DNA of 64,000 bases, taken from positions 1 to 64,000 of IMG/VR virus record IMGVR_UViG_3300013114_000583; one strand, given 5' to 3'. This stretch comes from a virus. The notes under the pieces were generated by a model, which did no database searches, was not told the origin of the DNA, and was given only the letters and a program-made list of their open reading frames with translations. This document shows, in pieces, positions 1 through 64,000 of this stretch (positions are counted from its first letter, which is position 1; the number at the start of each line of letters is the position of its first letter). The position numbers and the translations under genes were made by a program.

Positions 1-166
1 CAGTAGGACAGTGTATGTAATTACCTTTTTTTATTTTTCTTTCTTGATTTTTTAGAGTTAGAGGAACAGCACTGTAAACCCCTTTCTTCTCAAATACTTG
101 AGCTATATGATTGTCGTCCAAAAAGGGCGAAAAAGTAAAAAAAATCAAACCAAATATGTGTAGCAT
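1..166 (-). CDS. hypothetical protein, partial (runs off window), hydrophobic N-terminus
   Basis: ATG at 166 after AGGAG; MLHIFGLIFFTFSPF... open to position 1. Confidence 0.5.
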   Translation of the reverse strand, partial: MLHIFGLIFFTFSPFLDDNHIAQVFEKKGVYSAVPLTLKNQERKIKKGNYIHCPT

Positions 167-210
167 ACTTGTCTCCTTAAATAAAAACGCTATTATCATA
201 TAATTACTAT

Positions 211-933
211 ATGAGACTGTTAATCTCTTTATTAATTGCAACATTCGCACCTTTAGGATGTAGTTCCCATATTACAACCATAGTAAATCCAATACCACAA
301 AAATCTTTTGTAAAAATATTAAAGAATGTAGAAATAAAAAAATGCCATAAAAAATCCAAAATTTGCAAACCAGGAGCCTTCGCTTCGACTGGTTCTGGCT
401 CTGTTGTTTTTAAAGATAAAAAATTTAGCTATATTTTAACAGCTGCGCATGTTTGCAACACCGATATAGTTAAGGAAGCCCTAAATGAAATTAAAGAATT
501 TGAAATATCAGTTTATATCGTGATTCATAATAAAAAAATCCACGAAGCGAAAATACTTCATAGCAATGATTTAAGCTCAGGAGCTGATTTGTGCCTACTT
601 ACAGTGGCACCCCTAGATATAACACCCCTGAAGCTTAGCATCAAAGAGCCCGTAATTGGAGCGAGACTGTTTTGTATGGCGGCGCCGATTGGCATCTACC
701 ACCCACCAACAGTTCCCATCTTCGATGGAATATACAGCGGTCTGATGCCGGATAATATTAATTTTTTATCTACAATACCGGCGGCGGGGGGCAGCTCTGG
801 AGCTCCTGTTTTAAATTATAAAATGGAATTAATAGGGGTTTTGTTTGCCACGCATCCTAATTTCAAACATGTTTCTATTTCCTCAAGTCACGAGTCAACC
901 AAAAATTTTCTTTTAAAGCACCTCAAGCTTTAA
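211..933 (+). CDS. trypsin-like serine protease, probable lipoprotein
   Basis: TAAHVC (His), DLCLL (Asp), GGSSG (Ser) catalytic motifs; signal peptide with LGC lipobox. Confidence 0.85.
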   Translation: MRLLISLLIATFAPLGCSSHITTIVNPIPQKSFVKILKNVEIKKCHKKSKICKPGAFASTGSGSVVFKDKKFSYILTAAHVCNTDIVKEALNEIKEFEISVYIVIHNKKIHEAKILHSNDLSSGADLCLLTVAPLDITPLKLSIKEPVIGARLFCMAAPIGIYHPPTVPIFDGIYSGLMPDNINFLSTIPAAGGSSGAPVLNYKMELIGVLFATHPNFKHVSISSSHESTKNFLLKHLKL

Positions 934-939
934 AAGAAA

Positions 940-1209
940 TCAGTTATAAACAATATAAATTTTATACCTAAGAGAAATAGGGTCTACGCCGGCGCCGGGT
1001 GGGGATACAGAAGGATGATAAAAAACTTCTTTTATTTCTGGCTCGTCCATAAGATCTACTAATAATTTTATAGACATTAAATCAGAAGTTATCCTAAAAC
1101 AATTTTTAATTTTTGAATATTTCTTATGATTATCCCAGTTTATTCCCAAGACCTCATCATTGGGCCCTATAACGTCTTGCAATATTTCTAGTGATTCTTT
1201 TTCTTTCAT
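940..1209 (-). CDS. hypothetical protein
   Basis: 89-aa ORF on the dominant strand. Confidence 0.6.
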   Translation of the reverse strand: MKEKESLEILQDVIGPNDEVLGINWDNHKKYSKIKNCFRITSDLMSIKLLVDLMDEPEIKEVFYHPSVSPPGAGVDPISLRYKIYIVYN

Positions 1210-1224
1210 ATCTTTTTAATCCAG

Positions 1225-1298
1225 TGGGCCTCCGCGGACTTGAACCGCGAACCTGCCGGTTATGAGCCGGATGCTCTAACCTATTGAGCTAGAGGCCC
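1225..1298 (-). tRNA. tRNA-Ile2 (CAU, lysidine-type)
   Basis: Cloverleaf GGGCCTC../..GAGGCCCA, anticodon loop CTCATAA, T-loop TTCAAGT; resembles bacterial Ile2 and sits directly downstream of tilS; CCA not encoded. Confidence 0.85.
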
Positions 1299-1312
1299 TT
1301 AATCTATTTATA

Positions 1313-1924
1313 TCAAGTTTCTTTATATTTTTCAAGTAATTTTTTACGAATTGTAGTTTTAATGCCGGGATTTACTTTTAACACTAATGGCATCATATTG
1401 TGTCGAATATGGTTTCTAATAAAATTAGTATTTGCGTTTGAAGGATCTTCTGACCACATTAAATTATTCTTTTTTGCAAAATTTAAAATTACTGATTTTT
1501 CTGTCATCAAGAAAGGGCGGTATATATTCGTCCCCTCTCTCCTATACGGAATTAGTTTTGGCTTTCCATGAAGAGCAGACATAACCCAAGTCTCAACCAC
1601 ATCATTCAGGTGGTGGCCAGTAATAATAAATTTTTCATTAAGAGATTGTAAAAAATTGTATCTCTCATCTCGCCAGAACTCCTCTAAAGACCTTTTACCA
1701 CGGTGACCAGTTGGGTGGCCAACTTTTAAGTTTAAATTATTCATTTCAGCATATTTCTCAACAAAATCTTGTGCAATTCGTGAAGTATTTGTGTCATGAT
1801 TGAAAAAAGCTAAATTAATTTTTCTCTTACCCTTTAAAAGAAATTCGGTGAATACAACTGAATCTATTCCGCCAGAGAAAGCAATTGTAACATTTCTTGG
1901 AATTTTTCTTATAATTCGAATCAT
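1313..1924 (-). CDS. tilS: tRNA(Ile)-lysidine synthetase (compact, catalytic domain only)
   Basis: PP-loop SGGIDS, RDERY, TGHHLNDVVET, RPFL, EDPSN, RNHIR. Confidence 0.9.
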   Translation of the reverse strand: MIRIIRKIPRNVTIAFSGGIDSVVFTEFLLKGKRKINLAFFNHDTNTSRIAQDFVEKYAEMNNLNLKVGHPTGHRGKRSLEEFWRDERYNFLQSLNEKFIITGHHLNDVVETWVMSALHGKPKLIPYRREGTNIYRPFLMTEKSVILNFAKKNNLMWSEDPSNANTNFIRNHIRHNMMPLVLKVNPGIKTTIRKKLLEKYKET

Positions 1925-2167
1925 TTTTCATCTTTTATTGTACTGTTTTTTTTCTTGTTTGTCAATTACCTATACCAAACTTTATAGTGCCCAGTATAAA
2001 TCAAGGATTAATTTTATTTATTTTAACCACAAAAAACTCTATGGCTTTTATTTTCCTTACTACATCTGCTAGATGATCGCAACAAACATACTCTTTTTGA
2101 TCTGATTTTGGACCCCATTGTATAACAAATTCTGCTGGAGCTGGGCAATGCAAACAATACTTCATAC

Positions 2168-2809
2168 CTATTCCGCTGTAGTCTCGCCGCCTGAATGGCG
2201 CTCGTAACCATGAGCATCGTTATAGGCATTGGCAACTTTCAATAGCTGTTTAATTGGCATCGCGATTTGTTGAATAGTTATCTTCTTAGGCTTCTCTGGG
2301 TGTCGTGAATTATAAATAATTGTGGCGGCCCAGCGGTGATGGCCATCTAATAAATAATTATCTTGTGAAACCAATATCTTTCCAAAATCTGGATACACCC
2401 CTTTTTCAACATTTTTTACTTTTTTCATTGAGTTGGAGATATAAATATCTTTCTGAGTTGGCTTTAATTCACTAGGATCAATCGAAATTTCTCTAACGTT
2501 AACTTGATCACCTTCTGGCCAGGGTCCTTCATCATCAGACGAATCTAAATATGCTGGCGTGGCTTTGCCAAAATCAGGGATTTTTTCCGGTTCATTCGTC
2601 TCTAAGCCTTGATTCGGCGGAGATTCTAACTCTGATTCGAAATCATCATTGTGTTTAATCTGGGGCATCTCTTTCCTCGATGTACCAAACACCTCTGAGC
2701 ATGCTTTTGGGAATTCGGTGCAAAAATCGTTACTTTTGTATTCTTCATGTTCTTCATGTTCTTCATGTTCTTTTATGAACCTCTTCCAGTTTTCCATTAT
2801 AAGTTTCAT
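2168..2809 (-). CDS. ParB/Srx-like domain protein with N-terminal MKLIMENW tag
   Basis: LKPTQ...ILVSQDNYLLDGHHRWAA; (HEE)3 repeat. Confidence 0.7.
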   Translation of the reverse strand: MKLIMENWKRFIKEHEEHEEHEEYKSNDFCTEFPKACSEVFGTSRKEMPQIKHNDDFESELESPPNQGLETNEPEKIPDFGKATPAYLDSSDDEGPWPEGDQVNVREISIDPSELKPTQKDIYISNSMKKVKNVEKGVYPDFGKILVSQDNYLLDGHHRWAATIIYNSRHPEKPKKITIQQIAMPIKQLLKVANAYNDAHGYERHSGGETTAE

Positions 2810-2824
2810 TATAAATACCTCTTA

Positions 2825-3130
2825 TTATAAGTAGTCTTTAATAACAGAAAAATTGGTGGAGGTGACACGAGCTAAGGGCACCGTTTTCTTTATATGCTCT
2901 TCTCTTTGTTTTTCTCTTAGAACTCTAATATGCTTTTCTTCTTTTGTGAGCTGTTTAAATATGTTATCGGATAAAACAACAAAACCAAAATTTTGACCTG
3001 GTATTATGAAATAATATATGGTTGAGCTTATATCTTTTAATCTTCTACGAAATGTAAAAATTGTTCCTGGTGGGTAGAATCTACCTCGCGGTGATGTCCA
3101 AGGTTTTTTTAAAGTGGCCCTATAAACCAT
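2825..3130 (-). CDS. hypothetical protein
   Basis: 101-aa ORF packed between neighbours. Confidence 0.55.
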   Translation of the reverse strand: MVYRATLKKPWTSPRGRFYPPGTIFTFRRRLKDISSTIYYFIIPGQNFGFVVLSDNIFKQLTKEEKHIRVLREKQREEHIKKTVPLARVTSTNFSVIKDYL

Positions 3131-3135
3131 GAGAA

Positions 3136-3456
3136 TTAAACACTAAAGCTCTCTCCACAACCACAAGTTCTGCGTGCACTAGGGTTATTAAATTTAAAAC
3201 CTGCCCCCGTTAAGTCATCTCTAAAGTCCACCTCGGTGCCCATAAGATATAAATAACTTTTTGAGTCCACAACAAGCTTAACTCCATGACTTTCTAGCTC
3301 TCGATCCTGTCCGGTAACTTCTTCAGCAAACTCCAGAAAATATGTGAAACCGGAGCATCCACCGCCGCGTACGCCAACGCGTAACCCTAATTTGTCGGGC
3401 CTATCATCAAGTAGTGCGCTAACTTTCTTAGCGGCTATTTTGGTTAATGTAATCAT
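3136..3456 (-). CDS. iscA: A-type Fe-S cluster carrier (IscA/HesB family)
   Basis: GLRVGVRGGGCSGFTY, NPSARRTCGCGESF. Confidence 0.93.
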   Translation of the reverse strand: MITLTKIAAKKVSALLDDRPDKLGLRVGVRGGGCSGFTYFLEFAEEVTGQDRELESHGVKLVVDSKSYLYLMGTEVDFRDDLTGAGFKFNNPSARRTCGCGESFSV

Positions 3457-3462
3457 ATACTA

Positions 3463-3491
3463 AGTATATCAAAGTGGTCTCATGTTGTCAA
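3463..3491 (-). promoter_or_regulatory. sigma70-type promoter, probably leaderless for iscA
   Basis: TTGACA-17-TATACT ending 6 nt before ATG; no SD. Confidence 0.7.
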
Positions 3492-3495
3492 ATAT

Positions 3496-3801
<306 letters not shown>

Positions 3802-3807
3802 ATTTCT

Positions 3808-4332
3808 TTATTCTCCTATTGGCGGAGGTTGTTTTGCGTTTTGCCGAAAGCGTTCTAAACTATCCTCCATTTCGTCGGCGTCGACGTCTGGACCTTCATA
3901 ACTAGAGCTATCGGGAGGCGTACCAAGTTCGACCCCCAACTCTTTAAGCATTTGATCAAATTTTTGAAGGACGGCCGTACCACCGGGAATATTTAATTGC
4001 TTTCGAACCAAGTTCAGCACATCTACAACTGGAGTACCATCCTCCATCATGCCGTCTAAAAGCCCGGGATCCATGCCTGAGGCCTGTTCCATGCCCTGTT
4101 GAGCCAGTGCCCCTGCTCTTTCCATAGGATCGCTTGAAGCGTCAGGATCGGCCCAAGGCGGGCGTTCTGAATCCGGCCAATCACCAGCTACCGTCGTCCC
4201 GTCGGCTCGGCGGTCAGTATCTGTCAGCTCAGCTCTAGCGATGGCGTCCCCACGCTCGTCTTGATCTATTGTTTCGTCCAAGAAATATCTTGGGTCTATT
4301 CTCTTTTTGTTTTGTCCATAAAATTTTGGCAT
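3808..4332 (-). CDS. hypothetical acidic protein (KKRIDPRYFLDE N-terminus)
   Basis: 174-aa ORF. Confidence 0.7.
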   Translation of the reverse strand: MPKFYGQNKKRIDPRYFLDETIDQDERGDAIARAELTDTDRRADGTTVAGDWPDSERPPWADPDASSDPMERAGALAQQGMEQASGMDPGLLDGMMEDGTPVVDVLNLVRKQLNIPGGTAVLQKFDQMLKELGVELGTPPDSSSYEGPDVDADEMEDSLERFRQNAKQPPPIGE

Positions 4333-4335
4333 TAT

Positions 4336-4860
4336 CTATCTCCTTGTTTTAAGATTTCTTAAGCTATTTTCCATATTATTCAATTCTTTATTTATATGAA
4401 AAAGATCTATGTCTACTGTGTCGGCCCGGGCCAATATCTCTTTGAACTCTTCCATCATTTCTCTTTGTCTATCAGCATCAAATTTTGATATAGTATTTGC
4501 TGCTTCCAACTTAGTTAACTCTCTATTTTGTACATTCATGCGCTGAATAAAATCTTCATCTGTCGGCATGTTGAAGTCTCTATCAGATTTTCTAAAATCT
4601 TGTATATTGCGATCTAACTTGTCCATAGACCAATCTGGGGGTGCACCGGCAGGATGATCTATTTGCAGCGCTGGGCGGTCTTTGATGGGGGCGCCCACAG
4701 GGTACTCATCTGGGGGCCTCAATGTAGGCACCGGCTTTTCAAGGCCACCGGCATGTATGTCACCAGTGGAGGGGTCGACAGGCACTAAGCCGTCGCCGGG
4801 TGTATCTTGATCATCTTTCAGGCCCAACCATTTTCTCCAATTCTCCATAATTAATTTCAT
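4336..4860 (-). CDS. hypothetical protein with MKLIMENWRKWL tag
   Basis: shared N-terminal motif. Confidence 0.75.
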   Translation of the reverse strand: MKLIMENWRKWLGLKDDQDTPGDGLVPVDPSTGDIHAGGLEKPVPTLRPPDEYPVGAPIKDRPALQIDHPAGAPPDWSMDKLDRNIQDFRKSDRDFNMPTDEDFIQRMNVQNRELTKLEAANTISKFDADRQREMMEEFKEILARADTVDIDLFHINKELNNMENSLRNLKTRR

Positions 4861-4961
4861 TCTCGCTTTCTATCTCCAAACTTAGCTAATTTAAATATCA
4901 AAACCGGCATTATTATTAGAGGCATTAACATACTAATTGCGATTCCTAAAATAATTGTCAT
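4857..4961 (-). CDS. small membrane peptide (34 aa)
   Basis: MTIILGIAISMLMPLIIMPVLIFKLAKFGDRKRE; AGGAG upstream; ATGA overlap with next gene. Confidence 0.5.
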   Translation of the reverse strand: MTIILGIAISMLMPLIIMPVLIFKLAKFGDRKRE

Positions 4962-4999
4962 TACTAATTATTATCTCCTTTTACTTAATTACCATTATA

Positions 5000-5033
5000 A
5001 CAAAAGAAACCCCTTGAGATCAAGGGGTTTCTT
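5000..5033 (-). terminator. intrinsic terminator
   Basis: AAGAAACCCCTTG-AGAT-CAAGGGGTTTCTT 13-bp stem, T-rich 3' end on minus. Confidence 0.8.
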
Positions 5034-5053
5034 CAAAAAGGCCTATCTTTTTT

Positions 5054-6259
5054 TTATACCACGCGCCAGTGTATCATAACACCGCCGCCCATAACCACTG
5101 AACTTGCATCATCAGCGGCACGGTCGAAAGTGAGTTGAATCCCACCAAAAGCAGCGGCTCCTGCATGGGCATTTGCTGAAGGCAGAACACAAGTGCCAAG
5201 CGCAATATCAACGCCTGCTCCAGGATCTAATAATGCACGAGCAGCATTGCTCATAATGTTTGGAACACCTGAAGCAGTATACAAAGCTGCGCCGGCGTGG
5301 GCATCGAGAGCTACTGGGTTTGCGTGAGCGGCGTCAATTGATTTGACTGTAAGTAAGTCACCAGCACCAACATCGCTCACAATCTTAAAAACCATCCGCT
5401 TATACTGGGCTAGACCAGCCGGTGCAATATTCACAGTAAGAGCTGCGGCTGCGTCGTCTACACCATGGGCATATTTTGAAGCAGGTCCATTTTGTAACCA
5501 CAAAACACCTTCATCAGCAACAATATCAGCAGCATCACCGCCGTCAAGCTTTAGAAAATAATGCTTAACTTCATGTGATTTTTGGATTCCGGGAATATTC
5601 TGCACGTCTATCTCACCAGAATCGCCAGCTTCGCTAACAACATGACCAGCGCCACTACTTGTCTGGACATAAAGCACGTCAGCATCGGCATCGTCGGGAG
5701 TAAAAGTGATCTTACTTAATTCTGGATGTGTGGCAGCTGCAGCTGTGACGGCTGCAGTAAAAACTGCCCCCACTGCTCCATCGGCCGTGGCAACACCACC
5801 AGGATTAATCTGGACAAGGAAGCAACCATTAGCTGCGTCAGCAGGACAATTGATGTCGCCGGCGGCGATTGGATCGCCGTTATCACCATCGCCTTGGGTC
5901 GTAGTAAACATAAAATGAATACCATCAATTATTATAAGAGCGTGATCATCCGGCACTGTATTGCCGGCTGATACCTCCCACCTGGCAACACCAATCAAAT
6001 CTAAATCCGATGATTTAGTCACACCAGCTAAACCGGCATTAAGCAGATACTTATCAACGCGATCAGGATCCGGAGTTGTACCCGTAGTAAACAATGACGA
6101 CTTGCAGCTAGTGCCACCACCAAATTGATGATAGCGCAAAAGATTTGTTAAATATGCCGAATCTTCTAGTTTTGCTTTCACACCATCCGAAAGAGGTGCT
6201 GTTGGGCTAAGAGTTGCTGCGATTGCTCTCTTTAACCTTCTTTTTCTTGGACTTCCCAT
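5054..6259 (-). CDS. Ala/Gly/Asp-rich probable virion structural protein
   Basis: start reassigned to MGSPRKRR after GGAGG; beta-rich composition; followed by strong terminator. Confidence 0.65.
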   Translation of the reverse strand: MGSPRKRRLKRAIAATLSPTAPLSDGVKAKLEDSAYLTNLLRYHQFGGGTSCKSSLFTTGTTPDPDRVDKYLLNAGLAGVTKSSDLDLIGVARWEVSAGNTVPDDHALIIIDGIHFMFTTTQGDGDNGDPIAAGDINCPADAANGCFLVQINPGGVATADGAVGAVFTAAVTAAAATHPELSKITFTPDDADADVLYVQTSSGAGHVVSEAGDSGEIDVQNIPGIQKSHEVKHYFLKLDGGDAADIVADEGVLWLQNGPASKYAHGVDDAAAALTVNIAPAGLAQYKRMVFKIVSDVGAGDLLTVKSIDAAHANPVALDAHAGAALYTASGVPNIMSNAARALLDPGAGVDIALGTCVLPSANAHAGAAAFGGIQLTFDRAADDASSVVMGGGVMIHWRVV

Positions 6260-6292
6260 GATAATTTCCTCCATTAAGTCTATGGGTCCCAC

Positions 6293-7051
6293 TTAGGGCG
6301 AGAAATATTTATTTTTAAGTATCTCTAATGTGTCGAGAGGTCCCTTTACCGTATGATATGTTAAATTTTTGCATGAGTTGGCCTTTTTAACGATACTATA
6401 ATCATTACCACCGGGTTCAGTTCTATCTCCAAAAAATACAATACTCTGTATTTCTCCTGAATATAAATAGTTGTTTAAAAATTCTATTACCTGGGATTTG
6501 TCATTGCCTTTTGGAATTATATCAATTGAAATAGAGCCGCCGATGCATGCATCAAGATTTTTATATTTAGAATTTATAAAATTTGCTATAGATTTTCTTT
6601 CTTTGTTTATAGAGTCCCACTTGTTATATTCTTGTCTCTGGTTAGAATCCGCGTTTCTACCAATTATAGAAAAGTTGACCATTCCTGTTCTTCCCTCTAT
6701 ATGGTTTCCTGTTTTATATGGAAAAGTTGATTTCTCTATAAAGATTTTCAGCTCTTGCTTCAATGATTCTGGCAATTCGAAGTCTTTGCTATAGACAACA
6801 TGACCATTTGGTAATCTTAGTTCATTCCCCATACAGCAAAATATATAAATTGCGTTATCTAAAAATTTCTGTGTTAATTGTTCTTGAACTTTTTCAAAAT
6901 CACTCCCAGTAACCAAAATAACATTGTTGTTTTTGGCCCATTTTATAAATTTTTCTTCAAAAAGAATAGTCATAGGTTCGCGAGGGGCAGTTAAGGTGCC
7001 ATCGACGTCAAACAAGAACACATCTTTATTTGGCATTACTTTTATAGTCAC
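6293..7051 (-). CDS. HAD-IIB hydrolase, eukaryote-type phosphomannomutase-like
   Basis: FDVDGTLT, VTGSD, IEGRTGMVNFSIIGRN, GGSISID, FFGDRTEPGGNDY. Confidence 0.85.
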   Translation of the reverse strand: MTIKVMPNKDVFLFDVDGTLTAPREPMTILFEEKFIKWAKNNNVILVTGSDFEKVQEQLTQKFLDNAIYIFCCMGNELRLPNGHVVYSKDFELPESLKQELKIFIEKSTFPYKTGNHIEGRTGMVNFSIIGRNADSNQRQEYNKWDSINKERKSIANFINSKYKNLDACIGGSISIDIIPKGNDKSQVIEFLNNYLYSGEIQSIVFFGDRTEPGGNDYSIVKKANSCKNLTYHTVKGPLDTLEILKNKYFSP

Positions 7052-7358
7052 TTTTCAATCCATATTTGAAAATAAAATTTTTAATTTGAGCAGGCCGCAC
7101 GTTCAATACGGCGGCGGCCTCACGAATAGAGTTAGTCCTATTTACAGCAAATTTTATAAATGAATCTTTTATAATATAGTCTAACTTTTTCCAGATTGGA
7201 AAACCAAAAAGTTTATTATTTAATTTTTTAGAAGAAATTTCTAGTTTTAAAGTTATTAAATCTTCTAAAGATAATTGACTAATTAAAATTTCTAAATTAT
7301 TAGTTAATATCTTTTTTTCTCTTAAATCATTAAGAATGGAATTCTTTTGTTCTTTCAT
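7026..7358 (-). CDS. Fis-like helix-turn-helix protein
   Basis: C-terminal NSIREAAAVLNV...FKYGL pattern; start uncertain. Confidence 0.55.
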   Translation of the reverse strand: MKEQKNSILNDLREKKILTNNLEILISQLSLEDLITLKLEISSKKLNNKLFGFPIWKKLDYIIKDSFIKFAVNRTNSIREAAAVLNVRPAQIKNFIFKYGLKSDYKSNAK

Positions 7359-7409
7359 TGCCGCCGAACCCAACCACCTCAACTAAAATAACATATTCAA
7401 TAAAATTAA

Positions 7410-7781
7410 TCAAGTATTATTAACAACTTTTTTTACTGTTTTTCTTTTTCTCGTAGAAGAAGTTGATTTTATTGGGGTTTTTCTTGTACGAGAAGCCGGC
7501 TTTTTTGAACGAGGCTTTCTTTTTGGTTTTGTGGTAGAAACTGTGGTAGTTTCGTTGTCGGTGGATTCTTTTTTTAATTCTGGATCCTCTGCTAACTCTT
7601 CAACATTAAGCAACTCAGGCTCTGGTGTTTTTGAAGGCTCTTCTACATTTTTTTCCGATAGTAAAGAGAGCCCGGCCGGCAATTTAGATTTTGGGACCTC
7701 TTCTTGGGCATTTTCATTATTTAACTTCAATTCAGCCGCTATTCTTCTTAATCTTCTTTGTTTTCTCTTCTTGGGTGTCAT
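7410..7781 (-). CDS. low-complexity basic/acidic protein
   Basis: MTPKKRKQRRLRRIAA N-terminus, K/R/T-rich tail. Confidence 0.65.
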   Translation of the reverse strand: MTPKKRKQRRLRRIAAELKLNNENAQEEVPKSKLPAGLSLLSEKNVEEPSKTPEPELLNVEELAEDPELKKESTDNETTTVSTTKPKRKPRSKKPASRTRKTPIKSTSSTRKRKTVKKVVNNT

Positions 7782-7784
7782 AAA

Positions 7785-8651
7785 TTATACTCCTGGTGGT
7801 AATTCTGGTAGTTTTGGTGGAGGGCCCTCTGCTGGTGGCTCTTCTTCCTCTTCTGGGGCAGCCCCGGGTTCAGCCTCTGGTGCGATTCCCGCTTCGGCTT
7901 CATCACCCGGGGGCTCTCCTGTTGGTGCCGCTTTTGTTTCATCGTATTCCGGGCTGCTGGGTTCTTTAAGAGTTGGATCTAATTCTTTTTCCCATTTATC
8001 AAAATAAAGTTTTAAATTTGCCATCATCCATCTCTTGAAGATTTCCTGGTCATCAAGATCATCAAGCCCAGAAAAGTGATCCACAATGGAGGTTTCAATT
8101 ACAGAATAAACTTGTTCAGCCTTATTCCTTCCAGTTGTGTCTTGGTCTTCTAATTCACGAAACCCCTCTTCTTCGTCTTCACCTTCAATTGGCCTTTCTG
8201 CTTTATCTATAAACTCAGCTTCTTCATCTGATCCGTCATCAGCATTAATAAACTTTTCCTTATCTTCATCTGAAACAACGTCTATGTCTACTACTTCTTC
8301 TTTTAAAGTAGCTTTGTCTGTAGCCTGGATCGGTTCAAGGGTGTCCATTACCCAATTTAAGATATGAGCTCTAAATGACTTTCTCTGTTCTGGGGTTGTT
8401 GTTAAAGTTTTGTAAGATTGTCGTAGCGTTTTTAACATATTGGTGTTTTTAAAGAGTTCTCGTAAAACGTTGATTCCAGTGTACTCGTGTGGATCTGTTT
8501 CTACTTTTTCAGCAGCGACTTCTAATATCAAGTGACGTATTAAGTTTCGAAATTTAATTTCTTCGTTTAACTCAGCATTTTTACGCTTTTTTGCCATCTT
8601 AATAGCAGTTCGTACATGAGCTCTTAGTAATCTCTCTTCAGTTTTGTTCAT
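7785..8651 (-). CDS. hypothetical acidic phage protein
   Basis: 288-aa ORF, Pro/Glu tail. Confidence 0.75.
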   Translation of the reverse strand: MNKTEERLLRAHVRTAIKMAKKRKNAELNEEIKFRNLIRHLILEVAAEKVETDPHEYTGINVLRELFKNTNMLKTLRQSYKTLTTTPEQRKSFRAHILNWVMDTLEPIQATDKATLKEEVVDIDVVSDEDKEKFINADDGSDEEAEFIDKAERPIEGEDEEEGFRELEDQDTTGRNKAEQVYSVIETSIVDHFSGLDDLDDQEIFKRWMMANLKLYFDKWEKELDPTLKEPSSPEYDETKAAPTGEPPGDEAEAGIAPEAEPGAAPEEEEEPPAEGPPPKLPELPPGV

Positions 8652-9562
8652 TTTTGTTTTCTCTTTATTTTTTTCTTTTTCTTTTTGCTCGGAGTTTCTT
8701 CTTTTACATCAATCATGGGCCCAGCATATCCCGCAACAGCTCCTGATGCAACGGCGTTGCCTTCATTTGCTGCAAATGCATTTGAATATTTTTGCCTAGG
8801 TTGGTTCCATGGTTTTCCATATTTAACTAAATCTTTACGGCCACCGTCAAGTATGACTCTGTGTGCTTTTCTCAATCTAATTTTCATTCTTTTTTGAAAG
8901 CTGCTTTCTGTTATTACCTTATTCTTATTTTTTATTTCTTCAAATAAGTCAATGTCAGATATTATTTTTTTATAATCTATATTGCAAATATATTTTGACA
9001 AGTATTCCTCTAGTTTACCAGTAAAACCAGAACTAGTATCTGAATCGAAGAACATATTACGCAACACTGATGCTATATTAACTCCATCTATTTTAAGAGC
9101 TTGTGCTTCATCCGCAATAAATTTTGCAACGACATGCACCAATATATACTCAACTAAGGTTTGAGCAAGATCTGCGCCAAGTTGAGCACAAATTTCTTGA
9201 TTTGTACCTTTAATTAGTGTATAAATATCTGATAAATCTTGGTTACCTATAAAAGTTACTAGAACTCCGCGTAGATGCCCTTCTTTGAACCCAAGAGATT
9301 TTAAAATGTATCTTGCAAGTTTCTCTACTAAAGTAGATTTGATTCCCTCAAGGCCAATGCCGAGACCTTTCGCAGCTCCTGTAAAGAATTTCCCTATGCC
9401 GCCTAAAATACCTTCTTCATTTAATTCATTTAATTCATTTTCGAATTCAATGGCGTATTCTATTATAAATTCATTAATAAATTGCTCAGAGGCTCCTGCC
9501 TTTTTAAGCAAAATACACCTTTCTCTCAAAAATTCAATTGGTGTTCCGGGATTTGCGCTCAT
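8648..9562 (-). CDS. hypothetical protein
   Basis: 304-aa ORF, AGGAG SD, ATGA overlap. Confidence 0.75.
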   Translation of the reverse strand: MSANPGTPIEFLRERCILLKKAGASEQFINEFIIEYAIEFENELNELNEEGILGGIGKFFTGAAKGLGIGLEGIKSTLVEKLARYILKSLGFKEGHLRGVLVTFIGNQDLSDIYTLIKGTNQEICAQLGADLAQTLVEYILVHVVAKFIADEAQALKIDGVNIASVLRNMFFDSDTSSGFTGKLEEYLSKYICNIDYKKIISDIDLFEEIKNKNKVITESSFQKRMKIRLRKAHRVILDGGRKDLVKYGKPWNQPRQKYSNAFAANEGNAVASGAVAGYAGPMIDVKEETPSKKKKKKIKRKQK

Positions 9563-9597
9563 AAATGATGCTCCTGTTACTTTAATAAATAGTTAAA

Positions 9598-11652
9598 TTA
9601 TTTTAAATAATCTTTTTTAACTATTGAATTTCTAAGTGAGAGTTTTTCTTCTTGTGACAAATGATCTGGCAAAAAATCAAGGAACCTATCATCGCCGCTA
9701 GCTAGCAACTCTCTCATGATAGAGCCTCTTACTGATCCGCCCTGTAAAGGTATTATTACTTGATCAGCATTTTCATAATTAGAAATTAAGGCCTTCCATC
9801 TTCCGTCCTCAGGTTCACACTCTTTCTCAGCGCATGCTCCTATTCCACAAAAGATTTTATCATTATCAAATTCACCATTTTCTAGCTTCTCATAAACCCA
9901 GCGAACCGGACTTCCACTTATTTTAATAATCACTGTTTCAAATCCGGCGTCAGGGGAAGACTCATAAAACTTTTTCCAAATAAGCTCCGCCTCTTCCGGG
10001 CCAATTGAAACGTTCCCATCCTCCGAAGTTCTAACGGTAGAGCCAACTAAAATATACAATTTTGATGCCTCTGATCTTTTAGCTAAATATTGAGAAGCTA
10101 AGAAGTGACCAACATGTGGTGGCTTGAACCCTCCGGAAAAAATTGCAATTCGTGACGATGGAAGACCTTGTTCTTCCCGAAGTAAACTTTCATAAGTGGC
10201 AGGAGAAGGCAATTCATTTATATCCCTTTTACCTGGCGCCCTCGCAAATCTTCCCAAGCCCATTATTTGATTTATCGGCGCGAATTGTCCAGTAATCTTA
10301 TACTCTTGCCCCTGATAAGAGAAAACCAAACCTTCAACATTTGAAGCAATTCTTTCATATACTCCTAATATGTTTTCATCAAAAAGAACCTCTTCCGCCG
10401 AAACATCTCCTTTGTGACTAATCATTTTTCTTATATTTCTTTTTAAGACTTCAAGATCCTTTTGTCCCTCCAGAGATTGAATTTTGGTGACTTGGTGACT
10501 AACTTTTTGCTGCAATCCTTTCAGAGCTTCTTCATCATTAAGAATATATAAACTTTTAACTCCCTTCAGATAATCAGATGCAAAATTATGTACAATATAT
10601 TCTATAGGTCGAATCGCTTCCCGAACTATCTCGGATAAGGCAGCTGGCGTTCGGAGAAACTCTTTAACAACCTGTTTTGTTTGCTCGTCCGAGATAAGAT
10701 CCAGTATTGGTTCCACTTCGTTTTTTAATCTTGGGGTTTTTCTTTCAGTTAGAAAAAACAAAACAGCTTCTGAAATCCTATCTGCAATAGAGCCATTGAC
10801 ACCTGGTAATTTAGACTCTATCGTTTCATCTAAAACCTTTTTTAGGTAATCTTTTATAGAGGAATTTTCATCTAAACCACTGGTAGCAGCAATATTGTCC
10901 AAAGCTTGTTCTGCCCGATGTAGTATTTCTTCATCAACAATAATATTATCAAAATCCCTCAAGGCATTAATTTTAACTTTAGGTATTTCTTCGTTTTCTT
11001 CATCAATAACAACCATGCTTAGATGTTTTTCTAGAAATCTAGAATAGAGTTGGCTTTCTTCATCATCCATATTTTGAAGCCTTTCAACATCGGGACAAAG
11101 CTTGGAGTGTTTGGTTCTATGAATTACTAAATCCTGTGTATCATAATCTACAATATTTCTTGATCTTGGGTCTACAACCTCGCCATTATAAAAGATTCGG
11201 CAACCATCTTCTGTTTTAAAAAACTCAGGAGGCATATCTTTCGCGGCTCTTTCAAATTCATACATGGCGTCGTAGAATGCGTCAGCGACATGTTGGATTC
11301 CGGCATCCTTGGAAGCTTCTTCTGCTTCTTCTGGGGTTTTTCCTTTGTTCAGTGCTATTTGCCTTGCTTTTTCTACTTTATCAAGTGTAAAAAATCTTCT
11401 TGTAGTTTCTTTATCAATACCGCCCATTGCAGTATGTTCTTTCATTCTTCGGATAATGCGCGCCTTCTGGGTTTCATGATCATAAGTTATTATTATATTT
11501 TGTCCGTCTAATTTTTCTGTGACTTCAATATCCGGAAACCCATCCACTATTAAACGAAACATCTCCTTTAATTTGCCAAATGTTAAAGAAATATTTTCAT
11601 ATGGGTGGGCCATATGACCAATAGGGCCCTCTAATAATAACTCTTGTTTCAT
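9598..11652 (-). CDS. ligase-like nucleotidyltransferase domain fused to HxGH cytidylyltransferase-like domain
   Basis: HMAHP, EKLDG (KxDG), EGLVF, KITG; C-terminal GGFKPPHVGH and GSIMR. Confidence 0.7.
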   Translation of the reverse strand: MKQELLLEGPIGHMAHPYENISLTFGKLKEMFRLIVDGFPDIEVTEKLDGQNIIITYDHETQKARIIRRMKEHTAMGGIDKETTRRFFTLDKVEKARQIALNKGKTPEEAEEASKDAGIQHVADAFYDAMYEFERAAKDMPPEFFKTEDGCRIFYNGEVVDPRSRNIVDYDTQDLVIHRTKHSKLCPDVERLQNMDDEESQLYSRFLEKHLSMVVIDEENEEIPKVKINALRDFDNIIVDEEILHRAEQALDNIAATSGLDENSSIKDYLKKVLDETIESKLPGVNGSIADRISEAVLFFLTERKTPRLKNEVEPILDLISDEQTKQVVKEFLRTPAALSEIVREAIRPIEYIVHNFASDYLKGVKSLYILNDEEALKGLQQKVSHQVTKIQSLEGQKDLEVLKRNIRKMISHKGDVSAEEVLFDENILGVYERIASNVEGLVFSYQGQEYKITGQFAPINQIMGLGRFARAPGKRDINELPSPATYESLLREEQGLPSSRIAIFSGGFKPPHVGHFLASQYLAKRSEASKLYILVGSTVRTSEDGNVSIGPEEAELIWKKFYESSPDAGFETVIIKISGSPVRWVYEKLENGEFDNDKIFCGIGACAEKECEPEDGRWKALISNYENADQVIIPLQGGSVRGSIMRELLASGDDRFLDFLPDHLSQEEKLSLRNSIVKKDYLK

Positions 11653-11664
11653 ATTAAACCTCTA

Positions 11665-12810
11665 CTACTTTTTTATAAAGTTACTCATAAGTTTCGCGTT
11701 TAAAGCAACAAGCCTTGAGCCAAATAATCGACTGTGAAAAGATTTCTCCTGCTCAGGGGTTCTTATATAAGATTCTTCTAGTTCGTCTTCTATAACCATT
11801 GAAGATGCTCCTGGGGGTTCTTCTGTTTCTGGCCCTGTTGCACTTGGCATCGTTGCCCCGCCGGCTGCAGCCAAGGCTGCAACAGCTGCCATAGCCTTGG
11901 CAGCAAGGCCTTCGACGCCCGACTGCTCATGATCATGTGTGGGGTCACCGCACATTTCATCTATACACTCTTCGGTAATTGGTTCTGGCGCGTCTTCATC
12001 ATGAGGTGCATTCGCCTTTCTCAACGCTCGGATGATGGATCCATGCTGAGAGCCACGCTTGGGTTTTCCGGCCTGAACCCACGCGCGCGCATAACCCGTG
12101 ATCATTTCCGGATCTCTCTGCGCCGCAGCCGGGAATTTTTCTTGAAACTTCCTTATTATAGTGCCTAAATCGTGCACCATTCCCCCAGCGGCTTCCTCGA
12201 TAGCCTCTGCTGCGGGTTCTGGGGCCCCCGGTTGACCACCTCGCGGCGTCGACTCTTCCTCTTCGGGCTTACCTTTTGACTGGGAAGAGCCACCTCTTTT
12301 TTTGTTTAAAGCGTCAATTGCCGCTTGGGGCATCTTGCCCTCTAACAACTTAGACTCAACAAGAGCCTGTATTGCTTTTTTTAGATTTCTTTCAATCATA
12401 ACTGTTTCTCCTTGTTTCTTATATTTTAAGATATCTTCATAATCTCTAAAAGCTAAATTACCTTTTTCGTAAGCTTCTCTTTCCATTTCTCTCATATGTG
12501 AATTGTTTTGCGCATAACCAGGGCCTAATGTTTCTTGACTAAATAGCTCGCCTCTAGAATTCTGGTCGTGGTGAACAATTTCGTGTGCCAAAGATCTTAA
12601 AATATCTTTCGGGTGTCGACCGGTGATATAAACTACAATATTTTCATTTTGCGGATCATAGTAAGCTGTCTTGCCAAACAATTCGTGATAATTGTCTTTA
12701 TCTGACAAAAAAATTATATTCGGCTCTTTTTCAAAACCAAATCTTTCCTGGCAAAATTTCAATAATTTGTTGCCATGCGTCGCTAATATATCTTTATTTT
12801 TTACGCTCAT
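11665..12810 (-). CDS. HEXXH metallopeptidase-like domain plus acidic C-terminal region
   Basis: TAYYDP...RHPKDILRSLAHEIVHHDQ...EREAY. Confidence 0.7.
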   Translation of the reverse strand: MSVKNKDILATHGNKLLKFCQERFGFEKEPNIIFLSDKDNYHELFGKTAYYDPQNENIVVYITGRHPKDILRSLAHEIVHHDQNSRGELFSQETLGPGYAQNNSHMREMEREAYEKGNLAFRDYEDILKYKKQGETVMIERNLKKAIQALVESKLLEGKMPQAAIDALNKKRGGSSQSKGKPEEEESTPRGGQPGAPEPAAEAIEEAAGGMVHDLGTIIRKFQEKFPAAAQRDPEMITGYARAWVQAGKPKRGSQHGSIIRALRKANAPHDEDAPEPITEECIDEMCGDPTHDHEQSGVEGLAAKAMAAVAALAAAGGATMPSATGPETEEPPGASSMVIEDELEESYIRTPEQEKSFHSRLFGSRLVALNAKLMSNFIKK

Positions 12811-12845
12811 GTAGTAAATAGTTGTTATTTCATAGAAGAAATAAC

Positions 12846-13451
12846 TTAAGTTAAAGTTATTTTATAAAACTGTTCAGCATCCTGGCCTCTTATATAAGGT
12901 GTTTGTCCTAGTATGACTCTTAAAGGGGGAGGTTTTATGGCTCCTGTGTTTGAGTCTGTCTCATAATTGTTTTCATACTGGGCGAGTTTATAATAATCAA
13001 AAATATAATTCTTGGCGATATCGCCCTTCGACTCTCTGGTGTGCTTCGGAGCCTCAGGAGGTACGGCTTGGTCTACTGGTGAATTGTATGAGCCTTTATA
13101 TGCAAGCCAAGTATTAGACCCGCCATTATGTGAAGTTCCATTACCAGTATCCCAAGTATAAATATTCGAATCATGAAACCCAGATTTCCAGATTGCGGTG
13201 TCTGCAACAAAAGCATCGCCTGCAGCCACGTTCGCGACGCTTATATCTTCAGTATGAAAAAGAATAGACTGCCTATCACCACTAAACCACTTCTGGGTAC
13301 CATTTGTTAAAGACTGAGCCTGCCAGGCAACCCAAGAATAGGTATTGGGATCATCAGAACCCCACTGATACACGTCCGGGCTCCAGCCTGTTTGTTTTCT
13401 TTCTAGATAGTATAAAGTACCACCAGAATTATTGGTAATAGCTGTGCTCAT
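12846..13451 (-). CDS. hypothetical probable virion protein
   Basis: 201-aa W/T/G/N-rich ORF. Confidence 0.65.
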   Translation of the reverse strand: MSTAITNNSGGTLYYLERKQTGWSPDVYQWGSDDPNTYSWVAWQAQSLTNGTQKWFSGDRQSILFHTEDISVANVAAGDAFVADTAIWKSGFHDSNIYTWDTGNGTSHNGGSNTWLAYKGSYNSPVDQAVPPEAPKHTRESKGDIAKNYIFDYYKLAQYENNYETDSNTGAIKPPPLRVILGQTPYIRGQDAEQFYKITLT

Positions 13452-13470
13452 ATTTTAAGTCTCTAAATAA

Positions 13471-14463
13471 TTAGATATATTCTGGAGATCTTGAGAAGAA
13501 AATCTCTTTAGTACATGTTTCTTTTAACGAGTCCTCTATCCAAAATTGAATATCTTCGAAAGCTTCAAACTCATATAGCTGAGGTCCGTCAAAAAGTCTC
13601 CAAACCCCGATTTCTTCTAAGACATCCACTTTATTAACCACAAGTTTATTAACTCCGTTAATTCTAATGGCCATTTCCAGTAGATTCATGTCTAGCCAGT
13701 TAATTTGTCTTGGTCTTCCAGTCGTAGATCCAAATTCGTTTCCAACTTGTCTTATTCTTTCAAAAACCGGGTCTGCACCTTCAAAATCTTTAGCACCAAC
13801 GTAGGTTTCATAAATTTTAGCAACACCCCAAACATCTCTAACTGCTTGAGGGGGCACCCCATTTAATAAAGCTGATCCGACAGTGCAGTGAGAAGAGGTG
13901 ATATATGGATAGTCGCCCCAATCAATGTCTAGGCCGAAGCCTTGGGCACCTTCGAAGAGAATAACTGGATTTTCAGTATCTACATGAAGTTCATCGTAAA
14001 TATCTATTAGAAATTCTTCTAATTCAGGCATTTCTAGGGCCCTAATGCCCTTCCTACCGTATTTATCACGGTATGCGGGCCCGTTACCCCTCTTGGTAGT
14101 CCCAATGGCCGTATCGGTTGAATCCTCGGCTCTATGGAAATCTGTTATAATATGCGCATTTGCGGATATCTTGATAAGAGAAGTATCCAAACCTTTCTCT
14201 GCAAGTTCTTTTACTTCTTTTAGAAATTTCGAGGGGTCGACCACACATCCTGGGCCGATTATAGACTTTATCCCAAAGAAGACACCACACGGTATGTGGT
14301 GAGTAATAAATTTAACACCTTCGTGCCAAATCGTGTGGCCGGCATTACATCCCCCATTATACCTGATCACATGAGTGTAATCATTTTCCTTACACAAATG
14401 ATGTGCCACTTTTCCTTTGCCGCAATCACCATATTGTAAATCAACGACTATATCAGCGATCAT
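13471..14463 (-). CDS. purA: adenylosuccinate synthetase (short form)
   Basis: QYGDCGKGK, GGCNAGHT, GTTKRGNGPAY, FEGAQG, YPYITSS, GSTTGRPR, NKVD. Confidence 0.95.
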   Translation of the reverse strand: MIADIVVDLQYGDCGKGKVAHHLCKENDYTHVIRYNGGCNAGHTIWHEGVKFITHHIPCGVFFGIKSIIGPGCVVDPSKFLKEVKELAEKGLDTSLIKISANAHIITDFHRAEDSTDTAIGTTKRGNGPAYRDKYGRKGIRALEMPELEEFLIDIYDELHVDTENPVILFEGAQGFGLDIDWGDYPYITSSHCTVGSALLNGVPPQAVRDVWGVAKIYETYVGAKDFEGADPVFERIRQVGNEFGSTTGRPRQINWLDMNLLEMAIRINGVNKLVVNKVDVLEEIGVWRLFDGPQLYEFEAFEDIQFWIEDSLKETCTKEIFFSRSPEYI

Positions 14464-14648
14464 GAATATTCCTTTCTGTAATATATTAAAATACTATCAT
14501 TTATTTGATATTTTTTTAAGCTTTCGGCGCGCCAAAGAAGGGTTTCTAGCAATCAGCCTTATATTCGCCTCATTATCACGGGCTTTTCTTAAAACAATAG
14601 TTAGGAGAATACCTTGAATTGCGATTAATGAAAATAAAATACTGGTAA

Positions 14649-16769
14649 TCACCATTGGAAATCATCCGCATCTAAAATTTCATTCATCCAACCTTGAATT
14701 ACTTCCGCATCTTCTTCTAAAATATCTTCAATATTTCCCCATGGTCTGTTTTTCTTTTTAAGATACACATCGATATCTTCATTTAAATTCGTGTCCTGCC
14801 ATGGTGGCGATCCCGTCTGTGGGCCTTTCTTTGCAACCATAGAGGCTGTTTTTCTAAAAATTTCTAATGTTTCTATTTTCATTTTTTCATATTCCTTGTA
14901 ATCAGTATTTCTACCCGGTCCTCGACTATTTTGTTCACGAAAACGCTCTTGTGAGGCTTTTTCTATGGCTGCATTGAATAGGCCGGCATCAATCATCCAG
15001 TGGAGAAATTTTTCACTATAATTGCCATCATTCCACCCTCTACTTATAGATCTGTAAAGTGCACTCCCGTACACATTCATCCAGCCATCACTTTTGTTGT
15101 TAAATAATTTTTGAAGTATTCCATATTTATATTTTTCCGGCACCGCGGGGTTCTCCACTAGGGTGCGCTCTATGTGCCCGCCATAATCATCTTTTGTTTT
15201 TATCAACTTATCGATGATTTCATCACTTAAAGCATTGCTTTTTGCGAAGTATCTATCAATTCCAGCGGTACTTTCTCCAAAGGCCCATCTATTAAGTTCA
15301 GTTCCGCTTCTTGTTAAATTGTACATCCTTTGTATCGTTTTTTTATCATGGTCTCCTTTTTCCAAATAATTTCTGAGGGCGCCGCGGTAGAGCGCACCAG
15401 AAGCATCGATGCCTTCCCAATTTCCTGTCTCTTCCGCTTTATCATATTCTGTCTCGGCATTGTCTTCGATACGTTGCATAGCTTCATCGGAAAACAAGTC
15501 ATTCATTATTTCTTCTCTTAGTTCGCGATTTTTTGTATACTCCAAAATATAGCCCACAACCCAAGTAGAATGTTTTTTATGCCCGTACCTTTGGGAAAAT
15601 TCCCATGCGCGAGATATAAATTCTTCACCATCAAACTTTTTTCCCTCGTAAGATCGACTACTAGAACTAAATAGACTTTCAATTCCAGAACCAGCGAAAC
15701 CGTATATTAATTCCAAAACTACTAGCTTCTCAGCTTGCGACTGAGTTAATCTAGGATTTTTCATTAAAGCCGATAGTGCAGTCTGAGGCCCACCCCACTC
15801 TCGCTTCAAGTCTAGAAAATAATCAACTAATCTTTCATCGCCGGTTTTTTCAAGATGGCGCGTAACAAATGCTTTTTTAAGATTACCAGAAGTTATCAGC
15901 GGCAATATTTCACCTGTATCAAGTAAATTAATATAATCTTCTACACCGTCAGATTTCAAGTAAGCATCCGGTTCAAAATTATCTTGGATCCACTGCCTTA
16001 TCATGGGACGATATTTTTCCACGGGAGTGTCATTTCCTTTGCCTTTTATTTGAATAATCTGCTCCTCTCCTTGGACTTCGATTGTTACATGGGGTTCATT
16101 TTTCTTATCACGAAGAGAAAATATTGTTGTACTGCCACGGTCTACATACTCACAATAACCCCCAACACAATGACCCATTTTATCCCCTTCGGCTTCGAGG
16201 TCCTCTGATGGAACTTTGACCATCGTGAACCCGTTTCCAAAATCGTGAACCGTGTCTTTAGTTTCATAATCCCCAGTACTAACTTTCCCTTTAAACTCGT
16301 CATGCCAACTCTCGGCGGCATGCATCATTTGTGGAAAATTCAAATCCCACACTTCCTTGGCGACATTTTCTGCCCCATTTAAATAATCTACAATATATCT
16401 TATATCATTATTATAGACTGAGAGGTTTCCAAACTCGGGTCCTCTTACCCGATTACGCAGTCCCGAAGGTAGCACGCCGCTTTCGGTTTCTTCATGATAA
16501 ATTGCATTTCCAAGCCATTTGGCAAATATCTTTCTGCCATCTCTTGGAAAATATCTGTCATCAAGGCCTTCAATCCAATTAACTAACTCTATTGGAAATA
16601 TTGGTGGGTTTTCCCTCTCTAAATCTTGAAGTCTTGCAAAATAATCTCTGATTTCTTCATCGGGGCCCTTATCCACTTCTTTTTTTAAAAAATCTATATT
16701 AATATTTCGAAGAACTTTTGCATCTTTGGGGGTTTCGCTTAAGTATTTCTTTATTTCTTCATCAACCAT
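14649..16769 (-). CDS. PcfJ-like domain protein with helical repeats
   Basis: LEAEGDKMGHCVGGY...IFSLRD...PHVTIE...QIKGKGN. Confidence 0.7.
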   Translation of the reverse strand: MVDEEIKKYLSETPKDAKVLRNINIDFLKKEVDKGPDEEIRDYFARLQDLERENPPIFPIELVNWIEGLDDRYFPRDGRKIFAKWLGNAIYHEETESGVLPSGLRNRVRGPEFGNLSVYNNDIRYIVDYLNGAENVAKEVWDLNFPQMMHAAESWHDEFKGKVSTGDYETKDTVHDFGNGFTMVKVPSEDLEAEGDKMGHCVGGYCEYVDRGSTTIFSLRDKKNEPHVTIEVQGEEQIIQIKGKGNDTPVEKYRPMIRQWIQDNFEPDAYLKSDGVEDYINLLDTGEILPLITSGNLKKAFVTRHLEKTGDERLVDYFLDLKREWGGPQTALSALMKNPRLTQSQAEKLVVLELIYGFAGSGIESLFSSSSRSYEGKKFDGEEFISRAWEFSQRYGHKKHSTWVVGYILEYTKNRELREEIMNDLFSDEAMQRIEDNAETEYDKAEETGNWEGIDASGALYRGALRNYLEKGDHDKKTIQRMYNLTRSGTELNRWAFGESTAGIDRYFAKSNALSDEIIDKLIKTKDDYGGHIERTLVENPAVPEKYKYGILQKLFNNKSDGWMNVYGSALYRSISRGWNDGNYSEKFLHWMIDAGLFNAAIEKASQERFREQNSRGPGRNTDYKEYEKMKIETLEIFRKTASMVAKKGPQTGSPPWQDTNLNEDIDVYLKKKNRPWGNIEDILEEDAEVIQGWMNEILDADDFQW

Positions 16770-16789
16770 GTTAAATCTCTTATGATATT

Positions 16790-17125
16790 TTAATTATTAT
16801 ACTCCATTTTACTAACTAGTCCTTCTTGTAACAGGATCTCGCCAACATTTCCTGAATCTGTATGAACAACAGCCAGGCACCGACCATATTTATCAAATCC
16901 TTTTGATTCAATCATTAAATCTTTGGTTGGAAATAATTCTTCTAACCTTTTTTTCGCCAGAGCGGCCGCTTTTCGGGTCGACTCAACTTTGGAGCGGATT
17001 TCGGGAGCATTGATACCTATTATCCTTATCCTTTTCTTTATTGAGATATTAAATCCTAAAAAAATCGCCGCCTCAATCGTATCTCCATCAATGACTCTTA
17101 AAATTTTACCTTTATACTTTTGCAT
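16790..17125 (-). CDS. thermonuclease (SNase-like)
   Basis: RVIDGDT, RIRIIGINAPE, DKYGRCLA. Confidence 0.9.
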   Translation of the reverse strand: MQKYKGKILRVIDGDTIEAAIFLGFNISIKKRIRIIGINAPEIRSKVESTRKAAALAKKRLEELFPTKDLMIESKGFDKYGRCLAVVHTDSGNVGEILLQEGLVSKMEYNN

Positions 17126-17136
17126 ATTTTATACTA

Positions 17137-17910
17137 TTATGAACTCCTAACTTTTACTAAGTTTGTGATTCCCATGAGTTTGTCATAAGAGCTTGTTTTT
17201 AAAAAGGTCAACAAAGAAAGTTTTTCGTTATTTCTCAAGACCTTAAAAGCCATATTTTCCACAGAATACACGCCATCGCCAGATAATCCTATAGACCTCA
17301 TATTCTTTATCTTCTTTTTTAGCGTTTTTGAGTATTCATATGCTTCTTTATATCTTTTTTCTACAAAGAGCTCTTGTATTCTGTCTATTTCTCGAATAAT
17401 AGAAACAGATTTAACTGATATGGCCGTTTTGTCATGTTTTTTGCTTGACATTTGAGGATTTTCATTCCATTCTCGTCGCAAAATGGAATAGGTACCTAGA
17501 GATTCATGTTTTTCGCTTATATTTTGAAAATAAATCTCCACTTCATGGCCGAAAATCATAATCTTATGATCTCTATTCCATTTCATACGTGTTAGATCCA
17601 ACATCCTTTTAACCAATTCGATATCGGATCCAACGGAACGAAAGTCAAACACGAAATGTAAATCAACATCAGACAAAGAGTGCCAATTATAACTAGCAAT
17701 AGATCCAGTAATGATTATATCTTCAATAACTTCTGATATATCCAACTGCTCCATTATATCATTCGCGAGTTTAGATAATTTTAATTGAACTGCTTTGTTT
17801 AACCTTGTTCCATTCCAGAAATCTGAATGTAGATTTTGTTTGGGAACAAGACTATTGATATTTAATTCATCTTCGTTAAGAAAGTTTCTGTATTTGTCAT
17901 AATCAATCAT
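17137..17910 (-). CDS. Pol-beta-type nucleotidyltransferase
   Basis: ITGSIASYNW..SDVDLH; ENMAFKVLR; start uncertain (17910 or 17919). Confidence 0.75.
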   Translation of the reverse strand: MIDYDKYRNFLNEDELNINSLVPKQNLHSDFWNGTRLNKAVQLKLSKLANDIMEQLDISEVIEDIIITGSIASYNWHSLSDVDLHFVFDFRSVGSDIELVKRMLDLTRMKWNRDHKIMIFGHEVEIYFQNISEKHESLGTYSILRREWNENPQMSSKKHDKTAISVKSVSIIREIDRIQELFVEKRYKEAYEYSKTLKKKIKNMRSIGLSGDGVYSVENMAFKVLRNNEKLSLLTFLKTSSYDKLMGITNLVKVRSS

Positions 17911-18093
17911 AAATAACACCAGGTTTAATTTTTCTCATATTTCTATAATAATGACCCGCTTTTCTTTTTTTCTTTCTTTTTTTCTTTCTTTCTCTTCTGG
18001 GTACGGCACATTAATTCGCAAAGGAAGCTGTTTAGGTCCATCATCAACTTTTTTCTCTTTTGGTGGAATCAATAATTCATCATTATTCATACA

Positions 18094-18411
18094 CTAATTA
18101 GTATCTTCGTCTATTGAGTCAGTAAGATATTTGCCATTACAAAAAATTAAGCAATAAGGACCATCCTCTTTGCAAAGCAAGTCAAACACAAATAAGGCAT
18201 CGGTAATCTTTTTAAAAGCCAAAGCTATAACTTGACTTTTATAGAGATTTTCTATTTTATTATTTAAATTTAATTTTACAAGCAAGTCCTTGTGTTTGTT
18301 CGGCTCATATACTACTATGGTGTGTTCCTCTTCTGGCATGTTCCCTACCCATGCGGAAATTAAATCAAAAGAAGATGCGGATTGTATATTAAATTTTATA
18401 GGATCGCTCAT
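18094..18411 (-). CDS. hypothetical protein
   Basis: 105-aa ORF, ATGA overlap. Confidence 0.6.
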   Translation of the reverse strand: MSDPIKFNIQSASSFDLISAWVGNMPEEEHTIVVYEPNKHKDLLVKLNLNNKIENLYKSQVIALAFKKITDALFVFDLLCKEDGPYCLIFCNGKYLTDSIDEDTN

Positions 18412-18878
18412 TTAGAATGTTTATCGGCAACTGATTGAGAAGCCCAAGCATTGGGTTTCAATTTACAATCATATCCGACACCTTTAACCAGTCCCTTTAA
18501 CGAGTCAGAGAAAGTTGAAGTTTTAGTATTCTTGCCAAGAGGGGAAACATCCAGATGCAACTCTATTAGAGATTTATTAATATCAAGTTTAGAGCAAACC
18601 ATGTCAGCTGTCTCGACAGATAATCTTGCCTCTTCAGATATTCTAGAGAACAAGTCTGGGTATCTTTTAAAATGTTCTTTGTGTTTGGAGAAATAATAAA
18701 AGCCAGAAGTTTCGGGCCCATGGACACATATAGCTCTACAAAATGTTACTTTTTTTTTTGAAACATCGGAATCGGTCCCTATAAAAATTTTAGAATTATT
18801 TTTTAAAGCAAAAGTGATTTTTTCAAACATTTGATCGAGACTAATAGCGTTTCCGCTGCCAGTCACCCAATCATCCAT
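18408..18878 (-). CDS. RNase H-like YkuK (DUF458) family protein
   Basis: IFIGTDS, EEARLS, ELHLDV, KPNAWASQSVADKH. Confidence 0.8.
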   Translation of the reverse strand: MDDWVTGSGNAISLDQMFEKITFALKNNSKIFIGTDSDVSKKKVTFCRAICVHGPETSGFYYFSKHKEHFKRYPDLFSRISEEARLSVETADMVCSKLDINKSLIELHLDVSPLGKNTKTSTFSDSLKGLVKGVGYDCKLKPNAWASQSVADKHSK

Positions 18879-19206
18879 TTTTCCGCTTTCTGTAATCCTC
18901 TATTGCCTTATATATTTCTTCTTGAACTTCTTCTTGTTCAGCGAGAGCCTCTAGCATAGCGCCCACTGTTTCTCTTTTTCTCGAAATAGCAGGCAAGAAA
19001 TAATCTTCTAGAAATCGACTGTGCTTATCATGAACGCAAGCATTGATTAATTCACCCCAGTTTTGAAATTTTATATTTTTGTCAATTAGTTCTTCCGAGT
19101 CTCTCCTATTGTCCATGCTGTGCTCAGGAGCCAACGGTTGTTGATAGTTCTCTTTAAGTTCTCCCATACACTCAGAGATTACTTTCTTTAGTTCGTTTAT
19201 ATTCAT
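18871..19206 (-). CDS. hypothetical protein (MNINELKKVISE N-terminal helix)
   Basis: 111-aa ORF with GAGG SD. Confidence 0.65.
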   Translation of the reverse strand: MNINELKKVISECMGELKENYQQPLAPEHSMDNRRDSEELIDKNIKFQNWGELINACVHDKHSRFLEDYFLPAISRKRETVGAMLEALAEQEEVQEEIYKAIEDYRKRKNG

Positions 19207-19421
19207 TAAGGGTTCCTCACTTTATTTCCCTAAAAGTAACTATACCAGAATGATAGTTTTGTCCTACTTTTATAGAAGCTTGATATTTCATTTCTCTATC
19301 TTTTTTACAACTAAACACCTTGTAAATAACAAAAGACAAAGAAGTAATTGCACTACCAGTTAATATTCCATATAAATAAAGCCAAGTCATAAATCAATAT
19401 TACCAAAATCAGTTAAAAATT

Positions 19422-20951
19422 TTAAGATATTTGTTTTTTTACCAATTTGTTTAAGTGTATTTGGCCTTGGCTATTTGGATGGATTCCATCGCTGGAGGAG
19501 ACCATGCGCCCGGTGCTATCTCCCATGGTTCTGGAAATGACGGCTCCAGATCCAGGAATCTTAACCCATGACTCCTTTGCTATCCAATCATTAACTGATT
19601 CTATGTTTTTTAATATGCTAGACTTTCCAACATTGTGGTTTTTTTCAAATCCTCGAAAAGAATAGCCTGCCGACGGCAGTAATTGTATTATCGATACCAA
19701 TACATCTGCTTTTTGAGCTACTTTCGCCATTTCTTCTAAATCTTTTCTTACTTCAAGAGGGTTTGATATATTATTAATACCAGCAAGAATAATTATTCGC
19801 TTCATATCCGGAATTATAGCGTTTCCAGTTTGCGGATCAAATAAAAATTTATAAAATATTTTATTTTTAATCGCCGTCGAACTCCACGCACCTCTAGCTA
19901 TTTTTTTAATGCCTAATCGATCTGCCCACGATCCCTGAGCTGCAGTTATACTATCTCCGATAGCAATAATGCTGGAATTTGAATTATTAGTTACGATTCC
20001 ATCCGATAATTTACTACTTTTAGTTTTTACAGGGTCTTTTGAGAAACTAGAGCTAAAACCACCAACTGTACCGTAAGATACAAGGGCTTTTCCATATAAC
20101 TTTGGTCTAGTTTTTGATTTCCCGCCCTGACTTACATGTATTGCCCATTTCGGCAAGCAGCGAACACCAGCTCCCAATTCAGAATAGTTTTTGTTAAAGT
20201 CATAGCACATTCTTGAAGGATTTTCTGGACAAGCTTGCCCGTGATCTCCCGGTTCGCAGCCTCGCCGCTCCTTCATACCCTTTGGGTGTAAAAAATGCGT
20301 TGTATCCCCTATGTTAACAGAAGCGTTTCCGCTAAAACACTTGATTATCGTTCTTTTGGCAGTTTCCCATCTTGGGTTTGTGTTCATTTGGGCTAATGCG
20401 TCATTGAACCTCTTCTTATAGATCGGCCCGTTGTTCCAATTTGCGGTTGTTGGTTTCACGACATCATAAACTTTTTTTCCTTTTTTTGCGGCCCTATTGA
20501 TTGCAACTTGTATGATAGCTTCGTGCTCTACTTCGTTTCTGGCCCAAGAAGTTTCTGCATATAGCATTTGCCCCATATGTATCACATCATCTTCCACAAA
20601 ATCCCCAAGGCCCCTATGAGGACCCTCTATGCGACGAGATGCCATGTCTGAATACTTTTGCTTATCGATCGCCCCACGTAGAGAGCGCGCTTGATTCCTA
20701 TCAAGAACTAGGTCTTCGAGCTTCTTTAATAACGCTGGAGTTAGATTATACCGTTTTCCTAAAGTATTGAGCGTATTCCCCATTTCAGGTACACTTTTCC
20801 CTTTCATTAAAGGGGCTAGTTTATCAGACGCTGTTACTAACGAATCTAATTTTTCCAAAGCCTTGGCTTTATCAAGGCCCTTGGAGAGATCCTGAAACTC
20901 GTTAATCTTCTCCTCTGTTGGGTCCTTCATATTTTTTTGGTTTTGTTTCAT
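19422..20951 (-). CDS. SleB/Hydrolase_2-like cell wall hydrolase fused to SGNH hydrolase
   Basis: MLYAE..QVAINR..VYDVV..THFLHP; IGDSIT, AGINN, DGIHP. Confidence 0.65.
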   Translation of the reverse strand: MKQNQKNMKDPTEEKINEFQDLSKGLDKAKALEKLDSLVTASDKLAPLMKGKSVPEMGNTLNTLGKRYNLTPALLKKLEDLVLDRNQARSLRGAIDKQKYSDMASRRIEGPHRGLGDFVEDDVIHMGQMLYAETSWARNEVEHEAIIQVAINRAAKKGKKVYDVVKPTTANWNNGPIYKKRFNDALAQMNTNPRWETAKRTIIKCFSGNASVNIGDTTHFLHPKGMKERRGCEPGDHGQACPENPSRMCYDFNKNYSELGAGVRCLPKWAIHVSQGGKSKTRPKLYGKALVSYGTVGGFSSSFSKDPVKTKSSKLSDGIVTNNSNSSIIAIGDSITAAQGSWADRLGIKKIARGAWSSTAIKNKIFYKFLFDPQTGNAIIPDMKRIIILAGINNISNPLEVRKDLEEMAKVAQKADVLVSIIQLLPSAGYSFRGFEKNHNVGKSSILKNIESVNDWIAKESWVKIPGSGAVISRTMGDSTGRMVSSSDGIHPNSQGQIHLNKLVKKQIS

Positions 20952-21192
20952 ATCGATTTCTCACTGGTTCATGTTTGTGCTCTGCTGCTAATTGCATGGC
21001 AAAATCCTGTAGTTGCTTGATTATAGAGCCGATCTCATCTGCCGCCTCTGTATTCTCGCCATCTTCGACATGTTGTGAAGACTTTATTAGACTTTCTATG
21101 TTTCCAGGTCTAGCATTATAAACTTCTGGTCTATCTTGCATCTTCTTCAAAACTTCTTGAATTTTACTTTGTATTTTTGCTATATTTTCCAT
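20902..21192 (-). CDS. hypothetical coiled-coil protein
   Basis: MENIAK start overlapping upstream TAA (TAATG). Confidence 0.55.
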   Translation of the reverse strand: MENIAKIQSKIQEVLKKMQDRPEVYNARPGNIESLIKSSQHVEDGENTEAADEIGSIIKQLQDFAMQLAAEHKHEPVRNRYETKPKKYEGPNRGED

Positions 21193-24100
21193 TATCGTCT
21201 TCCTTTTTTCCACTGTTTTTTGCCGGCGGTGAGCGCTTTTATATAATGCTTCCGCCAATTCGCCGTATCGATGGCTGCATTATTTGAGTTTCTGGCAGCC
21301 GTTTGTAAAATGTTACTAGCCTGCTCTTCGGTGAAGCCGAACTTCGGGTTCTGTAAAACCCTCATATATTTCGCTTTTTTTTCAACTTGCGGGTCCTTTC
21401 CGCCCTGCCCTGCCGTTCTTGGCCTCATGGCGCCGCGCTGTTGTGTTAGGTCCTCACCTCTAGGCCCTGTGGTAATCACATTCGAAGGTAGCGGCCCACC
21501 TGCGCCTCCCCCGGCTGCTGCAGGCGCCGCTGCACCACCGGCTTTCGCTGCAGCGTCATCCTTGGGTGCTTCGCCCTTAACAAAAGCAGGTATTTGACTG
21601 GCCAGGCAAAGGTTTTTGTTTCTAAGAGACTCCACCAAGGATTGTAAATATCCATTTTGCGAAAGTCTTCCGCCTATACCTGCAGATTCAGGTGTGATTT
21701 GCATTTTAATCAATTCCAGGTCCACAGTTCTATAAACCTGTTGTACATCAGCACCGAAAGCTTTATTAATCTCGTCAACAATCTTCTGTTGGCCAGTTCT
21801 GTTTCTTATGTTAAACCAGGCGCCCTGACCAGAAGAATCTTGAGATCGTTCTAAACCAACAGTACCATCTTCCAACATAGCCATAATTATGGCTGTATCA
21901 ACAGCTTGCCCTGTGGCAGCAGGCCTCATTCGGTAGAGCTGTTGTAAGCGACTTCGATAAAAGAAAGATTTTTGGGTTCTCACTGTATCTCCCGTAATCG
22001 GATTCTTTAATTCAGCCACAACAGAATAAGCTTGGGCTACCTGTTTTCCTGATGGCGATTTAGACGGCGCCGGAACTTTCTTTGCGTCGCCAATTGCTTG
22101 AGACGTTGAATAAAGACTCTTGTTTAAATCAGTAAGTTTCGATTCAAGGTCATCTATATCAGACCACCCCGGAAAGTTAGCCTTGATTCCGTCCTTAGTT
22201 GGGACAGCGACCGTTCCGATGGCGCTCACAACATTTTCTCTGCTTATTCCGCCATGATTCCACCCCTGACCGCCAACTTCATCATTCCCACCATCTGAAT
22301 AGAGGTAAAACCTCTGAATTTCATAGGCTTTACCTTCTAGAGCCTGTTTCCAGCTTGGATCTGCATCCATTATCTTATTGATTGCTTCTTGTTCCAATTG
22401 TTGTTTCTTGCTAGCTATAGCCGCAAGAGATGCTCTCCACGACTCGCCATCTTCTGGCTTTATCAGTATATCAAGAACCAGTTTAGGCTTTAAGTTCTTT
22501 TTTGCGCACTCAGTGCCATATTTGGCACCTTCAACTATTTTTCGGTTAGGATCAGTTGGCTTTGCTGGTACTTTTTCTTTTTCAACCTTCTTTTCTTCTT
22601 TTGGACGCTTTCCGCCTCCGCCACCACCGGCTCCTCCGCCACCACCGGCTCCTCCACCGAAAGAACACAAGGCAGTTCTAATTTTGCCACCCTTGTTCCA
22701 GAGTATTAATTGGATTCCTCGACCACCAATTTTCTTAGCATTGGCTGCATCACCCGGAGTCCAGTTGCCTTTGTCTAGGCGGATCCACTTGCATCCTCCC
22801 GCGCCTGTTGGTGTTGCACCGCCAGCACTTGGATCCGGTTTCGTATATCCCGGATCGTTGGTGTCTGCATCCATCGCTGCCTCTGATGATTCGCACGTTC
22901 TCATTGCGACATAATGATCATCTGTGTCCCATGCTGCTATCGCTTGGGCCTTTGACACGGGCGGCCCAGGCTCGGCGCCAGCGCCTTTTTGGATTGTAAA
23001 CTCCGAACCTTCAGGGGCACCCTTTATAGTTTTGAGCCCATCTGGGGCGCCCCTGAATTTATTGCCCTTAGTCGACCAGCCACTACACTTCTTCTCTGTC
23101 TTCTTCTTTGTCTTCTCTGTTTTTTTCTTCTTCTTACTGAAAAGTGTTTCTTCGCCTGGGGCTTCAAATAAAAGATTTTCAACTTTTCTCAAGATATCTT
23201 CTTTTACTGCACCGCTGGCCACATCGGCCATTTCTTTGCTCATTTTTGCAGCAGTTTCGCCATCAATAAGTCCAGAAGGAGGCAATCCAGCTGTTTTTTG
23301 GAATTCTTTGATTGCTTTTTGTGTGGCTCGCCCACATTTGCCATCAACACAGCGCTCCTTCACTTCGGTTTTGCCACCACCAGTGCCGTCTCCACCACCA
23401 TCTTTCTTTTCATCATCTCCACACTCACCTTTAAGCCAGCATATTGCCCAGCCTGTAAGAGCCAGTCCTGGAATCCACAGCCATTTCCAACCTAAATGAG
23501 GAACAAAGTACATCCACCACCCTTTCTCTTTTGGAACCGGCACAGGTTTCGGCATGGGTTTCGGCGGCTTTGGTTGCTTTCTTACTTTCTTGCCGACTCT
23601 TCCCATATTTTTGCCAGCCGCGGCTATGTCCCCCGTTGTTGCGCCTTTTGCAACAGCAACACCACCTCTGTTCGCAGCTGAAGCGCCCTTACCGGATGCA
23701 ATAGTAATATCGCCAATAGTAATAGTGCGTGCCAAACCACCATCTTTGAGAAGTTTGATAAGCTCGGCCACATCGCCGGCCCCTCCGCCGGCCTGCGCTC
23801 CGGTACCGACTTTAGCGAGAGGTGTTGCATCACCGCCGAAAAGGGTCCTCCTCCATCTCTGTGCCTGATTGCCGGCGGACTTCGACAACTTACCGGCATT
23901 CGTCGCGGCCTTGGAGGCTTGCTGCAGTGCAGCCCTCGCCCGCTGGCCCGCTGGGCCCATCCCTCCTGCCTTTTTTGCAAGCTTATCAACGGCCGTCTTC
24001 ATTTTTCCGGCAGCTGCCCCAATCTTGGCAGGATCGCCAGATCTTTGAGCCACTTGCATTGCTTTCGCGGCTGCGTCGACCGCCTCAATAAGCGGTTTTA

Positions 24101-26627
24101 GCGTCAGTTGTTGGGCCGCGGTCAGTTCTTTTATAATTTTTATACCTTGACCCCACCCCTTTGCAGCGGTCGCAATGGCCCTTGCGGTGGCGCCGGCAGA
24201 GCCGCCAACCCCCCTCACACTCTTGGCGAGAAGATTAAAGAAAACCGCAGCATTCTCATTTAAAAGTTGTTTTTTGCTGCCTAAAAGAGCACCATCGATC
24301 TCTTCATTAATTATTCCAATAATTTCATTTTCTATGTCAGTAAATTTCATGTTGTGTACTCCAATTGACTCTTTAATTATGTTTGACTTATGTAAAACCT
24401 CCGCAACAAAAAGTTTTGATGGTTCGATTTTATCAATACCTTGATATACCTCTTTGCCCCATTTGCTCGGGTGCTTTCCGGCCCACGTAGCCCTTTCCTT
24501 TGGCGTGAAGGGCCCTTTATTGCTAAATACAAACTCTCCAGCTGGATCTGAACCCATTGAAGCACGATTTCTTTCGTGGAAAAACTTCTGTATAGATTTT
24601 AGGACCGGCTTCGACCCTCGACGCTGCAACTTTTTAAAAATATTTTGTATGAAAGGTTGGTATATCGACATTCTGGATTTATTTTCGAGCATGTCATCAT
24701 CACCATCAAAAACGAACGCCAATCTTACTTTAGACTTTGGTAAAAGTTTATCGTGATCAATATACCATCGCCAACGAAAGGTTCCGACTGAAGTCGGTCC
24801 ATCGCCGAAATCATAGCTTATTTTCAAGCCATCAGGTATTGCTTCTTTGAGTTCTCTTCTCAAATGTTTTATGTTTTTTGACCCGGTATTTCTGTTATAC
24901 GGGACAAAATCGATAAATATATAATCATTTTCTGTAGTATTTCTGCTTCCGGCTGTGCGGACAACTCTAGGGTACCATTCGGGATAAGGAAAGCTACCAA
25001 ACTTTTTAGCTTCATCGACATCTCCTTCATCGAACATCACCATACTTGAGAGGTCCATTGTCTGGCCCATCCCAAGAAAACCCCCCTTCATGCCCATATG
25101 CCCGCCATGCTTTTTCATCATTTCTGCAGCTTCTTTTTTTCTGACGCGCGCCTCCATCCTTTTGGCTTTTTCTTTGTTCACACCACATAAAGTCCAGGCC
25201 ACTTCATAGCAGCTCGGCCCGGGCGCATCCATTTTTTGTCCTGTTATCGTCGTCACAAAAGGCTTTTGCAATCTTTTGAGGCCATGTTTTCTTTGAAATT
25301 CACCCCAGGCACCTTCTCCTTTACACCACGCACATTTTCGTTCATCATCCCAATGAGCCCAATCTTTGAACGTTCGAACATCAACATTTTCGAGTTGCTT
25401 CTTTTTTGCAAGGGCAATTCTTTTCTCTTCTGCTGAATCAAAGCTTTGGCCGGCAAAATCCATGCCTTGCGCAAAATTCTTATAACAGTCAGCCCAGTCA
25501 TCGAAAGCCCCACAAAGATCATTTATCAATAAACCGGCTTCAACAATCCACCCAATTGGCCCAAGGTATTTGATAAATGCTCTCCCAAGCAGACCTAAAC
25601 CCTTCCATCCTAAATTTAAACCATATTTTGCAGCCGTCTTCGCAAGTTCTTTTTCTATTATTTTTTGCGCAAGCTTTTCTGAAATCTTTACGCCGCCCTT
25701 TTCGGACAATTTCTTCATTGTATTTCTAGCAAATTCTTTGGCGCCTTCCTCCAGGACTTCTTTTGTAAGCGTAATTCCAGCTTTCTTGGCGGCTTCCCGA
25801 GCTGCTTTCCTGTAAGCAGATCTCAACTTAGAATCAACACCTCTGAGCGTACTGCGGCCTTTTAGCATACCTTTTGCTCCGGCGTGAGCTAAACCTTTAG
25901 CTGCAGCCTGGGCTCCTTGACGATATCGTTGAAATAAGACAGCATCATAAATACTAAGGGCAGACATTGCACTTCGCGCCCATCCTTCACGCGTCGCAAA
26001 CTTATATTCAATACCCATTGCTAGGCTGTCAGTTAACCCTCTTGATTTCATCCATCTTTTATCAAATTCTTTTTTAACTTCTGGTGATAATGTTGTAAGC
26101 CACACCATTTGTTGCGCAACCCAGGTCTCACCCATCGCTGCCATCACTGGGTGTAGATATTTTTCTTTAAGTGATGGGTCTTTTATGCCCATAGCAAGTT
26201 TATTTAAATCGATGGCTCCACCGGTGGCGTTTTTGACTTTTTTATTAGCTCGGATAAGGGGTAGGGCTACTCTTTTTCTATATTTTGAAATATTTTGAAT
26301 TGAAGCTTCAATTCTTTTTCTTATTTGCAAACAAGCTTCATGTGAGGGCCCTCCGACATCTGCTTTTGCAGTTTTGCAACCGCCAAGTCCAGAGTTCCAT
26401 GCTCTCGTTACACGTTCTTGTTTTTCGTCTACTTTCGCCCAACCACTGAGAAATTCTTTCGCTTCTTCTTCGTTGCCTTTTTTAAGTATTTTGTGTGGTT
26501 CTCTTCCTCGAAACCGCGCTATTTCTTGTTCTAATTCTTTTACTGCTTGAAGAATCGCACCTAGATCACCAGCTACTTTAGGTTCTTCATGAAGCGACAT
26601 TTCATTTAAAGGCACTTTTTTCGTCAT
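21192..26627 (-). CDS. large virion-associated protein with peptidoglycan-binding domain and TM segment
   Basis: 1811 aa; Ala/Lys/Gly-rich helices; VDGKCGRATQKAIKEFQ..GL..SG PG-binding motif; WLWIPGLALTGWAICW. Confidence 0.75.
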   Translation of the reverse strand: MTKKVPLNEMSLHEEPKVAGDLGAILQAVKELEQEIARFRGREPHKILKKGNEEEAKEFLSGWAKVDEKQERVTRAWNSGLGGCKTAKADVGGPSHEACLQIRKRIEASIQNISKYRKRVALPLIRANKKVKNATGGAIDLNKLAMGIKDPSLKEKYLHPVMAAMGETWVAQQMVWLTTLSPEVKKEFDKRWMKSRGLTDSLAMGIEYKFATREGWARSAMSALSIYDAVLFQRYRQGAQAAAKGLAHAGAKGMLKGRSTLRGVDSKLRSAYRKAAREAAKKAGITLTKEVLEEGAKEFARNTMKKLSEKGGVKISEKLAQKIIEKELAKTAAKYGLNLGWKGLGLLGRAFIKYLGPIGWIVEAGLLINDLCGAFDDWADCYKNFAQGMDFAGQSFDSAEEKRIALAKKKQLENVDVRTFKDWAHWDDERKCAWCKGEGAWGEFQRKHGLKRLQKPFVTTITGQKMDAPGPSCYEVAWTLCGVNKEKAKRMEARVRKKEAAEMMKKHGGHMGMKGGFLGMGQTMDLSSMVMFDEGDVDEAKKFGSFPYPEWYPRVVRTAGSRNTTENDYIFIDFVPYNRNTGSKNIKHLRRELKEAIPDGLKISYDFGDGPTSVGTFRWRWYIDHDKLLPKSKVRLAFVFDGDDDMLENKSRMSIYQPFIQNIFKKLQRRGSKPVLKSIQKFFHERNRASMGSDPAGEFVFSNKGPFTPKERATWAGKHPSKWGKEVYQGIDKIEPSKLFVAEVLHKSNIIKESIGVHNMKFTDIENEIIGIINEEIDGALLGSKKQLLNENAAVFFNLLAKSVRGVGGSAGATARAIATAAKGWGQGIKIIKELTAAQQLTLKPLIEAVDAAAKAMQVAQRSGDPAKIGAAAGKMKTAVDKLAKKAGGMGPAGQRARAALQQASKAATNAGKLSKSAGNQAQRWRRTLFGGDATPLAKVGTGAQAGGGAGDVAELIKLLKDGGLARTITIGDITIASGKGASAANRGGVAVAKGATTGDIAAAGKNMGRVGKKVRKQPKPPKPMPKPVPVPKEKGWWMYFVPHLGWKWLWIPGLALTGWAICWLKGECGDDEKKDGGGDGTGGGKTEVKERCVDGKCGRATQKAIKEFQKTAGLPPSGLIDGETAAKMSKEMADVASGAVKEDILRKVENLLFEAPGEETLFSKKKKKTEKTKKKTEKKCSGWSTKGNKFRGAPDGLKTIKGAPEGSEFTIQKGAGAEPGPPVSKAQAIAAWDTDDHYVAMRTCESSEAAMDADTNDPGYTKPDPSAGGATPTGAGGCKWIRLDKGNWTPGDAANAKKIGGRGIQLILWNKGGKIRTALCSFGGGAGGGGGAGGGGGGKRPKEEKKVEKEKVPAKPTDPNRKIVEGAKYGTECAKKNLKPKLVLDILIKPEDGESWRASLAAIASKKQQLEQEAINKIMDADPSWKQALEGKAYEIQRFYLYSDGGNDEVGGQGWNHGGISRENVVSAIGTVAVPTKDGIKANFPGWSDIDDLESKLTDLNKSLYSTSQAIGDAKKVPAPSKSPSGKQVAQAYSVVAELKNPITGDTVRTQKSFFYRSRLQQLYRMRPAATGQAVDTAIIMAMLEDGTVGLERSQDSSGQGAWFNIRNRTGQQKIVDEINKAFGADVQQVYRTVDLELIKMQITPESAGIGGRLSQNGYLQSLVESLRNKNLCLASQIPAFVKGEAPKDDAAAKAGGAAAPAAAGGGAGGPLPSNVITTGPRGEDLTQQRGAMRPRTAGQGGKDPQVEKKAKYMRVLQNPKFGFTEEQASNILQTAARNSNNAAIDTANWRKHYIKALTAGKKQWKKGRR

Positions 26628-26635
26628 GGGTTTTC

Positions 26636-28342
26636 CTATGGGTTATCTATTATTTTCCCGGCTGCCTTTCCAGAGCTTCTAAAGTTCGGAGTCGCATGGC
26701 CCTGGGCACCGAATTCTTTGGCATTTTTATGAAATTTAGCAAGAGCCGGCTTCAGAGCTGCCCATGCAGCATCGCTCGCCTTCACGAATACCTGCGACGT
26801 CGCGCGGTTATTGATATCCCAATTTTGTAACTTGAAAACCTCTTCGGCAGCCGGCCAAAGGTATGAACGCACTGCTTTTTGAAATTTAGATGTAAAAGCT
26901 TCAAGAGTATTATACTTTGCATTGGTGAACAGCCACGAATCGCGACCTGCAGGCGCTTTCATTTTGTTAAATTTTCTAAATTTGTCTTTAATAATTTCAA
27001 CAAACTTCTTTTTCAACTGTTGAGAGATCATCTCAGCTCCGGACGCGTCAGAACCGCTCTTTAATGCGCTCATGTGGCCAGTATCATCTTCGGGTCTGGC
27101 GACCATCCCCATGCCAGGCTTCTCACCTGATATTTCTCCAGCGCCCTGTTTAACACCCAGGCCGGCAGACGCTTTTGCTGCCAAAACAGGAAAGGATGCC
27201 GAACCCAAAATGCCGTCATCAACAAGTTGTTTGCCATCGGCATCTTTGTGATCTCTTTGAAAAGCCTTTATGGCTTCTTTTGTTATGGGTCCACACTGTC
27301 CGTCGACGCCGCAATCCCCAGGGCCGCGGCCACCATTGCATATCCATGGATCTGGGACTTTTTTGTTCTTTCCTCGACTAAAATATCCCCCATCGAGCAA
27401 TTGCGCTTGGATCGCCGTCATGACTTTCTTTCTATCATCACTCCAACCAACTGCTGCTGCTGCTGATTCAGTATAACAATTAGAGGACCTCTTCTTTCGA
27501 ATTCTTGTTTTTTCTGGAGCGTCCGGTACGCCCAACGTAGCTGCCGTCGGTAATGTCGGTAAAGGTTGCCCTGCTAGGTCATGACCCATCCCACCGGCGC
27601 CATGTGTTTGCACGCCCATGGGATCGCCACCAATCGCTGGCCCCAATGCGCTCAGAGGCTCCTGTCGCTTTGTTGGCTTAAACCTATCAGCACTCTGATC
27701 ACCACCTGTGTCTCCTATCCCAAGTTTTCTTATTCGGCTTTGCAGATTTGTTGCCAGACTCTTACGTCCCTTCGTCACAATCCTCCCATTGGGCTTCTGA
27801 TATTGGGCCTGAGTCCGGACTCTCTCGGCCCTTACTTTCACCCAGTTTATTGAATTTGGACTACTTAAAGCTTCTTGAAGCCAGCCGGCCATATCGCGAT
27901 TGAATTTGCTTGCTCTAAACTTTCGTAAAGGGGAATATCTCTTGCTTGCTCCCGAGGCATCAGTACCACCTAAACTTAGCCAATATTCTCTTAAATCATC
28001 ATGTTTAAGTGGTAAAATTTTGTATAATTTTCCAGGGGCCTCCATGATTATCTGATAGCCCCATTTCACCCGACCAGAATCAGCGCTGACCACATGGCCT
28101 TCTTTTCCTGGCTCTGTTCTCCTGAATGAAAATTGTATAAAGGCAAGTTTTCCTCCCCAATCTTCTTGTTCTTCAAGGGCGCCTCTGATTGCACTCATCA
28201 TAACACCGCCGTCATCAATGGCTTCTTTTAATAATTTTTTGCTTTCCGATAAGATTCGAACTTTAATACCTCTTGGCTTGGTTGGGGTGCTTTTTTTGTT
28301 TTTAGATTCGGATATAACTCGAATTTTAACGTCTTTTGACAT
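26636..28342 (-). CDS. peptidoglycan-binding domain protein
   Basis: VDGQCGPITKEAIKAFQ...LVDDGILG. Confidence 0.75.
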   Translation of the reverse strand: MSKDVKIRVISESKNKKSTPTKPRGIKVRILSESKKLLKEAIDDGGVMMSAIRGALEEQEDWGGKLAFIQFSFRRTEPGKEGHVVSADSGRVKWGYQIIMEAPGKLYKILPLKHDDLREYWLSLGGTDASGASKRYSPLRKFRASKFNRDMAGWLQEALSSPNSINWVKVRAERVRTQAQYQKPNGRIVTKGRKSLATNLQSRIRKLGIGDTGGDQSADRFKPTKRQEPLSALGPAIGGDPMGVQTHGAGGMGHDLAGQPLPTLPTAATLGVPDAPEKTRIRKKRSSNCYTESAAAAVGWSDDRKKVMTAIQAQLLDGGYFSRGKNKKVPDPWICNGGRGPGDCGVDGQCGPITKEAIKAFQRDHKDADGKQLVDDGILGSASFPVLAAKASAGLGVKQGAGEISGEKPGMGMVARPEDDTGHMSALKSGSDASGAEMISQQLKKKFVEIIKDKFRKFNKMKAPAGRDSWLFTNAKYNTLEAFTSKFQKAVRSYLWPAAEEVFKLQNWDINNRATSQVFVKASDAAWAALKPALAKFHKNAKEFGAQGHATPNFRSSGKAAGKIIDNP

Positions 28343-28495
28343 GATTTGGATACTCCTGTGGATGAAAAATAAATTTAAGACACAATAATTAGTTACTTTT
28401 TGGTCATTTATGCTGCTTTATGATGAAAATGTGCCTTTGTTGTGTTTAAAAAGATTTATTGATAAAATATTTACTACTATAACAAAAATAAGACT

Positions 28496-28912
28496 TTAAT
28501 TAAAAAAAACAGCCATATAAGTTGCAATTGCAGGCAATCCAATTATTTTTTTTGAATTTTCATCCTTTTTTTTGTCTAAAACAAAGAAAGTGGGTATGCT
28601 ATCGACCGACATTTTGCTTGCCATCTCATTAACCCACCCTTCTGCCACATTCAGCACTAAAACTTGTTTATCCCACCCTTCCTTCTTCATTATTCTAGCC
28701 AAACGGTCGCAGGATGGACAACCAGGCCCTGAAAAAAGTACATAAATTGGATTTGTGTCGTCTTTCAAAGCTAATTGACAATCTTCTGGGGTGGCCCACG
28801 GCATTTTTTGAATTCTTGTGGACTCTGTCTTGCAAACTTTGTTTCTTTCTACTCTTTGCAAGCTGCAGCCCCATAATAGAAGTGCGATACTCAAGCAAAT
28901 AAAATATTTCAC
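28496..28912 (-). CDS. thioredoxin-like lipoprotein
   Basis: LWGC lipobox; CPSC; SIPT cis-Pro loop. Confidence 0.7.
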   Translation of the reverse strand: MKYFICLSIALLLWGCSLQRVERNKVCKTESTRIQKMPWATPEDCQLALKDDTNPIYVLFSGPGCPSCDRLARIMKKEGWDKQVLVLNVAEGWVNEMASKMSVDSIPTFFVLDKKKDENSKKIIGLPAIATYMAVFFN

Positions 28913-29073
28913 TATTTTCTCCTTCCTTGTATGTTTTTTCGAGTTTTTTTCTCTAAAATTTTTACTTTTTTCTCCAAATTATCGACCCTATCTTCAAAAG
29001 TGTAGTATACTCCGGCTAATGACACTGCCAAAACGACTATAGTGATCACAGTTGAGAGGTCTAACTTGCTCAT
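28912..29073 (-). CDS. small TM plus coiled-coil protein (53 aa)
   Basis: MSKLDLSTVITIVVLAVSLAGVYYTFEDRVDNLEKK...; GGAG SD; TAGTG coupling; below ORF-track cutoff. Confidence 0.6.
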   Translation of the reverse strand: MSKLDLSTVITIVVLAVSLAGVYYTFEDRVDNLEKKVKILEKKTRKNIQGRRK

Positions 29074-29115
29074 TTGCTCCAAAGGTCCTAAAATAATTAG
29101 AAAAAAATTGATTTT

Positions 29116-29385
29116 TTATCTTAATGATGGATCCTTGGCTGTATTTTTTAAATTTGGAAGAAAACTTTTCTTTAATTTGAGCAAACGATCAAACTTTGCT
29201 CTTTGTTTGGGATCAATGTAAAGAATTTTAGGTTTCGTTATCTTTCCATCAATCAAAAGATCATCAAAATTATAAAATTTTGTTTTGTAGGGAGGGGTTG
29301 TTGGCGCTGCTAACACTTGAGTGGCGATTATTAAAAATATAGTAAGAAAAAAGCATGCTTTTTTTAATATTTTTTTATAAAACAC
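29116..29385 (-). CDS. secreted GltF/CglF-like protein
   Basis: signal peptide then YNFDDLLIDGKITKP..Y...FDRLLKLKKSF, resembling myxobacterial gliding protein GltF/CglF. Confidence 0.55.
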   Translation of the reverse strand: MFYKKILKKACFFLTIFLIIATQVLAAPTTPPYKTKFYNFDDLLIDGKITKPKILYIDPKQRAKFDRLLKLKKSFLPNLKNTAKDPSLR

Positions 29386-29458
29386 GAATTTTAGCCTCTC
29401 AAAATAGTTTAACTCCTGTTTTAACTAGAAAATTCGTGTTTTTTTGTGTTTTATTTTT

Positions 29459-30826
29459 TTAAGACCAACTTATTCCGCCAGTTTTCCACTCAGAATGCCC
29501 AAACATATCATAACATTCTGTGTTACACGCTCTCCTTTCAGCGCTTCCTTTCTCAAGGCTACTACATTTCTTTAAACAGTCGTTAATTTTGTAGTTAAGG
29601 GCATCATAGTTTTGCAAATATTTGTTCATTTTTTCAATAAACCTATTTTTTATTTCTTCTGTTATTGCAAAGCTCGATATCGAGGAGCCCGCTTGGCGAT
29701 TTCGGGCCCGAATAGACTTTCTGGAGATCCTATATCTTTGGTTTTGTTTCCTATACTCGTCTTTTATAGCTTCTGGTGGGTATTTTTTGCCGATCTCTTG
29801 CCCAACTTGACCCAAAATACTATTGGGATGTGGGTATTTTGTGCGCAATTTTATAATCCAGCCGTTTTTATCGATGCCCATGAAAGGAAGCCACCAGCCG
29901 GCTGAAAATGACATTCCCGAGGTTGTATCACCAGTTGTTGAATAAAATGCAAAAGTTTCCGTCCGTCCGGTGGCAGATTTCCATGAAGCAACTGTCATCA
30001 GACGATCTTGGTCTGGGTATGCCAAGGGTGACATAAGAAGCTGAACAGATCCGACTTGGATATTGGTGCCTTGATAACGATCACTGAGACCATATTTATC
30101 TTCGTTACCTTCTTCTTTCCACTTCTCAACGGTAGAACGCCAATTTTCCACTATAAGCTTGTGCTCTTTCATGATTGAAAGTCGACCTTGATCATAATCA
30201 CTAGACAAAGAGATCTCTCCTTCTCCTGGTGCTGGATTTGCCATACTTAATCTGCCTGCGCCATTTATAATAATATCTTTTGCTTGCTCATAAGCTGCCT
30301 TAAATTCATCATAACTTTCCGGAGACAGGGCGCCCCTTAGCCACCAATGCTGGTATTCTTGATCAAAGTCGCGTGGATTGTCGCCTTTTCTGGGTGCTGG
30401 AGTTGGAACTTCTACGCCGATAGCTAATGATCCGCGGTGGCCAAATTGCGCAGGCAAGCCGCTGGCGGTGGCCTTCTCATTCGACGCTTTAACATTCGGA
30501 ATCTTGATTTCCTTCTCCAAGTCGACGATTATGCCACCACTCTTCGGAACACTCCTGGGGTATGATTTTCCGCTCCCTTTTCGCATGCCGGATAACATAT
30601 ATCCGGTATTGTCATCCAAAACCCCCCGTAACGTAATATGTCTGTTCCCAGGTGAAAACGTGGTTGATATTTCAAATGTATATATTCTGCCATGACCTGT
30701 TGTTCCACCATAGCGGTTAACCCATAAATTGCCATATCTAATACTCGGTTCCGGAGGTGGCTTCGGTTCTTCCTCTTCTTTGTCCTGGCTTAACCAGTCT
30801 CTCCAACCTTCTATTATAAGTTTCAT
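29459..30826 (-). CDS. hypothetical protein with N-terminal and internal KLIxExWR tags
   Basis: MKLIIEGWRDWL; internal KLIVENWRS. Confidence 0.75.
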   Translation of the reverse strand: MKLIIEGWRDWLSQDKEEEEPKPPPEPSIRYGNLWVNRYGGTTGHGRIYTFEISTTFSPGNRHITLRGVLDDNTGYMLSGMRKGSGKSYPRSVPKSGGIIVDLEKEIKIPNVKASNEKATASGLPAQFGHRGSLAIGVEVPTPAPRKGDNPRDFDQEYQHWWLRGALSPESYDEFKAAYEQAKDIIINGAGRLSMANPAPGEGEISLSSDYDQGRLSIMKEHKLIVENWRSTVEKWKEEGNEDKYGLSDRYQGTNIQVGSVQLLMSPLAYPDQDRLMTVASWKSATGRTETFAFYSTTGDTTSGMSFSAGWWLPFMGIDKNGWIIKLRTKYPHPNSILGQVGQEIGKKYPPEAIKDEYRKQNQRYRISRKSIRARNRQAGSSISSFAITEEIKNRFIEKMNKYLQNYDALNYKINDCLKKCSSLEKGSAERRACNTECYDMFGHSEWKTGGISWS

Positions 30827-30827
30827 A

Positions 30828-31631
30828 TTACATACGCTTCCCTATAAATTTTCTAGGATCTATTAAAGATCCGCTAGCTTTGCCGGATATCCCCGCCGTA
30901 TTAGTACCTGTAAACATCTCTAAATGTAGATGAGGCTGGTTGCAGGCAACCCCAGAGCGCCCAACAGTGCCTATTACTGTATCTTTAGTTACCTTATCAC
31001 CAACCTCGACATTTAAATCATGTAAGTGTGCATACCATGCTGTTATCACCTCCCCTTCTTCTAAGAGGGGGGGATGTTCAATCATGACCCATATTCCACC
31101 CTCTTTCCACTTTTTAAAGCCACCTCCTTCGAATGCTTTTTGTACCCATCTATAAGATTTAAGCGGACAACCGGTTTGGCTTCCTTGGATTCTGTCATCG
31201 CGATAGTCAGTGAGTCTTACATCTTTGTTTATGAAATAGGGTACTTGACGTCCACTGGCTGTTGCTTTATCGATCGCAATTTGGGACTTTGTTGTGAACT
31301 CTGCCACACTCCGCACTGATACAACAGTGCCTTCCGCTAATGGATATACTTTGGTTCCCACTGGGGCGCTTATATCTTGCCCGTTGTGTGCAAACCTCCG
31401 TGAGGCTCGATCTCCCATGGGTGAACTAAATCGGCCAGCCCCTTTAAGAGGGTGTTGGGCCTCACCATCCGAAGAGTATTCTTGAGCGGCTCCCGAAGGG
31501 CCAATCCCGGCATCTTCACCTGAATCTTGCCCGGATAAAGCGTCTTGGGCCGCCTTCGCAAAAATACCGCCAAAACTGTCTTCTATTCCTTCTCGGAGGT
31601 ATTTTCTCCAATTTTCCATGATTAATTTCAT
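30828..31631 (-). CDS. M23 metallopeptidase with MKLIMENW tag
   Basis: HNGQD, YAHL, VGDKV..IGTVG.SG, PHLHLE. Confidence 0.88.
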   Translation of the reverse strand: MKLIMENWRKYLREGIEDSFGGIFAKAAQDALSGQDSGEDAGIGPSGAAQEYSSDGEAQHPLKGAGRFSSPMGDRASRRFAHNGQDISAPVGTKVYPLAEGTVVSVRSVAEFTTKSQIAIDKATASGRQVPYFINKDVRLTDYRDDRIQGSQTGCPLKSYRWVQKAFEGGGFKKWKEGGIWVMIEHPPLLEEGEVITAWYAHLHDLNVEVGDKVTKDTVIGTVGRSGVACNQPHLHLEMFTGTNTAGISGKASGSLIDPRKFIGKRM

Positions 31632-31699
31632 CTAGAATCCCCGTGCGCCGATTTTTTTTGCACGAATTTTTTTCGTAACAACATAAGATCTAATCCACC

Positions 31700-31900
31700 T
31701 TAATCGGCTTGAAGTTGCTTAGGATCAGGTAAACCTTCCAAATACTCGATAAGGGAGGCTCTGATTTTGCGATCCAAAACTTCTAAGTGGTCCTGGTCTT
31801 GCCCGAAAGTTATTAAAGTTTCTAACATCTCGGTTCGATTTCGGGAAGCTTCCCATGGGGTTAGCTTCTTATTATCTAGGTCAATGCAAATTAAACACAT
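31700..31900 (-). CDS. hypothetical protein (N-terminal CxxC)
   Basis: MCLICID... Confidence 0.6.
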   Translation of the reverse strand: MCLICIDLDNKKLTPWEASRNRTEMLETLITFGQDQDHLEVLDRKIRASLIEYLEGLPDPKQLQAD

Positions 31901-31903
31901 ATG

Positions 31904-32515
31904 CTACTCTCCTCCCGCTTGGCCCAGGAGGCGTTGTGCAAGGCGCTCTATAGCAGCACGAATACCTTGCAACTCGCCGCTTCGTGTTCGATTACCAGCA
32001 GAGATACCAGCATTGATCAGCCCCAGTTGAGAAAGGACCTTTTGATCTAAAGTCATATTCTTGAGTTCGTTTTCAAGAGACCATCCGCCATCTCCCTCCG
32101 ACGAATCAGTTTCAACAGATTGAAGAGTCTCGGAACCGCTGATTGATTCATCCACACCTCCCCCGCGGTAAAGCTGTTCAAAAGGAACTTTAGCTATTTT
32201 AAAGGAAGCAGCAACTCGCCTTTGCAAATCATCTATACTGCTATATACTTCCTCAAGTCGGGATTTCAAATCATTTAGTTTGACCACCTTCGCCGCGTCT
32301 GGGTCTGGGCACATGTGTGTGGGTTGAGTTCCTGGCGGCGCCAACGACCCATCAGCCAAACAACCAGCGTGACCCTCATTTAAGACAATATTTAGCTCTT
32401 CTTGGATCATATTAATGACACTTTGCTTAATTCGTCGCGTCGGTTGGCGTTTTTGCTGTGATTCTTGGATTAGTTTTCGAGCTTCCTCCAAAATAACTTG
32501 TTTGATGTGTTGCAT
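31904..32515 (-). CDS. hypothetical protein
   Basis: start reassigned to MQHIKQVILEE after AAGGAG. Confidence 0.7.
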   Translation of the reverse strand: MQHIKQVILEEARKLIQESQQKRQPTRRIKQSVINMIQEELNIVLNEGHAGCLADGSLAPPGTQPTHMCPDPDAAKVVKLNDLKSRLEEVYSSIDDLQRRVAASFKIAKVPFEQLYRGGGVDESISGSETLQSVETDSSEGDGGWSLENELKNMTLDQKVLSQLGLINAGISAGNRTRSGELQGIRAAIERLAQRLLGQAGGE

Positions 32516-32576
32516 ATATTCACTCCTTGGGGATGCCTGAAAGTCCCAAAATTTTTTGGCGTTATAATAATTAGTG

Positions 32577-32765
32577 CTATTTTTTCTTTGGGAAACCGAA
32601 ATACAACAAATAAAGCACCATTTCTGCCGCAATTGCGACCAAAAGGTAGTCAATCCACTCACCAATCACGAATTGTTCTATGGAAACAAGAAGAATTTGA
32701 GTTGAAATCACCAGCAGGTACTGGAATTTCCTCATCTCGCACTTATCGTGGAGCTCTTTCTTCAT
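32577..32765 (-). CDS. small membrane protein
   Basis: two hydrophobic segments; CTAATTA motif 4 nt upstream. Confidence 0.55.
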   Translation of the reverse strand: MKKELHDKCEMRKFQYLLVISTQILLVSIEQFVIGEWIDYLLVAIAAEMVLYLLYFGFPKKK

Positions 32766-32805
32766 ATGTTAATTAGTTGGTGATGTTATAACGATGTTAT
32801 AATGC

Positions 32806-33048
32806 CTACATGCGATCGCTTATATGGCCTTTCGTTTTCTTATTAATTTGGGTAATCTGTGTAAGAATGTCGTTCAAGAGTCGGACAATTTCAGTATTAC
32901 CGGTCTCTGCGGCTGGTTTTGGCGGTGGCTGCGTAAACATATGTATTTCTTCGGGCCCTTCTTGTTCCGGATCAGTGGGGCCTTCCATTTCAAGGACTTT
33001 TTTCACTTCTTCTGCGATGATTTGTTTAATTTCATTAAGATTTTTCAT
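32806..33048 (-). CDS. hypothetical protein (MKNLNEIKQIIAEE tag)
   Basis: shares first 18 nt with gene at 33677. Confidence 0.7.
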   Translation of the reverse strand: MKNLNEIKQIIAEEVKKVLEMEGPTDPEQEGPEEIHMFTQPPPKPAAETGNTEIVRLLNDILTQITQINKKTKGHISDRM

Positions 33049-33080
33049 TTTTATAATTCCCTTCCAATTTCCGTATTATA

Positions 33081-33677
33081 TTAAAAGTCATGTAACGGCG
33101 GAGGTGTTACGTCAATTGGCTTCCAAGGATCTTCATCAAACCCAACCCCGAAAACTGACTCCGGCCCATGTACCACTATTTTTAAACAAATTAGATAAGC
33201 GCCTAATACTTTTTTTACGTCTTCGGGTTCGATGGGACGTGTACCGACGGGATGAGCTCCCTTGCCGTAAGCATTCATCAACCATTTCTCCATTTTTTCG
33301 GCGCTGTATTCTTGGCTGCCAAAACACGTATCGCAAGAAAACTTCATGTTCAGTGCCTCAACTGCTTTACCTTTACCCCCAGAACATTGTTTTTGGAGCA
33401 CTCTGATGCTACTAGCTATTCTTTCAACCGGCATAAGCTTTACCGCATCAAAAGGACTGTGTTTAGTCGGATAGTCAACATCTTCACCGCTTTGAGTATA
33501 TTCTCCACCTACAGCGGTACTTACACCTGGGTTTGCCTCTCTGAAGGCTTTGGCCATATCGTTTAGTGTTTCTTCCCCCCAATCTCCTAATTTCTGCAGC
33601 TGAGCCTGGGCATCTTCTTTTATTACAAGCTTTCTCCAGTTCTCCATTATTAGTTTCATTTCATTAAGATTTTTCAT
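33081..33677 (-). CDS. hypothetical protein with MKLIMENW tag
   Basis: MKNLNEMKLIMENWRKLVIKE. Confidence 0.75.
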   Translation of the reverse strand: MKNLNEMKLIMENWRKLVIKEDAQAQLQKLGDWGEETLNDMAKAFREANPGVSTAVGGEYTQSGEDVDYPTKHSPFDAVKLMPVERIASSIRVLQKQCSGGKGKAVEALNMKFSCDTCFGSQEYSAEKMEKWLMNAYGKGAHPVGTRPIEPEDVKKVLGAYLICLKIVVHGPESVFGVGFDEDPWKPIDVTPPPLHDF

Positions 33678-33690
33678 ATTGTTTATTCCT

Positions 33691-34296
33691 TTAAGTTGTT
33701 GGCCGATGGCCTGAACGGGTTTCCAAATATTGGAGCACTTTCTGAAGTTTCCTTATCGATTCCGCAACATTTGCAGGGACGTCCCAGTCTGCTTGCTGAG
33801 CATGCAAGAGTTGGCGATTCGCCCATCCATCGCGCGGCTCGCCAACCACTGGCCGGCCGGGTGCTGCATTGCGCCTAGGTTCTGCTTCGCGAGCTCGAAG
33901 CTTGGAGAGGTCCAATGGTTTGCCTCTTCTTTCCCGCCTGGCACTATCTTCAGCCGCATCCCACTCTTCTGCTTCTGTACCCGTCATTTGGGACCTTTGA
34001 CCTTCGGGAGTTTTAAGCCATTCAGCGTATTCTGCCTGCTCTCTCGCGGTCCGAGCGCGCTCTCCTTTCTGCCATTCGTGGTGTTCATCGTCTGGAATGG
34101 CCCAAGGCGGCAAACCCAGCCTTTTGGCCTCTGCCCACTGGCGTTCGCTGTATTCCACGTCATATCGTCCGGCTTGTTTATTCCATCGCTCCTCGTTTGA
34201 ACCCTCAAGATCGCCGAATTTATTTCTTCTTCGTCCGGGACTTTCTGATAAAAGCTTTCTCCAATTTTCTACTATTAGCTTCATTTCTTTATCCAT
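33691..34296 (-). CDS. hypothetical protein with MKLIVENW tag
   Basis: MDKEMKLIVENWRKLLSE; AAGGAG SD. Confidence 0.75.
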   Translation of the reverse strand: MDKEMKLIVENWRKLLSESPGRRRNKFGDLEGSNEERWNKQAGRYDVEYSERQWAEAKRLGLPPWAIPDDEHHEWQKGERARTAREQAEYAEWLKTPEGQRSQMTGTEAEEWDAAEDSARRERRGKPLDLSKLRAREAEPRRNAAPGRPVVGEPRDGWANRQLLHAQQADWDVPANVAESIRKLQKVLQYLETRSGHRPTT

Positions 34297-34379
34297 CTAA
34301 AATACTCCTTGAAAAGTCTCATTTTTTTGTGGTTGTTATAATTAGTTGCTATTTTCCTTTAAAATCTCAAAATTTTATC

Positions 34380-34850
34380 TGCGCATCGTGAATGTCCCTG
34401 CCCGCGCACATTTCACTACATGTAGGTATGGTACTTACATTCGGGTACATAGGGGGGGAGGGGGGAGGGGGGCCTACATGTAGGTGCTCACACAGAAATG
34501 AATACATCCTCCTACACGTAAGTGCTTTGCCTACATGGTGGTACACTGGAGCACATATGTGTACAATGTGTTCTTATTGCATACACTGTGGTTTAATGTA
34601 TATATATTCTTACTCTCGACCACATGTGTGGGAGTGTAGGGCGATGTAGGTAAGGTAGGTAAAAAAATACCCTTGACTACATGGTGGTTGGGTGTAGTCA
34701 AGGGTAGGTTCCCCACGCACAATGTACGGTGGAGTAAGTGGGTGTGCGCTATGTCCTACATTGTCGGTCTAGCGCGTACACTGTGTGATATGGTGCGAAT
34801 CATCGTATAATGGGGCACATTTCCTTACGTGGCGGTAAAGGTAGGCGGTT
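34380..34850. other. non-coding boundary region with ACATGT-core palindromes and G-tracts (candidate origin, packaging site or terminus)
   Basis: CTACATGTAG 34416, G7AG6AG6 34452-34472, CCTACATGTAGG 34473, CACATATGTG, many CTACA/TGTAG half-sites. Confidence 0.45.
34661..34706 (-). terminator. intrinsic terminator
   Basis: 14-bp IR TACCCTTGACTACA/TGTAGTCAAGGGTA followed by T7 on minus. Confidence 0.7.
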
Positions 34851-34853
34851 TGC

Positions 34854-35090
34854 CTACCCTTCCTCACCTTGCGCTAGAACTTCCGTGAGAGCCGTTTGAA
34901 GGTCCAGCAGGGCCGCGCTGTCCAGATTGATAGCCGCGCTCTTACGTGCGCCGTTAAGGGTACGGAACGACACGCCCGCGCTGACACCGTTAACGATGCT
35001 TTGCGAGATTTGAACGCCTGCTTTGCCGTCCTCAGTCGATACGGAGAAGGCGATGTTAGTAATGTTGGACTGTTGTCTGCGGAGTGCCAT
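34854..35090 (-). CDS. small early protein (paralog of 36201-36467)
   Basis: QSNI..VNG..AGV..RT.NG..KSAAI.LD..AL.DL shared. Confidence 0.75.
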   Translation of the reverse strand: MALRRQQSNITNIAFSVSTEDGKAGVQISQSIVNGVSAGVSFRTLNGARKSAAINLDSAALLDLQTALTEVLAQGEEG

Positions 35091-35168
35091 GATTTGGCCT
35101 TTCATTTTCCGGCTGCGGTGCCGGGTTGTTGGTTTCGAGGGGTCAAAATTCCCTCATTTCGTATATAT

Positions 35169-35197
35169 ATTATCTCATAAAAAACGAAAAAAAACAA
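35169..35197 (-). promoter_or_regulatory. sigma70-like promoter (extended -10)
   Basis: TTGTTT-17-GATAAT with TG; followed by ATATATACG like sibling promoters. Confidence 0.5.
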
Positions 35198-35303
35198 TTA
35201 AATCGTAAAACCTCAATGATATCAAGGGCTTAAGATTTGGCTGTTCTCGGGCTTCCGTGCCCGTGAAAACAAAACATCATTTGTCCCACCTTTAACCACA
35301 TCG

Positions 35304-35375
35304 GCCCACAGGTAGGATACAGTGCGTTCCTATACGACATGTCGTCGCTCCCCCTACACTGTCCTACCTGTGGGC
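35304..35375. repeat. 14-bp inverted repeat enclosing palindrome CGACATGTCG
   Basis: GCCCACAGGTAGGA 35304-35317 / TCCTACCTGTGGGC 35362-35375. Confidence 0.8.
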
Positions 35376-35454
35376 TAACTGCTTACATCAACCGACATCC
35401 CTTGCGTCAAGGGTTTGACGCGTCAAGATATTGGCGGCGATGTAGGTTCCGCGC

Positions 35455-35697
35455 CTACAGTTTAAAAATTAACGCTGACAATCTATCGGGTGTTACATTG
35501 TTAACGAGCCAATGCCACCGGTTCGCGAGTGCCTGAGCATCCGATAGATTATTTACGTTGCCGGACATCGAAACTTCGGCTTCAGTCCCGAAAACGTAAG
35601 TAAACGAACCATCTTCGACCTCTTTAATGATAAAAAGGTGTTCTAAAAGCTCGCCAACCCACATATCGGGCTCGTGGTGTTCCCAATCAATTAACAT
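35455..35697 (-). CDS. hypothetical protein
   Basis: 80-aa ORF. Confidence 0.55.
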   Translation of the reverse strand: MLIDWEHHEPDMWVGELLEHLFIIKEVEDGSFTYVFGTEAEVSMSGNVNNLSDAQALANRWHWLVNNVTPDRLSALIFKL

Positions 35698-35891
35698 ACC
35701 GTTAATATAATTACGTTGACAAAGGGAAATAAGTATGTATTAACGTCACACTACTTTAAATCCCCTTCAACCAACTCTTTTTAGCAAAGGCGACAGTTTT
35801 TTGACTATTAAACTGTGCTGTGTTAGTTTCCTAACACTACTTTCGATTCTTCCTTTTTGTTGCAGCCCATGCTTTACTCACTGATGTACGC

Positions 35892-36077
35892 TTACTCATA
35901 TTCGTGTGTCCCCTCGTTTCCGATGAGACGAATAGTCCCGGCAAGGTCAGCAGTTTGGACCCATCTCTGTGCGCCATTTTCCCATTGGACAAGGGTTTCA
36001 CGTGCGCCGCGTCGTTGTTCGATGGCAACGCCATTCTTTTGTTTAACGTGTGTAGTGATTTTTGATTGTACGAACAT
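35892..36077 (-). CDS. small SH3-like hypothetical protein
   Basis: G.....LVQWENGAQRWV...DL pattern. Confidence 0.55.
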   Translation of the reverse strand: MFVQSKITTHVKQKNGVAIEQRRGARETLVQWENGAQRWVQTADLAGTIRLIGNEGTHEYE

Positions 36078-36200
36078 TACTTGACCACCTCAGAAAGCCT
36101 GATAGGGCGATTTGGAAGGCAGCCTCGGGGCCTGCGACGACGACCGGCGATGTATGACCAATCGCGTGACCGGTAGAGTCGTGGTGTGGAAAAAAGCATA

Positions 36201-36467
36201 TTAGTTGACCTCGGATTCAGCACCAACGGCAAGAACTTCATTGACCGCGGTGAGCAGGTCAGTAAGGGCTTCGTGGTCGAGGCCAATGGCTGCGGACTTC
36301 TGGCCACCGTTAATGGTGCGGACTGTTACGCCTGCATTAGCACCATTGACAACAGCTTGATTGATTTCAATCCCCTGTTGCTTGAGCTTGCGGCCCTTGC
36401 TATCTTCACCGGCTTGGTTAAGGATAGTGAATCCTACGTTAACGATATTAGATTGTACTCGCTTCAT
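36201..36467 (-). CDS. small early protein (paralog of 34854-35090)
   Basis: see paralog; GAAAGG SD; directly after promoter. Confidence 0.75.
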   Translation of the reverse strand: MKRVQSNIVNVGFTILNQAGEDSKGRKLKQQGIEINQAVVNGANAGVTVRTINGGQKSAAIGLDHEALTDLLTAVNEVLAVGAESEVN

Positions 36468-36534
36468 TTGGGTTGTCCTTTCAAAGACATATTGTGAGGG
36501 GGACTGGAAATAGGCCCTTCTCGATTGTGTTTAT

Positions 36535-36563
36535 ATAGTAACACGGTTCATTGATTGGGTCAA
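36535..36563 (-). promoter_or_regulatory. sigma70 promoter
   Basis: TTGACC-17-TACTAT, TG extension. Confidence 0.75.
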
Positions 36564-36607
36564 GAAAAAAGTGACCCTCTTTGTAATTTTATTATTTATA
36601 GTCTCGA

Positions 36608-36868
36608 CTAATTGTAAAGGTTGTAGTAAGCCTGTGAATCGAAGAAATAACCATCCTCATCACGTCTGCCGACCTCGGGTTGCTCTTCGCGGTCATCGAA
36701 AGCGCACCCATCTTGCATCATTGCAGTTGACAAAAGGTCGTTCGCTAAGACATCATAACCCATTGTCCAAGCGCGGTTGGCTTTAGCAAGTGTGATTGCC
36801 CGGTCTGAGCCCTCGACACACATATAATAAGCACCCTTGAATGGCACTGAAACATAATTAATACTCAT
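36608..36868 (-). CDS. hypothetical protein
   Basis: 86-aa ORF, GAGGG SD. Confidence 0.6.
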   Translation of the reverse strand: MSINYVSVPFKGAYYMCVEGSDRAITLAKANRAWTMGYDVLANDLLSTAMMQDGCAFDDREEQPEVGRRDEDGYFFDSQAYYNLYN

Positions 36869-36883
36869 TTAATTCACCCTCTC

Positions 36884-37219
36884 TTAAAAAATAATCGACT
36901 TCGGTCGAATGAAAAATTCAAATGGCCCCACATGCAATATACTATAAGGCGTCGTGGTGTCTTCACTCAATACCAACGAATAACGCTTGTAGCTTAGGCC
37001 CCAGCGTCGAATATCAAACGCGGAAAACACAGTTAAATTGCCGATGTGATCGAAGCGCGGATAAGTGATAGCCGTGTTGCCCTTTGCAGTCTTCCAAACT
37101 TTCATAACAAATGAATCCCAATCCATAGTGCAAGTGCAGTCCATGGGATTGCAACCAAGCCCAAAAGAATCCAATGATTCAACTTCATTAACAATACCCC
37201 ATTGGTTCACCGGCATCAT
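36884..37219 (-). CDS. hypothetical protein
   Basis: 111-aa ORF; start uncertain. Confidence 0.45.
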   Translation of the reverse strand: MMPVNQWGIVNEVESLDSFGLGCNPMDCTCTMDWDSFVMKVWKTAKGNTAITYPRFDHIGNLTVFSAFDIRRWGLSYKRYSLVLSEDTTTPYSILHVGPFEFFIRPKSIIF

Positions 37220-37439
37220 TATAGATTATTGAATCGCGCATGTTATGGTATTCTTCCCAATCGTCCTGTTTGCCACAGTGGGCCATATCTTCGAAGTTGG
37301 CCGCCTCAACATCATCACAGCGGGCTTCGTAATCATCCTCGCCCCTATCGTGACCATTTTCATCATGTGAACACGACGGGCACCACTCGGCATCGAAGAT
37401 AATAACCGCACAATCATCATTAATACATTTAATAGCCAT
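37188..37439 (-). CDS. small acidic Cys-containing protein
   Basis: CxxxxC..CxxC; AAGGGG SD. Confidence 0.6.
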   Translation of the reverse strand: MAIKCINDDCAVIIFDAEWCPSCSHDENGHDRGEDDYEARCDDVEAANFEDMAHCGKQDDWEEYHNMRDSIIYNDAGEPMGYC

Positions 37440-37448
37440 TGTGTCCCC

Positions 37449-37796
37449 TTATGCCAAACCGAACTTCTTGAGCATATCCTGAACATCGTCCATACTCAAG
37501 GGGACATCGTGCACCGATACATCAACCTTGCGCTTATCCGATGGCGCGGGTGCTAGTTTCGTTGTTTCGGCGCGGATTTCGTCCTCTGTCCACTCGCCGC
37601 TTTCGAGGTCATGGTCCGTCAAAACCAAGGTGCGGGCAGGGAGGCGTTTGACGCGCAAGGTCTTTGCAACTTCGGCGCGGGCTTCGGCCTTCGTGACCTT
37701 GCGCCATACGGTAACGCCGCCGGTCCACAAAGCGTGATCATTGTTAGCGTCATCGGCTAGCCGATAGTGAATTCGAGTAGGTTTGGGGGTCCTCAT
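37449..37796 (-). CDS. hypothetical early protein
   Basis: directly after promoter, GAAAGG SD. Confidence 0.7.
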   Translation of the reverse strand: MRTPKPTRIHYRLADDANNDHALWTGGVTVWRKVTKAEARAEVAKTLRVKRLPARTLVLTDHDLESGEWTEDEIRAETTKLAPAPSDKRKVDVSVHDVPLSMDDVQDMLKKFGLA

Positions 37797-37828
37797 AAAT
37801 AAGAGCCTTTCTCATTGTGTGTATATAT

Positions 37829-37857
37829 ATACTAACACGGATCAGCGTTTCAAGCAA
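37829..37857 (-). promoter_or_regulatory. sigma70 promoter
   Basis: TTGCTT-17-TAGTAT, TG extension. Confidence 0.7.
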
Positions 37858-37926
37858 GAAAAATCGTACCTAAAATAGTAAAAACTTTCGATACAATCAA
37901 CCATGGATTGTTCTGAACTCTTGAAC

Positions 37927-38136
37927 TCACATCGGATCGGCACTGTAAGCGATTGGTGTTGAAATTACCAATAACTCTAAATCACCCTCATCGAACCATC
38001 GGTCACCATGCGACTGGTGCATAGTATGCCATCGCACGTAAACATTGCTCGCCCGATGAGGAAAATCGCGCACCGATTGAACCAAGCCAACCACATTGCG
38101 ACCATGACGAAGTCTAACCAGATCGCCAACTTTCAT
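37927..38136 (-). CDS. MKVGDLV-family KOW/SH3-like small protein
   Basis: MKVGDLV..VGLV..VYVRW..W...DLELL. Confidence 0.75.
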   Translation of the reverse strand: MKVGDLVRLRHGRNVVGLVQSVRDFPHRASNVYVRWHTMHQSHGDRWFDEGDLELLVISTPIAYSADPM

Positions 38137-38149
38137 AAAACTAAACTCT

Positions 38150-38834
38150 CGGTTTATGTTTGTGTTCCAAGTGAAGCGTTCGCTTCACACGAAAAATGCC
38201 AAGGGTTCCCAGCTTCCCTTGACTAGATGTGACCTAACGCTTACGCAACGATCCAACCGTTCTGCACTCTATAGAGCGGCTTACGATGCTCCGAAAAGCA
38301 GCTGGTCCCGTTCACATCCCCCACAATGGCATACAGCCTACTAGCTCGTCCCGCCTACTAGCTCGTCCCGCGCATATGCGCTCGGTGCAATTCGGCTCGG
38401 TGCAATTCGGCTGCATACCAAAATAAATCTAATGCCAAGCGTCGGAACACCCATGTCCGATCAAGGGCTTGTCTAGCCATGTTTTCCTTCACACTGGTAG
38501 CAACTCCAGTGTGACATTAAGCTCGAAGGTCTGCAATAAGATGCTGCGTTTAGTCACGCAATGCAGCCACTCGACATCAGAATCATTAAATCTAAACAGC
38601 ACTTGAGCTTGTGGAAGGTTTGCCGGCGTGCACAACGACTCACCTCGCAACCCAAGTCCAGACCCCATTGGCTTGTCGGCCTTCATGGCACCCCCTACGT
38701 TCTCGGGAGTGGGCACGATTCGAACATGCCTCTTGGTTTTACTGCTCTACACTGTTATCCATGACAAGTGATCAATCTTGCAGCACGGACAACACTCAAA
38801 TGCTGATTACGTTCAACGATCCTCAATTGTTTAT
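38150..38834 (-). ncRNA. candidate large structured ncRNA (~690 nt)
   Basis: perfect promoter upstream, no credible ORF, many hairpins including UUCG, GNRA and T-loop-like loops. Confidence 0.55.
38336..38412. repeat. two adjacent tandem duplications (17 bp x2; 15 bp x2)
   Basis: GCCTACTAGCTCGTCCC x2 (38336-38369); GCTCGGTGCAATTCG x2 (38380-38409). Confidence 0.9.
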
Positions 38835-38840
38835 GTGTAT

Positions 38841-38869
38841 ATTATACAGGAGCTTTCTGCTTTTGTCAA
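38841..38869 (-). promoter_or_regulatory. consensus sigma70 promoter
   Basis: TTGACA-17-TATAAT exact. Confidence 0.9.
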
Positions 38870-38927
38870 CAGGAAAGCGACTTTTATTGTAATTCTTTTT
38901 CTTATATTCTCGACAGATTGTGTCGTA

Positions 38928-39164
38928 TTAGTGAAGTTCGATGCTTGCGGCTGGTGTCATAACAAACTTGATTTCCTGTAAGATTTCCGTGAGCAACTCC
39001 AATTTAGCCTTGTTTGCGTACTTGACCCACGGAATATGGCTCTGTTGAGCAGCAAGGTCGGCAGCTTTAGTATTAAGCAAGGCCACGATATAATCAGTGT
39101 TTGCCAGCGACATCGACAATTCACCTGAGAAAAACTCTCTAATTAATTCTTCGTTCTCAAACAT
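38928..39164 (-). CDS. hypothetical protein
   Basis: start reassigned to MFENEE. Confidence 0.55.
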   Translation of the reverse strand: MFENEELIREFFSGELSMSLANTDYIVALLNTKAADLAAQQSHIPWVKYANKAKLELLTEILQEIKFVMTPAASIELH

Positions 39165-39369
39165 CTTCACTTCCCACTTCTGGTTTGTCCTCAAAGTACG
39201 GCCTCAAAGCCACTTCGACTTGATTGTGCAATATGCTCGTTAACAATATCGCTTCTTCTTCGGTGATTTCCAGCTCAAAAGGTAGTCTCACTTCAACCTT
39301 TATAGAGTCAGAATGAATCTCTGTATCGAAATAAGCACCTGGTGTTAGGCATTTGGTCTTGAGAGCCAT
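39157..39369 (-). CDS. hypothetical protein
   Basis: start reassigned to MALKTK. Confidence 0.6.
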   Translation of the reverse strand: MALKTKCLTPGAYFDTEIHSDSIKVEVRLPFELEITEEEAILLTSILHNQVEVALRPYFEDKPEVGSEDV

Positions 39370-39385
39370 GAAAAATTTCCCGCGA

Positions 39386-39467
39386 AAAGAAAAAAAATGC
39401 GGCGATTGGGCAACGGGCACGAGGCCGATTAATAGTTGATCCCCTTGGCGCGGGCCCAATCGCACGC
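39386..39467 (-). terminator. long-stem terminator-like hairpin
   Basis: GCGATTGGGC...GCCCAATCGC then T-run on minus. Confidence 0.55.
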
Positions 39468-39478
39468 GGCTGAGTCCT

Positions 39479-39742
39479 CTATTTCTTAAAGGTCAGCGAA
39501 CCACGATTGTTCTCAATGAAATTTGCCATTTCTCCGGATTGAATCAACTCCTGATCAATTCGTTCCCACTGGGCCGCATAAAGCGTAACTGGAAAGCGAC
39601 CCATACCATAAACGCTTACTGCACCCTTTTGGGAAACCTTCATTTTTAGACCATTAAGTTTGGCCTGTGCCTTGAGATTTGCATTTTCTGCCTCAACAAC
39701 ATTGAGGCGTTCAAGTAATTCCTGGGCTTGCTCTGGTGACAT
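39479..39742 (-). CDS. conserved phage protein (KVSxKGAVSVYGxGRFPVTLY family)
   Basis: coiled coil plus recognisable motif. Confidence 0.75.
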   Translation of the reverse strand: MSPEQAQELLERLNVVEAENANLKAQAKLNGLKMKVSQKGAVSVYGMGRFPVTLYAAQWERIDQELIQSGEMANFIENNRGSLTFKK

Positions 39743-39775
39743 ATTGAAAATGTCCTTTCTTTATTGTGTATATAT

Positions 39776-39804
39776 ATACTATCACGACTTACTGACAAAT
39801 GCAA
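39776..39804 (-). promoter_or_regulatory. sigma70 promoter
   Basis: TTGCAT-17-TAGTAT, TG extension. Confidence 0.75.
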
Positions 39805-39864
39805 GAAAAAAATGTAGGCAGATGCAAGTTTATTTTACCCACACCTACCTACATTTACCTACAT

Positions 39865-40311
39865 TTACTCGTTACCACAATTAATGTCAATTGATAGCGG
39901 TTGCGCTTCGGGGCGTGGCGGGACCCGAACAGTCAATAAACCATTCTCAAATGATGCAACAGTTCCGGAAAGATCCAGATTATCATCATAATTTACATAA
40001 GTGCGCTTAAAGGCGCGTTGGGCAATGCGTCGGTTTGGCCGTTCTGTAGGGTGATGAATAGCATCAGCTGAAACTGTAATACTTCGTTTGGCTGGCAAGA
40101 CATCGACGGTCAAATCCTCCTTGGTGAACCCTGCAAGAGCAAATTCAAGCACGGTATGATCATCCTCATCACGATAAATGTCAGCCACTGGATAGCCAGA
40201 TGTTGACGCTTCGAGATGACGTGGAAAATCGCTAAACAAGTTTTCAAACACATTGGCGAGCGTGGTGTTGCCCAATAAACCTGGGCGAGTGGATAGTGTA
40301 ATTGCATTCAT
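39865..40311 (-). CDS. small heat shock protein Hsp20
   Basis: GYPVADI, LEFALAGF.KEDL, IAQRAFKR, ASFENGLLTV; start MNAITL after AGGAGG. Confidence 0.9.
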   Translation of the reverse strand: MNAITLSTRPGLLGNTTLANVFENLFSDFPRHLEASTSGYPVADIYRDEDDHTVLEFALAGFTKEDLTVDVLPAKRSITVSADAIHHPTERPNRRIAQRAFKRTYVNYDDNLDLSGTVASFENGLLTVRVPPRPEAQPLSIDINCGNE

Positions 40312-40381
40312 AATTATTCCTCCTTCATTAAGCAAGTTACAATTTTGTGACCGAAACCCTTACGGCGTTTAAAGTCACAAA
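40312..40381 (-). promoter_or_regulatory. ROSE-like RNA thermometer in hsp20 5' UTR
   Basis: CTTGCT opposite SD AGGAG; upstream hairpin TTGTGAC/GTCACAA. Confidence 0.55.
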
Positions 40382-40530
40382 TAATAACGTAAACACATTT
40401 TTTTGTGTGTCAACGCTTTCCTGAGAGTTTTCTACTCTCTAGAATCTTTCTCTGCACCTTCAAAAATTGTGTGCGTGTCAATGGAATGTAATTACCAGTG
40501 CGATTATCCTTTACGAAAAATCGCGATGAC

Positions 40531-40728
40531 CTATTTATGCCTCGCAAGTATTTCTCCCTCCCAATCTTCGATGGCAGCTTGACGCAGCAGCTCCGTACTC
40601 TCATCATCATAGACCGCACAGCCCCGAGTTTCAAGGTGAAGCTGCAATTCCGCTCTGGACATCTGCTGTATCTCTATCAAACTTGTATTTGCAAACGTCC
40701 ATCCGACCCGTTCCATTCTAATCTTCAT
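40531..40728 (-). CDS. hypothetical protein
   Basis: 65-aa ORF. Confidence 0.55.
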   Translation of the reverse strand: MKIRMERVGWTFANTSLIEIQQMSRAELQLHLETRGCAVYDDESTELLRQAAIEDWEGEILARHK

Positions 40729-40950
40729 TCTTCTGGCCCCACAACCGAATCAACCCACTTTAGGACTGGCAAACCCATAACCAACGACAGGTACACGCCA
40801 AAAATAAACCCACATATTTCAATAAAATCCATGTTTAACCGAAGAGGCCCGCTATTTTACGGCCAATCTCACACAAGCCGTCTACACCGACAGCATCACC
40901 GAGAAGGAAAGCCGTCACAAAAATTATCAGATATTCAAAAAACTTCATCA

Positions 40951-41205
40951 CTAAGCCACAATGTCAGCCACTCGTCGAGCTAATCCGACATGGCAAGAAG
41001 TAGTTTGTGAGTGATACTCCCAATTACCCGGCGAAGTGTAATCGCGGACAATCTTTTTACCAGTAACCTTGCAAGTATCACCTATCTGAAGCCTATAAGA
41101 GAACAATTTCATCCCATCAGTTGTTAGTGAACCGCGGTGGTTTTCGGCGGGTGGGCCTGATACGGACCAGTTGAGGACCACTTGATCATTTCTTACTCTT
41201 TTCAC
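40951..41205 (-). CDS. hypothetical protein
   Basis: 84-aa ORF, AAGGA SD. Confidence 0.6.
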   Translation of the reverse strand: MKRVRNDQVVLNWSVSGPPAENHRGSLTTDGMKLFSYRLQIGDTCKVTGKKIVRDYTSPGNWEYHSQTTSCHVGLARRVADIVA

Positions 41206-41214
41206 TTTTTTTCC

Positions 41215-41526
41215 TTAATTATCCAGGGTAAAACGTAGACCAAGGCAACCAGGCCCAGACCTGCGATCAAGCAACCTGCTTCGATTATCTTGCGGCGAAT
41301 CATCTTTAATCCTCTTAATTTCCTCGAATACTCTAATTCTATCATCACTCGGGATAGAAGTCAAGATTTTTGAACGACGTGGGTCAGGGAATCTCATCAA
41401 ATGGCGAGCGAGCCTTCTAACCTGTGCATTTGTCATCTGATATAACACTCTTGATTCTCCAATCAAAGCCCTTTTCAACTCGAATTTTATATGCTTCTCT
41501 CGCGGCCTCCGCGAAAGTGTGAGCAT
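41215..41526 (-). CDS. hypothetical basic protein
   Basis: 103-aa ORF. Confidence 0.5.
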   Translation of the reverse strand: MLTLSRRPREKHIKFELKRALIGESRVLYQMTNAQVRRLARHLMRFPDPRRSKILTSIPSDDRIRVFEEIKRIKDDSPQDNRSRLLDRRSGPGCLGLRFTLDN

Positions 41527-41599
41527 TAAAAGTTGCGCGGTGAAAAATACTGTTTGTTTTTACATTTTCTAAAATTATATAATAACTTCTCATCTTCCT

Positions 41600-41860
41600 T
41601 TATCCATTATTATGGTGACCAGGATACATCGGAAAAGGCACAGAATAACAATCCTTGACATCAACACGGATTGGATAACGCTTCCCGTTGTCCACCAGCT
41701 TCAGGTTAGCATAAACCTTTGAATTTTTAATGTCTAATTCTAAACCTACTACGCGGGCTTGGTATTTATATCCAAGAGAAACTGTCACCCTATCTCCTGA
41801 TCTAATGTTATTCGGATTATATTTGTCATACAACCTCTCTATTTCTCTGTTTGAAATCAT
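41600..41860 (-). CDS. KOW/SH3-like small protein
   Basis: IRSGDRVTV..ARVVG. Confidence 0.65.
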   Translation of the reverse strand: MISNREIERLYDKYNPNNIRSGDRVTVSLGYKYQARVVGLELDIKNSKVYANLKLVDNGKRYPIRVDVKDCYSVPFPMYPGHHNNG

Positions 41861-41878
41861 TATTTATCCTCTGGTCCT

Positions 41879-41965
41879 TGGTAGCTAGGGCGGGACTCGA
41901 ACCCGCAAAGTCAAATGACCGGCAGATTTTAAGTCTGCTGTGTATGCCAGTTCCACCACCTAGCC
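41879..41965 (-). tRNA. tRNA-Leu (UAA)
   Basis: GGCTAGG acceptor, anticodon loop CTTAAAA, long variable arm, encoded CCA. Confidence 0.95.
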
Positions 41966-41969
41966 TCAG

Positions 41970-42042
41970 TGGGGCATCCGAGGCTCGAACTCGGAACCAG
42001 CGGATTAAAAGTCCGATGCGCTACCAATTGCGCCAATGCCCC
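41970..42042 (-). tRNA. tRNA-Lys (UUU)
   Basis: GGGGCAT/ATGCCCC acceptor, loop CTTTTAA, TTCGAG. Confidence 0.95.
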
Positions 42043-42052
42043 ATTATTTATA

Positions 42053-42081
42053 ATAATAGCATGATTTATGGCGGTTGTCAA
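42053..42081 (-). promoter_or_regulatory. sigma70 promoter for tRNA pair
   Basis: TTGACA-17-TATTAT. Confidence 0.8.
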
Positions 42082-42217
42082 GCTCTTTCTATTCGAGAAA
42101 ATTTGATCTTATCACCATACTCTTCAAGGAGTTTTTGCTTCTTTTTCTCACAAATACTCTTGAGTGCGTAAATGTGTTGGCTTTCTCCTCTGGAGACCCT
42201 ATACGTCAAACGATAAA

Positions 42218-42397
42218 TCACTTCTTCTTTTTTTGGCATCTCTTCACCATCTCTAAATGAATAGGACTAACAATCCATTCATTTCCTGTTTCTGTTCTAA
42301 TTACGGCATCCATCGTGTAGGCGTAAAATCCAACTACCTCGCCCTCAATGTTGCCCTTGTTTGTGATCTTAACTCGATCACCCCTTTTAAAGCTCAT
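42218..42397 (-). CDS. KOW/SH3-like small protein (59 aa)
   Basis: MSFKRGDRVKI..GEVVG..; below ORF-track cutoff. Confidence 0.7.
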   Translation of the reverse strand: MSFKRGDRVKITNKGNIEGEVVGFYAYTMDAVIRTETGNEWIVSPIHLEMVKRCQKKKK

Positions 42398-42612
42398 TTT
42401 ACCTCCACCTTATGTAAATATCTAACTGCGCAATTCCCCGTATGGGGGATGGCCCATTCTCGTTTTCCACCACGAGTACCAGACCAATAGACGCGGGCCC
42501 GCATTGGCTCCCCCAAGCTATTCTTCAGGGTAATCTCTGTTACGACACCCAAGCCATACAACTCAGGTGGAGCACAGAAATTATCCATAGTCACCAGATC
42601 ACCTACTTTCAC
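42394..42612 (-). CDS. MKVGDLV-family cassette protein
   Basis: N-terminal motif; array junction. Confidence 0.8.
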   Translation of the reverse strand: MKVGDLVTMDNFCAPPELYGLGVVTEITLKNSLGEPMRARVYWSGTRGGKREWAIPHTGNCAVRYLHKVEVK

Positions 42613-42787
42613 TGACTAGCTCCACGAAATTAGCACCAAACTTAGTATAATGCGAACCAACCATGACTCGTAAAGTTCGTTGAGACGAAGGTCGATGATG
42701 ATCACCGATCCCTACTACGATTCCGACCTTCCCGCCCCACCAGTAATAGCTATCCTCTGGCAATCTGACCAAATCACCGACTTTCAC
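42599..42787 (-). CDS. MKVGDLV-family cassette protein
   Basis: MKVGDLV...ELVSESR. Confidence 0.8.
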   Translation of the reverse strand: MKVGDLVRLPEDSYYWWGGKVGIVVGIGDHHRPSSQRTLRVMVGSHYTKFGANFVELVSESR

Positions 42788-42959
42788 TTAACACCTCAAA
42801 ATCTGTGTCATAGCTTAACACCTCATAGTCACCATCGAAGTAAAGACACATCATGAACGCAGGCTGATCGCCGGTTGTCGCGACAACCTCCGTTATGATT
42901 CCAACCGGATGGACGCCGGGCGAGACTATATTCACTTTTATCAAATCACCGACTTTCAC
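42774..42959 (-). CDS. MKVGDLV-family cassette protein
   Basis: MKVGDLI...EVLSESR. Confidence 0.8.
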   Translation of the reverse strand: MKVGDLIKVNIVSPGVHPVGIITEVVATTGDQPAFMMCLYFDGDYEVLSYDTDFEVLSESR

Positions 42960-43134
42960 TAATAACCTCTATATCTCTGATGTCTGACCAGAATGTACCA
43001 TAGTCACCGTCCCAACGTACCCTGTACGACATATGGTCACGGTCAACGGCAGCAAAACGGGCTTCAATGATTAGGCCCACGAACACCCTGCCTCTGGGTC
43101 GACCCCGCTTCTGAACCAAGTCACCGACTTTCAC
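42946..43134 (-). CDS. MKVGDLV-family cassette protein
   Basis: MKVGDLV...EVISESR. Confidence 0.8.
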   Translation of the reverse strand: MKVGDLVQKRGRPRGRVFVGLIIEARFAAVDRDHMSYRVRWDGDYGTFWSDIRDIEVISESR

Positions 43135-43309
43135 TTACAACCTCCAAGCTTGGGGTGATAGTAGTAAACAACTGACCCGTTACCACCGATCGGATCTTAA
43201 GCGGAAAACCATGATGCTCAACTATAATACACAAACGATGACCCTCTGGTAAGTGTCTTAGATCCATCGGCGGAAGGCCAGTCCATCGCACCAAGTCACC
43301 GACCTTCAT
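43121..43309 (-). CDS. MKVGDLV-family cassette protein
   Basis: MKVGDLV...EVVSESR. Confidence 0.8.
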   Translation of the reverse strand: MKVGDLVRWTGLPPMDLRHLPEGHRLCIIVEHHGFPLKIRSVVTGQLFTTITPSLEVVSESR

Positions 43310-43536
43310 TTCCATAGTGTCACGATATGGCCGAACTCTCTATCAAATACCTTAACCAAGCCCTCGTAATCACCCATCATCATCACTTTGCAGATGGCAG
43401 CAATTCGGCTTTCTGAATATCCCAGCTTTCGACCGATGGTTCGAGCAGCGGAACATAAAGCAAAGGCGTTCCCCTCTGCCCCGGTTAGATCAATTTCAAT
43501 AGACCCTATGGGTTTATCCTTTTTTGAGCGAATCAT
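43306..43536 (-). CDS. conserved phage hypothetical protein (IDLTGxxGNAF family)
   Basis: EIDLTGAEGNAF...GDYEGLVKVFDREFG; unrelated insert in array. Confidence 0.75.
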   Translation of the reverse strand: MIRSKKDKPIGSIEIDLTGAEGNAFALCSAARTIGRKLGYSESRIAAICKVMMMGDYEGLVKVFDREFGHIVTLWK

Positions 43537-43736
43537 TGAGCGGTACTTCTCACGATGAATTCGTTTTTTCTGTAGTACCGCACAGGCTCGCCAGGATATA
43601 AAACCTTTATTGAGTATCCGTCGAAGGCAGGATTAACCGTGGCGTGGACATGGTTGCCGATGTAGACACCGACCGTACCTTGTTCGTGAGGTTCAATCCT
43701 GCCCCAACGCTTCTGTACCAAATCACCGACTTTCAC
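43533..43736 (-). CDS. MKVGDLV-family cassette protein
   Basis: N-terminal motif. Confidence 0.8.
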   Translation of the reverse strand: MKVGDLVQKRWGRIEPHEQGTVGVYIGNHVHATVNPAFDGYSIKVLYPGEPVRYYRKNEFIVRSTAQ

Positions 43737-43890
43737 TGATAACCTCGTATTCGCTCATCCACTCCCAATAAATGCTGCTCTCCGTATCAAGAATCAAAAT
43801 ATGCGGGACGGTATGCCGTTGATTCTTGATCTCAAGAACAATTCCTGAGCAGCCTGCGCTTTTGTTCCTCACCAAGTCACCGACCTTCAT
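43723..43890 (-). CDS. MKVGDLV-family cassette protein (55 aa)
   Basis: MKVGDLVRNKSAGCSGIVLE...EVISESR; below ORF-track cutoff. Confidence 0.8.
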   Translation of the reverse strand: MKVGDLVRNKSAGCSGIVLEIKNQRHTVPHILILDTESSIYWEWMSEYEVISESR

Positions 43891-44077
43891 TTAGCACCAC
43901 CAACATATCAGCACGAATCATCTTTGATCCCGAAGACACCAGTGCTACCTTATACCAAAGATGATTTGAGATCCCGTAGTCCACCCCAGACTCAGTAGAA
44001 ACAACAATACCAACTTCACCATACCAAGGTGGCCTAAGTGTGCCGCCTTCCATTTTTACTAAATCACCTGCGCGCAT
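43877..44077 (-). CDS. MKVGDLV-family cassette protein
   Basis: start reassigned to MRAGDLV; ends NEGR. Confidence 0.8.
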   Translation of the reverse strand: MRAGDLVKMEGGTLRPPWYGEVGIVVSTESGVDYGISNHLWYKVALVSSGSKMIRADMLVVLNEGR

Positions 44078-44279
44078 ATTTAAGTTCCAACCTTGAGTGT
44101 GCAGGAGGGAATCGGTCGCTACGATTGGAATCAGCCTTTGTCCATTGAACATAATAAGGATAATTTCGACCAGGGAGTACCTTGGTTATTAGCCCCACCT
44201 GGTCTTCGCGTGCTAACCAAAGGTTGTAGTCGCGATCTTTGCCGTATGCGGACAACCTCACTAGATCACCGACCTTCAC
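44064..44279 (-). CDS. MKVGDLV-family cassette protein
   Basis: LSAYG subfamily. Confidence 0.8.
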   Translation of the reverse strand: MKVGDLVRLSAYGKDRDYNLWLAREDQVGLITKVLPGRNYPYYVQWTKADSNRSDRFPPAHSRLELKYARR

Positions 44280-44469
44280 TTACCACCTTCAAATCATAGT
44301 CCCACACATTGTTCCCAACGGTACCGTTCCACCACAAGACCTTGAACACCTTATTGGTGCAACCCAGACCCTTGTTGTGTCCGATATTCTCAACGATCAC
44401 ACCAATCTTGTTCGGCACAATCCGGAACCTGCTTGGATGGTTGTCTTTCACTAAGTCACCGACTTTCAC
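44266..44469 (-). CDS. MKVGDLV-family cassette protein
   Basis: MKVGDLV...VVSEGR. Confidence 0.8.
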   Translation of the reverse strand: MKVGDLVKDNHPSRFRIVPNKIGVIVENIGHNKGLGCTNKVFKVLWWNGTVGNNVWDYDLKVVSEGR

Positions 44470-44690
44470 TTTGTCAACCTCGTGAAATAATCACAATGAA
44501 CTGTCTTTTTGCTACCATCATGGTGCAAAAGGTCAGCCCAGCCCTCCTCTAGCGAATTATTGCCAGTCCAGCCCAGAAAAATCAGCGGTGATGCGCGGGC
44601 GACCGATTGTGCAAACCACTCAGAAGGCTTAACATGCTCTAGCTCCGGTACCGAACCCCAGTTAAGAAAAACCAAATCACCAACCTTCAT
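44466..44690 (-). CDS. MKVGDLV-family cassette protein
   Basis: N-terminal motif. Confidence 0.8.
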   Translation of the reverse strand: MKVGDLVFLNWGSVPELEHVKPSEWFAQSVARASPLIFLGWTGNNSLEEGWADLLHHDGSKKTVHCDYFTRLTK

Positions 44691-44869
44691 AATTTAATCA
44701 GCTCCTCCTCTGAATACCAATCCCTCTCCGAAATACAGTGGTCCACCCATCGTACCCTGTACGGAACTCTTCCAGCTTTCGCCCGGTTTGATTCTATCCC
44801 TATAACGAGACCAACCTCTATGCGGCGGTGGCCATGATGGCGGTACCGAACCAAATCACCGACTTTCAT
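44687..44869 (-). CDS. MKVGDLV-family cassette protein
   Basis: N-terminal motif. Confidence 0.8.
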   Translation of the reverse strand: MKVGDLVRYRHHGHRRIEVGLVIGIESNRAKAGRVPYRVRWVDHCISERDWYSEEELIKL

Positions 44870-45047
44870 TGATTACTTCCAAGTCTTCTCTCTTGGTGAG
44901 GGTTCTTACATTATTGTCTTTATTCCACATTACGGCCTTCCTTTCATCTGTTCCAGGGATGCACCGAATAATGAGACCACACCAGTCTTTCCAATAGTTT
45001 ATAACAACCCCGTTTGGTGTGTATCTTACCAAGTCACCGACTTTCAC
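44856..45047 (-). CDS. MKVGDLV-family cassette protein
   Basis: MKVGDLV...EVINESR. Confidence 0.8.
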   Translation of the reverse strand: MKVGDLVRYTPNGVVINYWKDWCGLIIRCIPGTDERKAVMWNKDNNVRTLTKREDLEVINESR

Positions 45048-45231
45048 TGACTAACTCCAAGTGAACCGGATCAACCTGGCTCATACCACAATCGCAACAA
45101 ATGATAAAACTGTGGGCACGTTGGGCGTAGGGCATTTGGTACGCCGTGACCACAATCGCTGTCGCACATCTTACATCGCCCGCTTGACCCGAACAGCAAA
45201 GTATCGGTCTTACCAGGTCACCGACCTTCAT
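45034..45231 (-). CDS. MKVGDLV-family cassette protein (Cys-rich)
   Basis: MKVGDLV...ELVSESR. Confidence 0.8.
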   Translation of the reverse strand: MKVGDLVRPILCCSGQAGDVRCATAIVVTAYQMPYAQRAHSFIICCDCGMSQVDPVHLELVSESR

Positions 45232-45500
45232 GGAATCTGCACCCCGTTCCTAATAACCTCAAATTCGCTTCTAAGGTTGTGGATGTTTGTGCCAGCATAA
45301 CCATGAGCGCGGTTGTACATTTGCGGGATCTCTCCCTGCCATGCAACAAACACGTTGTTTTGGTGCCCCCACTTATCCTTACGAATCTCGTATACAACTC
45401 CAGTATATACCCGGCCTTGATAACCGCTGCTCCAGCGGACGCGGTCGTCAGGAGTGACGACGAGCAAGTCACCAAGTTTTGGATGCCTACTTTGCCTCAC
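45228..45500 (-). CDS. KOW/SH3-like cassette protein
   Basis: PKLGDLLVV..TGVV..VFVAW. Confidence 0.75.
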   Translation of the reverse strand: MRQSRHPKLGDLLVVTPDDRVRWSSGYQGRVYTGVVYEIRKDKWGHQNNVFVAWQGEIPQMYNRAHGYAGTNIHNLRSEFEVIRNGVQIP

Positions 45501-45672
45501 TGATTAGCTCACAATCATTTTCAATGTACTCCCTGGGAAACCAAGCTACGTTGGGGACGCCCCTAACCACGTCTGCTACCTTATACGTAATAACATCAGA
45601 TTTACTGTCCTTGTCCACTATCAATCCTATCTCGGGATAACCTTTTTCTCTCACCAAATCACCGACTTTCAC
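45487..45672 (-). CDS. MKVGDLV-family cassette protein
   Basis: MKVGDLV...ELISEAK. Confidence 0.8.
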   Translation of the reverse strand: MKVGDLVREKGYPEIGLIVDKDSKSDVITYKVADVVRGVPNVAWFPREYIENDCELISEAK

Positions 45673-45865
45673 TGATTACATCCACATACTGCTCGTTCCA
45701 CCGCTCTTTGTGTCCTAGATTTGTTAACACCCAAATATCAGGATGTAGACACGGACTTTGGTCAATGTGTGTAAGTTCCCCGTCGTACCCAACCGCAAGA
45801 ATGAAACCAGTGGAATTCCAGCTTATATATTCAGACTTGTATTTTACTATGTCACCGACCTTCAC
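45659..45865 (-). CDS. MKVGDLV-family cassette protein
   Basis: MKVGDIV...VISESR. Confidence 0.8.
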   Translation of the reverse strand: MKVGDIVKYKSEYISWNSTGFILAVGYDGELTHIDQSPCLHPDIWVLTNLGHKERWNEQYVDVISESR

Positions 45866-46055
45866 TGATTAACTCCAGGTCTTCCTCAAAACAACTATCA
45901 AATTCACCGCTCTGTATCAGTACGTCAACAAGATAATAACATTCATATGGATAAGCCTCTCCACCCGGCTTGCAATCTTCGGAAAGCCTAGGCTTAGACA
46001 TAACAATACCTACTTCATCACAGTGTACTACGAAGACCAAATCACCGGGTTTCAT
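45852..46055 (-). CDS. MKVGDLV-family cassette protein
   Basis: MKPGDLV...ELISEGR. Confidence 0.8.
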   Translation of the reverse strand: MKPGDLVFVVHCDEVGIVMSKPRLSEDCKPGGEAYPYECYYLVDVLIQSGEFDSCFEEDLELISEGR

Positions 46056-46230
46056 TTTTTATTGCTTGCACATCTTCAGAAGACTCCCAAACCGTATCAA
46101 TTATTGACGGCCTGCACCACCTAACTTTAGCCATTTTCGATTCAACGCAAAGAACCAAACCAACATCATTAAGGACTTTTTCAGTCATCCACTCATTCGG
46201 TTTGTATTTGACCAAATCACCGGGTTTCAT
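46042..46230 (-). CDS. MKVGDLV-family cassette protein
   Basis: MKPGDLV...NETR. Confidence 0.8.
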   Translation of the reverse strand: MKPGDLVKYKPNEWMTEKVLNDVGLVLCVESKMAKVRWCRPSIIDTVWESSEDVQAIKNETR

Positions 46231-46414
46231 CTACTTCGCCCCAAGCGCACTCCATAACCGCCGCAGAACACTCGTCCAAAGCTATCTTTAGTTTAGATTC
46301 TTCTAGGGAATTACACGATGTCTCTGGTTCGCCAGGTGACGAACTTTTGTGGGTAGCATACGCAAATACCATGAGCAAAATTCCTAATGCTATAACTAGC
46401 TCGCCAATTTTCAT
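46217..46414 (-). CDS. small membrane/secreted protein with cassette-type ends
   Basis: MKIGELV then hydrophobic helix; ends EVDETR with 14-nt overlap. Confidence 0.65.
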   Translation of the reverse strand: MKIGELVIALGILLMVFAYATHKSSSPGEPETSCNSLEESKLKIALDECSAAVMECAWGEVDETR

Positions 46415-46737
46415 CTTTCAGTCCAAGGGCCTTTAACAACATTTCCCAGCTCAAACCCAGCTTGGAGTGCAGCGTCTCGGGCTGCCTCTATCTGTGCAGA
46501 ATATTCAGAAGTCAGTGACCACTTAATAGTCGCAGAGGCGTCATCGAGAACGCCCTGTACCTTACCCTCGCAAATACAAGCGAGCAAGGTACAAAACATG
46601 GCTGATGCGCGAGGATCGTCAAAAACTCCGGTTTCATAAGCATGAGCAATATCGTGTAATATCTTCGTACCTTGACGGTTCACGTTTTTCTTTGCAGACA
46701 AGAAGGATTCATACAACTCGGACATAAAAGTCTCCAT
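46411..46737 (-). CDS. hypothetical protein (first gene of array operon)
   Basis: 108-aa ORF directly after promoter. Confidence 0.65.
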   Translation of the reverse strand: METFMSELYESFLSAKKNVNRQGTKILHDIAHAYETGVFDDPRASAMFCTLLACICEGKVQGVLDDASATIKWSLTSEYSAQIEAARDAALQAGFELGNVVKGPWTER

Positions 46738-46756
46738 AGATTTCTAGTGTATATAT

Positions 46757-46785
46757 ATAATATCATGGCCAGAACAACAAGTCAA
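46757..46785 (-). promoter_or_regulatory. sigma70 promoter driving cassette array 1
   Basis: TTGACT-17-TATTAT, TG extension. Confidence 0.75.
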
Positions 46786-46907
46786 GGACATAGTTCATTT
46801 ATTTATGAGACATCGATGTCTCACTATTTACGCCACCAATCAATAGCAAGTTGACCAACAAATAGACCAATAGCAATCGCGAACACTGTCGCAATAAAAC
46901 TTGACAT

Positions 46908-47228
46908 TTACCCCCCCTTTCGTAAAACCTCATCCAGTACAATTCCGCGATCGAACGAACCCTTAGTTTCTCGTTTTATAGAAGCCGTCCTCTTAACATC
47001 ATTCAAAGACAGTTTCCAGTTTTTTACCAAAGATAAAAAAACCTCATAAATATCCGCTGCTTCATCGAGACATGGAGTCTCTGAAAATTCAAGTAGTTCC
47101 TCCCTCATCTTCTCGATGAGAAGGGCGTCAAATTCTGCGCTGTCAGCAACGTGGGCGCGCAGCTCTTGGCCGGATTCTCTTATGATTCCTGGTATCTTAT
47201 CTCTTACCAGTTTTGGTAAACGCGCCAT
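46908..47228 (-). CDS. MazG-like/PRA-PH-like nucleoside triphosphate pyrophosphohydrolase
   Basis: KLVRDKIP, KMREELLE, EAADIYEV, KRETKGSF. Confidence 0.85.
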   Translation of the reverse strand: MARLPKLVRDKIPGIIRESGQELRAHVADSAEFDALLIEKMREELLEFSETPCLDEAADIYEVFLSLVKNWKLSLNDVKRTASIKRETKGSFDRGIVLDEVLRKGG

Positions 47229-47230
47229 TC

Positions 47231-47713
47231 CTAAGTATCTTCGTCGGTATCTTCGTCGGTATCTTCGTCGGTATCTTCGTCGGTCTGAATTTCGACTAAC
47301 TCAATCTTAAAATTCAAATCCTTACCCGCCATCGGATGATTAAAATCAATAGTGACATTCTCTTCTGATTCGTTCAATATAGTGCCCATAACAGGGCCGC
47401 CTGCAGGGTTTGTTCCATGAACCACGGATCCTTTTACAAACGGAAAATCCGGCGGAAACTGTTCCTTTGGTACCTCTTGAATCGCCTCTGGGTGATGTGG
47501 GCCATATGCCTGATCGGAAGTTAACGTAATCTCTTTCGTTTCCCCCACAGTCATTCCTAGAACATTCTCTTCAAATCCGGGGATCATCATACCTGCTCCA
47601 AGCGTGAAACTAATTGGCTCCCCTCTGTCAAATGAACTGTCAAACTGTTCGCCGTCAGGGAACGTGCCCCTGTAGTGTACCTGTACCGTGTTTCCATTCT
47701 CTACTTTACTCAT
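47231..47713 (-). CDS. FKBP-type peptidyl-prolyl isomerase (SlyD/FkpB-like)
   Basis: VHYRG..DGEQFDSS, IPGFE, QAYG, DFNHPMAGKDL; (DEDT)4 tail. Confidence 0.92.
   Translation of the reverse strand: MSKVENGNTVQVHYRGTFPDGEQFDSSFDRGEPISFTLGAGMMIPGFEENVLGMTVGETKEITLTSDQAYGPHHPEAIQEVPKEQFPPDFPFVKGSVVHGTNPAGGPVMGTILNESEENVTIDFNHPMAGKDLNFKIELVEIQTDEDTDEDTDEDTDEDT
47235..47282. repeat. 12-bp tandem repeat x4 (coding DEDT)
   Basis: GTATCTTCGTCG x4. Confidence 0.95.
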
Positions 47714-47741
47714 TTTTTCTCCTTTATCTGAGCATACACAA

Positions 47742-47770
47742 ATTATACCTTATCTAAATATAAATGTAAA
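47742..47770 (-). promoter_or_regulatory. sigma70 promoter
   Basis: TTTACA-17-TATAAT. Confidence 0.7.
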
Positions 47771-47792
47771 CCTTTTTCTTACTTATTTTATA

Positions 47793-47865
47793 AGCTGACG
47801 GTGAGACTCGAACTCACAACCTGCTGCTTACAAGGCAGCTGCTCTGCCGGTTGAGCTACGTCAGC
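47793..47865 (-). tRNA. tRNA-Thr (UGU)
   Basis: GCTGACG/CGTCAGC acceptor, loop CTTGTAA, TTCGAG. Confidence 0.95.
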
Positions 47866-48089
47866 ACATCCTGTAGTTGGTGTCTGGTCAACGGTTTGGT
47901 GACCAATGCTAATTCGTCTGGGCCGCTCCACCTCCGAAAAAACCGATTGCCTGTTTTAAACCAACAAACTTTAAACTGCGGGATCGCCTTGCACCCATTC
48001 TCTGCTATGATATAACCAACTGGCATTTTCTGGAAAGCATAGTCTACGCGAAAATTCTTCTTCATTTTAACAATGTCACCGACCTTCAC
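47856..48089 (-). CDS. MKVGDLV-family cassette protein
   Basis: MKVGDIV; 3' end overlaps tRNA-Thr by 10 nt. Confidence 0.75.
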   Translation of the reverse strand: MKVGDIVKMKKNFRVDYAFQKMPVGYIIAENGCKAIPQFKVCWFKTGNRFFRRWSGPDELALVTKPLTRHQLQDVLT

Positions 48090-48255
48090 TAATAACTCCT
48101 ATACTTGGATGCCCCGGACAAAACCATCCGTCGCCGTCTCCGGTTTGCCACCTAATGAAAACGTGAGTAAGCGTAACTTGATGTACGATACCGATGTCTG
48201 TCGTAACGCAATCACTATACTCGGTATACCACTGGACTAAATCACCGACTTTCAC
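48076..48255 (-). CDS. MKVGDLV-family cassette protein
   Basis: GTG start at junction; ends VISEGR. Confidence 0.8.
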   Translation of the reverse strand: MKVGDLVQWYTEYSDCVTTDIGIVHQVTLTHVFIRWQTGDGDGWFCPGHPSIGVISEGR

Positions 48256-48451
48256 TGACAGCCTCGCAACAACTTGTGACAAACCATTTGATCCCCTTGT
48301 CGGCTGTCAACACTTTTAGTGTGCCGCCTTCCTCATTATCATACAGAACAATACCAACTTGATCGACTGGCTTTTCATATTTGATACGAGCGGCGTAGTT
48401 GGGGTGGTTACGTGGCGCATAATTGTAAACCACCAAATCACCGACTTTCAT
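48242..48451 (-). CDS. MKVGDLV-family cassette protein
   Basis: MKVGDLV...VSESR. Confidence 0.8.
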   Translation of the reverse strand: MKVGDLVVYNYAPRNHPNYAARIKYEKPVDQVGIVLYDNEEGGTLKVLTADKGIKWFVTSCCEAVSESR

Positions 48452-48626
48452 TGATGACCTCCAGGTGTACTCTGCAAGCTGCCCAAGCCCTCCCGCGGGT
48501 GTCCAAGATACTTACCATATCTAAAGTCGGCAGAAACCTTGTGATGAGGTATACACCGCCGGGAAAGTCAGAGCGCGCAAAACCGAGCTTACGCGGAACA
48601 TGTTGTACTAAATCGCCAACCTTCAC
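48438..48626 (-). CDS. MKVGDLV-family cassette protein
   Basis: MKVGDLV...EVINESR. Confidence 0.8.
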   Translation of the reverse strand: MKVGDLVQHVPRKLGFARSDFPGGVYLITRFLPTLDMVSILDTRGRAWAACRVHLEVINESR

Positions 48627-48819
48627 TTACAACCTCCAAGTCTTCTTCGTTATAGTCTTCAACGCCACAGCTAGGATCATCATACCACTCGACTCTAAAC
48701 AAATCATAGCACTGGTACCCACCGCAAATTTTCTTCGGCATGTACCCAATGATCATGCCAAGCGTATCATACTGGGTTTCTTTGCAGTCAATGAAATGAA
48801 CAAGGTCGCCAGGGATCAT
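48589..48819 (-). CDS. MKVGDLV-family cassette protein (junction stop lost)
   Basis: MIPGDLV...EVVSEGWRFSTTCSA. Confidence 0.75.
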   Translation of the reverse strand: MIPGDLVHFIDCKETQYDTLGMIIGYMPKKICGGYQCYDLFRVEWYDDPSCGVEDYNEEDLEVVSEGWRFSTTCSA

Positions 48820-48835
48820 AACTTAATAACCCCCC

Positions 48836-49063
48836 TCACTTAACATACATCAGGTCTTTTCTGGTGTTGGAGCGTTCGTAAGACCAGCTCCGGCGGGGAT
48901 GGGTCCAGCTGCTCCGCATCCACTGGACTATGTAATCATCGGCCCACGGTTGTGAATACTCAACCACTCTGGTGATCAGACCAATGTCATCGTGGTCGAT
49001 CCATTCTGCACGTTTTCTTTTCCGGCCATACGCCGATAGCTTCACTAAATCACCGCACTTCAT
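48836..49063 (-). CDS. MKVGDLV-family cassette protein
   Basis: start reassigned to MKCGDLV; LSAYG subfamily. Confidence 0.8.
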   Translation of the reverse strand: MKCGDLVKLSAYGRKRKRAEWIDHDDIGLITRVVEYSQPWADDYIVQWMRSSWTHPRRSWSYERSNTRKDLMYVK

Positions 49064-49220
49064 AAACACGCTCCAGTTCTCTCTTTGGCCACCACTCAGA
49101 ATGGCCCTTATCCGTAAACGTAACCTTGACGAGGTGTCCGTCGAGGCCAAGAATTATCCCAACAACGGGCTTCTTGTCTGCCCAATCATCAACATGATAA
49201 ACCAAATCGCCACACTTCAC
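49050..49220 (-). CDS. MKVGDLV-family cassette protein (56 aa)
   Basis: MKCGDLVYHVDDW..VGIIL..ERVYEVR; below ORF-track cutoff. Confidence 0.75.
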   Translation of the reverse strand: MKCGDLVYHVDDWADKKPVVGIILGLDGHLVKVTFTDKGHSEWWPKRELERVYEVR

Positions 49221-49374
49221 TCTTCGTCCCTACCATATAACTCATCAATACGTTTTTGTCGAAGATATTCTTTTATTAACTCGCGGCGGAACTCTTCCGC
49301 TTGCGAGGTGTGGCGCGCATAGGACGCCATGCGTGACAAAACATAAACACCCGCCACCAACACCACTAAAATAG

Positions 49375-49641
49375 CTATTCCTCCATCCATACCACTTCCT
49401 CTCCTCTCATAACCCTTCTCACATATGATTCAAATGGCGTTTTATCAGGCAATTGCCATAAGGCCTCTTCAGCACACCAAACAAAAGTAACAGATTTTTG
49501 TATATTGTCTTGAAACCGCACAGAGAATATGCTTCGATCTGGATATGTTTCTGAAGACACATCGCTTGCCTTAAAAATTACGCCGACTTGTTCTTTGTCA
49601 CCACGCAAAGCGACAACACAATCCCCTATTTGAAATTTCAA
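49375..49641 (-). CDS. KOW/SH3-like small protein
   Basis: MKFQIGDCVV..VGVI. Confidence 0.7.
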   Translation of the reverse strand: MKFQIGDCVVALRGDKEQVGVIFKASDVSSETYPDRSIFSVRFQDNIQKSVTFVWCAEEALWQLPDKTPFESYVRRVMRGEEVVWMEE

Positions 49642-49985
49642 AATGCAATGCTCCTGCTAATGTACATATCCGATTCCCAGAAACACCCTCTAGACTCGTT
49701 GTCATCGCTGTCGTCCCCGATTCGAAGAAAGTAATAGTCATCTTCAGAAATATTATTCATAAAAGTTTCCACCATATCTATTTCGTTATAGCCTTCATAC
49801 CACTTAACATGTGACCAGAGAAACTTAGTCGTGCACCCACCAAGAACCTCTTCAGGTTCCCATCCGCGCGATTCATCGGCATTATCAAAAAACTCTTTTA
49901 GCTCGGTATTATGCTCGCAAAGCTCTTTTAAGAGTATCGCGGCATCTGTGACCAAAGCAAGTGCTACTTCTGAGCGGTAACCCAT
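49638..49985 (-). CDS. conserved phage hypothetical protein (MGYRSEV family)
   Basis: MGYRSEV..KWY..FLRIGDD. Confidence 0.7.
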   Translation of the reverse strand: MGYRSEVALALVTDAAILLKELCEHNTELKEFFDNADESRGWEPEEVLGGCTTKFLWSHVKWYEGYNEIDMVETFMNNISEDDYYFLRIGDDSDDNESRGCFWESDMYISRSIAF

Positions 49986-49986
49986 G

Positions 49987-50244
49987 TCAATTACTCGTAA
50001 GAATTGGGAAATGGCCAATACTTCCCAAATATCCAATTAAAAGCATCGTACTTAAAAACGTAACCATGCGACCAGTAGCTAGAGCTATCGTCGAAACAGT
50101 CAATACAGCCAAAATTGCAAGAATGTCATGTGTAGACGGAACAAATAAAACAACCGACATGCAAAATAGCATTGTCACTAAATATAAATAAGATTCATAT
50201 ACTGCTTTTCCCGAACCCTTTAGAAAATCGAAAAAACTCTCCAC
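49987..50244 (-). CDS. membrane protein
   Basis: multiple hydrophobic segments. Confidence 0.6.
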   Translation of the reverse strand: MESFFDFLKGSGKAVYESYLYLVTMLFCMSVVLFVPSTHDILAILAVLTVSTIALATGRMVTFLSTMLLIGYLGSIGHFPILTSN

Positions 50245-50273
50245 TTAATTCACCTTCTTTTCAATAAGTTATG

Positions 50274-50483
50274 TTAATTTTTCTTCAAATTGTTGGAGTT
50301 ATCTTCCTCTCGAATGACTCTCCATCTTTTCGACGGCCACCATCGTGCATATCCAGCGTTATCCAAGACAAAAAGATCCTCAATTTCGTTAATATCCAAA
50401 ACCAAGCCCCAACTCATTAGGCTTTCGTATTCATCAGAGTTTATGATGTAACAAGCCACAAGGTCACCTTTTTTGATGTGCAT
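50274..50483 (-). CDS. KOW/SH3-like small protein
   Basis: MHIKKGDLV..WGLV. Confidence 0.7.
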   Translation of the reverse strand: MHIKKGDLVACYIINSDEYESLMSWGLVLDINEIEDLFVLDNAGYARWWPSKRWRVIREEDNSNNLKKN

Positions 50484-50490
50484 GAAATAA

Positions 50491-50916
50491 TTAGTCCCTG
50501 GTTAGCCATTTAACCCTTGTGCCCATTATGTGATCCATCAGCGGACACAACACACACCAGTTGGCATTCTGGTTCCTGCCCATGTGGTGCTCATAATGCC
50601 AAGGCATCCACTTCTTAAAGAAAGCTACGTGTTGATGAGTTTTGCGATGCAATACCATATAAGCGAACGCATAGATTATTACAGTTGTCGTAAACGGTAT
50701 CGAAACTAAAAATAGAGGCAGGTGTAGCACAATCGCAGCTAGAGTAATCCAAGTTTCATTGTGAAATATTTTTGTTTTATAATCTGAATCATGATTTTTA
50801 TTAGCTCTGGAGATCTTGTGGTGCTTCCAATGAAATTTGAATCGCGACTTACCCTTTGGTTTATGCAATAATATGTGGGCAGCCCAATCAATAAAATTGG
50901 CATACAGGAAGCCCAA
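50491..50916 (-). CDS. fatty acid hydroxylase/sterol desaturase family protein
   Basis: His boxes HILLH, HWKHH, HRKTH, HYEHH; DHIMGT; start uncertain. Confidence 0.85.
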   Translation of the reverse strand: MGFLYANFIDWAAHILLHKPKGKSRFKFHWKHHKISRANKNHDSDYKTKIFHNETWITLAAIVLHLPLFLVSIPFTTTVIIYAFAYMVLHRKTHQHVAFFKKWMPWHYEHHMGRNQNANWCVLCPLMDHIMGTRVKWLTRD

Positions 50917-51350
50917 GACTATTGCGGTCGTTACCCCAAGCTAGTACCCTCTGTTGGTGGAAAGTGTGTAAGATTTCACACACCTATATTAACTACTCAT
51001 CGACGACCAAAATTACCATTAAAAACACAAAAATAATAAACAAGGCTGTGATGCCTTTCCATATCGTTACCCAATCCATCAACATCTTTTATTCCTATCA
51101 GGGTTCTTGGGGCAGGCTGTCCTCGCCGCCTATGCCTCTCGCCAGCCTATGTCTAATTTTGTCCTTCTTTCTCAAATGCTCGACGTAGCAGCCCAGCAAA
51201 TGAACGTTGAACGCGGTTATAGGCAATCGCGCTATATTTCTAATATATATATCCAAGAACCCGCCGGGGAACACAACATAACCTCATATATTAAACTCTA
51301 GTTATGTTGTGGTATTGACCAACCGACACCACGCTCAACACATGGTTTTC

Positions 51351-52625
51351 TCAATCAATGGCAACAACTCTTTCGTTAGTGGTGAAATACGGACGTCGTG
51401 CATGTTCAAGCGTAGTCATCCACATTCGTTGGCACTTACTTGGTTTTGGTTTCGGAGCACACAGGTCAGTCAATACAATATGACCATCAAACTTGCCAGC
51501 ATTGTTAACATACTCAGTAGGAGCATTAAAATCAGTGCCTCCGCACATAACTCTCTCCTTTTCAACTTTTTTGCCTTTCTTCCAGGTCCAGATCAAATCC
51601 TCTTCAACTCGGGTATCGAACGGAATCACAGTAAACTCCGCGATTTCTGCTAACTTATTAAGTTCAGCAAAAAACTTACCAAGCATTTCATTGGAAACCG
51701 AACCAGACTGATCAATCGAAATAGCCACTTTAGCTACTCGATTGGACTTTTTGCCGGGATGAATATAGGCATAACGACGATTGATACGCTTAATCGAAGA
51801 AGACCTATTAGCCTTCTGACTCGCCTTGACAAAATACCGAAGAACTTTTTTCCAATCAATCTTTGTTTCAAGCACCTTCATAATCTTTTGGCGTGTATTC
51901 GCAGGAATGGAGCCCCAACTATTATTCGCCGCACATTCGTCAGACGCTTTTTTAATAATTTCCTTCAAACGCTCTTTCGCCATTTCTTTCACTTCCTGGT
52001 CGCACTTACCCCAGCCGCTATGATCATCAAGACTATCAGGAATACTCCCTTGGTCTTGGCCAGGGTCTCCACTAGAGTCCCCAGGTGGTTCTTGACCAGA
52101 GCCACCGGGTGCACTATCATCACCTTTACCGCTGCCACCACCCTGGGGGTTCTTTTGAAAATCCGGCAAGTTAGCAAGATACCACTCAGCGGATTGGCCG
52201 CGAGGCAAATTCTCAAAAGGAGAGCCCTTCTCGCCGGGAATCAACCCACCAGGAGGCAAGTGGTGAAGATGCGAATTGATAGCAAGATCAGTTGCCACGT
52301 TCCAAAGTTTCATCTTAACGCCGACAGGGAGACGATCAGTGACATGAAGAAAAAGAATGTGATAGTATTCATGTTTAAGGACGTCTCTGCGCTGCTCGTC
52401 AGTTAACCCAGCAAAAAACTCGGGATTATACAACATTTCAAATTGTGCTGTTTCTGGATTTACCATAACACCAGCAGTAGGCAAAGCATAAGATGCCCTT
52501 TTATCAATACGTCGAGAAATGGCCGCAAAGAACGGCTCATCCATCAAAAGACGAGCAGTGTGAATATTTAAATCAAACTCCTCGCGAGGAACTTTAGAAC
52601 CATTAAACATATCGCGGTCAGCCAT
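51351..52625 (-). CDS. metallopeptidase-like (HEXXH) plus VWA-like domain protein
   Basis: KHEYYH, WNVATDLAIN, DQSGS MIDAS, GGTDF, LTD. Confidence 0.85.
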   Translation of the reverse strand: MADRDMFNGSKVPREEFDLNIHTARLLMDEPFFAAISRRIDKRASYALPTAGVMVNPETAQFEMLYNPEFFAGLTDEQRRDVLKHEYYHILFLHVTDRLPVGVKMKLWNVATDLAINSHLHHLPPGGLIPGEKGSPFENLPRGQSAEWYLANLPDFQKNPQGGGSGKGDDSAPGGSGQEPPGDSSGDPGQDQGSIPDSLDDHSGWGKCDQEVKEMAKERLKEIIKKASDECAANNSWGSIPANTRQKIMKVLETKIDWKKVLRYFVKASQKANRSSSIKRINRRYAYIHPGKKSNRVAKVAISIDQSGSVSNEMLGKFFAELNKLAEIAEFTVIPFDTRVEEDLIWTWKKGKKVEKERVMCGGTDFNAPTEYVNNAGKFDGHIVLTDLCAPKPKPSKCQRMWMTTLEHARRPYFTTNERVVAID

Positions 52626-52627
52626 CG

Positions 52628-53704
52628 TTATTCACCAGACTCCTGGTCACCGGCGAGAATTCGCACAAGATAATCAGAAACTGAGTTGCCATCAACTTCA
52701 GACTGGTGCAATTTAATAGTGTTATTGAGAGCACCATTTCCCAGCACAGACCACAACTTCATTGCAACCTCTGAAGGGAGCATTATAAAATAACGAGCAA
52801 GGTTGTCAACATTTGCTTGTTCCAGCTCTTCTTTAAAAGACTCAGCGGCTTCAAACTTTTCAATTAGAGCGGTGTGATCATTGATCCCAAAATCAGCAAC
52901 CTTATCAAACTTACCGTGAACAAGAATATCTTCAACAGTAACTTGACGATCATAGTTTCCGATAAAATCGTTAAAAGCAACAGCGGCTTCAAAACCAACA
53001 AATGAACCTGCCAAGTGATATAACGTCGGACTAGACTCTAAACTTTCACCCAGCAAACCAGCAGAAGCCAAACAAGAATCAAGACGCTCCCAAGAACGGC
53101 GTGATGGATAAACTTTATTTGGCTCAAAGTCATCAGAGTGCTCAAGGTGCGCACGGTTTTGATTGATAAAATCCCAAGTTACATCAGTGATCTGGTTATC
53201 TTTTGCCCAAGATAACCAGTCTTCAGTAGAAGGCTCAACATCAAATACCGTCCAGCGATCCAACTCGGCGGGATCCATTTCGCCAACCTGATATTGCGCA
53301 CCATGATCACCACCATTAACAGCAGCAAAAATAAGAGTACCGGCATGTAGGCTATGGCCGTTCAATTTACGAGAATCTGTCAACTCAAAAATTCCTTGAC
53401 GGACTTCGAGAGTAGCTCGATCAATCTCGTCGAGAAATAAGATAACAGGCTCGTCGCAAGCTCGTTTGTACCAGTCCGGTGGATTGAATGAAGTGCTGTT
53501 ACCTTTAATAACAGGCAGCCCAACCAAATCACCCTCAGTCATCTGAGAGGCGCGCCTCTCTACCACAGGTAAGTCAATCTTTTTAGCATATTGGTAAACC
53601 ACCGTAGACTTACCAATACCGTGACGACCACGAAGCAAAACAGGTTTACGAACATCAGTAACATGATGAACGATTGCGGAAAATGTCTTGAAATCAACTG
53701 CCAT
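52628..53704 (-). CDS. MoxR-like AAA+ ATPase
   Basis: Walker A GRHGIGKS, Walker B LFLDEIDR, DPAELDRW, PSRRSW. Confidence 0.9.
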   Translation of the reverse strand: MAVDFKTFSAIVHHVTDVRKPVLLRGRHGIGKSTVVYQYAKKIDLPVVERRASQMTEGDLVGLPVIKGNSTSFNPPDWYKRACDEPVILFLDEIDRATLEVRQGIFELTDSRKLNGHSLHAGTLIFAAVNGGDHGAQYQVGEMDPAELDRWTVFDVEPSTEDWLSWAKDNQITDVTWDFINQNRAHLEHSDDFEPNKVYPSRRSWERLDSCLASAGLLGESLESSPTLYHLAGSFVGFEAAVAFNDFIGNYDRQVTVEDILVHGKFDKVADFGINDHTALIEKFEAAESFKEELEQANVDNLARYFIMLPSEVAMKLWSVLGNGALNNTIKLHQSEVDGNSVSDYLVRILAGDQESGE

Positions 53705-53760
53705 TGAAAATATCTCCTTTTAACGTGAGCAGTTCTTGTCAACCTCTACTGTATATAAAT

Positions 53761-53789
53761 AGTATGCCACGGATTGCTCTCGATGTCAA
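53761..53789 (-). promoter_or_regulatory. sigma70 promoter
   Basis: TTGACA-17-CATACT with TG. Confidence 0.65.
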
Positions 53790-53808
53790 TACTTATTTTT
53801 AATAATTT

Positions 53809-54411
53809 TTATGAAAGTTCTACTATTTTTGCAAAGCCCAGCCTCTGAACAGAATCAAGCCCACATTGCGACAATTTAATTGCTAAAGGAAGATCAAGGT
53901 TCGGGTGTTTCGCCATGTTCTCAAGCTGATATCTAGGGTGGCTACCATAATAATAATTATTGTTTTTATTCGCGTCCATGGAAAATTTTCTTGGATCGTA
54001 GCGATCATCATAAATTTTGTTCAACAAATCAGACGGCGTAGCAGAGTTTTGGCGTTGATGGCGATACCAGTAACCGCCAAAAAAAGCCTGCGACATACGC
54101 CAGCCTGATCGTGACCACGCGCCGGGGTATTTTTCATACAATTCCCAATACTTTTCTGGTTCATTTATGAAGTGACCTTGTTGAATCATTGTAGTTTTGA
54201 GCGTATAACCTTTGTTACACTCGTCGGACCACAAATAGTCTCTTACTTGTTCGGTCAACCCATCATTCTGCGCAAGATAACAATGAGCGCGAGTGTAATG
54301 CCACTTTGCAATGGCCATCTGCACACTTCCTGGGAGCCAGCGATTCTTTGCAAGACCGATGATCTCATCGTTTCGCATCTTGTGAATATTATCTATTAAT
54401 TGTCTAGACAT
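53809..54411 (-). CDS. hypothetical helical-repeat protein
   Basis: LAKN..L / MAKHPNL repeats. Confidence 0.65.
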   Translation of the reverse strand: MSRQLIDNIHKMRNDEIIGLAKNRWLPGSVQMAIAKWHYTRAHCYLAQNDGLTEQVRDYLWSDECNKGYTLKTTMIQQGHFINEPEKYWELYEKYPGAWSRSGWRMSQAFFGGYWYRHQRQNSATPSDLLNKIYDDRYDPRKFSMDANKNNNYYYGSHPRYQLENMAKHPNLDLPLAIKLSQCGLDSVQRLGFAKIVELS

Positions 54412-54641
54412 TTTTGTTCCAATGTAATAATCAATCCTTGAAGAATTGACGTGATATGATGCTTGTTATAGCCCCAACAAGGGGCTGGTTCCACCCTAAT
54501 ATGAACAATCGCATCGGTAATGGCATCTCGGACATGCCGCAAAGTTATGGCACCATCTAATTTTTTATCAGGCGGTGGCTGATCCGGGTGTGTTTCAAAC
54601 GGATTAATTTTCATTTTGTTGCCAAGAAGAATGAAAATCAT
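54396..54641 (-). CDS. hypothetical protein
   Basis: 81-aa ORF; start uncertain. Confidence 0.5.
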   Translation of the reverse strand: MIFILLGNKMKINPFETHPDQPPPDKKLDGAITLRHVRDAITDAIVHIRVEPAPCWGYNKHHITSILQGLIITLEQKCLDN

Positions 54642-55455
54642 TATATTCTTCTTTTCTTATAACACTCCATTCCTCGTGAGAGAGGGAGCGTCTTTCCTTC
54701 TCAAAGTCGCTGGCGCGCGGTCCTGGGTTGAGATTAAACCTGTCTTTCAGATGATTTGAAATCGTCTCCAGAAGAGAAGGAGGGCCCTCAACACTCCCGA
54801 CAGGACCAACAAGCTCGTAAGCAGTGACTTGATCTGAGCTTAAATCAAGGTCTTCATTAAAGACTGGTTGCAAAATTTGATGAAGGCCGATGGCAGTTAA
54901 AGACTTTACCTCATTGAAAGATGGGGGGCCATAGTAGCGACCGGGCTCATCATCATAACCAAAAGAAGATACAACCCTCGCTGTTGCAAGAGCGCGCTCG
55001 CGGTTACGCCAATCCTTCGCTATGTTTGTATCCTTTAGGAGAAAATCTACATTTGGCCAATCAATCTTGGTCACCATAGCGACCCAGCCCTTGGACCAGG
55101 GACCGCCCTGGTCACTGCGTGAACCGGTGGGGACCTTCACAAGCGCGCCTGGGCCAAAACCAGCAGAGCTTGTCACCTGATGGAATTCATGGCGATACTC
55201 CTCTTGCCTCTTAGTGATGAGCTTCCGGTCTTCTTTTAGCAAAGCGCAGCCCCTTCGGTTATGTTTTGGTTCTTTGCAATAAGAGCAGACGCGGCTTTCG
55301 ATCTGCCTTTTGCGCTCTTCTTGTTCTCTGTGCCAAGCGCGGCCGATGTACCCATCAGGGTTTTCAAGGGCAATTTTGCGCCTATCGGGACAGCCAAGGC
55401 GATTATGGCCAGGCTGGTAGCAATGGCCGCAGCGTACAGTTCCATTCCAACTCAT
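54604..55455 (-). CDS. double CCHC zinc-knuckle protein
   Basis: CGHCYQPGHNRLGC and CSYCKEPKHNRRGC. Confidence 0.75.
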   Translation of the reverse strand: MSWNGTVRCGHCYQPGHNRLGCPDRRKIALENPDGYIGRAWHREQEERKRQIESRVCSYCKEPKHNRRGCALLKEDRKLITKRQEEYRHEFHQVTSSAGFGPGALVKVPTGSRSDQGGPWSKGWVAMVTKIDWPNVDFLLKDTNIAKDWRNRERALATARVVSSFGYDDEPGRYYGPPSFNEVKSLTAIGLHQILQPVFNEDLDLSSDQVTAYELVGPVGSVEGPPSLLETISNHLKDRFNLNPGPRASDFEKERRSLSHEEWSVIRKEEYNDFHSSWQQNEN

Positions 55456-55485
55456 TGAAAAAGTTCCTTTCTTTATTGTATTTAT

Positions 55486-55514
55486 ATAATATCAGATATA
55501 GCTCTGTAAGTCAA
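55486..55514 (-). promoter_or_regulatory. sigma70 promoter
   Basis: TTGACT-17-TATTAT, TG extension. Confidence 0.75.
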
Positions 55515-55519
55515 TGAAA

Positions 55520-55747
55520 TTATTCATTTATTTTTGATAAGTGGGAGAGCCATTTTGCCCTCACCCATTTCACTTCAGAAGTTGTAATAAATTTTACTTT
55601 GCATTTGTATTCATCTGTATGCCACGGTGTTCTCTCGGGATAACTTACGTTCTTGTTGATTGGCTCAGTTTCGATCACAATACCACGTGCACCTGGGTTT
55701 TGATATTTCACTTCTACCAAATCGCCTACATCAAATTTTTGTCTCAT
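55520..55747 (-). CDS. KOW/SH3-like small protein
   Basis: start reassigned to MRQKFDVGDLV. Confidence 0.7.
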   Translation of the reverse strand: MRQKFDVGDLVEVKYQNPGARGIVIETEPINKNVSYPERTPWHTDEYKCKVKFITTSEVKWVRAKWLSHLSKINE

Positions 55748-55819
55748 GCCATGATAATAGCACATCATTGGACAAAAATTAAACACTTTGAGGAGGCTTT
55801 TTAATTCGTCGTCACTCAC

Positions 55820-56041
55820 TCACACCCTCTCTAAAGACCCACTAGAAAATAAACAAAGTCTTCCAGTTTCTTGGATATGAACCTCAACAAGATTTTCACC
55901 GAGGGCATCAGTATGGGAAGAAATACCCACAACAATTCCTATCTTGCCTTCCCAATCATAGATGCCAAGACCAAATGATGCACCGTGTCGAGATAGTGTC
56001 GGACGTAACTTAAGTGCCCTAACAAGAACGCCGGCGCGCAT
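55820..56041 (-). CDS. KOW/SH3-like small protein
   Basis: MRAGVLV..IGIVV..LERV. Confidence 0.7.
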   Translation of the reverse strand: MRAGVLVRALKLRPTLSRHGASFGLGIYDWEGKIGIVVGISSHTDALGENLVEVHIQETGRLCLFSSGSLERV

Positions 56042-56246
56042 AGTGTACCAATTCCCCTTTTTCTATCGCATTGGAAAGTTTAAGTGCTTCAGCTTCAAAT
56101 TCATTAACGAGGTGATATGCTGGATGGTTGCGTCGAGGGCTGCGCAAAACATATTTCCAGAAAATTATGCCTTCGCGCTTAAAACTTTTGATGAGAATAC
56201 CAGTAGCATTGTGAGGTTCATAATATACCATATCACCTACTCTCAT
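56019..56246 (-). CDS. KOW/SH3-like small protein
   Basis: start reassigned to MRVGDMV downstream of tRNA. Confidence 0.7.
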   Translation of the reverse strand: MRVGDMVYYEPHNATGILIKSFKREGIIFWKYVLRSPRRNHPAYHLVNEFEAEALKLSNAIEKGELVHYARRRSC

Positions 56247-56254
56247 AGTGGTAG

Positions 56255-56328
56255 CACCCTGGGCAGGGCTCGAACCTGCGGCATTTTGATTAGAAGTCAA
56301 ACGCTCTATCCAACTGAGCTACCAGGGC
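56255..56328 (-). tRNA. tRNA-Arg (UCU)
   Basis: GCCCTGG/CCAGGGT acceptor, D-loop GGATA, loop CTTCTAA, TTCGAG. Confidence 0.9.
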
Positions 56329-56521
56329 TAAACATTCTGTACTCAGGGCCGAGTGAATCGACTAACTCAAGAGTTTCCTCGAAATCGTCAAACCAATAGA
56401 CACGCATCAAATGGTCACGCTCGGAGTGGTAACCCAACACCAAACCCATAATCCAGTCTGGTTCGGTGTCACAACCTTCGCACAAATTAAACTGAATTAG
56501 GTCGCCTCTTTTAAGACGCAC
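56306..56521 (-). CDS. KOW/SH3-like small protein
   Basis: LKRGDLI..MGLV..RVYW; overlaps tRNA-Arg by 23 nt. Confidence 0.7.
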   Translation of the reverse strand: MRLKRGDLIQFNLCEGCDTEPDWIMGLVLGYHSERDHLMRVYWFDDFEETLELVDSLGPEYRMFSPGSSVG

Positions 56522-56711
56522 TTATAACCTCCAAGTCACTGGAACAGTTGGCGACGCACTCTCCGTTTTCCCAAAATACGAAGAAATATCTTGTGTTTCT
56601 ATCAAGGATGATGCCGCGCTGGCGTACATCGACGAGGCCAACAGTATCATAATTCACTGTGTGCCAAATTTCGTTTATTTCGTTCCATTTAACGAGATCG
56701 CCTATCTTCAT
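56511..56711 (-). CDS. MKVGDLV-family protein
   Basis: MKIGDLV...LEVISAS. Confidence 0.75.
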   Translation of the reverse strand: MKIGDLVKWNEINEIWHTVNYDTVGLVDVRQRGIILDRNTRYFFVFWENGECVANCSSDLEVISAS

Positions 56712-56911
56712 TCTTTTTTTATCTTCTTTAACATATGAACGGGGAGATCAACTATTTTTGTTTTATCCGACCAAGACATGTGAACGCGCCACCAACCGTC
56801 CGGAATTTCTTGTACAAGAATAGCTTTTGTTGCAATTTTCTCGTTTCTAACAAAGTGAGATGCGCCAGCGACGATCCACACCAGATCGCCCGGCTTAAAA
56901 GCCCCAGTCAT
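56708..56911 (-). CDS. KOW/SH3-like small protein
   Basis: FKPGDLVWI; start reassigned, uncertain. Confidence 0.65.
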   Translation of the reverse strand: MTGAFKPGDLVWIVAGASHFVRNEKIATKAILVQEIPDGWWRVHMSWSDKTKIVDLPVHMLKKIKKE

Positions 56912-57269
56912 CATCCATCCAATCAAAGGCCGGCTGATCATAATCCCGTGAACTTCGATGAAGGTCGGCCCGGGACTTTTTTGAAACAATAAATTGCGAA
57001 TCATGCTTACGCAAAAGACCATCGGCCATGGCTGGTAAATACGTCGGGTCGCCACCTTGAAAGATTCTTAGTTTTTCCCCACTTATAGTCGTTATAACAG
57101 GGTCTCCATTTTTTATTTCTCTTAGCTTTATTACTTCCTGGGCTGAAAGTTCTTTGTAAATGGTTTTTCCACCACTAGACAGCGGTACCCGAAATTTGCC
57201 AGATGCGTTTGACTTAATTATTACTCTTTCGTTTTTATACAAAAAAGAGATGTATTTAATTTTCGACAA
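56895..57269 (-). CDS. hypothetical protein
   Basis: TTG start after GAGG; start uncertain. Confidence 0.55.
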   Translation of the reverse strand: MSKIKYISFLYKNERVIIKSNASGKFRVPLSSGGKTIYKELSAQEVIKLREIKNGDPVITTISGEKLRIFQGGDPTYLPAMADGLLRKHDSQFIVSKKSRADLHRSSRDYDQPAFDWMDDDWGF

Positions 57270-57900
57270 GGGTCTTCCTCTTCGCTTTGATGTCAGACTC
57301 GTGAACATAAATCGGTGATGATGCGCCAGCAAGCAACAACTGATAAATTCTAGCTCCTTTGGCGGCGCGGGTTACAGGCTTCGCATCAACTCGCACGATG
57401 AAGCCGACCTTATCGCCGTCTTGAGACTTTGGTCCATACTTATTATAATTAGCTATGCCAATCTTATTTGTCTTACGGATCTGAACGCAGTCTCCCACCT
57501 GAAATTTCCGGCTTGAATCATATTCCTTTCGAATTTTCTTGGCATATTTGTTTTCGCAAAACGTATCCCACTCTTTCTTTGAGAGAGTGAACTTCTCAGG
57601 ATTCGCGAGAATCTTCATAACATAATTCGAATAATAAGGAGGGTTCGCCTCATAATAATAAGCCACGCGTTTGGCTGTTGTTCTGTGGGCATCAGACCAA
57701 TTTGCGTCCCACTTTTGACTTTCTAGAATAACCTCCTCAGAATATTTCTCTGAGATGGAATCCAACCAACTTTGTTGATTGTCAGATAAATAATGCCGAG
57801 ACACAAGGAAAGTTTTAGCAGATTGCATAAAGTTATATTCTTTTTCCGAACAGTGATTTTTTGTTCTGTGAATTAATTCTTCAAGCTGAATAATATTCAT
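57256..57900 (-). CDS. hypothetical protein with C-terminal KOW-like domain
   Basis: KFQVGDCVQI..VGFIV. Confidence 0.7.
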   Translation of the reverse strand: MNIIQLEELIHRTKNHCSEKEYNFMQSAKTFLVSRHYLSDNQQSWLDSISEKYSEEVILESQKWDANWSDAHRTTAKRVAYYYEANPPYYSNYVMKILANPEKFTLSKKEWDTFCENKYAKKIRKEYDSSRKFQVGDCVQIRKTNKIGIANYNKYGPKSQDGDKVGFIVRVDAKPVTRAAKGARIYQLLLAGASSPIYVHESDIKAKRKTLVEN

Positions 57901-58073
57901 GCGTTTACTTTTTTAACTTCCCACGCCATAAGCTCAAACTTCTTGTCTTCAGTAAGTACGGTTAAAAGTAAATTAGACTCGCCGCCCTCAAAAATAGAAC
58001 TATTGATAACCGCCAACACCACACCGGGAAGGCCCGAGGGACAAACTACTAGATCTCCAACTTTTAGAGTCAT
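57897..58073 (-). CDS. MKVGDLV-family protein (58 aa)
   Basis: MTLKVGDLVVCPSGLPGVV...; below ORF-track cutoff. Confidence 0.7.
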   Translation of the reverse strand: MTLKVGDLVVCPSGLPGVVLAVINSSIFEGGESNLLLTVLTEDKKFELMAWEVKKVNA

Positions 58074-58103
58074 AAGAAAACCTTTTTAATTTTATGTACT
58101 TAT

Positions 58104-58132
58104 ATATTACAACATTTTATTCTCATTGTCAA
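58104..58132 (-). promoter_or_regulatory. sigma70 promoter
   Basis: TTGACA-17-TAATAT. Confidence 0.65.
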
Positions 58133-58289
58133 CAAAATTTTCTTCTAATTCTTGACAATGTAGCCATATACCAGGATGTTTAACAAAGATCATAAAGGCC
58201 ATGAACCCCATCACTTTAAGGCATTGACCATAGCATTTATATCTTTTAGAATATAACATCTTGTGTACCTTGAGTTTTTCAGCCTTCAC
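58107..58289 (-). CDS. hypothetical protein
   Basis: 60-aa ORF, GTGA overlap. Confidence 0.5.
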   Translation of the reverse strand: MKAEKLKVHKMLYSKRYKCYGQCLKVMGFMAFMIFVKHPGIWLHCQELEENFVDNENKML

Positions 58290-58519
58290 AGTTCTTCTAT
58301 TCTGTCAACAAATTTTTGATTTTCGTCCGGTACAAGGCCCGGAGAAGATCTTGTAACCTGCTCTGGAAGCAATTCTGCCCACTCTTGATTTATTGGAAAA
58401 TATATCAAATATTTTCCAGTCGAACCTGTTTTTAAATAAATTCCTCGGCACTCTCGAACATTGAGGTCGAACAAATCGTAATCTACCAAAACCATGACAT
58501 CTTCGCCTTTGGTTATCAT
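58286..58519 (-). CDS. small SH3-like hypothetical protein
   Basis: ITKGEDV..GIY..YLIYF. Confidence 0.6.
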   Translation of the reverse strand: MITKGEDVMVLVDYDLFDLNVRECRGIYLKTGSTGKYLIYFPINQEWAELLPEQVTRSSPGLVPDENQKFVDRIEEL

Positions 58520-58812
58520 TTGTCACTTTCCCGCAAAATGGCACCTGAGTAGAGTCGGTCTGCAACTACTTGGCAAATCTGCAATCTCTCCTCCTCAACA
58601 TCCATACAATAGCTTTCATTTTGCTCAAGAACATCGCGTATATATATAAAAACTTTTTCATACACGTTTTGCGCCTGCGTAATCGTCTTTGAGTTTAAGT
58701 TATCCACTGTAAACCCGCTAACCGTTCTTAACCCATGGTCTGTCTCATGGGTGTCAGACCAGTGATATCCCTTTCCTTTTCTCACATTAGCCAATTCCAC
58801 TCTCCAAATCAT
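58516..58812 (-). CDS. hypothetical protein
   Basis: 98-aa ORF. Confidence 0.55.
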   Translation of the reverse strand: MIWRVELANVRKGKGYHWSDTHETDHGLRTVSGFTVDNLNSKTITQAQNVYEKVFIYIRDVLEQNESYCMDVEEERLQICQVVADRLYSGAILRESDK

Positions 58813-58978
58813 TAGCCATTAACAAAATGGCATTTGCTAAATCAAATGCCGAGTCTAAATCTAAATCTATCCGTGTTTCCCCAAAAATAATCATAACACG
58901 CTTTTTTTCTCTAAAAACCTCAACTAAGGTAACGTCGCCAGAGGGCGTACTAACATACACTTCTTCCCTGTCGAACAA
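58787..58978 (-). CDS. hypothetical protein
   Basis: 63-aa ORF. Confidence 0.55.
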   Translation of the reverse strand: MFDREEVYVSTPSGDVTLVEVFREKKRVMIIFGETRIDLDLDSAFDLANAILLMANDLESGIG

Positions 58979-59002
58979 GGTGCTCTTCCTTTCTAAATTT
59001 CA

Positions 59003-59212
59003 CTAAGATATCAAATCATTCGTTGGTCGAGTCAACGAAAAAAGGTTCCAATATTTGTACTTTTTTATCTGGCCTTCCAAAATTCCGGACACCATCAAAA
59101 CATTATAATAGTCATCAGGCAAAACCCCAACTATTCTCCCCTTCACATTTAGGGGACGACCAAAAGGATAATCTAAAATAAAAACTTCTTCATCTTTTTC
59201 ATAATCTGCCAT
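59003..59212 (-). CDS. small SH3-like hypothetical protein
   Basis: YEKDEEVFI..GRIVG..YYNV. Confidence 0.6.
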   Translation of the reverse strand: MADYEKDEEVFILDYPFGRPLNVKGRIVGVLPDDYYNVLMVSGILEGQIKKYKYWNLFSLTRPTNDLIS

Positions 59213-59224
59213 AACTTTATTCTA

Positions 59225-59803
59225 TCACAAGCTATTCATATCTTTAACAGCTTTCAAATTTTTATAAAGTTTGGAAGAAGCACGATTAGTATATAAGATT
59301 TCAATATAGAAGCCCTCATCATCGCCTATGAGTCTGGAGTTTATTATAAATAATTTGTTTCGCCACACATTTCTTACAGAGTATAAGCCTAGTTTCACTG
59401 GGTAACAAGCCGCGGCATAGATCAGCTCGTCGATCACTGGATCTTTTTCTATCTCTTTGTATACAAACAATCCATATTTTTTATTCAGCATCCTAACAAC
59501 TTGCTTATATTTGATGACACAGTTGTGCTCGTCGATGCCTTCAGGGCCCAGAATAAGCAGAGCTGTTGCAATTCGTTTTCTTGCGAAATTAACCTGAAGC
59601 TCTGGTTGCATACCTGCAATATCTTTAGTCCCAACAAAAACCCACTGCCCCCATGACAAAGAGCCCATGTAATACTTATATCCCTTCGGAACTTCCAGCA
59701 CCTCGTACTCTTTGTCCCATTTTAAGTTAAGTGGTGTCGCGGTGGCAAAAGACACACAAAACATAAATAAGATGAGGAACATGGCACGGAGGTATTTAAT
59801 CAT
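59225..59803 (-). CDS. secreted hypothetical protein
   Basis: signal peptide ending ATA. Confidence 0.65.
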   Translation of the reverse strand: MIKYLRAMFLILFMFCVSFATATPLNLKWDKEYEVLEVPKGYKYYMGSLSWGQWVFVGTKDIAGMQPELQVNFARKRIATALLILGPEGIDEHNCVIKYKQVVRMLNKKYGLFVYKEIEKDPVIDELIYAAACYPVKLGLYSVRNVWRNKLFIINSRLIGDDEGFYIEILYTNRASSKLYKNLKAVKDMNSL

Positions 59804-59840
59804 TTTTTACAACAGTGAAGGCCCTAATTTTTTAAAACAA

Positions 59841-60239
59841 TTAACTGTCATCCTTAACACCCTTGCCCAGCCAACGAGCATTACGACCGCGAATATCGTA
59901 ATGAGTAAAAGTTGTGTATAAACCGATGCCGCCTGAATCCATGTGGCCGCTCTTTATTAAAGAAACAATTATGTCCTTTACCGTACTAGGCTGAAGTCCT
60001 GGAATTTTAATGTCGGCTGCCTTAGCAAGCAAATGTTGGCTGCGACGTGCGCCTTTGATTTTTGTGTTGTACTTTTTTGTTCTATAGCCGCTTATCACGA
60101 TAATGGGCCTTTGAACATAGTTTCTCAAAACTTGAAGATTTTTTGCTAATTTTTTAACATTTTCTATTAAATAATCCGGCACTGGCGTCCCATCCCTACA
60201 CATGAACTCCTTCAAATGAAAATTTTCTTCTAACTTCAT
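59841..60239 (-). CDS. peptidase M15A (D-Ala-D-Ala carboxypeptidase-like), putative endolysin
   Basis: NFHLKEF.C.DG, SGYR, SQHLLAKAAD, GIGLY.TFTHYD.R. Confidence 0.9.
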   Translation of the reverse strand: MKLEENFHLKEFMCRDGTPVPDYLIENVKKLAKNLQVLRNYVQRPIIVISGYRTKKYNTKIKGARRSQHLLAKAADIKIPGLQPSTVKDIIVSLIKSGHMDSGGIGLYTTFTHYDIRGRNARWLGKGVKDDS

Positions 60240-60514
60240 TTGTCTCCGGCCTCCAGCAGCGGGCAGCTCTTAACTTGCCATTCCAGTTGTCGATTGCCGG
60301 TGCAGTCTTCAGAAGTCAAAAGCCAACAATATTTGTGTGGCGCGCCGGGGGCAAAACACTCGTCTGAGCAGACTTTTCCATGATGTGAAGAGTGTGGGTT
60401 ATGGCACACCCAAACCTCGCTTAGAGGCTCGTTTAAGCCCTCGTGAGAGAGACCCTCTTCTGTAAACGGTTGACAACCAACCAAAATAAATGACAACACC
60501 AATAGATACTTCAT
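60236..60514 (-). CDS. Cys-rich lipoprotein
   Basis: LVGC lipobox; 6 further Cys. Confidence 0.65.
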   Translation of the reverse strand: MKYLLVLSFILVGCQPFTEEGLSHEGLNEPLSEVWVCHNPHSSHHGKVCSDECFAPGAPHKYCWLLTSEDCTGNRQLEWQVKSCPLLEAGDK

Positions 60515-60696
60515 TCAAATGAATCCTGAGTCGAATACGGGATCATATAAAATTTTCCTGACAAAGCGTCCAAGATCCCATCTATTAAATTTTCTATGGC
60601 CGCGGCAGAATTTAAATTTATTTGTACATCTTTTGCTTTTGAAAATTCTTTTCTCAAAACTCCTCTGGCCTCCTCTTTAAACTCTTTTTTTAGCAT
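60511..60696 (-). CDS. hypothetical protein
   Basis: 61-aa ORF, ATGA overlap. Confidence 0.55.
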   Translation of the reverse strand: MLKKEFKEEARGVLRKEFSKAKDVQINLNSAAAIENLIDGILDALSGKFYMIPYSTQDSFE

Positions 60697-60705
60697 AACA
60701 CAGCT

Positions 60706-61017
60706 TTAAAGCATCTTTTTCAAAAAATGCTTGTTCTTTCCTTTCTCTAAACCAACAAAATAATTTTTTGGGAAGACTGAACGGAGAGTCTTCTCCAGCA
60801 AATAGCGCGGTTTGCGGTACTTTTGGGCTGCTATCTGCGTAGCTGAGCCGATCCCATAACCCTTTACTATAATATACCATATAGCGCGGTTACATGCAAG
60901 TTTATTTTTTCCCTCAATTTTCACTTCTTTATTTTTGTATTTAATGGCACTTGGAAGTGAATCTTGTAGGGCTCTCAGCAATATTTCAATTTTGTCTTTA
61001 TCATTAATCTCAATCAC
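60706..61017 (-). CDS. hypothetical protein
   Basis: 103-aa ORF. Confidence 0.55.
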   Translation of the reverse strand: MIEINDKDKIEILLRALQDSLPSAIKYKNKEVKIEGKNKLACNRAIWYIIVKGYGIGSATQIAAQKYRKPRYLLEKTLRSVFPKNYFVGLEKGKNKHFLKKML

Positions 61018-61643
61018 AACAACTCTCTTTCGTCTACTAAAGTATATGTAAAATTATTTCCCCAGCGCGCTGCTGCTTCGGTGCAAGTTTCCATAAAATG
61101 ATAAAAATCCAAACTAGACTGAAAAACCTGACAACCGGCGGAAACTCCGTTTGTGTATTCGCGGTCATCGGGGCCCCACTGACGATGTATGTTGATGCCA
61201 AAGAATCCCGTCTCCACTAAGCCTTCGTAATCTGGGGACCTATCTCTATTATTATCTCTCCAAACTGAAACGGGCGCGCCACGTTGAACCAGTGCTCGAT
61301 ACTTGCGCCTACCGCCATGAGTGCCAATCCGATATGCTGAGCGGTATTGGTTCGGAACAAGTATAGCCGTGCCCTTATGTGCAACCGACGCCAAGGGGCG
61401 ACGGAGGATATTTGGGCCAGGCTCCGTGGTTATAAAGTATATATCAACAATCCAATCACCCTCTTCTTTGTAAAAAACATTTAATTTATCATCAAAATGA
61501 TCTGCTAAGCCCGAATCGTTCCTAACTCCAACAATGTTTAAATTAAAATCCCCATTTTTAAAAAAAGCATAACCCAAGTCATCAAAGGCGTCTTTATACA
61601 GCTCCTTCATCTCAAGAGCGTCTTCTCCCGTTAAAGTTATCAT
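61014..61643 (-). CDS. L,D-transpeptidase (YkuD)-like cell wall enzyme
   Basis: GINIH-x14-SAGCQV; TTEPG. Confidence 0.6.
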   Translation of the reverse strand: MITLTGEDALEMKELYKDAFDDLGYAFFKNGDFNLNIVGVRNDSGLADHFDDKLNVFYKEEGDWIVDIYFITTEPGPNILRRPLASVAHKGTAILVPNQYRSAYRIGTHGGRRKYRALVQRGAPVSVWRDNNRDRSPDYEGLVETGFFGINIHRQWGPDDREYTNGVSAGCQVFQSSLDFYHFMETCTEAAARWGNNFTYTLVDERELL

Positions 61644-62065
61644 AATGGCAACTCCGATACTACTATCTCTCCATAATTAGAAACAGACGGCCTTGAATGC
61701 CATTTATATTCTTCAACAACTTGTCGGACCAATCGTGACATCACGGGAGAGTCACCGGTAATTATAGTGCAGGGTAGATCTACAAAATTTAAAAAAACCC
61801 TCACTTTTTCATCCACATCTGCGTGTTTTGTTCCATGTAAATCTAGAACCCTATCTTTTCTTTGCTTCTTTCTCATTCCCTTCGCTTCCTGAATTTTTAT
61901 CAAACCAGTGTCAATATTTCTCCAGGCGCGACGCTTTGAAATTCTCCGCTCTCCGCCTGCCATAAAATAATACCAATATTTTTTTGTTTGTTTTAACAAA
62001 AGAGCCTGCTTTTTTAAAGAATCAACAACCAGCAAATCTCCCACTTTGATATTTTTTATTCGCAT
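61640..62065 (-). CDS. Smr/MutS2-like domain protein with N-terminal KOW-like motif
   Basis: IKVGDLL; LDLHG...IITGDS. Confidence 0.7.
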   Translation of the reverse strand: MRIKNIKVGDLLVVDSLKKQALLLKQTKKYWYYFMAGGERRISKRRAWRNIDTGLIKIQEAKGMRKKQRKDRVLDLHGTKHADVDEKVRVFLNFVDLPCTIITGDSPVMSRLVRQVVEEYKWHSRPSVSNYGEIVVSELPL

Positions 62066-62331
62066 TTCTTAATCATCGGATATACCCATTTCACTGATAC
62101 ATAACCTAATGTATCACTTATCGCTGATTTTGTCAAATAGTTTTTTTTAAAATAACTTTCATATTTAGTGCCAGGGAGCATATGAATCAAAGCTAGGTGA
62201 CAAGGAGAAGTAAGGCCTTTTTTTACTTCCTTCGAACCCAATAAGATTCCCCTCCAATCTTTGCCATAAAGAAGATGAAACACGAGATCACCGACGATCA
62301 ATCCTTTGCTGTTCAATGTCTCGATCAACAT
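62056..62331 (-). CDS. KOW/SH3-like protein
   Basis: LIVGDLVFH..WRGIL. Confidence 0.6.
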   Translation of the reverse strand: MLIETLNSKGLIVGDLVFHLLYGKDWRGILLGSKEVKKGLTSPCHLALIHMLPGTKYESYFKKNYLTKSAISDTLGYVSVKWVYPMIKKCE

Positions 62332-62478
62332 ACTCGTTTACAACCCCTAAAATAATTAAGGACAATAACCACAGAATTATCATAAAATTTAAAGTTTTAT
62401 CATTAAAAAACATCAGATCCCTTAGCTAACACCAAAAATACAGCAAATATTAAAGCAATTATCTTATAAGCTAAATTT

Positions 62479-63051
62479 TCAACACAAAAATTCATAAGAA
62501 ACCATCTTCGTAAGTTTTGACATTTTATAAGAACAAGAAGCAACAATATCAGCTCTATTCCTCAACTCTGCATCTAAAGCGCACTTCCTCAATAACAAAA
62601 AACATTTTTCACAATTTATATAAAACTCAAAAACCTTCAATAGATTTTCATATGCCGAGCCAACAATGGAATCAGACACATCTGAGAATGAAATGTTATT
62701 TTTGTTAACACAGAATTCCAACACCACATTGGAGGCCGCGGCGGTGCCCAGATGATCGTTAAATTTCATTGCAATAGAGAAATTTCTCAACTTTATTTGC
62801 CTTAAGCTGCAAAATTCCTCTGAGTAGTGCCCAAGCAAACCTTCACAAATGGCGTCAACAAAACCATGACCAAAAGCGGAGACCTCCTTTAAAGTGTCGT
62901 TCTCAAAAAACGTAAAAGTGGCACCTGTTGTTATTTCATCAGAGGATTCATATATAGATATGTTCTTTTTTTTTAAAATAATCTTCCCATCTTTTAAAAT
63001 CTCCGAGGTCAAGGCATCTATATTCTGTCTCATGACATCGTGAATTAACAT
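62479..63051 (-). CDS. stand-alone LeuA (isopropylmalate synthase) regulatory-domain-like protein
   Basis: AFGHGFVDA...IKLRNFS...GTAA...V..S.SIV.SA pattern. Confidence 0.55.
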   Translation of the reverse strand: MLIHDVMRQNIDALTSEILKDGKIILKKKNISIYESSDEITTGATFTFFENDTLKEVSAFGHGFVDAICEGLLGHYSEEFCSLRQIKLRNFSIAMKFNDHLGTAAASNVVLEFCVNKNNISFSDVSDSIVGSAYENLLKVFEFYINCEKCFLLLRKCALDAELRNRADIVASCSYKMSKLTKMVSYEFLC

Positions 63052-63056
63052 GGGCT

Positions 63057-63428
63057 CTATTCCACCCTTTCTAGACCTGGGCTTACTCTATAAATTCTAT
63101 TTACATTTTTTACTTTTCTTATGTTTCTGAGAATTTGCGTTTTTACTTCCTCCGGTATCGAAAATTCCCCAGGGACCGAGGAGACATATTTAAGAGACAT
63201 CCCTGCAACATAGTTTCGTTCCGATATATTCTCGTTCCCTTTGATCACTGATACAATCGTGACATTCGGTATAGACCGAATGTCAGTCGCTATATCATCC
63301 AAGCCTCTCTGTTGTTGGCCTGTGTCGATAGTGTAACCAATCATAAACAAAAATTTGTAAATCCCCCTTTGGCGGGAACGGCCTCGCTCTTCTTCGAGGT
63401 AATTGTTCCATTTTTTTTGAAAGTTCAC
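63057..63428 (-). CDS. hypothetical protein (KKWNNYLEE N-terminus)
   Basis: 123-aa ORF; CTATTTA upstream. Confidence 0.65.
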   Translation of the reverse strand: MNFQKKWNNYLEEERGRSRQRGIYKFLFMIGYTIDTGQQQRGLDDIATDIRSIPNVTIVSVIKGNENISERNYVAGMSLKYVSSVPGEFSIPEEVKTQILRNIRKVKNVNRIYRVSPGLERVE

Positions 63429-63454
63429 TAAATTGCCCCCTTATTTATAAATAG

Positions 63455-63793
63455 TTAATAATAAATTTGAATGAACAGAATCATCAAAGATAAGCCGACA
63501 CACGACATGGTTTTAAAAGTAAACATAGATTCACCTAACAAAAACCACGTCAACAGCGGAAAAACTATAAAACCAGTGCAAGACCCTATAAAGCGCGCAG
63601 TCCAAACTGACATAGTCTCTTCTGACACTAGCTTCCAAGCATACCAAAAAAGAATGCTAGTTGGGATGCCGAAGGTGAGAGCGGCAGTGATGGGCCTGTT
63701 CTCCCATCCAACATTTAATTTTTGGGTATTCAACTGGAACCACCCAAAAATTTGGCCGGCGAAAAATAATACTATACCGAAAGCGAGATTCAC
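63455..63793 (-). CDS. DMT/SMR-like four-helix membrane protein
   Basis: 4 hydrophobic segments; FLLGE near C-terminus. Confidence 0.6.
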   Translation of the reverse strand: MNLAFGIVLFFAGQIFGWFQLNTQKLNVGWENRPITAALTFGIPTSILFWYAWKLVSEETMSVWTARFIGSCTGFIVFPLLTWFLLGESMFTFKTMSCVGLSLMILFIQIYY

Positions 63794-63794
63794 T

Positions 63795-63977
63795 TTAATG
63801 AGAGTCCATGCTTATGCTATAAGAAGATAACTCTCTTTTTAACATTCTAATACTTTGATAACATGATTTGAGAGACATAAGGCTAATTGGATCAGCTCGA
63901 TATATATTTTCTTCTACCTGGTTATTCTCTTCAAATATAATTCTTAGTGTTGTTTCTGCGAGCTTTAAAGAAGACAC
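63795..63977 (-). CDS. hypothetical protein
   Basis: 60-aa ORF. Confidence 0.45.
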   Translation of the reverse strand: MSSLKLAETTLRIIFEENNQVEENIYRADPISLMSLKSCYQSIRMLKRELSSYSISMDSH

Positions 63978-64000
63978 AAGCTCGCATGTGATATTAATTG

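Follow-up and report, generated by a model that had tools for sequence, protein, structure and literature searches.

A stretch of about 690 nt on the minus strand of a phage genome is a modular structured RNA without a conserved protein product. Its 3' domain, R1, is, judged by sequence and covariation, a member of a wider, undescribed family of phage RNAs. The interval lies behind a consensus promoter, its helices covary among homologues, its modules recur in other arrangements in related loci, and the R1 family is linked to tRNA genes. A function at the level of the RNA is regarded as highly probable. The window analysed here, 64 kb in length, is the beginning of a 139.8-kb IMG/VR virus record with an estimated completeness of 77%. 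Nearly all genes of the window are carried by the minus strand. The window also encodes five tRNAs and one tmRNA, and the tRNAs nearest to the RNA locus are found at 41879-42042. The first annotated-looking gene after the RNA interval starts with the ATG at 38136 (minus strand). Features of the interval are listed in Table 1.

Table 1. Sequence and structure features of the RNA locus (window coordinates)
Feature	Position	Strand	Description
Sigma70-type promoter	38869-38841	-	Exact TTGACA-17-TATAAT, 12/12; -35 at 38869-38864, 17-nt spacer, -10 at 38846-38841
Cassette-type 5' leader	38834-38820	-	AAACAATTGAGGA; heads most cassettes of related phages
Domain 1, ~237 nt	38819-38583	-	Closing 24-bp helix, 38819-38794 with 38608-38583
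T-loop hairpin	38730-38712	-	GGCATG-TTCGAAT-CGTGCC; inside domain 1; conserved
Hairpin	38711-38689	-	Inside domain 1
65-aa ORF	38686-38489	-	AGGGGG-N4-ATG; spans domain 1 and module C; not considered a gene
Module C, ~163 nt	38582-38420	-	13-bp closing helix, CUGAUGUCGAGUG with CGCUUGGCAUUAG; four internal hairpins
40-aa ORF	38480-38358	-	AAGGA-N5-ATG
Module D, long arm	38419-38327	-	Two stacked copies of a loop-E-like unit
Tandem duplication, 15 nt x 2	38380-38409		Exact
Tandem duplication, 17 nt x 2	38336-38369		Exact
R1 motif	38326-38192	-	5' GUGGGGG, P1, P2, variable insert with UUCG hairpin, GNRA hairpin, 3' hairpin and U-run
R1 P1, 8 bp, long-range	within 38326-38192	-	GAUGUGA with UCACAUC in the window; stacks on P2
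R1 P2, 4 bp	within 38326-38192	-	ACGG/UCGU in the window, ACCA/UGGU type in the family; P1/P2 enclose the variable insert
R1 5' GUGGG	38324-38320	-	Present in the window
R1 UGC-GUAA-GCG hairpin	38247-38238	-	GNRA loop, invariant stem
R1 3' hairpin loop	38216-38207	-	AAGNUGGGAA (window copy AAGCUGGGAA); conserved; U-run follows
Terminator-like site at the end of R1	38213-38198	-	Hairpin and U-run
Hairpin GTGAAGC-GAAC-GCTTCAC	38188-38171	-	Within a decayed promoter/leader remnant before the gene with ATG 38136

A first-pass annotation of this DNA had proposed one structured non-coding RNA of ~690 nt, transcribed from the minus strand behind a perfect sigma70 promoter. The promoter is as described: it matches the consensus at every position and ranks top among the promoter-like sites within 34-44 kb. 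The window has two perfect TTGACA-17-TATAAT sites, where shuffled sequences lead one to expect 0.03. Transcription would start near 38834. The homologous RNA cassettes of two related loci (L048 and L054) have the identical perfect promoter consensus, and a leader of the same type is present in L011, L012, L045, L048, L049 and L054. Within the window this combination of promoter and leader is found a single time. Near the downstream gene the segment 38166-38152 (repeat D3) is similar to the leader sequence 38843-38829. L048 shares this 3' flank of the interval without having the downstream gene.

Relatives were collected with the frame of the 65-aa ORF as search handle, which yielded two IMG/VR contigs and twelve metagenome loci; a third viral contig was reached through a neighbouring gene. 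The neighbouring 455-aa protein had no match when searched by tblastn against GenBank phage records, and no relatives were obtained with the upstream 88-aa protein as anchor. DNA comparison of the loci revealed blocks of 87-95% identity with sharp borders. In at least 11 related metagenomic loci the modules occur in varying orders and combinations, together with two further modules, X and I, which are absent from this phage. Whereas the order in the window is promoter, domain 1, C, D, R1, the closest full-length relative, L048 (74-83% identical), has promoter, X, domain 1, I, C, D and a different 3' end. Promoters also head L012 (promoter, X, domain 1, R1) and L054 (promoter, domain 1, U-run, next promoter). 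The other arrangements are gene, X, domain 1, C, gene (L045-47); gene, X, domain 1, gene (L049); D in single copy, I, C, gene (L050); truncated domain 1, I, R1, gene (L056); gene, I, C (L011 and L051-53); and D in single copy followed by R1 (G003, seen as L005/L032). In L045, L049, L050 and L056 the modules lie between protein genes without a terminator, an arrangement also compatible with cis-acting roles.

Each of the four domains in the window has its own closing helix, of 24 bp in domain 1, 13 bp in C and 11 bp in D, and formed by P1 plus P2 in R1; module I is closed by a helix of ~14 bp. The structured interval of the first-pass annotation was thus retained, but in place of one continuous ~690-nt RNA it consists of separately closed domains that are reordered in relatives. 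That these domains are modular and autonomous is considered very likely. The minus-strand RNA as a whole folds with -251 kcal/mol compared with -226 kcal/mol for shuffled sequences (z -4.1), while the plus strand of the interval gives z -0.04. The values for the individual domains (minus strand) are -3.98 for domain 1, -3.58 for module C, -2.5 for module D (plus strand, +1.0) and -0.6 for R1, whose window copy is thermodynamically ordinary. Among sliding windows of 300 nt only 38550-38849 stood out, and the sliding z-scores by themselves would not single out the locus. The conserved helices contain G-U pairs, consistent with an RNA made from the minus strand. Covariation among homologues, the test that the first-pass annotation had named for a structured RNA, was found in domain 1, in modules C and D and in R1. 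No tRNA or tmRNA was called inside 38140-38869 by ARAGORN or Rfam; the only tRNA-like element is the isolated T-loop hairpin.

Domain 1 was analysed in an alignment of six homologues (A2) with identities down to ~63%. In this alignment 63 pairs were scored and 94.7% of the cells were paired (31-41% in slid controls, and 0 of 500 shuffles as good), with compensatory changes in 15 pairs; this small set of six sequences had also served to derive the structure being scored. The T-loop-like hairpin noticed in the first pass is kept in the homologues: its loop is constantly UUCGAAU or UUCAAAU, and its stem carries compensatory changes, GGCAUG/CGUGCC being replaced by AGCG/CGCU in L054. The local CAGCAT/GTGTTG hairpin proposed at the same time is probably superseded by the 24-bp closing helix. 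In L054 domain 1 stands alone, with its own promoter upstream, a U-run downstream and no gene.

Module C is found without domain 1 in L011 and L050-53. Its closing helix shows compensatory changes from C-G to U-A and from U-A to C-G, and UCGGA/UCCGA is changed to UUGGA/UCCAA; L050 has the intermediate U-G pair. The alignment (A3) comprises five homologues that are at least 89% identical and offer few changes to score. Covariation in modules C and I is therefore thin, all their sequences being ~87-95% identical. The 9-bp CACACTGG hairpin that had been pointed out at 38489-38514 is present in the window, but an A-A or A-G mismatch interrupts it in relatives.

In module D the sequence GCC-GAAUU-GC-A-CC faces GG-GACGA-GC-UAGUA-GGC. 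By eye, an AGUA/GAA internal loop of the loop-E type, an established motif, can be recognised in this unit. The two tandem duplications described in the first pass proved exact, but they are more than tolerated: the 15-nt duplication lies on the 5' arm and the 17-nt duplication on the 3' arm of one helix. Since each duplication repeats one arm of the unit, the helix holds two stacked copies, the second loop-E-like copy having been added by the duplications. Both duplications are retained in L048, where GUU..GAC replaces GCC..GGC. The apical stem, GCGC/GCGC in the window and GCC/GGC in L048, is paired in both. In G003 and L050 module D is present in single copy and is closed by a different stem, CACACAG/UUGUGUG.

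The covariance model of R1 matched the window copy over its full length with 85.6 bits (E 2.6e-18). This copy is without the optional P4 hairpin and is the only one in the genome. IMG/VR was scanned with a pattern consisting of the GNRA hairpin and the last loop only. All of the 26 contigs obtained were confirmed by the model, and a looser pattern added six true copies along with six chance matches, giving 32 IMG/VR contigs in total, with model E-values at or below 6e-17. As the scan pattern omitted the 5' GUGGG, P1 and P2, these features constitute independent confirmation. R1 was also present in L056 and in two MAG contigs. In the family alignment (A1, 22 distinct sequences) 99.7% of the cells were paired, compared with 24-47% in slid controls, a value matched in 0 of 500 shuffles. 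The long-range GATGT/ACATC pairing suggested in the first pass corresponds to P1, which is paired throughout the 22 sequences and has changes on both sides at all eight pairs. In P2 a C-G pair is replaced by G-C in two sequences, and P5 covaries. The GC-GTAA-GC element likewise turned out to be a conserved part of the motif, a GNRA hairpin whose stem is invariant; of the 28 aligned sequences 26 have a GUAA loop and the other two GGAA. Invariant or nearly so are the 5' GUGGG, CCAGA(G), GUGGUUGCG-GNRA-AGCG, AGG and the AAGNUGGGAA loop, in which the variable base N is C, U or A. Across the family the core measures ~105-200 nt. R1 is missing from two fairly complete relatives (G001 and G004) and must therefore be accessory. 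Pseudoknots of the R1 loop with the junction CCAG or with UUCCCA of P4 were considered and dropped, because the helices P2 and P4 show ordinary covariation and the loop base varies. The phage genome has no excess of sites complementary to the R1 loop.

R1 is frequently located within tRNA arrays and is co-oriented with neighbouring tRNAs. A tRNA-Arg(UCU) ends 0-1 nt upstream of R1 in L023, L031 and L041 (by eye also in L030), and a tRNA begins immediately 3' of it in L025, L026, L031 and L064. At distances of ~100-450 nt tRNAs are found in L018, L019-type loci, L020, L026 and L029. Just before R1 in L019 comes a tRNA-like 3' end, with a group I intron ahead of it. The window copy is not beside tRNAs. 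In L040 R1 is solitary, and a short leader separates it from its own promoter. In L018, L025, L026, L027, L029 and L034 it terminates stretches of ~190-450 nt that are poor in ORFs, the longest ATG ORF being 18-47 aa except in L026 (63 aa). R1 is thus in some cases a small RNA gene of its own and in others the unchanging 3' domain of longer RNAs that vary. At several of these loci (L018, L026, L029 and L031) the flanks share no protein genes with this phage.

The main alternative to an RNA acting on its own is that the interval is a cis-acting leader or intergenic element, which would control the genes from 38136 onward through stability, processing, termination and read-through, or translation, without any action in trans. 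The next gene has a decayed promoter remnant only, so that its expression probably relies on read-through from the promoter at 38869. In L045, L049, L050 and L056 modules directly precede a ribosome binding site and a gene, and R1 ends with a terminator-like hairpin and U-run, as such an element might. However, the constant position before one kind of gene that a riboswitch or similar regulatory leader would have was not found: the downstream genes vary by locus, and what comes after R1 may be a tRNA, the next promoter or an unrelated gene. In L054 domain 1 sits between a promoter and a U-run, without a gene to control. Furthermore, the loop of the R1 terminator is conserved in sequence, unlike that of ordinary terminators, and the 3' strand of P1 has no alternative pairing to the terminator stem. 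A purely cis-acting role is therefore judged unlikely, though it is the strongest of the competing explanations.

The modules could also be non-functional debris of cassette recombination, or DNA-level signals, that look conserved as a result of recent exchange. The sharp breakpoints of the 87-95% identical blocks would fit this, and the presence of one cassette-type leader in this phage suggests recent import. Against it, compensatory changes were found in R1, domain 1 and module D at identities down to ~63%, and both the G-U pairs and the folding energy are strand-specific. The R1 loops are, moreover, invariant at loci without shared local protein genes (L018, L026, L029 and L031). This explanation is considered very improbable.

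The first-pass annotation had taken the RNA for a divergent member of the GOLLD or ROOL families or, alternatively, for a new class. GOLLD is a non-coding RNA of phages and prophages, hundreds of nucleotides long and often located near tRNA islands, whose 3' part is conserved and 5' part less so, and which forms a homo-oligomeric nanocage (PMC12286853). ROOL, also a phage and prophage RNA often near tRNA islands, is structurally complex and without a known protein partner (PMC12286853). The similar size class, the phage origin and the tRNA-array linkage of the R1 family speak for a relationship, as does the combination of conserved 3' and variable 5' parts described for GOLLD (PMC12286853): RNAs ending in R1 likewise have a constant 3' domain and variable 5' domains. 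Here, however, the conserved core is only ~105-200 nt and the closed 5' modules also occur without R1. Unlike in ROOL, no multi-pseudoknot core was detected, and the organisation is modular instead of a single fold. With Rfam 15 at the gathering score nothing was reported for the RNA locus on the window or for R1 and the modules on 14 loci. With permissive filters there was no match on 37800-39200 or on a canonical R1 copy at E ≤ 10, nor on six related metagenome loci at E ≤ 1. The matches elsewhere in the searched sequences were tRNAs, tmRNA and group I introns only. As Rfam 15 matched neither the 1.4 kb surrounding the locus, even at E ≤ 10, nor any of 20 related loci, membership in GOLLD or ROOL was not borne out and is most improbable, while the proposal of a new class survived these searches.

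Other sources gave a similar picture. When the locus and two R1 copies were compared by blastn with 50,697 GenBank phage records, either nothing or chance 19-24-mers came back. An exact-pattern scan of 185,579 species genomes gave, besides three chance matches, two true R1 copies, each of them on a MAG contig; the isolate genomes among them had no true copy. In the literature searched there was no paper containing the invariant 12-mer of R1 and none on the motif. A published IMG/VR catalogue of 8,495 unnamed candidate structured RNAs of 29-151 nt (PMC10690425), compared through its text alone, draws on the same data source and could include fragments of R1. Its text describes no tRNA-array motif of the R1 kind and no modular RNA (PMC10690425). 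An HDV-like ribozyme, a type III antitoxin and a CsrA sponge, judged solely from anatomy, were set aside because of a poor fit in topology, repeat structure and GGA count.

In their position, some R1 copies resemble RNA C and RNA D of T4 (species 1 and 2), two small stable RNAs (119-139 nt) whose genes follow tRNA-Arg immediately on its 3' side within the tRNA cluster. The R1 copies of L023, L031 and L041 (112-141 nt) lie directly 3' of tRNA-Arg(UCU). The likeness is positional only, and the window copy differs in being located outside any tRNA array. At its end RNA C carries a tRNA-like T-arm and acceptor, whereas R1 is without these. T4 RNA C and RNA D, whose role is still unknown (PMC3014915), were rejected as homologues of R1, since the R1 model found nothing in T4 68000-76000. 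Rfam has no family for these two RNAs. In relation to phage tRNA arrays in general, the locus is similar in that self-contained folded units follow each other head to tail in one transcription unit and are swapped between phages, and in that domain 1 has a canonical UUCGAAU T-loop on a covarying stem. It differs in that no unit is a tRNA or tmRNA according to ARAGORN and Rfam.

Since two ORFs of the interval look plausible when the window is viewed alone, it was important to consider whether one of them is the true product and the conservation that of a protein. Both the 65-aa and the 40-aa ORF have a Shine-Dalgarno-like sequence before the ATG; the frame of the C-terminal half is open and its stop kept in all five carriers of module C, and the 15-nt duplication preserves the frame. 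The statement of the first-pass annotation that there is no credible ORF was thus too sweeping for the window by itself, but it was upheld by comparison, and the ORFs are rejected on comparative data only. The start of the 65-aa ORF is absent in L012, L049 and L054, where it is replaced by sequence with in-frame stops. In L048 a 1-nt insertion and an early TGA break the ORF. In L045 the nucleotides TTGTGCACG are kept and the peptide differs, another frame being read between a 1-nt deletion and a 1-nt insertion. Substitutions relative to five homologues are spread evenly over the three codon positions (6/4/4, 5/4/6, 7/9/6, 15/13/16 and 8/9/12). In the ORF part the window differs from L011 by five non-synonymous changes and one synonymous change. 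Relatives have GCG or ACG in place of the ATG of the 40-aa ORF. Sequence conservation persists at a similar level beyond the ORF stop, and a PHROG search gave no match for ORFs of the interval. The 65-aa ORF therefore has neither the conserved start, frame and length nor the third-position excess expected of a coding sequence. A small protein as the true product is scarcely credible, and the interval was judged non-coding on these comparisons.

The reading preferred here, and thought moderately likely by analogy with RNAs of tRNA arrays such as T4 RNA C/D, GOLLD and ROOL, is that the interval encodes a non-coding, early-expressed precursor of stable structured RNAs. Transcription, processing and function are inferred in what follows. 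Host sigma70 RNA polymerase would start at the consensus early promoter and produce an RNA of ~650-690 nt, in which domain 1, modules C and D and R1 would fold independently, each with its terminal helix. The last hairpin and U-run of R1 would terminate or attenuate transcription and shield the 3' end. Such a transcript might be handled as a tRNA-array precursor, its domains persisting as stable RNAs either whole or after cleavage by host RNases. Processing into separate RNAs is suggested by the same analogy and is given somewhat less than an even chance. The domains would act in trans as binding surfaces, for which the candidate features are the T-loop, the GNRA loop, the 10-nt AAGNUGGGAA loop and the two stacked loop-E modules. 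Targets in tRNA metabolism, translation or RNA-directed host defence are put forward tentatively, as a possibility that is probably outweighed by others.

Phage tRNA islands have long been known to hold extra structured RNAs, and RNA C and RNA D of T4 have been unexplained for decades. To our knowledge no function has been assigned to GOLLD or ROOL, whose structures are solved. To this niche the locus adds a compact, strongly covarying R1 core found in dozens of contigs of uncultivated phages. The chances are about equal, in our estimate, that R1 and its partner modules form an undescribed class of phage RNAs, in which closed domains are shuffled like protein domains behind early promoters or in tRNA arrays. 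Closed RNA domains recombining in many orders have not been described for T4 RNA C/D, GOLLD or ROOL. The doubled module D, in turn, shows clearly how an RNA helix can grow in nature by whole modules, through matched duplications on both arms; a relative that is ~75% identical retains the doubled form with compensatory change. The small size of R1 suits probing, structure determination and pull-downs. If the proposal is true, the R1 class is a tractable relative of T4 RNA C/D, GOLLD and ROOL and could reveal the role of the whole group, whose members might act on tRNAs or translation factors or serve as decoys against RNA-targeting host defence.

The RNA modules that precede R1, the 3' domain of the non-coding RNA, varied among related loci (see table). 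Module X, a conserved, structured-looking block of ~110 nt, lay 5' of domain 1 in relatives; the window's phage lacks it. Module I, a block of ~90 nt, was an insertion in relatives that separated domain 1 from either module C or R1, and had a closing helix of ~14 bp in which GGACUAUCGAGAAA was paired with UUUCUCGAUAGUCC. Module Y, a further conserved element without an ORF, began with GAGGCCTTGGATTTAGCGGTCCGAGGAGCC, was flanked by a tRNA and R1, and had no match in Rfam at the gathering score. Its carriers were three large viral contigs of 83-293 kb. The R1-ended RNA of L018 had its own promoter, behind which its 5' part contained two copies of a GUGACGAAAGC unit; this 5' part is another variable 5' domain. 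The R1 copy in L019 was flanked by two group I introns. The first was followed by a tRNA-like 3' end directly upstream of R1, for which there was no ARAGORN call.

Coordinates of features in the window and in related viral or metagenomic loci
Feature	Source	Positions	Strand
Promoter + AACAATYGAG leader	window	38822-38869	-
Flanking-protein homologues	window	37449-37796; 40552-40728	-
tmRNA	window	3496-3801	-
Second promoter consensus	window	52782-52809	-
AAA-ATPase ORF	window	52628-53704	
Module X	L012	2728-2834	
Module X	L045	688-802	
Module X	L048	487-559	
Module X	L049	525-637	
Module I	L048	812-905	
Module I	L011	2905-3000	
Module I	L050	55-146	
Module I	L056	126-216	
Module Y	L025	~2040-2235	
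Module Y, upstream of R1	L026, L029		
5' part of R1-ended RNA, with GUGACGAAAGC repeat	L018	~8210-8400	
Group I introns	L019	12982-13172; 13592-13790	

Since homologues of both small proteins that flank the L012 RNA arrays (118 aa with 46% identity; 70 aa with 44% identity) bracket the window locus, the two loci are in loose synteny. Elsewhere the window encodes a phage tmRNA (127 bits; tag peptide ANDDVEIFEDFALAA) and five tRNAs (Met, Leu, Lys, Thr, Arg). A second perfect promoter consensus, TTGACA-16-TATAAT, was located inside an AAA-ATPase ORF.

The promoter with the AACAATYGAG leader formed the start of most cassettes of related phages (L011, L012, L045, L048, L049, L054). Because it occurs only once in the window, this phage may have acquired the entire RNA cassette recently.

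Follow-up and report, generated by a model that had tools for sequence, protein, structure and literature searches.

Mini-gene arrays of a marine phage clade are joined by a two-frame coding junction that is a probable site of cassette exchange

Background

In T4-type phages, the promoter-early stem-loop (PeSL) is an intergenic element combining a sigma-70 promoter with a terminator stem-loop, and its cassettes are small non-essential genes of large lytic phages (PMC2839356, PMC4122927). Short conserved boundary sequences have been proposed to serve the exchange of modules among lambdoid and other phages, where homologous recombination at these module edges explains the mosaic joints (summarised in PMC3029335). 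Integrons carry tandem promoterless cassettes read from an upstream promoter. In stop-start coupling of the ATGA and TGATG types, the stop codon of the upstream gene is at the downstream start or beyond it, and the ribosome-binding site is within the upstream gene.

Here, we describe arrays of about 27 paralogous mini-genes, arranged in two polycistronic sub-arrays and carried by an uncultured marine phage with a genome of at least about 140 kb. The window, i.e. the whole stretch of DNA analysed, covers 64,000 nucleotides of this phage. As with PeSL cassettes, copies of a short motif recur between small genes of a large phage (PMC2839356, PMC4122927). Here too, where related phages differ by an indel or a replacement, the ends lie in the motif, which also bears expression signals, and there is no site-specific recombinase. 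The likeness to PeSL suggested in the initial annotation stands on these points, but neither the promoter nor the stem-loop was found in the junction. Unlike PeSL, the junction consists entirely of sequence that is coding in two frames, retains a polycistronic chain with stop-start overlaps, and joins members of one protein family, whereas PeSL joins unrelated ORFans. It differs from the boundary sequences in being conserved across a clade and present at 474 of the 828 boundaries between consecutive family genes (overlaps of exactly 14 nt, in IMG/VR stretches among the matches listed). Compared with the usual stop-start coupling, the overlap is of fixed sequence and codes for conserved residues of both proteins.

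The arrays resemble integrons in being tandem and promoterless, and their content varies between close relatives by gain and loss of whole cassettes. In contrast to integrons, we found no tyrosine integrase (IntI) and no attC-like imperfect inverted repeats; the junction codes for protein over its 32 nt and shows no significant folding, and the cassettes that it links are paralogues. The proposed analogy with integrons is functional only.

Organization of the junction

The initial annotation had listed 19 exact overlaps of 14 nt between minus-strand ORFs. All 19 coordinate pairs are real in the ORF list, the family starts and the junction print-out: in each, the stop of the upstream gene overlaps the family-type start of the next by 14 nt (Table 1). 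The word exact applies to this geometry and not to the sequence, since RTGAARGTCGGTGA is found without mismatch in 13 of the 19, the other six being variants of identical geometry. Three more exact copies (43296, 44456 and 45218) mark starts at which the overlap with the upstream gene is just 4 nt. Allowing up to 2 mismatches, the window has 26 occurrences of the motif, against 1.42 expected, a count reached in 0 of 100 shuffles. Across the 140-kb record there are 16 exact copies, all of them within the window and on the minus strand.

Table 1. Features of the mini-gene arrays, in window coordinates
Feature	Position	Strand	Evidence or remark
Sub-array 1, 7 family mini-genes	47856..49220	-	family starts, translations, family HMM matches
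Sub-array 1 genes	49050-49220, 48836-49063, 48589-48819, 48438-48626, 48242-48451, 48076-48255, 47856-48089	-	
Sub-array 2, 19 family mini-genes and 2 other ORFs	42394..46414	-	ORFs, family starts, family HMM
Membrane-like ORF in sub-array 2, ends junction-coded	46217-46414	-	
Unrelated 76-aa ORF in sub-array 2	43306-43536	-	
14-nt junction, TGC variant ATGAAGTGCGGTGA	49050..49063	-	ORF list, motif scan
14-nt junction, exact motif	48438..48451	-	break in variant contig L253, 15 nt before the start codon
14-nt junction, exact motif	48242..48255	-	motif scan
14-nt junction, exact motif	48076..48089	-	motif scan
14-nt junction, CCC variant ATGAAACCCGGTGA	46217..46230	-	motif scan
14-nt junction, CCC variant ATGAAACCCGGTGA	46042..46055	-	motif scan
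14-nt junction, exact motif	45852..45865	-	motif scan
14-nt junction, exact motif	45659..45672	-	motif scan
14-nt overlap, deviant start (MRQSRHPKLGDL...)	45487..45500	-	ORF list
14-nt junction, exact motif	45034..45047	-	motif scan
14-nt junction, exact motif, ATG start	44856..44869	-	motif scan, translations; upstream gene C-terminus INESR
14-nt junction, exact motif	44266..44279	-	motif scan
14-nt overlap, variant ATGCGCGCAGGTGA	44064..44077	-	translations; MRAGD start, upstream end ..ARR
14-nt junction, exact motif	43877..43890	-	motif scan
14-nt junction, exact motif	43723..43736	-	motif scan
14-nt junction, exact motif	43121..43134	-	motif scan
14-nt junction, exact motif	42946..42959	-	motif scan
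14-nt junction, exact motif	42774..42787	-	motif scan
14-nt junction, GTA variant	42599..42612	-	motif scan; upstream Arg then AGG
Exact motif at start, 4-nt overlap with upstream non-family gene	43296..43309	-	motif scan
Degenerate junction, Gly codon GGC	48613..48626	-	motif scan, translations; TGA thereby gone, upstream ORF 48589-48819 runs on 37 nt
Isolated family member outside arrays, MKVGDLV..	37927..38136	-	family HMM; no 14-nt partner
Isolated family member, C-terminus ..DLEVISAS	56511..56711	-	family HMM

The consensus spans about 32 nt, T-G-GAGGT-n-AT(C/A)-A-RTG-AAA-GT(C/A)-GGT-GA-T-TTG-GT. It is read ..GAG GTn ATn AGT GAA AGT CGG TGA in the upstream gene and GTG AAA GTC GGT GAY in the downstream one. 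The 14 nt of overlap specify the C-terminal residues and stop codon of the upstream protein (S/N-E-S/G-R-stop) and, in the +1 frame, the N-terminal residues of the next (M-K-V-G-D), so that RTG is the next start and the TGA inside the Gly-Asp codons the previous stop, as had been claimed. The Shine-Dalgarno sequence does lie within the coding junction; its core is GGAGGT, from Leu-Glu-Val codons and 5 nt 5' of the start codon (-11..-6), rather than GAGGT from Glu-Val codons. With these corrections, the junction as first described is confirmed. LEVIS does not depend on the overlap and is a motif of the protein, since an isolated member also carries it close to its end.

Family proteins are paralogues of 55-77 aa. 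An AlphaFold model (pLDDT 92) predicts a five-strand SH3-like barrel, with fold matches (TM 0.66-0.74, Foldseek E about 0.04-0.1) to SH3-like small barrels such as R67 type II DHFR, PetP, Tudor and KOW domains. The likeness lies in the predicted fold, whereas the family proteins belong to no sequence family: in a Pfam scan of seven members, the best matches were below the cut-off and each in one of the seven (MSSS, PF20297, 17 bits vs 26.8; DUF2158, PF09926, 12.3 bits vs 22.3). Purifying selection acts on the cassette bodies (median dN/dS 0.17). For this reason, and given that no reverse transcriptase (RVT_1) match was obtained, we rejected a diversity-generating retroelement as the source of variability.

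Protein constraint does not fully explain the conservation of the junction. Every synonymous site is shifted from the codon usage of the bodies towards the consensus, beyond what dual coding needs: GAG is used in 282 of 290 cases vs 132 expected from body usage (98% vs 46% in bodies), GTC in 227 of 293 (60 expected) and ATC in 148 of 210 (68 expected). Moreover, 144 genes lacking an overlapping upstream ORF still retain GTC (57%) and GGT (71%). The ribosome-binding site and the start context account for part of this excess. Junctions are about as alike within a locus (75.3%) as between loci (74.6%), and nothing here points to local homogenisation through frequent exchange within the genome. 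The longest exact runs common to pairs of window junctions are short (median about 9 nt, maximum 24 nt), a point against short-homology recombination; the usual minimum homology for efficient RecA-type exchange is at or above such lengths.

Distribution and exchange of cassettes among phages

The junction pattern was found in more than 119 IMG/VR stretches among the matches listed, against about 0.4 expected, and the phages that carry it among these matches form a broad clade of marine phages of 140-280 kb. Genomes with 10-26 family genes each have a large terminase subunit 46-67% identical to that of the window phage. The same arrays also contain 52 overlaps of 4 nt (ATGA/GTGA). Nearly all of the phage comparisons that follow are between short-read metagenome assemblies.

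Cassettes change neighbours while remaining recognizable orthologues. Among those at least 97% identical, the 14-nt-linked neighbour is common in 35 of 42 cases upstream and 33 of 39 downstream; among those 80-97% identical, this falls to 7 of 44 and 6 of 48 (13/92; Fisher p 3e-21 between classes). The order of orthogroups is permuted among phages (e.g. 17-3 vs 3-17, 64-4 vs 4-64), and several occur twice within one array. Identity between orthologues drops to the random-pair baseline just beyond -12..+20, on both sides. Breakpoints between related phages concentrate strongly at junctions, as the initial annotation had expected: of 99 ends of high-identity alignments, 87 fall between -20 and +29 relative to the start codon of a family gene (binomial p 2e-46). 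A bias towards gene ends is partly expected, since surviving events must keep genes intact.

Individual events agree with the earlier proposal that crossovers at junctions delete or swap whole genes. Loci L018 and L020 are 99.5-100% identical over 11 kb and differ by one cassette, which is edged by a perfect 20-nt junction repeat, ATGAAAGTCGGTGATTTGGT, and the product is in register. Between L025 and L060, an unrelated cassette body of 140 nt stands between flanks that are 99% identical, a clean body swap. Only four clean array events between near-identical loci were found, and all break at -15..+22 of the start. Blocks of 363 nt (99.2% identical) and 231 nt (one cassette, 98.7%) are common to phages with backbones 66-70% identical. 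At least six independent assemblies of the window phage are collinear with the window, with 99.9-100% identity along as much as 6.2 kb of array; the dominant population is stable across samples. Two co-occurring variant contigs break inside junctions, at window 48466 and at 43289, the latter (L252) losing similarity 20 nt into the gene that starts at the 43296..43309 junction. From these sequence comparisons, the reading that cassettes may recombine at the junction is supported.

Recombination functions and expression signals

Neither the 140-kb record nor any of three relatives that are 92-100% complete contains a tyrosine integrase (PF00589), which upholds the description of the system as integrase-free. 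A RecA family match (118 bits, G000 85233-86027) falls in a 370-aa ORF (84969-86081), a candidate RecA/UvsX-like gene; RecT was not found. We found no sigma-70-like promoter in the junction, the 16 promoter-like sites being as many as in shuffles (16.1). The lone match touching a junction is weak (9/12), with its first hexamer on the start at 48451, while three good sites lie upstream of non-family genes or tRNAs. A promoter-like TTGACT-17-TATTAT is present upstream of sub-array 2 (46785-46757). The scan gave no terminator-like sites on the minus strand, and junctions showed no significant hairpin (z about 0 in 7 of 8 folds). Genome-wide, 42 of 64 long ORFs are preceded by the ribosome-binding motif, vs a 20% background. 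Within the arrays, the ribosome-binding site and start lie inside or overlap the upstream gene, and there are no internal promoters, a feature of translationally coupled operons.

Discussion

The junction could be conserved solely for expression, with illegitimate recombination occurring anywhere and selection retaining the products with intact gene ends. M-K-V-G-D, the TGA and the constraint on AGT/AAT and the start do force most of the fixed positions, and GAG, the G at -11 and the AAA fit selection on ribosome binding and start context; the lack of homogenisation and the shortness of exact runs are in line with this. Yet the genes overlap, so that joining at random would hardly ever bring both frames back, and all four clean events break next to the start, one at a perfect direct repeat with its product in register. 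The retention of GTC-GGT in genes free of dual coding also argues against this explanation, which we consider unlikely. It is much harder to defend an origin of the arrays entirely inside lineages, through tandem duplication, divergence and differential loss, with no cassettes passing from one phage to another. The family is indeed paralogous and tandem, with orthogroups present twice in an array and deletions from junction to junction, but loss alone cannot invert the order of cassettes, place 99% identical ones in diverged backbones, or replace a body between identical flanks by an unrelated one.

Assemblers hopping between co-occurring phages at the junction would create chimeric contigs and apparent shuffling. 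Arrays do disturb assembly, as 54 of the 108 fetched stretches (whole short contigs left out) touch a contig end; contigs with family proteins are mostly 1-2 kb long, and the sample series that yielded the near-identical blocks have neighbouring ids. However, exact junction identity rarely exceeds 24-35 nt, and the final k-mers of the usual assemblers are expected to be longer. Hops between collinear relatives would preserve the orthogroup order, which is permuted. The concordance of the window-phage assemblies, the match of L018 and L020 over about 20 cassettes but for one, and the different contexts of cassettes merely 80-97% identical make such an artefact very improbable. As for the rare CGG before the TGA, it might promote programmed +1 frameshifting, giving poly-SH3 beads-on-a-string alongside single domains. 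CGG represents 8% of Arg codons in bodies but occupies 261 of 326 last-Arg positions before TGA, and in-frame two-domain fusions occur naturally in metagenomes. Against this, re-pairing from CGG to GGT is not slippery, every downstream gene is equipped with a start codon and a ribosome-binding site of its own, and GGAGGT is about 16 nt 5' of CGG, whereas the ribosome-binding-like element of the RF2 frameshift site is about 3 nt upstream. We give frameshifting hardly any credence.

We therefore regard it as likely that the arrays are polycistronic and that their junction is where cassettes are lost, gained and swapped by short-homology recombination. The junction is common to every cassette and to the whole clade, hence it is the sole homology between otherwise unrelated neighbours. 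The same sequence is found at both ends of each module and the joints fall inside it, as in short-homology boundary recombination. Cassettes could be deleted, inserted, replaced and passed between phages at this point, each product retaining both reading frames and the start signals, and probably translational coupling. Short-homology recombination would be the most likely process, with the phage's own RecA/UvsX-like recombinase as the candidate enzyme during co-infection or replication; its action on about 20-30 nt of homology is putative. Replication slippage is a candidate for adjacent repeats. That the junction of about 32 nt is itself a selected, clade-wide exchange signal is a more tentative idea, which we hold to be possible and rather doubtful.

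If cassettes are exchanged in this way, thousands of SH3-like mini-genes would form a common pool for diverged marine phages during co-infection. The arrays would then work as an integrase-free cassette system, with two-frame coding, a translation signal and a recombination site combined in one sequence, and the extra nucleotide conservation, such as that of GTC-GGT where no gene overlaps, may be maintained because cassettes stay exchangeable.

Genome context and organization of the arrays

The record of which the window forms the first 64 kb has 139,834 bp, with an estimated completeness of 77%, and encodes GroEL, a large DNA polymerase, ribonucleotide reductase, DnaB, major head protein, portal, and large terminase. 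The minus strand holds nearly all window ORFs of at least 150 aa and every ORF of the record of at least 300 aa. The phage has no close cultured relative. Compared with the terminases of Flavobacterium phage immuto and Microcystis phage Mel-JY01, its own shows 45% and 42% identity, respectively. Searches for cultured relatives returned only tRNA matches with the nucleotide sequence of the array region and no match with the protein of one cassette, and no close relative was found using the FKBP gene as an anchor. The chaperone set of the phage (GroEL, Hsp20, and an FKBP isomerase) is unusually rich.

Features of the phage genome and of a tRNA-like indel in two related stretches (window coordinates unless indicated)
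Feature	Position	Strand	Remarks
tmRNA	3496-3801	-	tag ANDDVEIFEDFALAA
Five tRNA genes	1224, 41879, 41969, 47793, 56254
Further family members	37927, 50274, 55520, 56306, 56511, 57897
Hsp20	39865-40335
Unrelated 76-aa gene	43306-43536	-	embedded in array by 4-nt overlaps
FKBP-type prolyl isomerase	47231-47713	-	C-terminal (DEDT)n tail; inside array region
DUF2201 (metallopeptidase + VWA-like) gene and AAA_5 ATPase gene	51351-53704	-	pair beside arrays
GroEL	64994-66580 (whole record)		outside window
tRNA-like indel	L073 7254-7468; L118 2960-2967		similar AATGTAAA(A/T) words near both insert ends

At least 27 paralogous ORFs of 55-77 aa (cassettes) lie on the minus strand from 42394 to 49220, and their products follow the pattern MKVGDLV...VG(I/L)V...W...(D/E)LEV(I/L)SE(S/G)R. 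The arrays are not continuous: they are broken up by a tRNA-Thr gene, the FKBP isomerase gene, and a further two small genes. Within the region, promoter-like sites occur only ahead of these interruptions, and no terminator-like site was found on its minus strand, which suggests that the arrays are long polycistronic units. The embedded 76-aa gene has orthologues of 73-79% nucleotide identity in three related stretches (L048, L083, and L097). In L048 and L083 these sit amid cassettes in a different order, indicating that non-family genes travel with the arrays. The DUF2201/AAA_5 pair is found at 65-70% nucleotide identity across many array-bearing contigs and makes a handy backbone anchor.

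The initial annotation had described 19 overlaps of exactly 14 nt between consecutive genes, and the ORF list, the family starts, and the junction sequences show that all are real. The sequence RTGAARGTCGGTGA is exact in 13 of them, the other six being variants, and three more exact copies lie at starts with a mere 4-nt overlap. With up to two mismatches, the motif occurs 26 times in the window (1.4 expected). Its proposed reading in two frames is also correct: the upstream gene ends in ...TTG GAG GTn ATC AGT GAA AGT CGG TGA and the downstream gene begins with GTG AAA GTC GGT GAY TTG GTn. The variants show how the two frames are tied together: where the downstream start is ATG, the upstream product ends in ..INESR, a GTG start is paired with ..ISESR, and the codon AAG with ..SEGR. 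At 48613-48626, the Gly codon is GGC, the TGA is gone, and the upstream ORF extends by 37 nt. We found neither a promoter nor a terminator in the junction, and RNA folding was not significant in 7 of the 8 cases tested.

The cassettes encode conserved small proteins

An AlphaFold model built from 55 diverse members is a five-strand SH3-like barrel (pLDDT 92), with a lower score (74) for the tail formed by the last two residues, S-R. A PDB search ranks R67 dihydrofolate reductase, PetP, Tudor, PWWP, and KOW domains highest (E about 0.04-0.1). The top matches of a viral fold search are unnamed viral proteins, the two named rows lower down being uncultured phages, and searches of Pfam, PHROGs, and a protein atlas gave nothing above threshold. 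Together, these annotation searches yield only an SH3-like fold and the name "hypothetical protein". A profile search retrieved 5985 clusters at 50% identity (E <= 0.001). Ten of these were looked up, and they are named "hypothetical protein" at most, with Tara Oceans records as the sole named sources. The median dN/dS of orthologous cassette bodies is 0.17 (109 pairs, 57 orthogroups): the cassettes are conserved proteins rather than hypermutating sequence. Their products are probably early or host-directed factors.

Four metagenome proteins (P0001, P0028, P0029, and P0139) are natural two-domain fusions of family members. The fusion P0001 reads the junction in frame (..EVVKQVKVGDLV..), and P0029 is present on 20 contigs. 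Among 50 junction-linked ORFs missed by the family model, a single one, at 46217-46414 (minus strand), has a clearly non-family body with junction-coded ends. Its N-terminus is MKIGELV and its C-terminus, inside a 14-nt junction, is ..EVDETR, while the body resembles a membrane helix with a Cys-containing tail, unlike the barrel. We rejected the reading of such ORFs as captured cargo, since most junction-bounded ORFs missed by the model still resemble divergent members.

The junction is spread across a clade of marine phages

The 21-nt pattern AGTGAARGTCGGTGAYYTRGT has matches in more than 119 IMG/VR stretches, which is a lower bound, against about 0.4 expected by our arithmetic. Gene calls from the matches listed and from the window gave 948 family genes in 574 orthogroups (50% identity). 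In these same stretches, the overlap is exactly 14 nt in 474 of the 828 consecutive family pairs and 4 nt in a further 52. Four large genomes with junction stretches have terminases 46-67% identical to that of the window and carry 10-22 family genes each, in one clustered region (26 in the window record). A 43-nt junction query against 50,697 GenBank phage records gave chance partial matches only and no junction. A scan of bacterial genomes returned mostly single matches in unrelated taxa, where about 35 are expected by chance according to our arithmetic, and gave no reliable clue to the host. Contigs with 2-5 junctions each were found in three marine MAGs, binned as Legionellales SP228 (L204), Deltaproteobacteria SP124 (L134), and Flavobacteriales (L161), and are probably mis-binned phage.

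Relatives differ by whole cassettes exchanged at junctions

Synteny, identity profiles, alignment ends, and paired events all show that breakpoints among relatives are enriched at junctions. When orthologous cassettes are at least 97% identical in DNA, the neighbour linked by the 14-nt overlap belongs to a common orthogroup in 35 of 42 cases upstream and 33 of 39 downstream, whereas at 80-97% identity this falls to 7 of 44 and 6 of 48 (p 3e-21). In contrast, the AAA-ATPase and DUF2201 genes are still adjacent at just 65-70% identity. The 80-97% pairs have identities of 0.75-0.95 within the cassette and match the random-pair baseline (0.25-0.3) everywhere upstream of about -12, counted from the start codon, and everywhere beyond about +6 after the stop. 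Among alignments of at least 93% identity, 99 ends are no more than 120 nt away from a family start, and 87 of them fall at -20 to +29 (expected share 21%, p 2e-46). The order of orthogroups is permuted between phages, e.g., 17-3 versus 3-17 or 3-26-17, and 64-4 versus 4-64.

Individual pairs of stretches bear out the proposal that whole genes are deleted or replaced at junctions. Over 11 kb, L018 and L020 share 99.5-100% identity and differ by a single 176-nt cassette, flanked by the perfect direct repeat ATGAAAGTCGGTGATTTGGT. L025 (the same contig as L070) and L060 have flanks 99% identical right to the junctions, with two unrelated 140-nt cassette bodies in between. Blocks of several cassettes distinguish L054 from L077 and L060 from L125, and they end at -15 to +22, save one alignment end at +184 (L054). 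One event, a 215-nt indel with tRNA-like sequence, is not at a family junction; it separates L073 from L118, which are otherwise 99.6-99.95% identical. Between more distant phages, the L044/L048 contig and the L083 contig have backbone genes about 70% identical, yet a block of 363 nt, whose 3' end is within a junction, is 99.2% identical. Similarly, L083 and L087 have backbones 66-70% identical and one cassette 98.7% identical, with different neighbours on both sides. These comparisons show lateral transfer of single cassettes between phages at the junction.

At least six other assemblies (ENA samples SAMN10231887-90 of the SUTE22-1 set, Logan runs SRR8062352 and SRR8062355, and JGI 3300013109) contain contigs of the window phage's own population that are 99.9-100% identical and collinear with the window over up to 6.2 kb of the array. 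Hence, the arrangement in the window is real and dominant. Variant contigs were also found. L252 is 99.4% identical to the window down to 43289, 20 nt into the gene starting at 43309, and continues into another cassette. L253 matches the window at 99.4% identity as far as 48466, 15 nt upstream of the start at 48451, and lacks the cassette 48438-48626. The co-occurring L262 lacks the FKBP gene, with its break where tRNA-Thr ends (47791).

Junction sequences are conserved beyond dual coding

We tabulated junction positions after removing one ascertaining junction per locus. Bases are fixed where M, K, V, G, D, the TGA, and the AGT/AAT-start constraint require it, and variation is free at third positions -5 and +20. 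At all sites that are synonymous and belong to a single reading frame, codon choice deviates from the usage in cassette bodies.

Codons at synonymous junction sites and their expectation from cassette bodies
Site	Codon	Observed	Expected
Leu preceding GAG	TTG + CTG	170/213	85
Ribosome-binding site	GAG	282/290	132
-4 to -2	ATC	148/210	68
Codon 2	AAA	235/280	142
Codon 3	GTC	227/293	60
Codon 5	GAT	283/353	212
Leu 6	CTC + CTT	11/316	119

Part of this excess is ordinary, arising from the use of the ribosome-binding site and from early-codon effects. Ribosome-binding sites of the junction kind precede 42 of 64 long ORFs genome-wide (20% background), and A-rich early codons are a known expression feature. 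Two patterns go beyond coding. In 92% of junctions, the upstream product ends with Arg, which is encoded four to one by CGG (261) over AGG (65), the opposite of cassette bodies, which lean to AGG. In addition, GTC-GGT is kept in 144 family genes lacking an overlapping upstream ORF (GTC 57% and GGT 71%, against 20% and 30% in bodies), where ATG has become the start codon in 78%. The expectation of the initial annotation that synonymous positions are more conserved than dual coding requires is thus upheld by these departures. We saw no intragenomic homogenisation: junctions are 75.3% alike within loci and 74.6% between loci. The excess could be caused by translation, recombination, or shared history.

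Possible mechanisms of exchange

We searched for a tyrosine integrase and found none in the record or in three nearly complete relatives, which leads us to reject an integrase and agrees with the system having been described as integrase-free. A diversity-generating retroelement was likewise rejected, as no reverse transcriptase was found and the bodies evolve with the low dN/dS given above. RecT was not found, and a RecA/UvsX-like gene is present. The simplest reading of the shuffling, judging from these comparisons, would be homologous or short-homology recombination inside the junction of about 32 nt or, alternatively, slippage between adjacent junction repeats. The shortness of the homology is a weak point of the recombination reading, and so is the share that selection for intact genes has in the breakpoint pattern. 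Because the genes overlap, a join must be in register and inside the junction to recover both proteins together with the start signals, and the shuffled products seen are exactly such joins.

A further weak point is that the comparative data are short-read assemblies, which the arrays seem to break: contigs with family proteins are mostly of 1-2 kb, and 54 of 108 fetched stretches touch a contig end, by our count and leaving out whole short contigs. This number fits population heterogeneity in the arrays and equally warrants caution.

Relation to known systems and implications

To our knowledge, the promoter-early stem-loops (PeSL) of T4-type phages are the main documented exception to mosaic joints without linkers. 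They are the closest known system to the junction (PMC2839356, PMC4122927). The analogy with PeSL stands for the outcome, modular shuffling, and for the expression signals borne by the repeated motif. It fails for every structural feature, since the junction has no promoter, no stem-loop, and is not intergenic. With integron arrays, the likeness is one of function only. Phage mosaicism is usually ascribed to illegitimate recombination and selection, conserved linkers being rare at module joints, and short conserved boundary sequences are reportedly unidentifiable at most mosaic joints (PMC3029335). The idea of such boundary sequences is realised by the junction.

Across a family-level clade of marine phages that are abundant and uncultured, hundreds of joints contain this linker. 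Its whole length is coding sequence, and the comparative data reveal single-gene deletion, replacement, and lateral transfer there. Arrays of junctions may be a reason why such regions fragment metagenome assemblies. They also provide a concrete, testable case of a phage maintaining a large exchangeable repertoire of small proteins, and an example from nature of a design where a single short sequence would have coding, translational, and recombinational roles.
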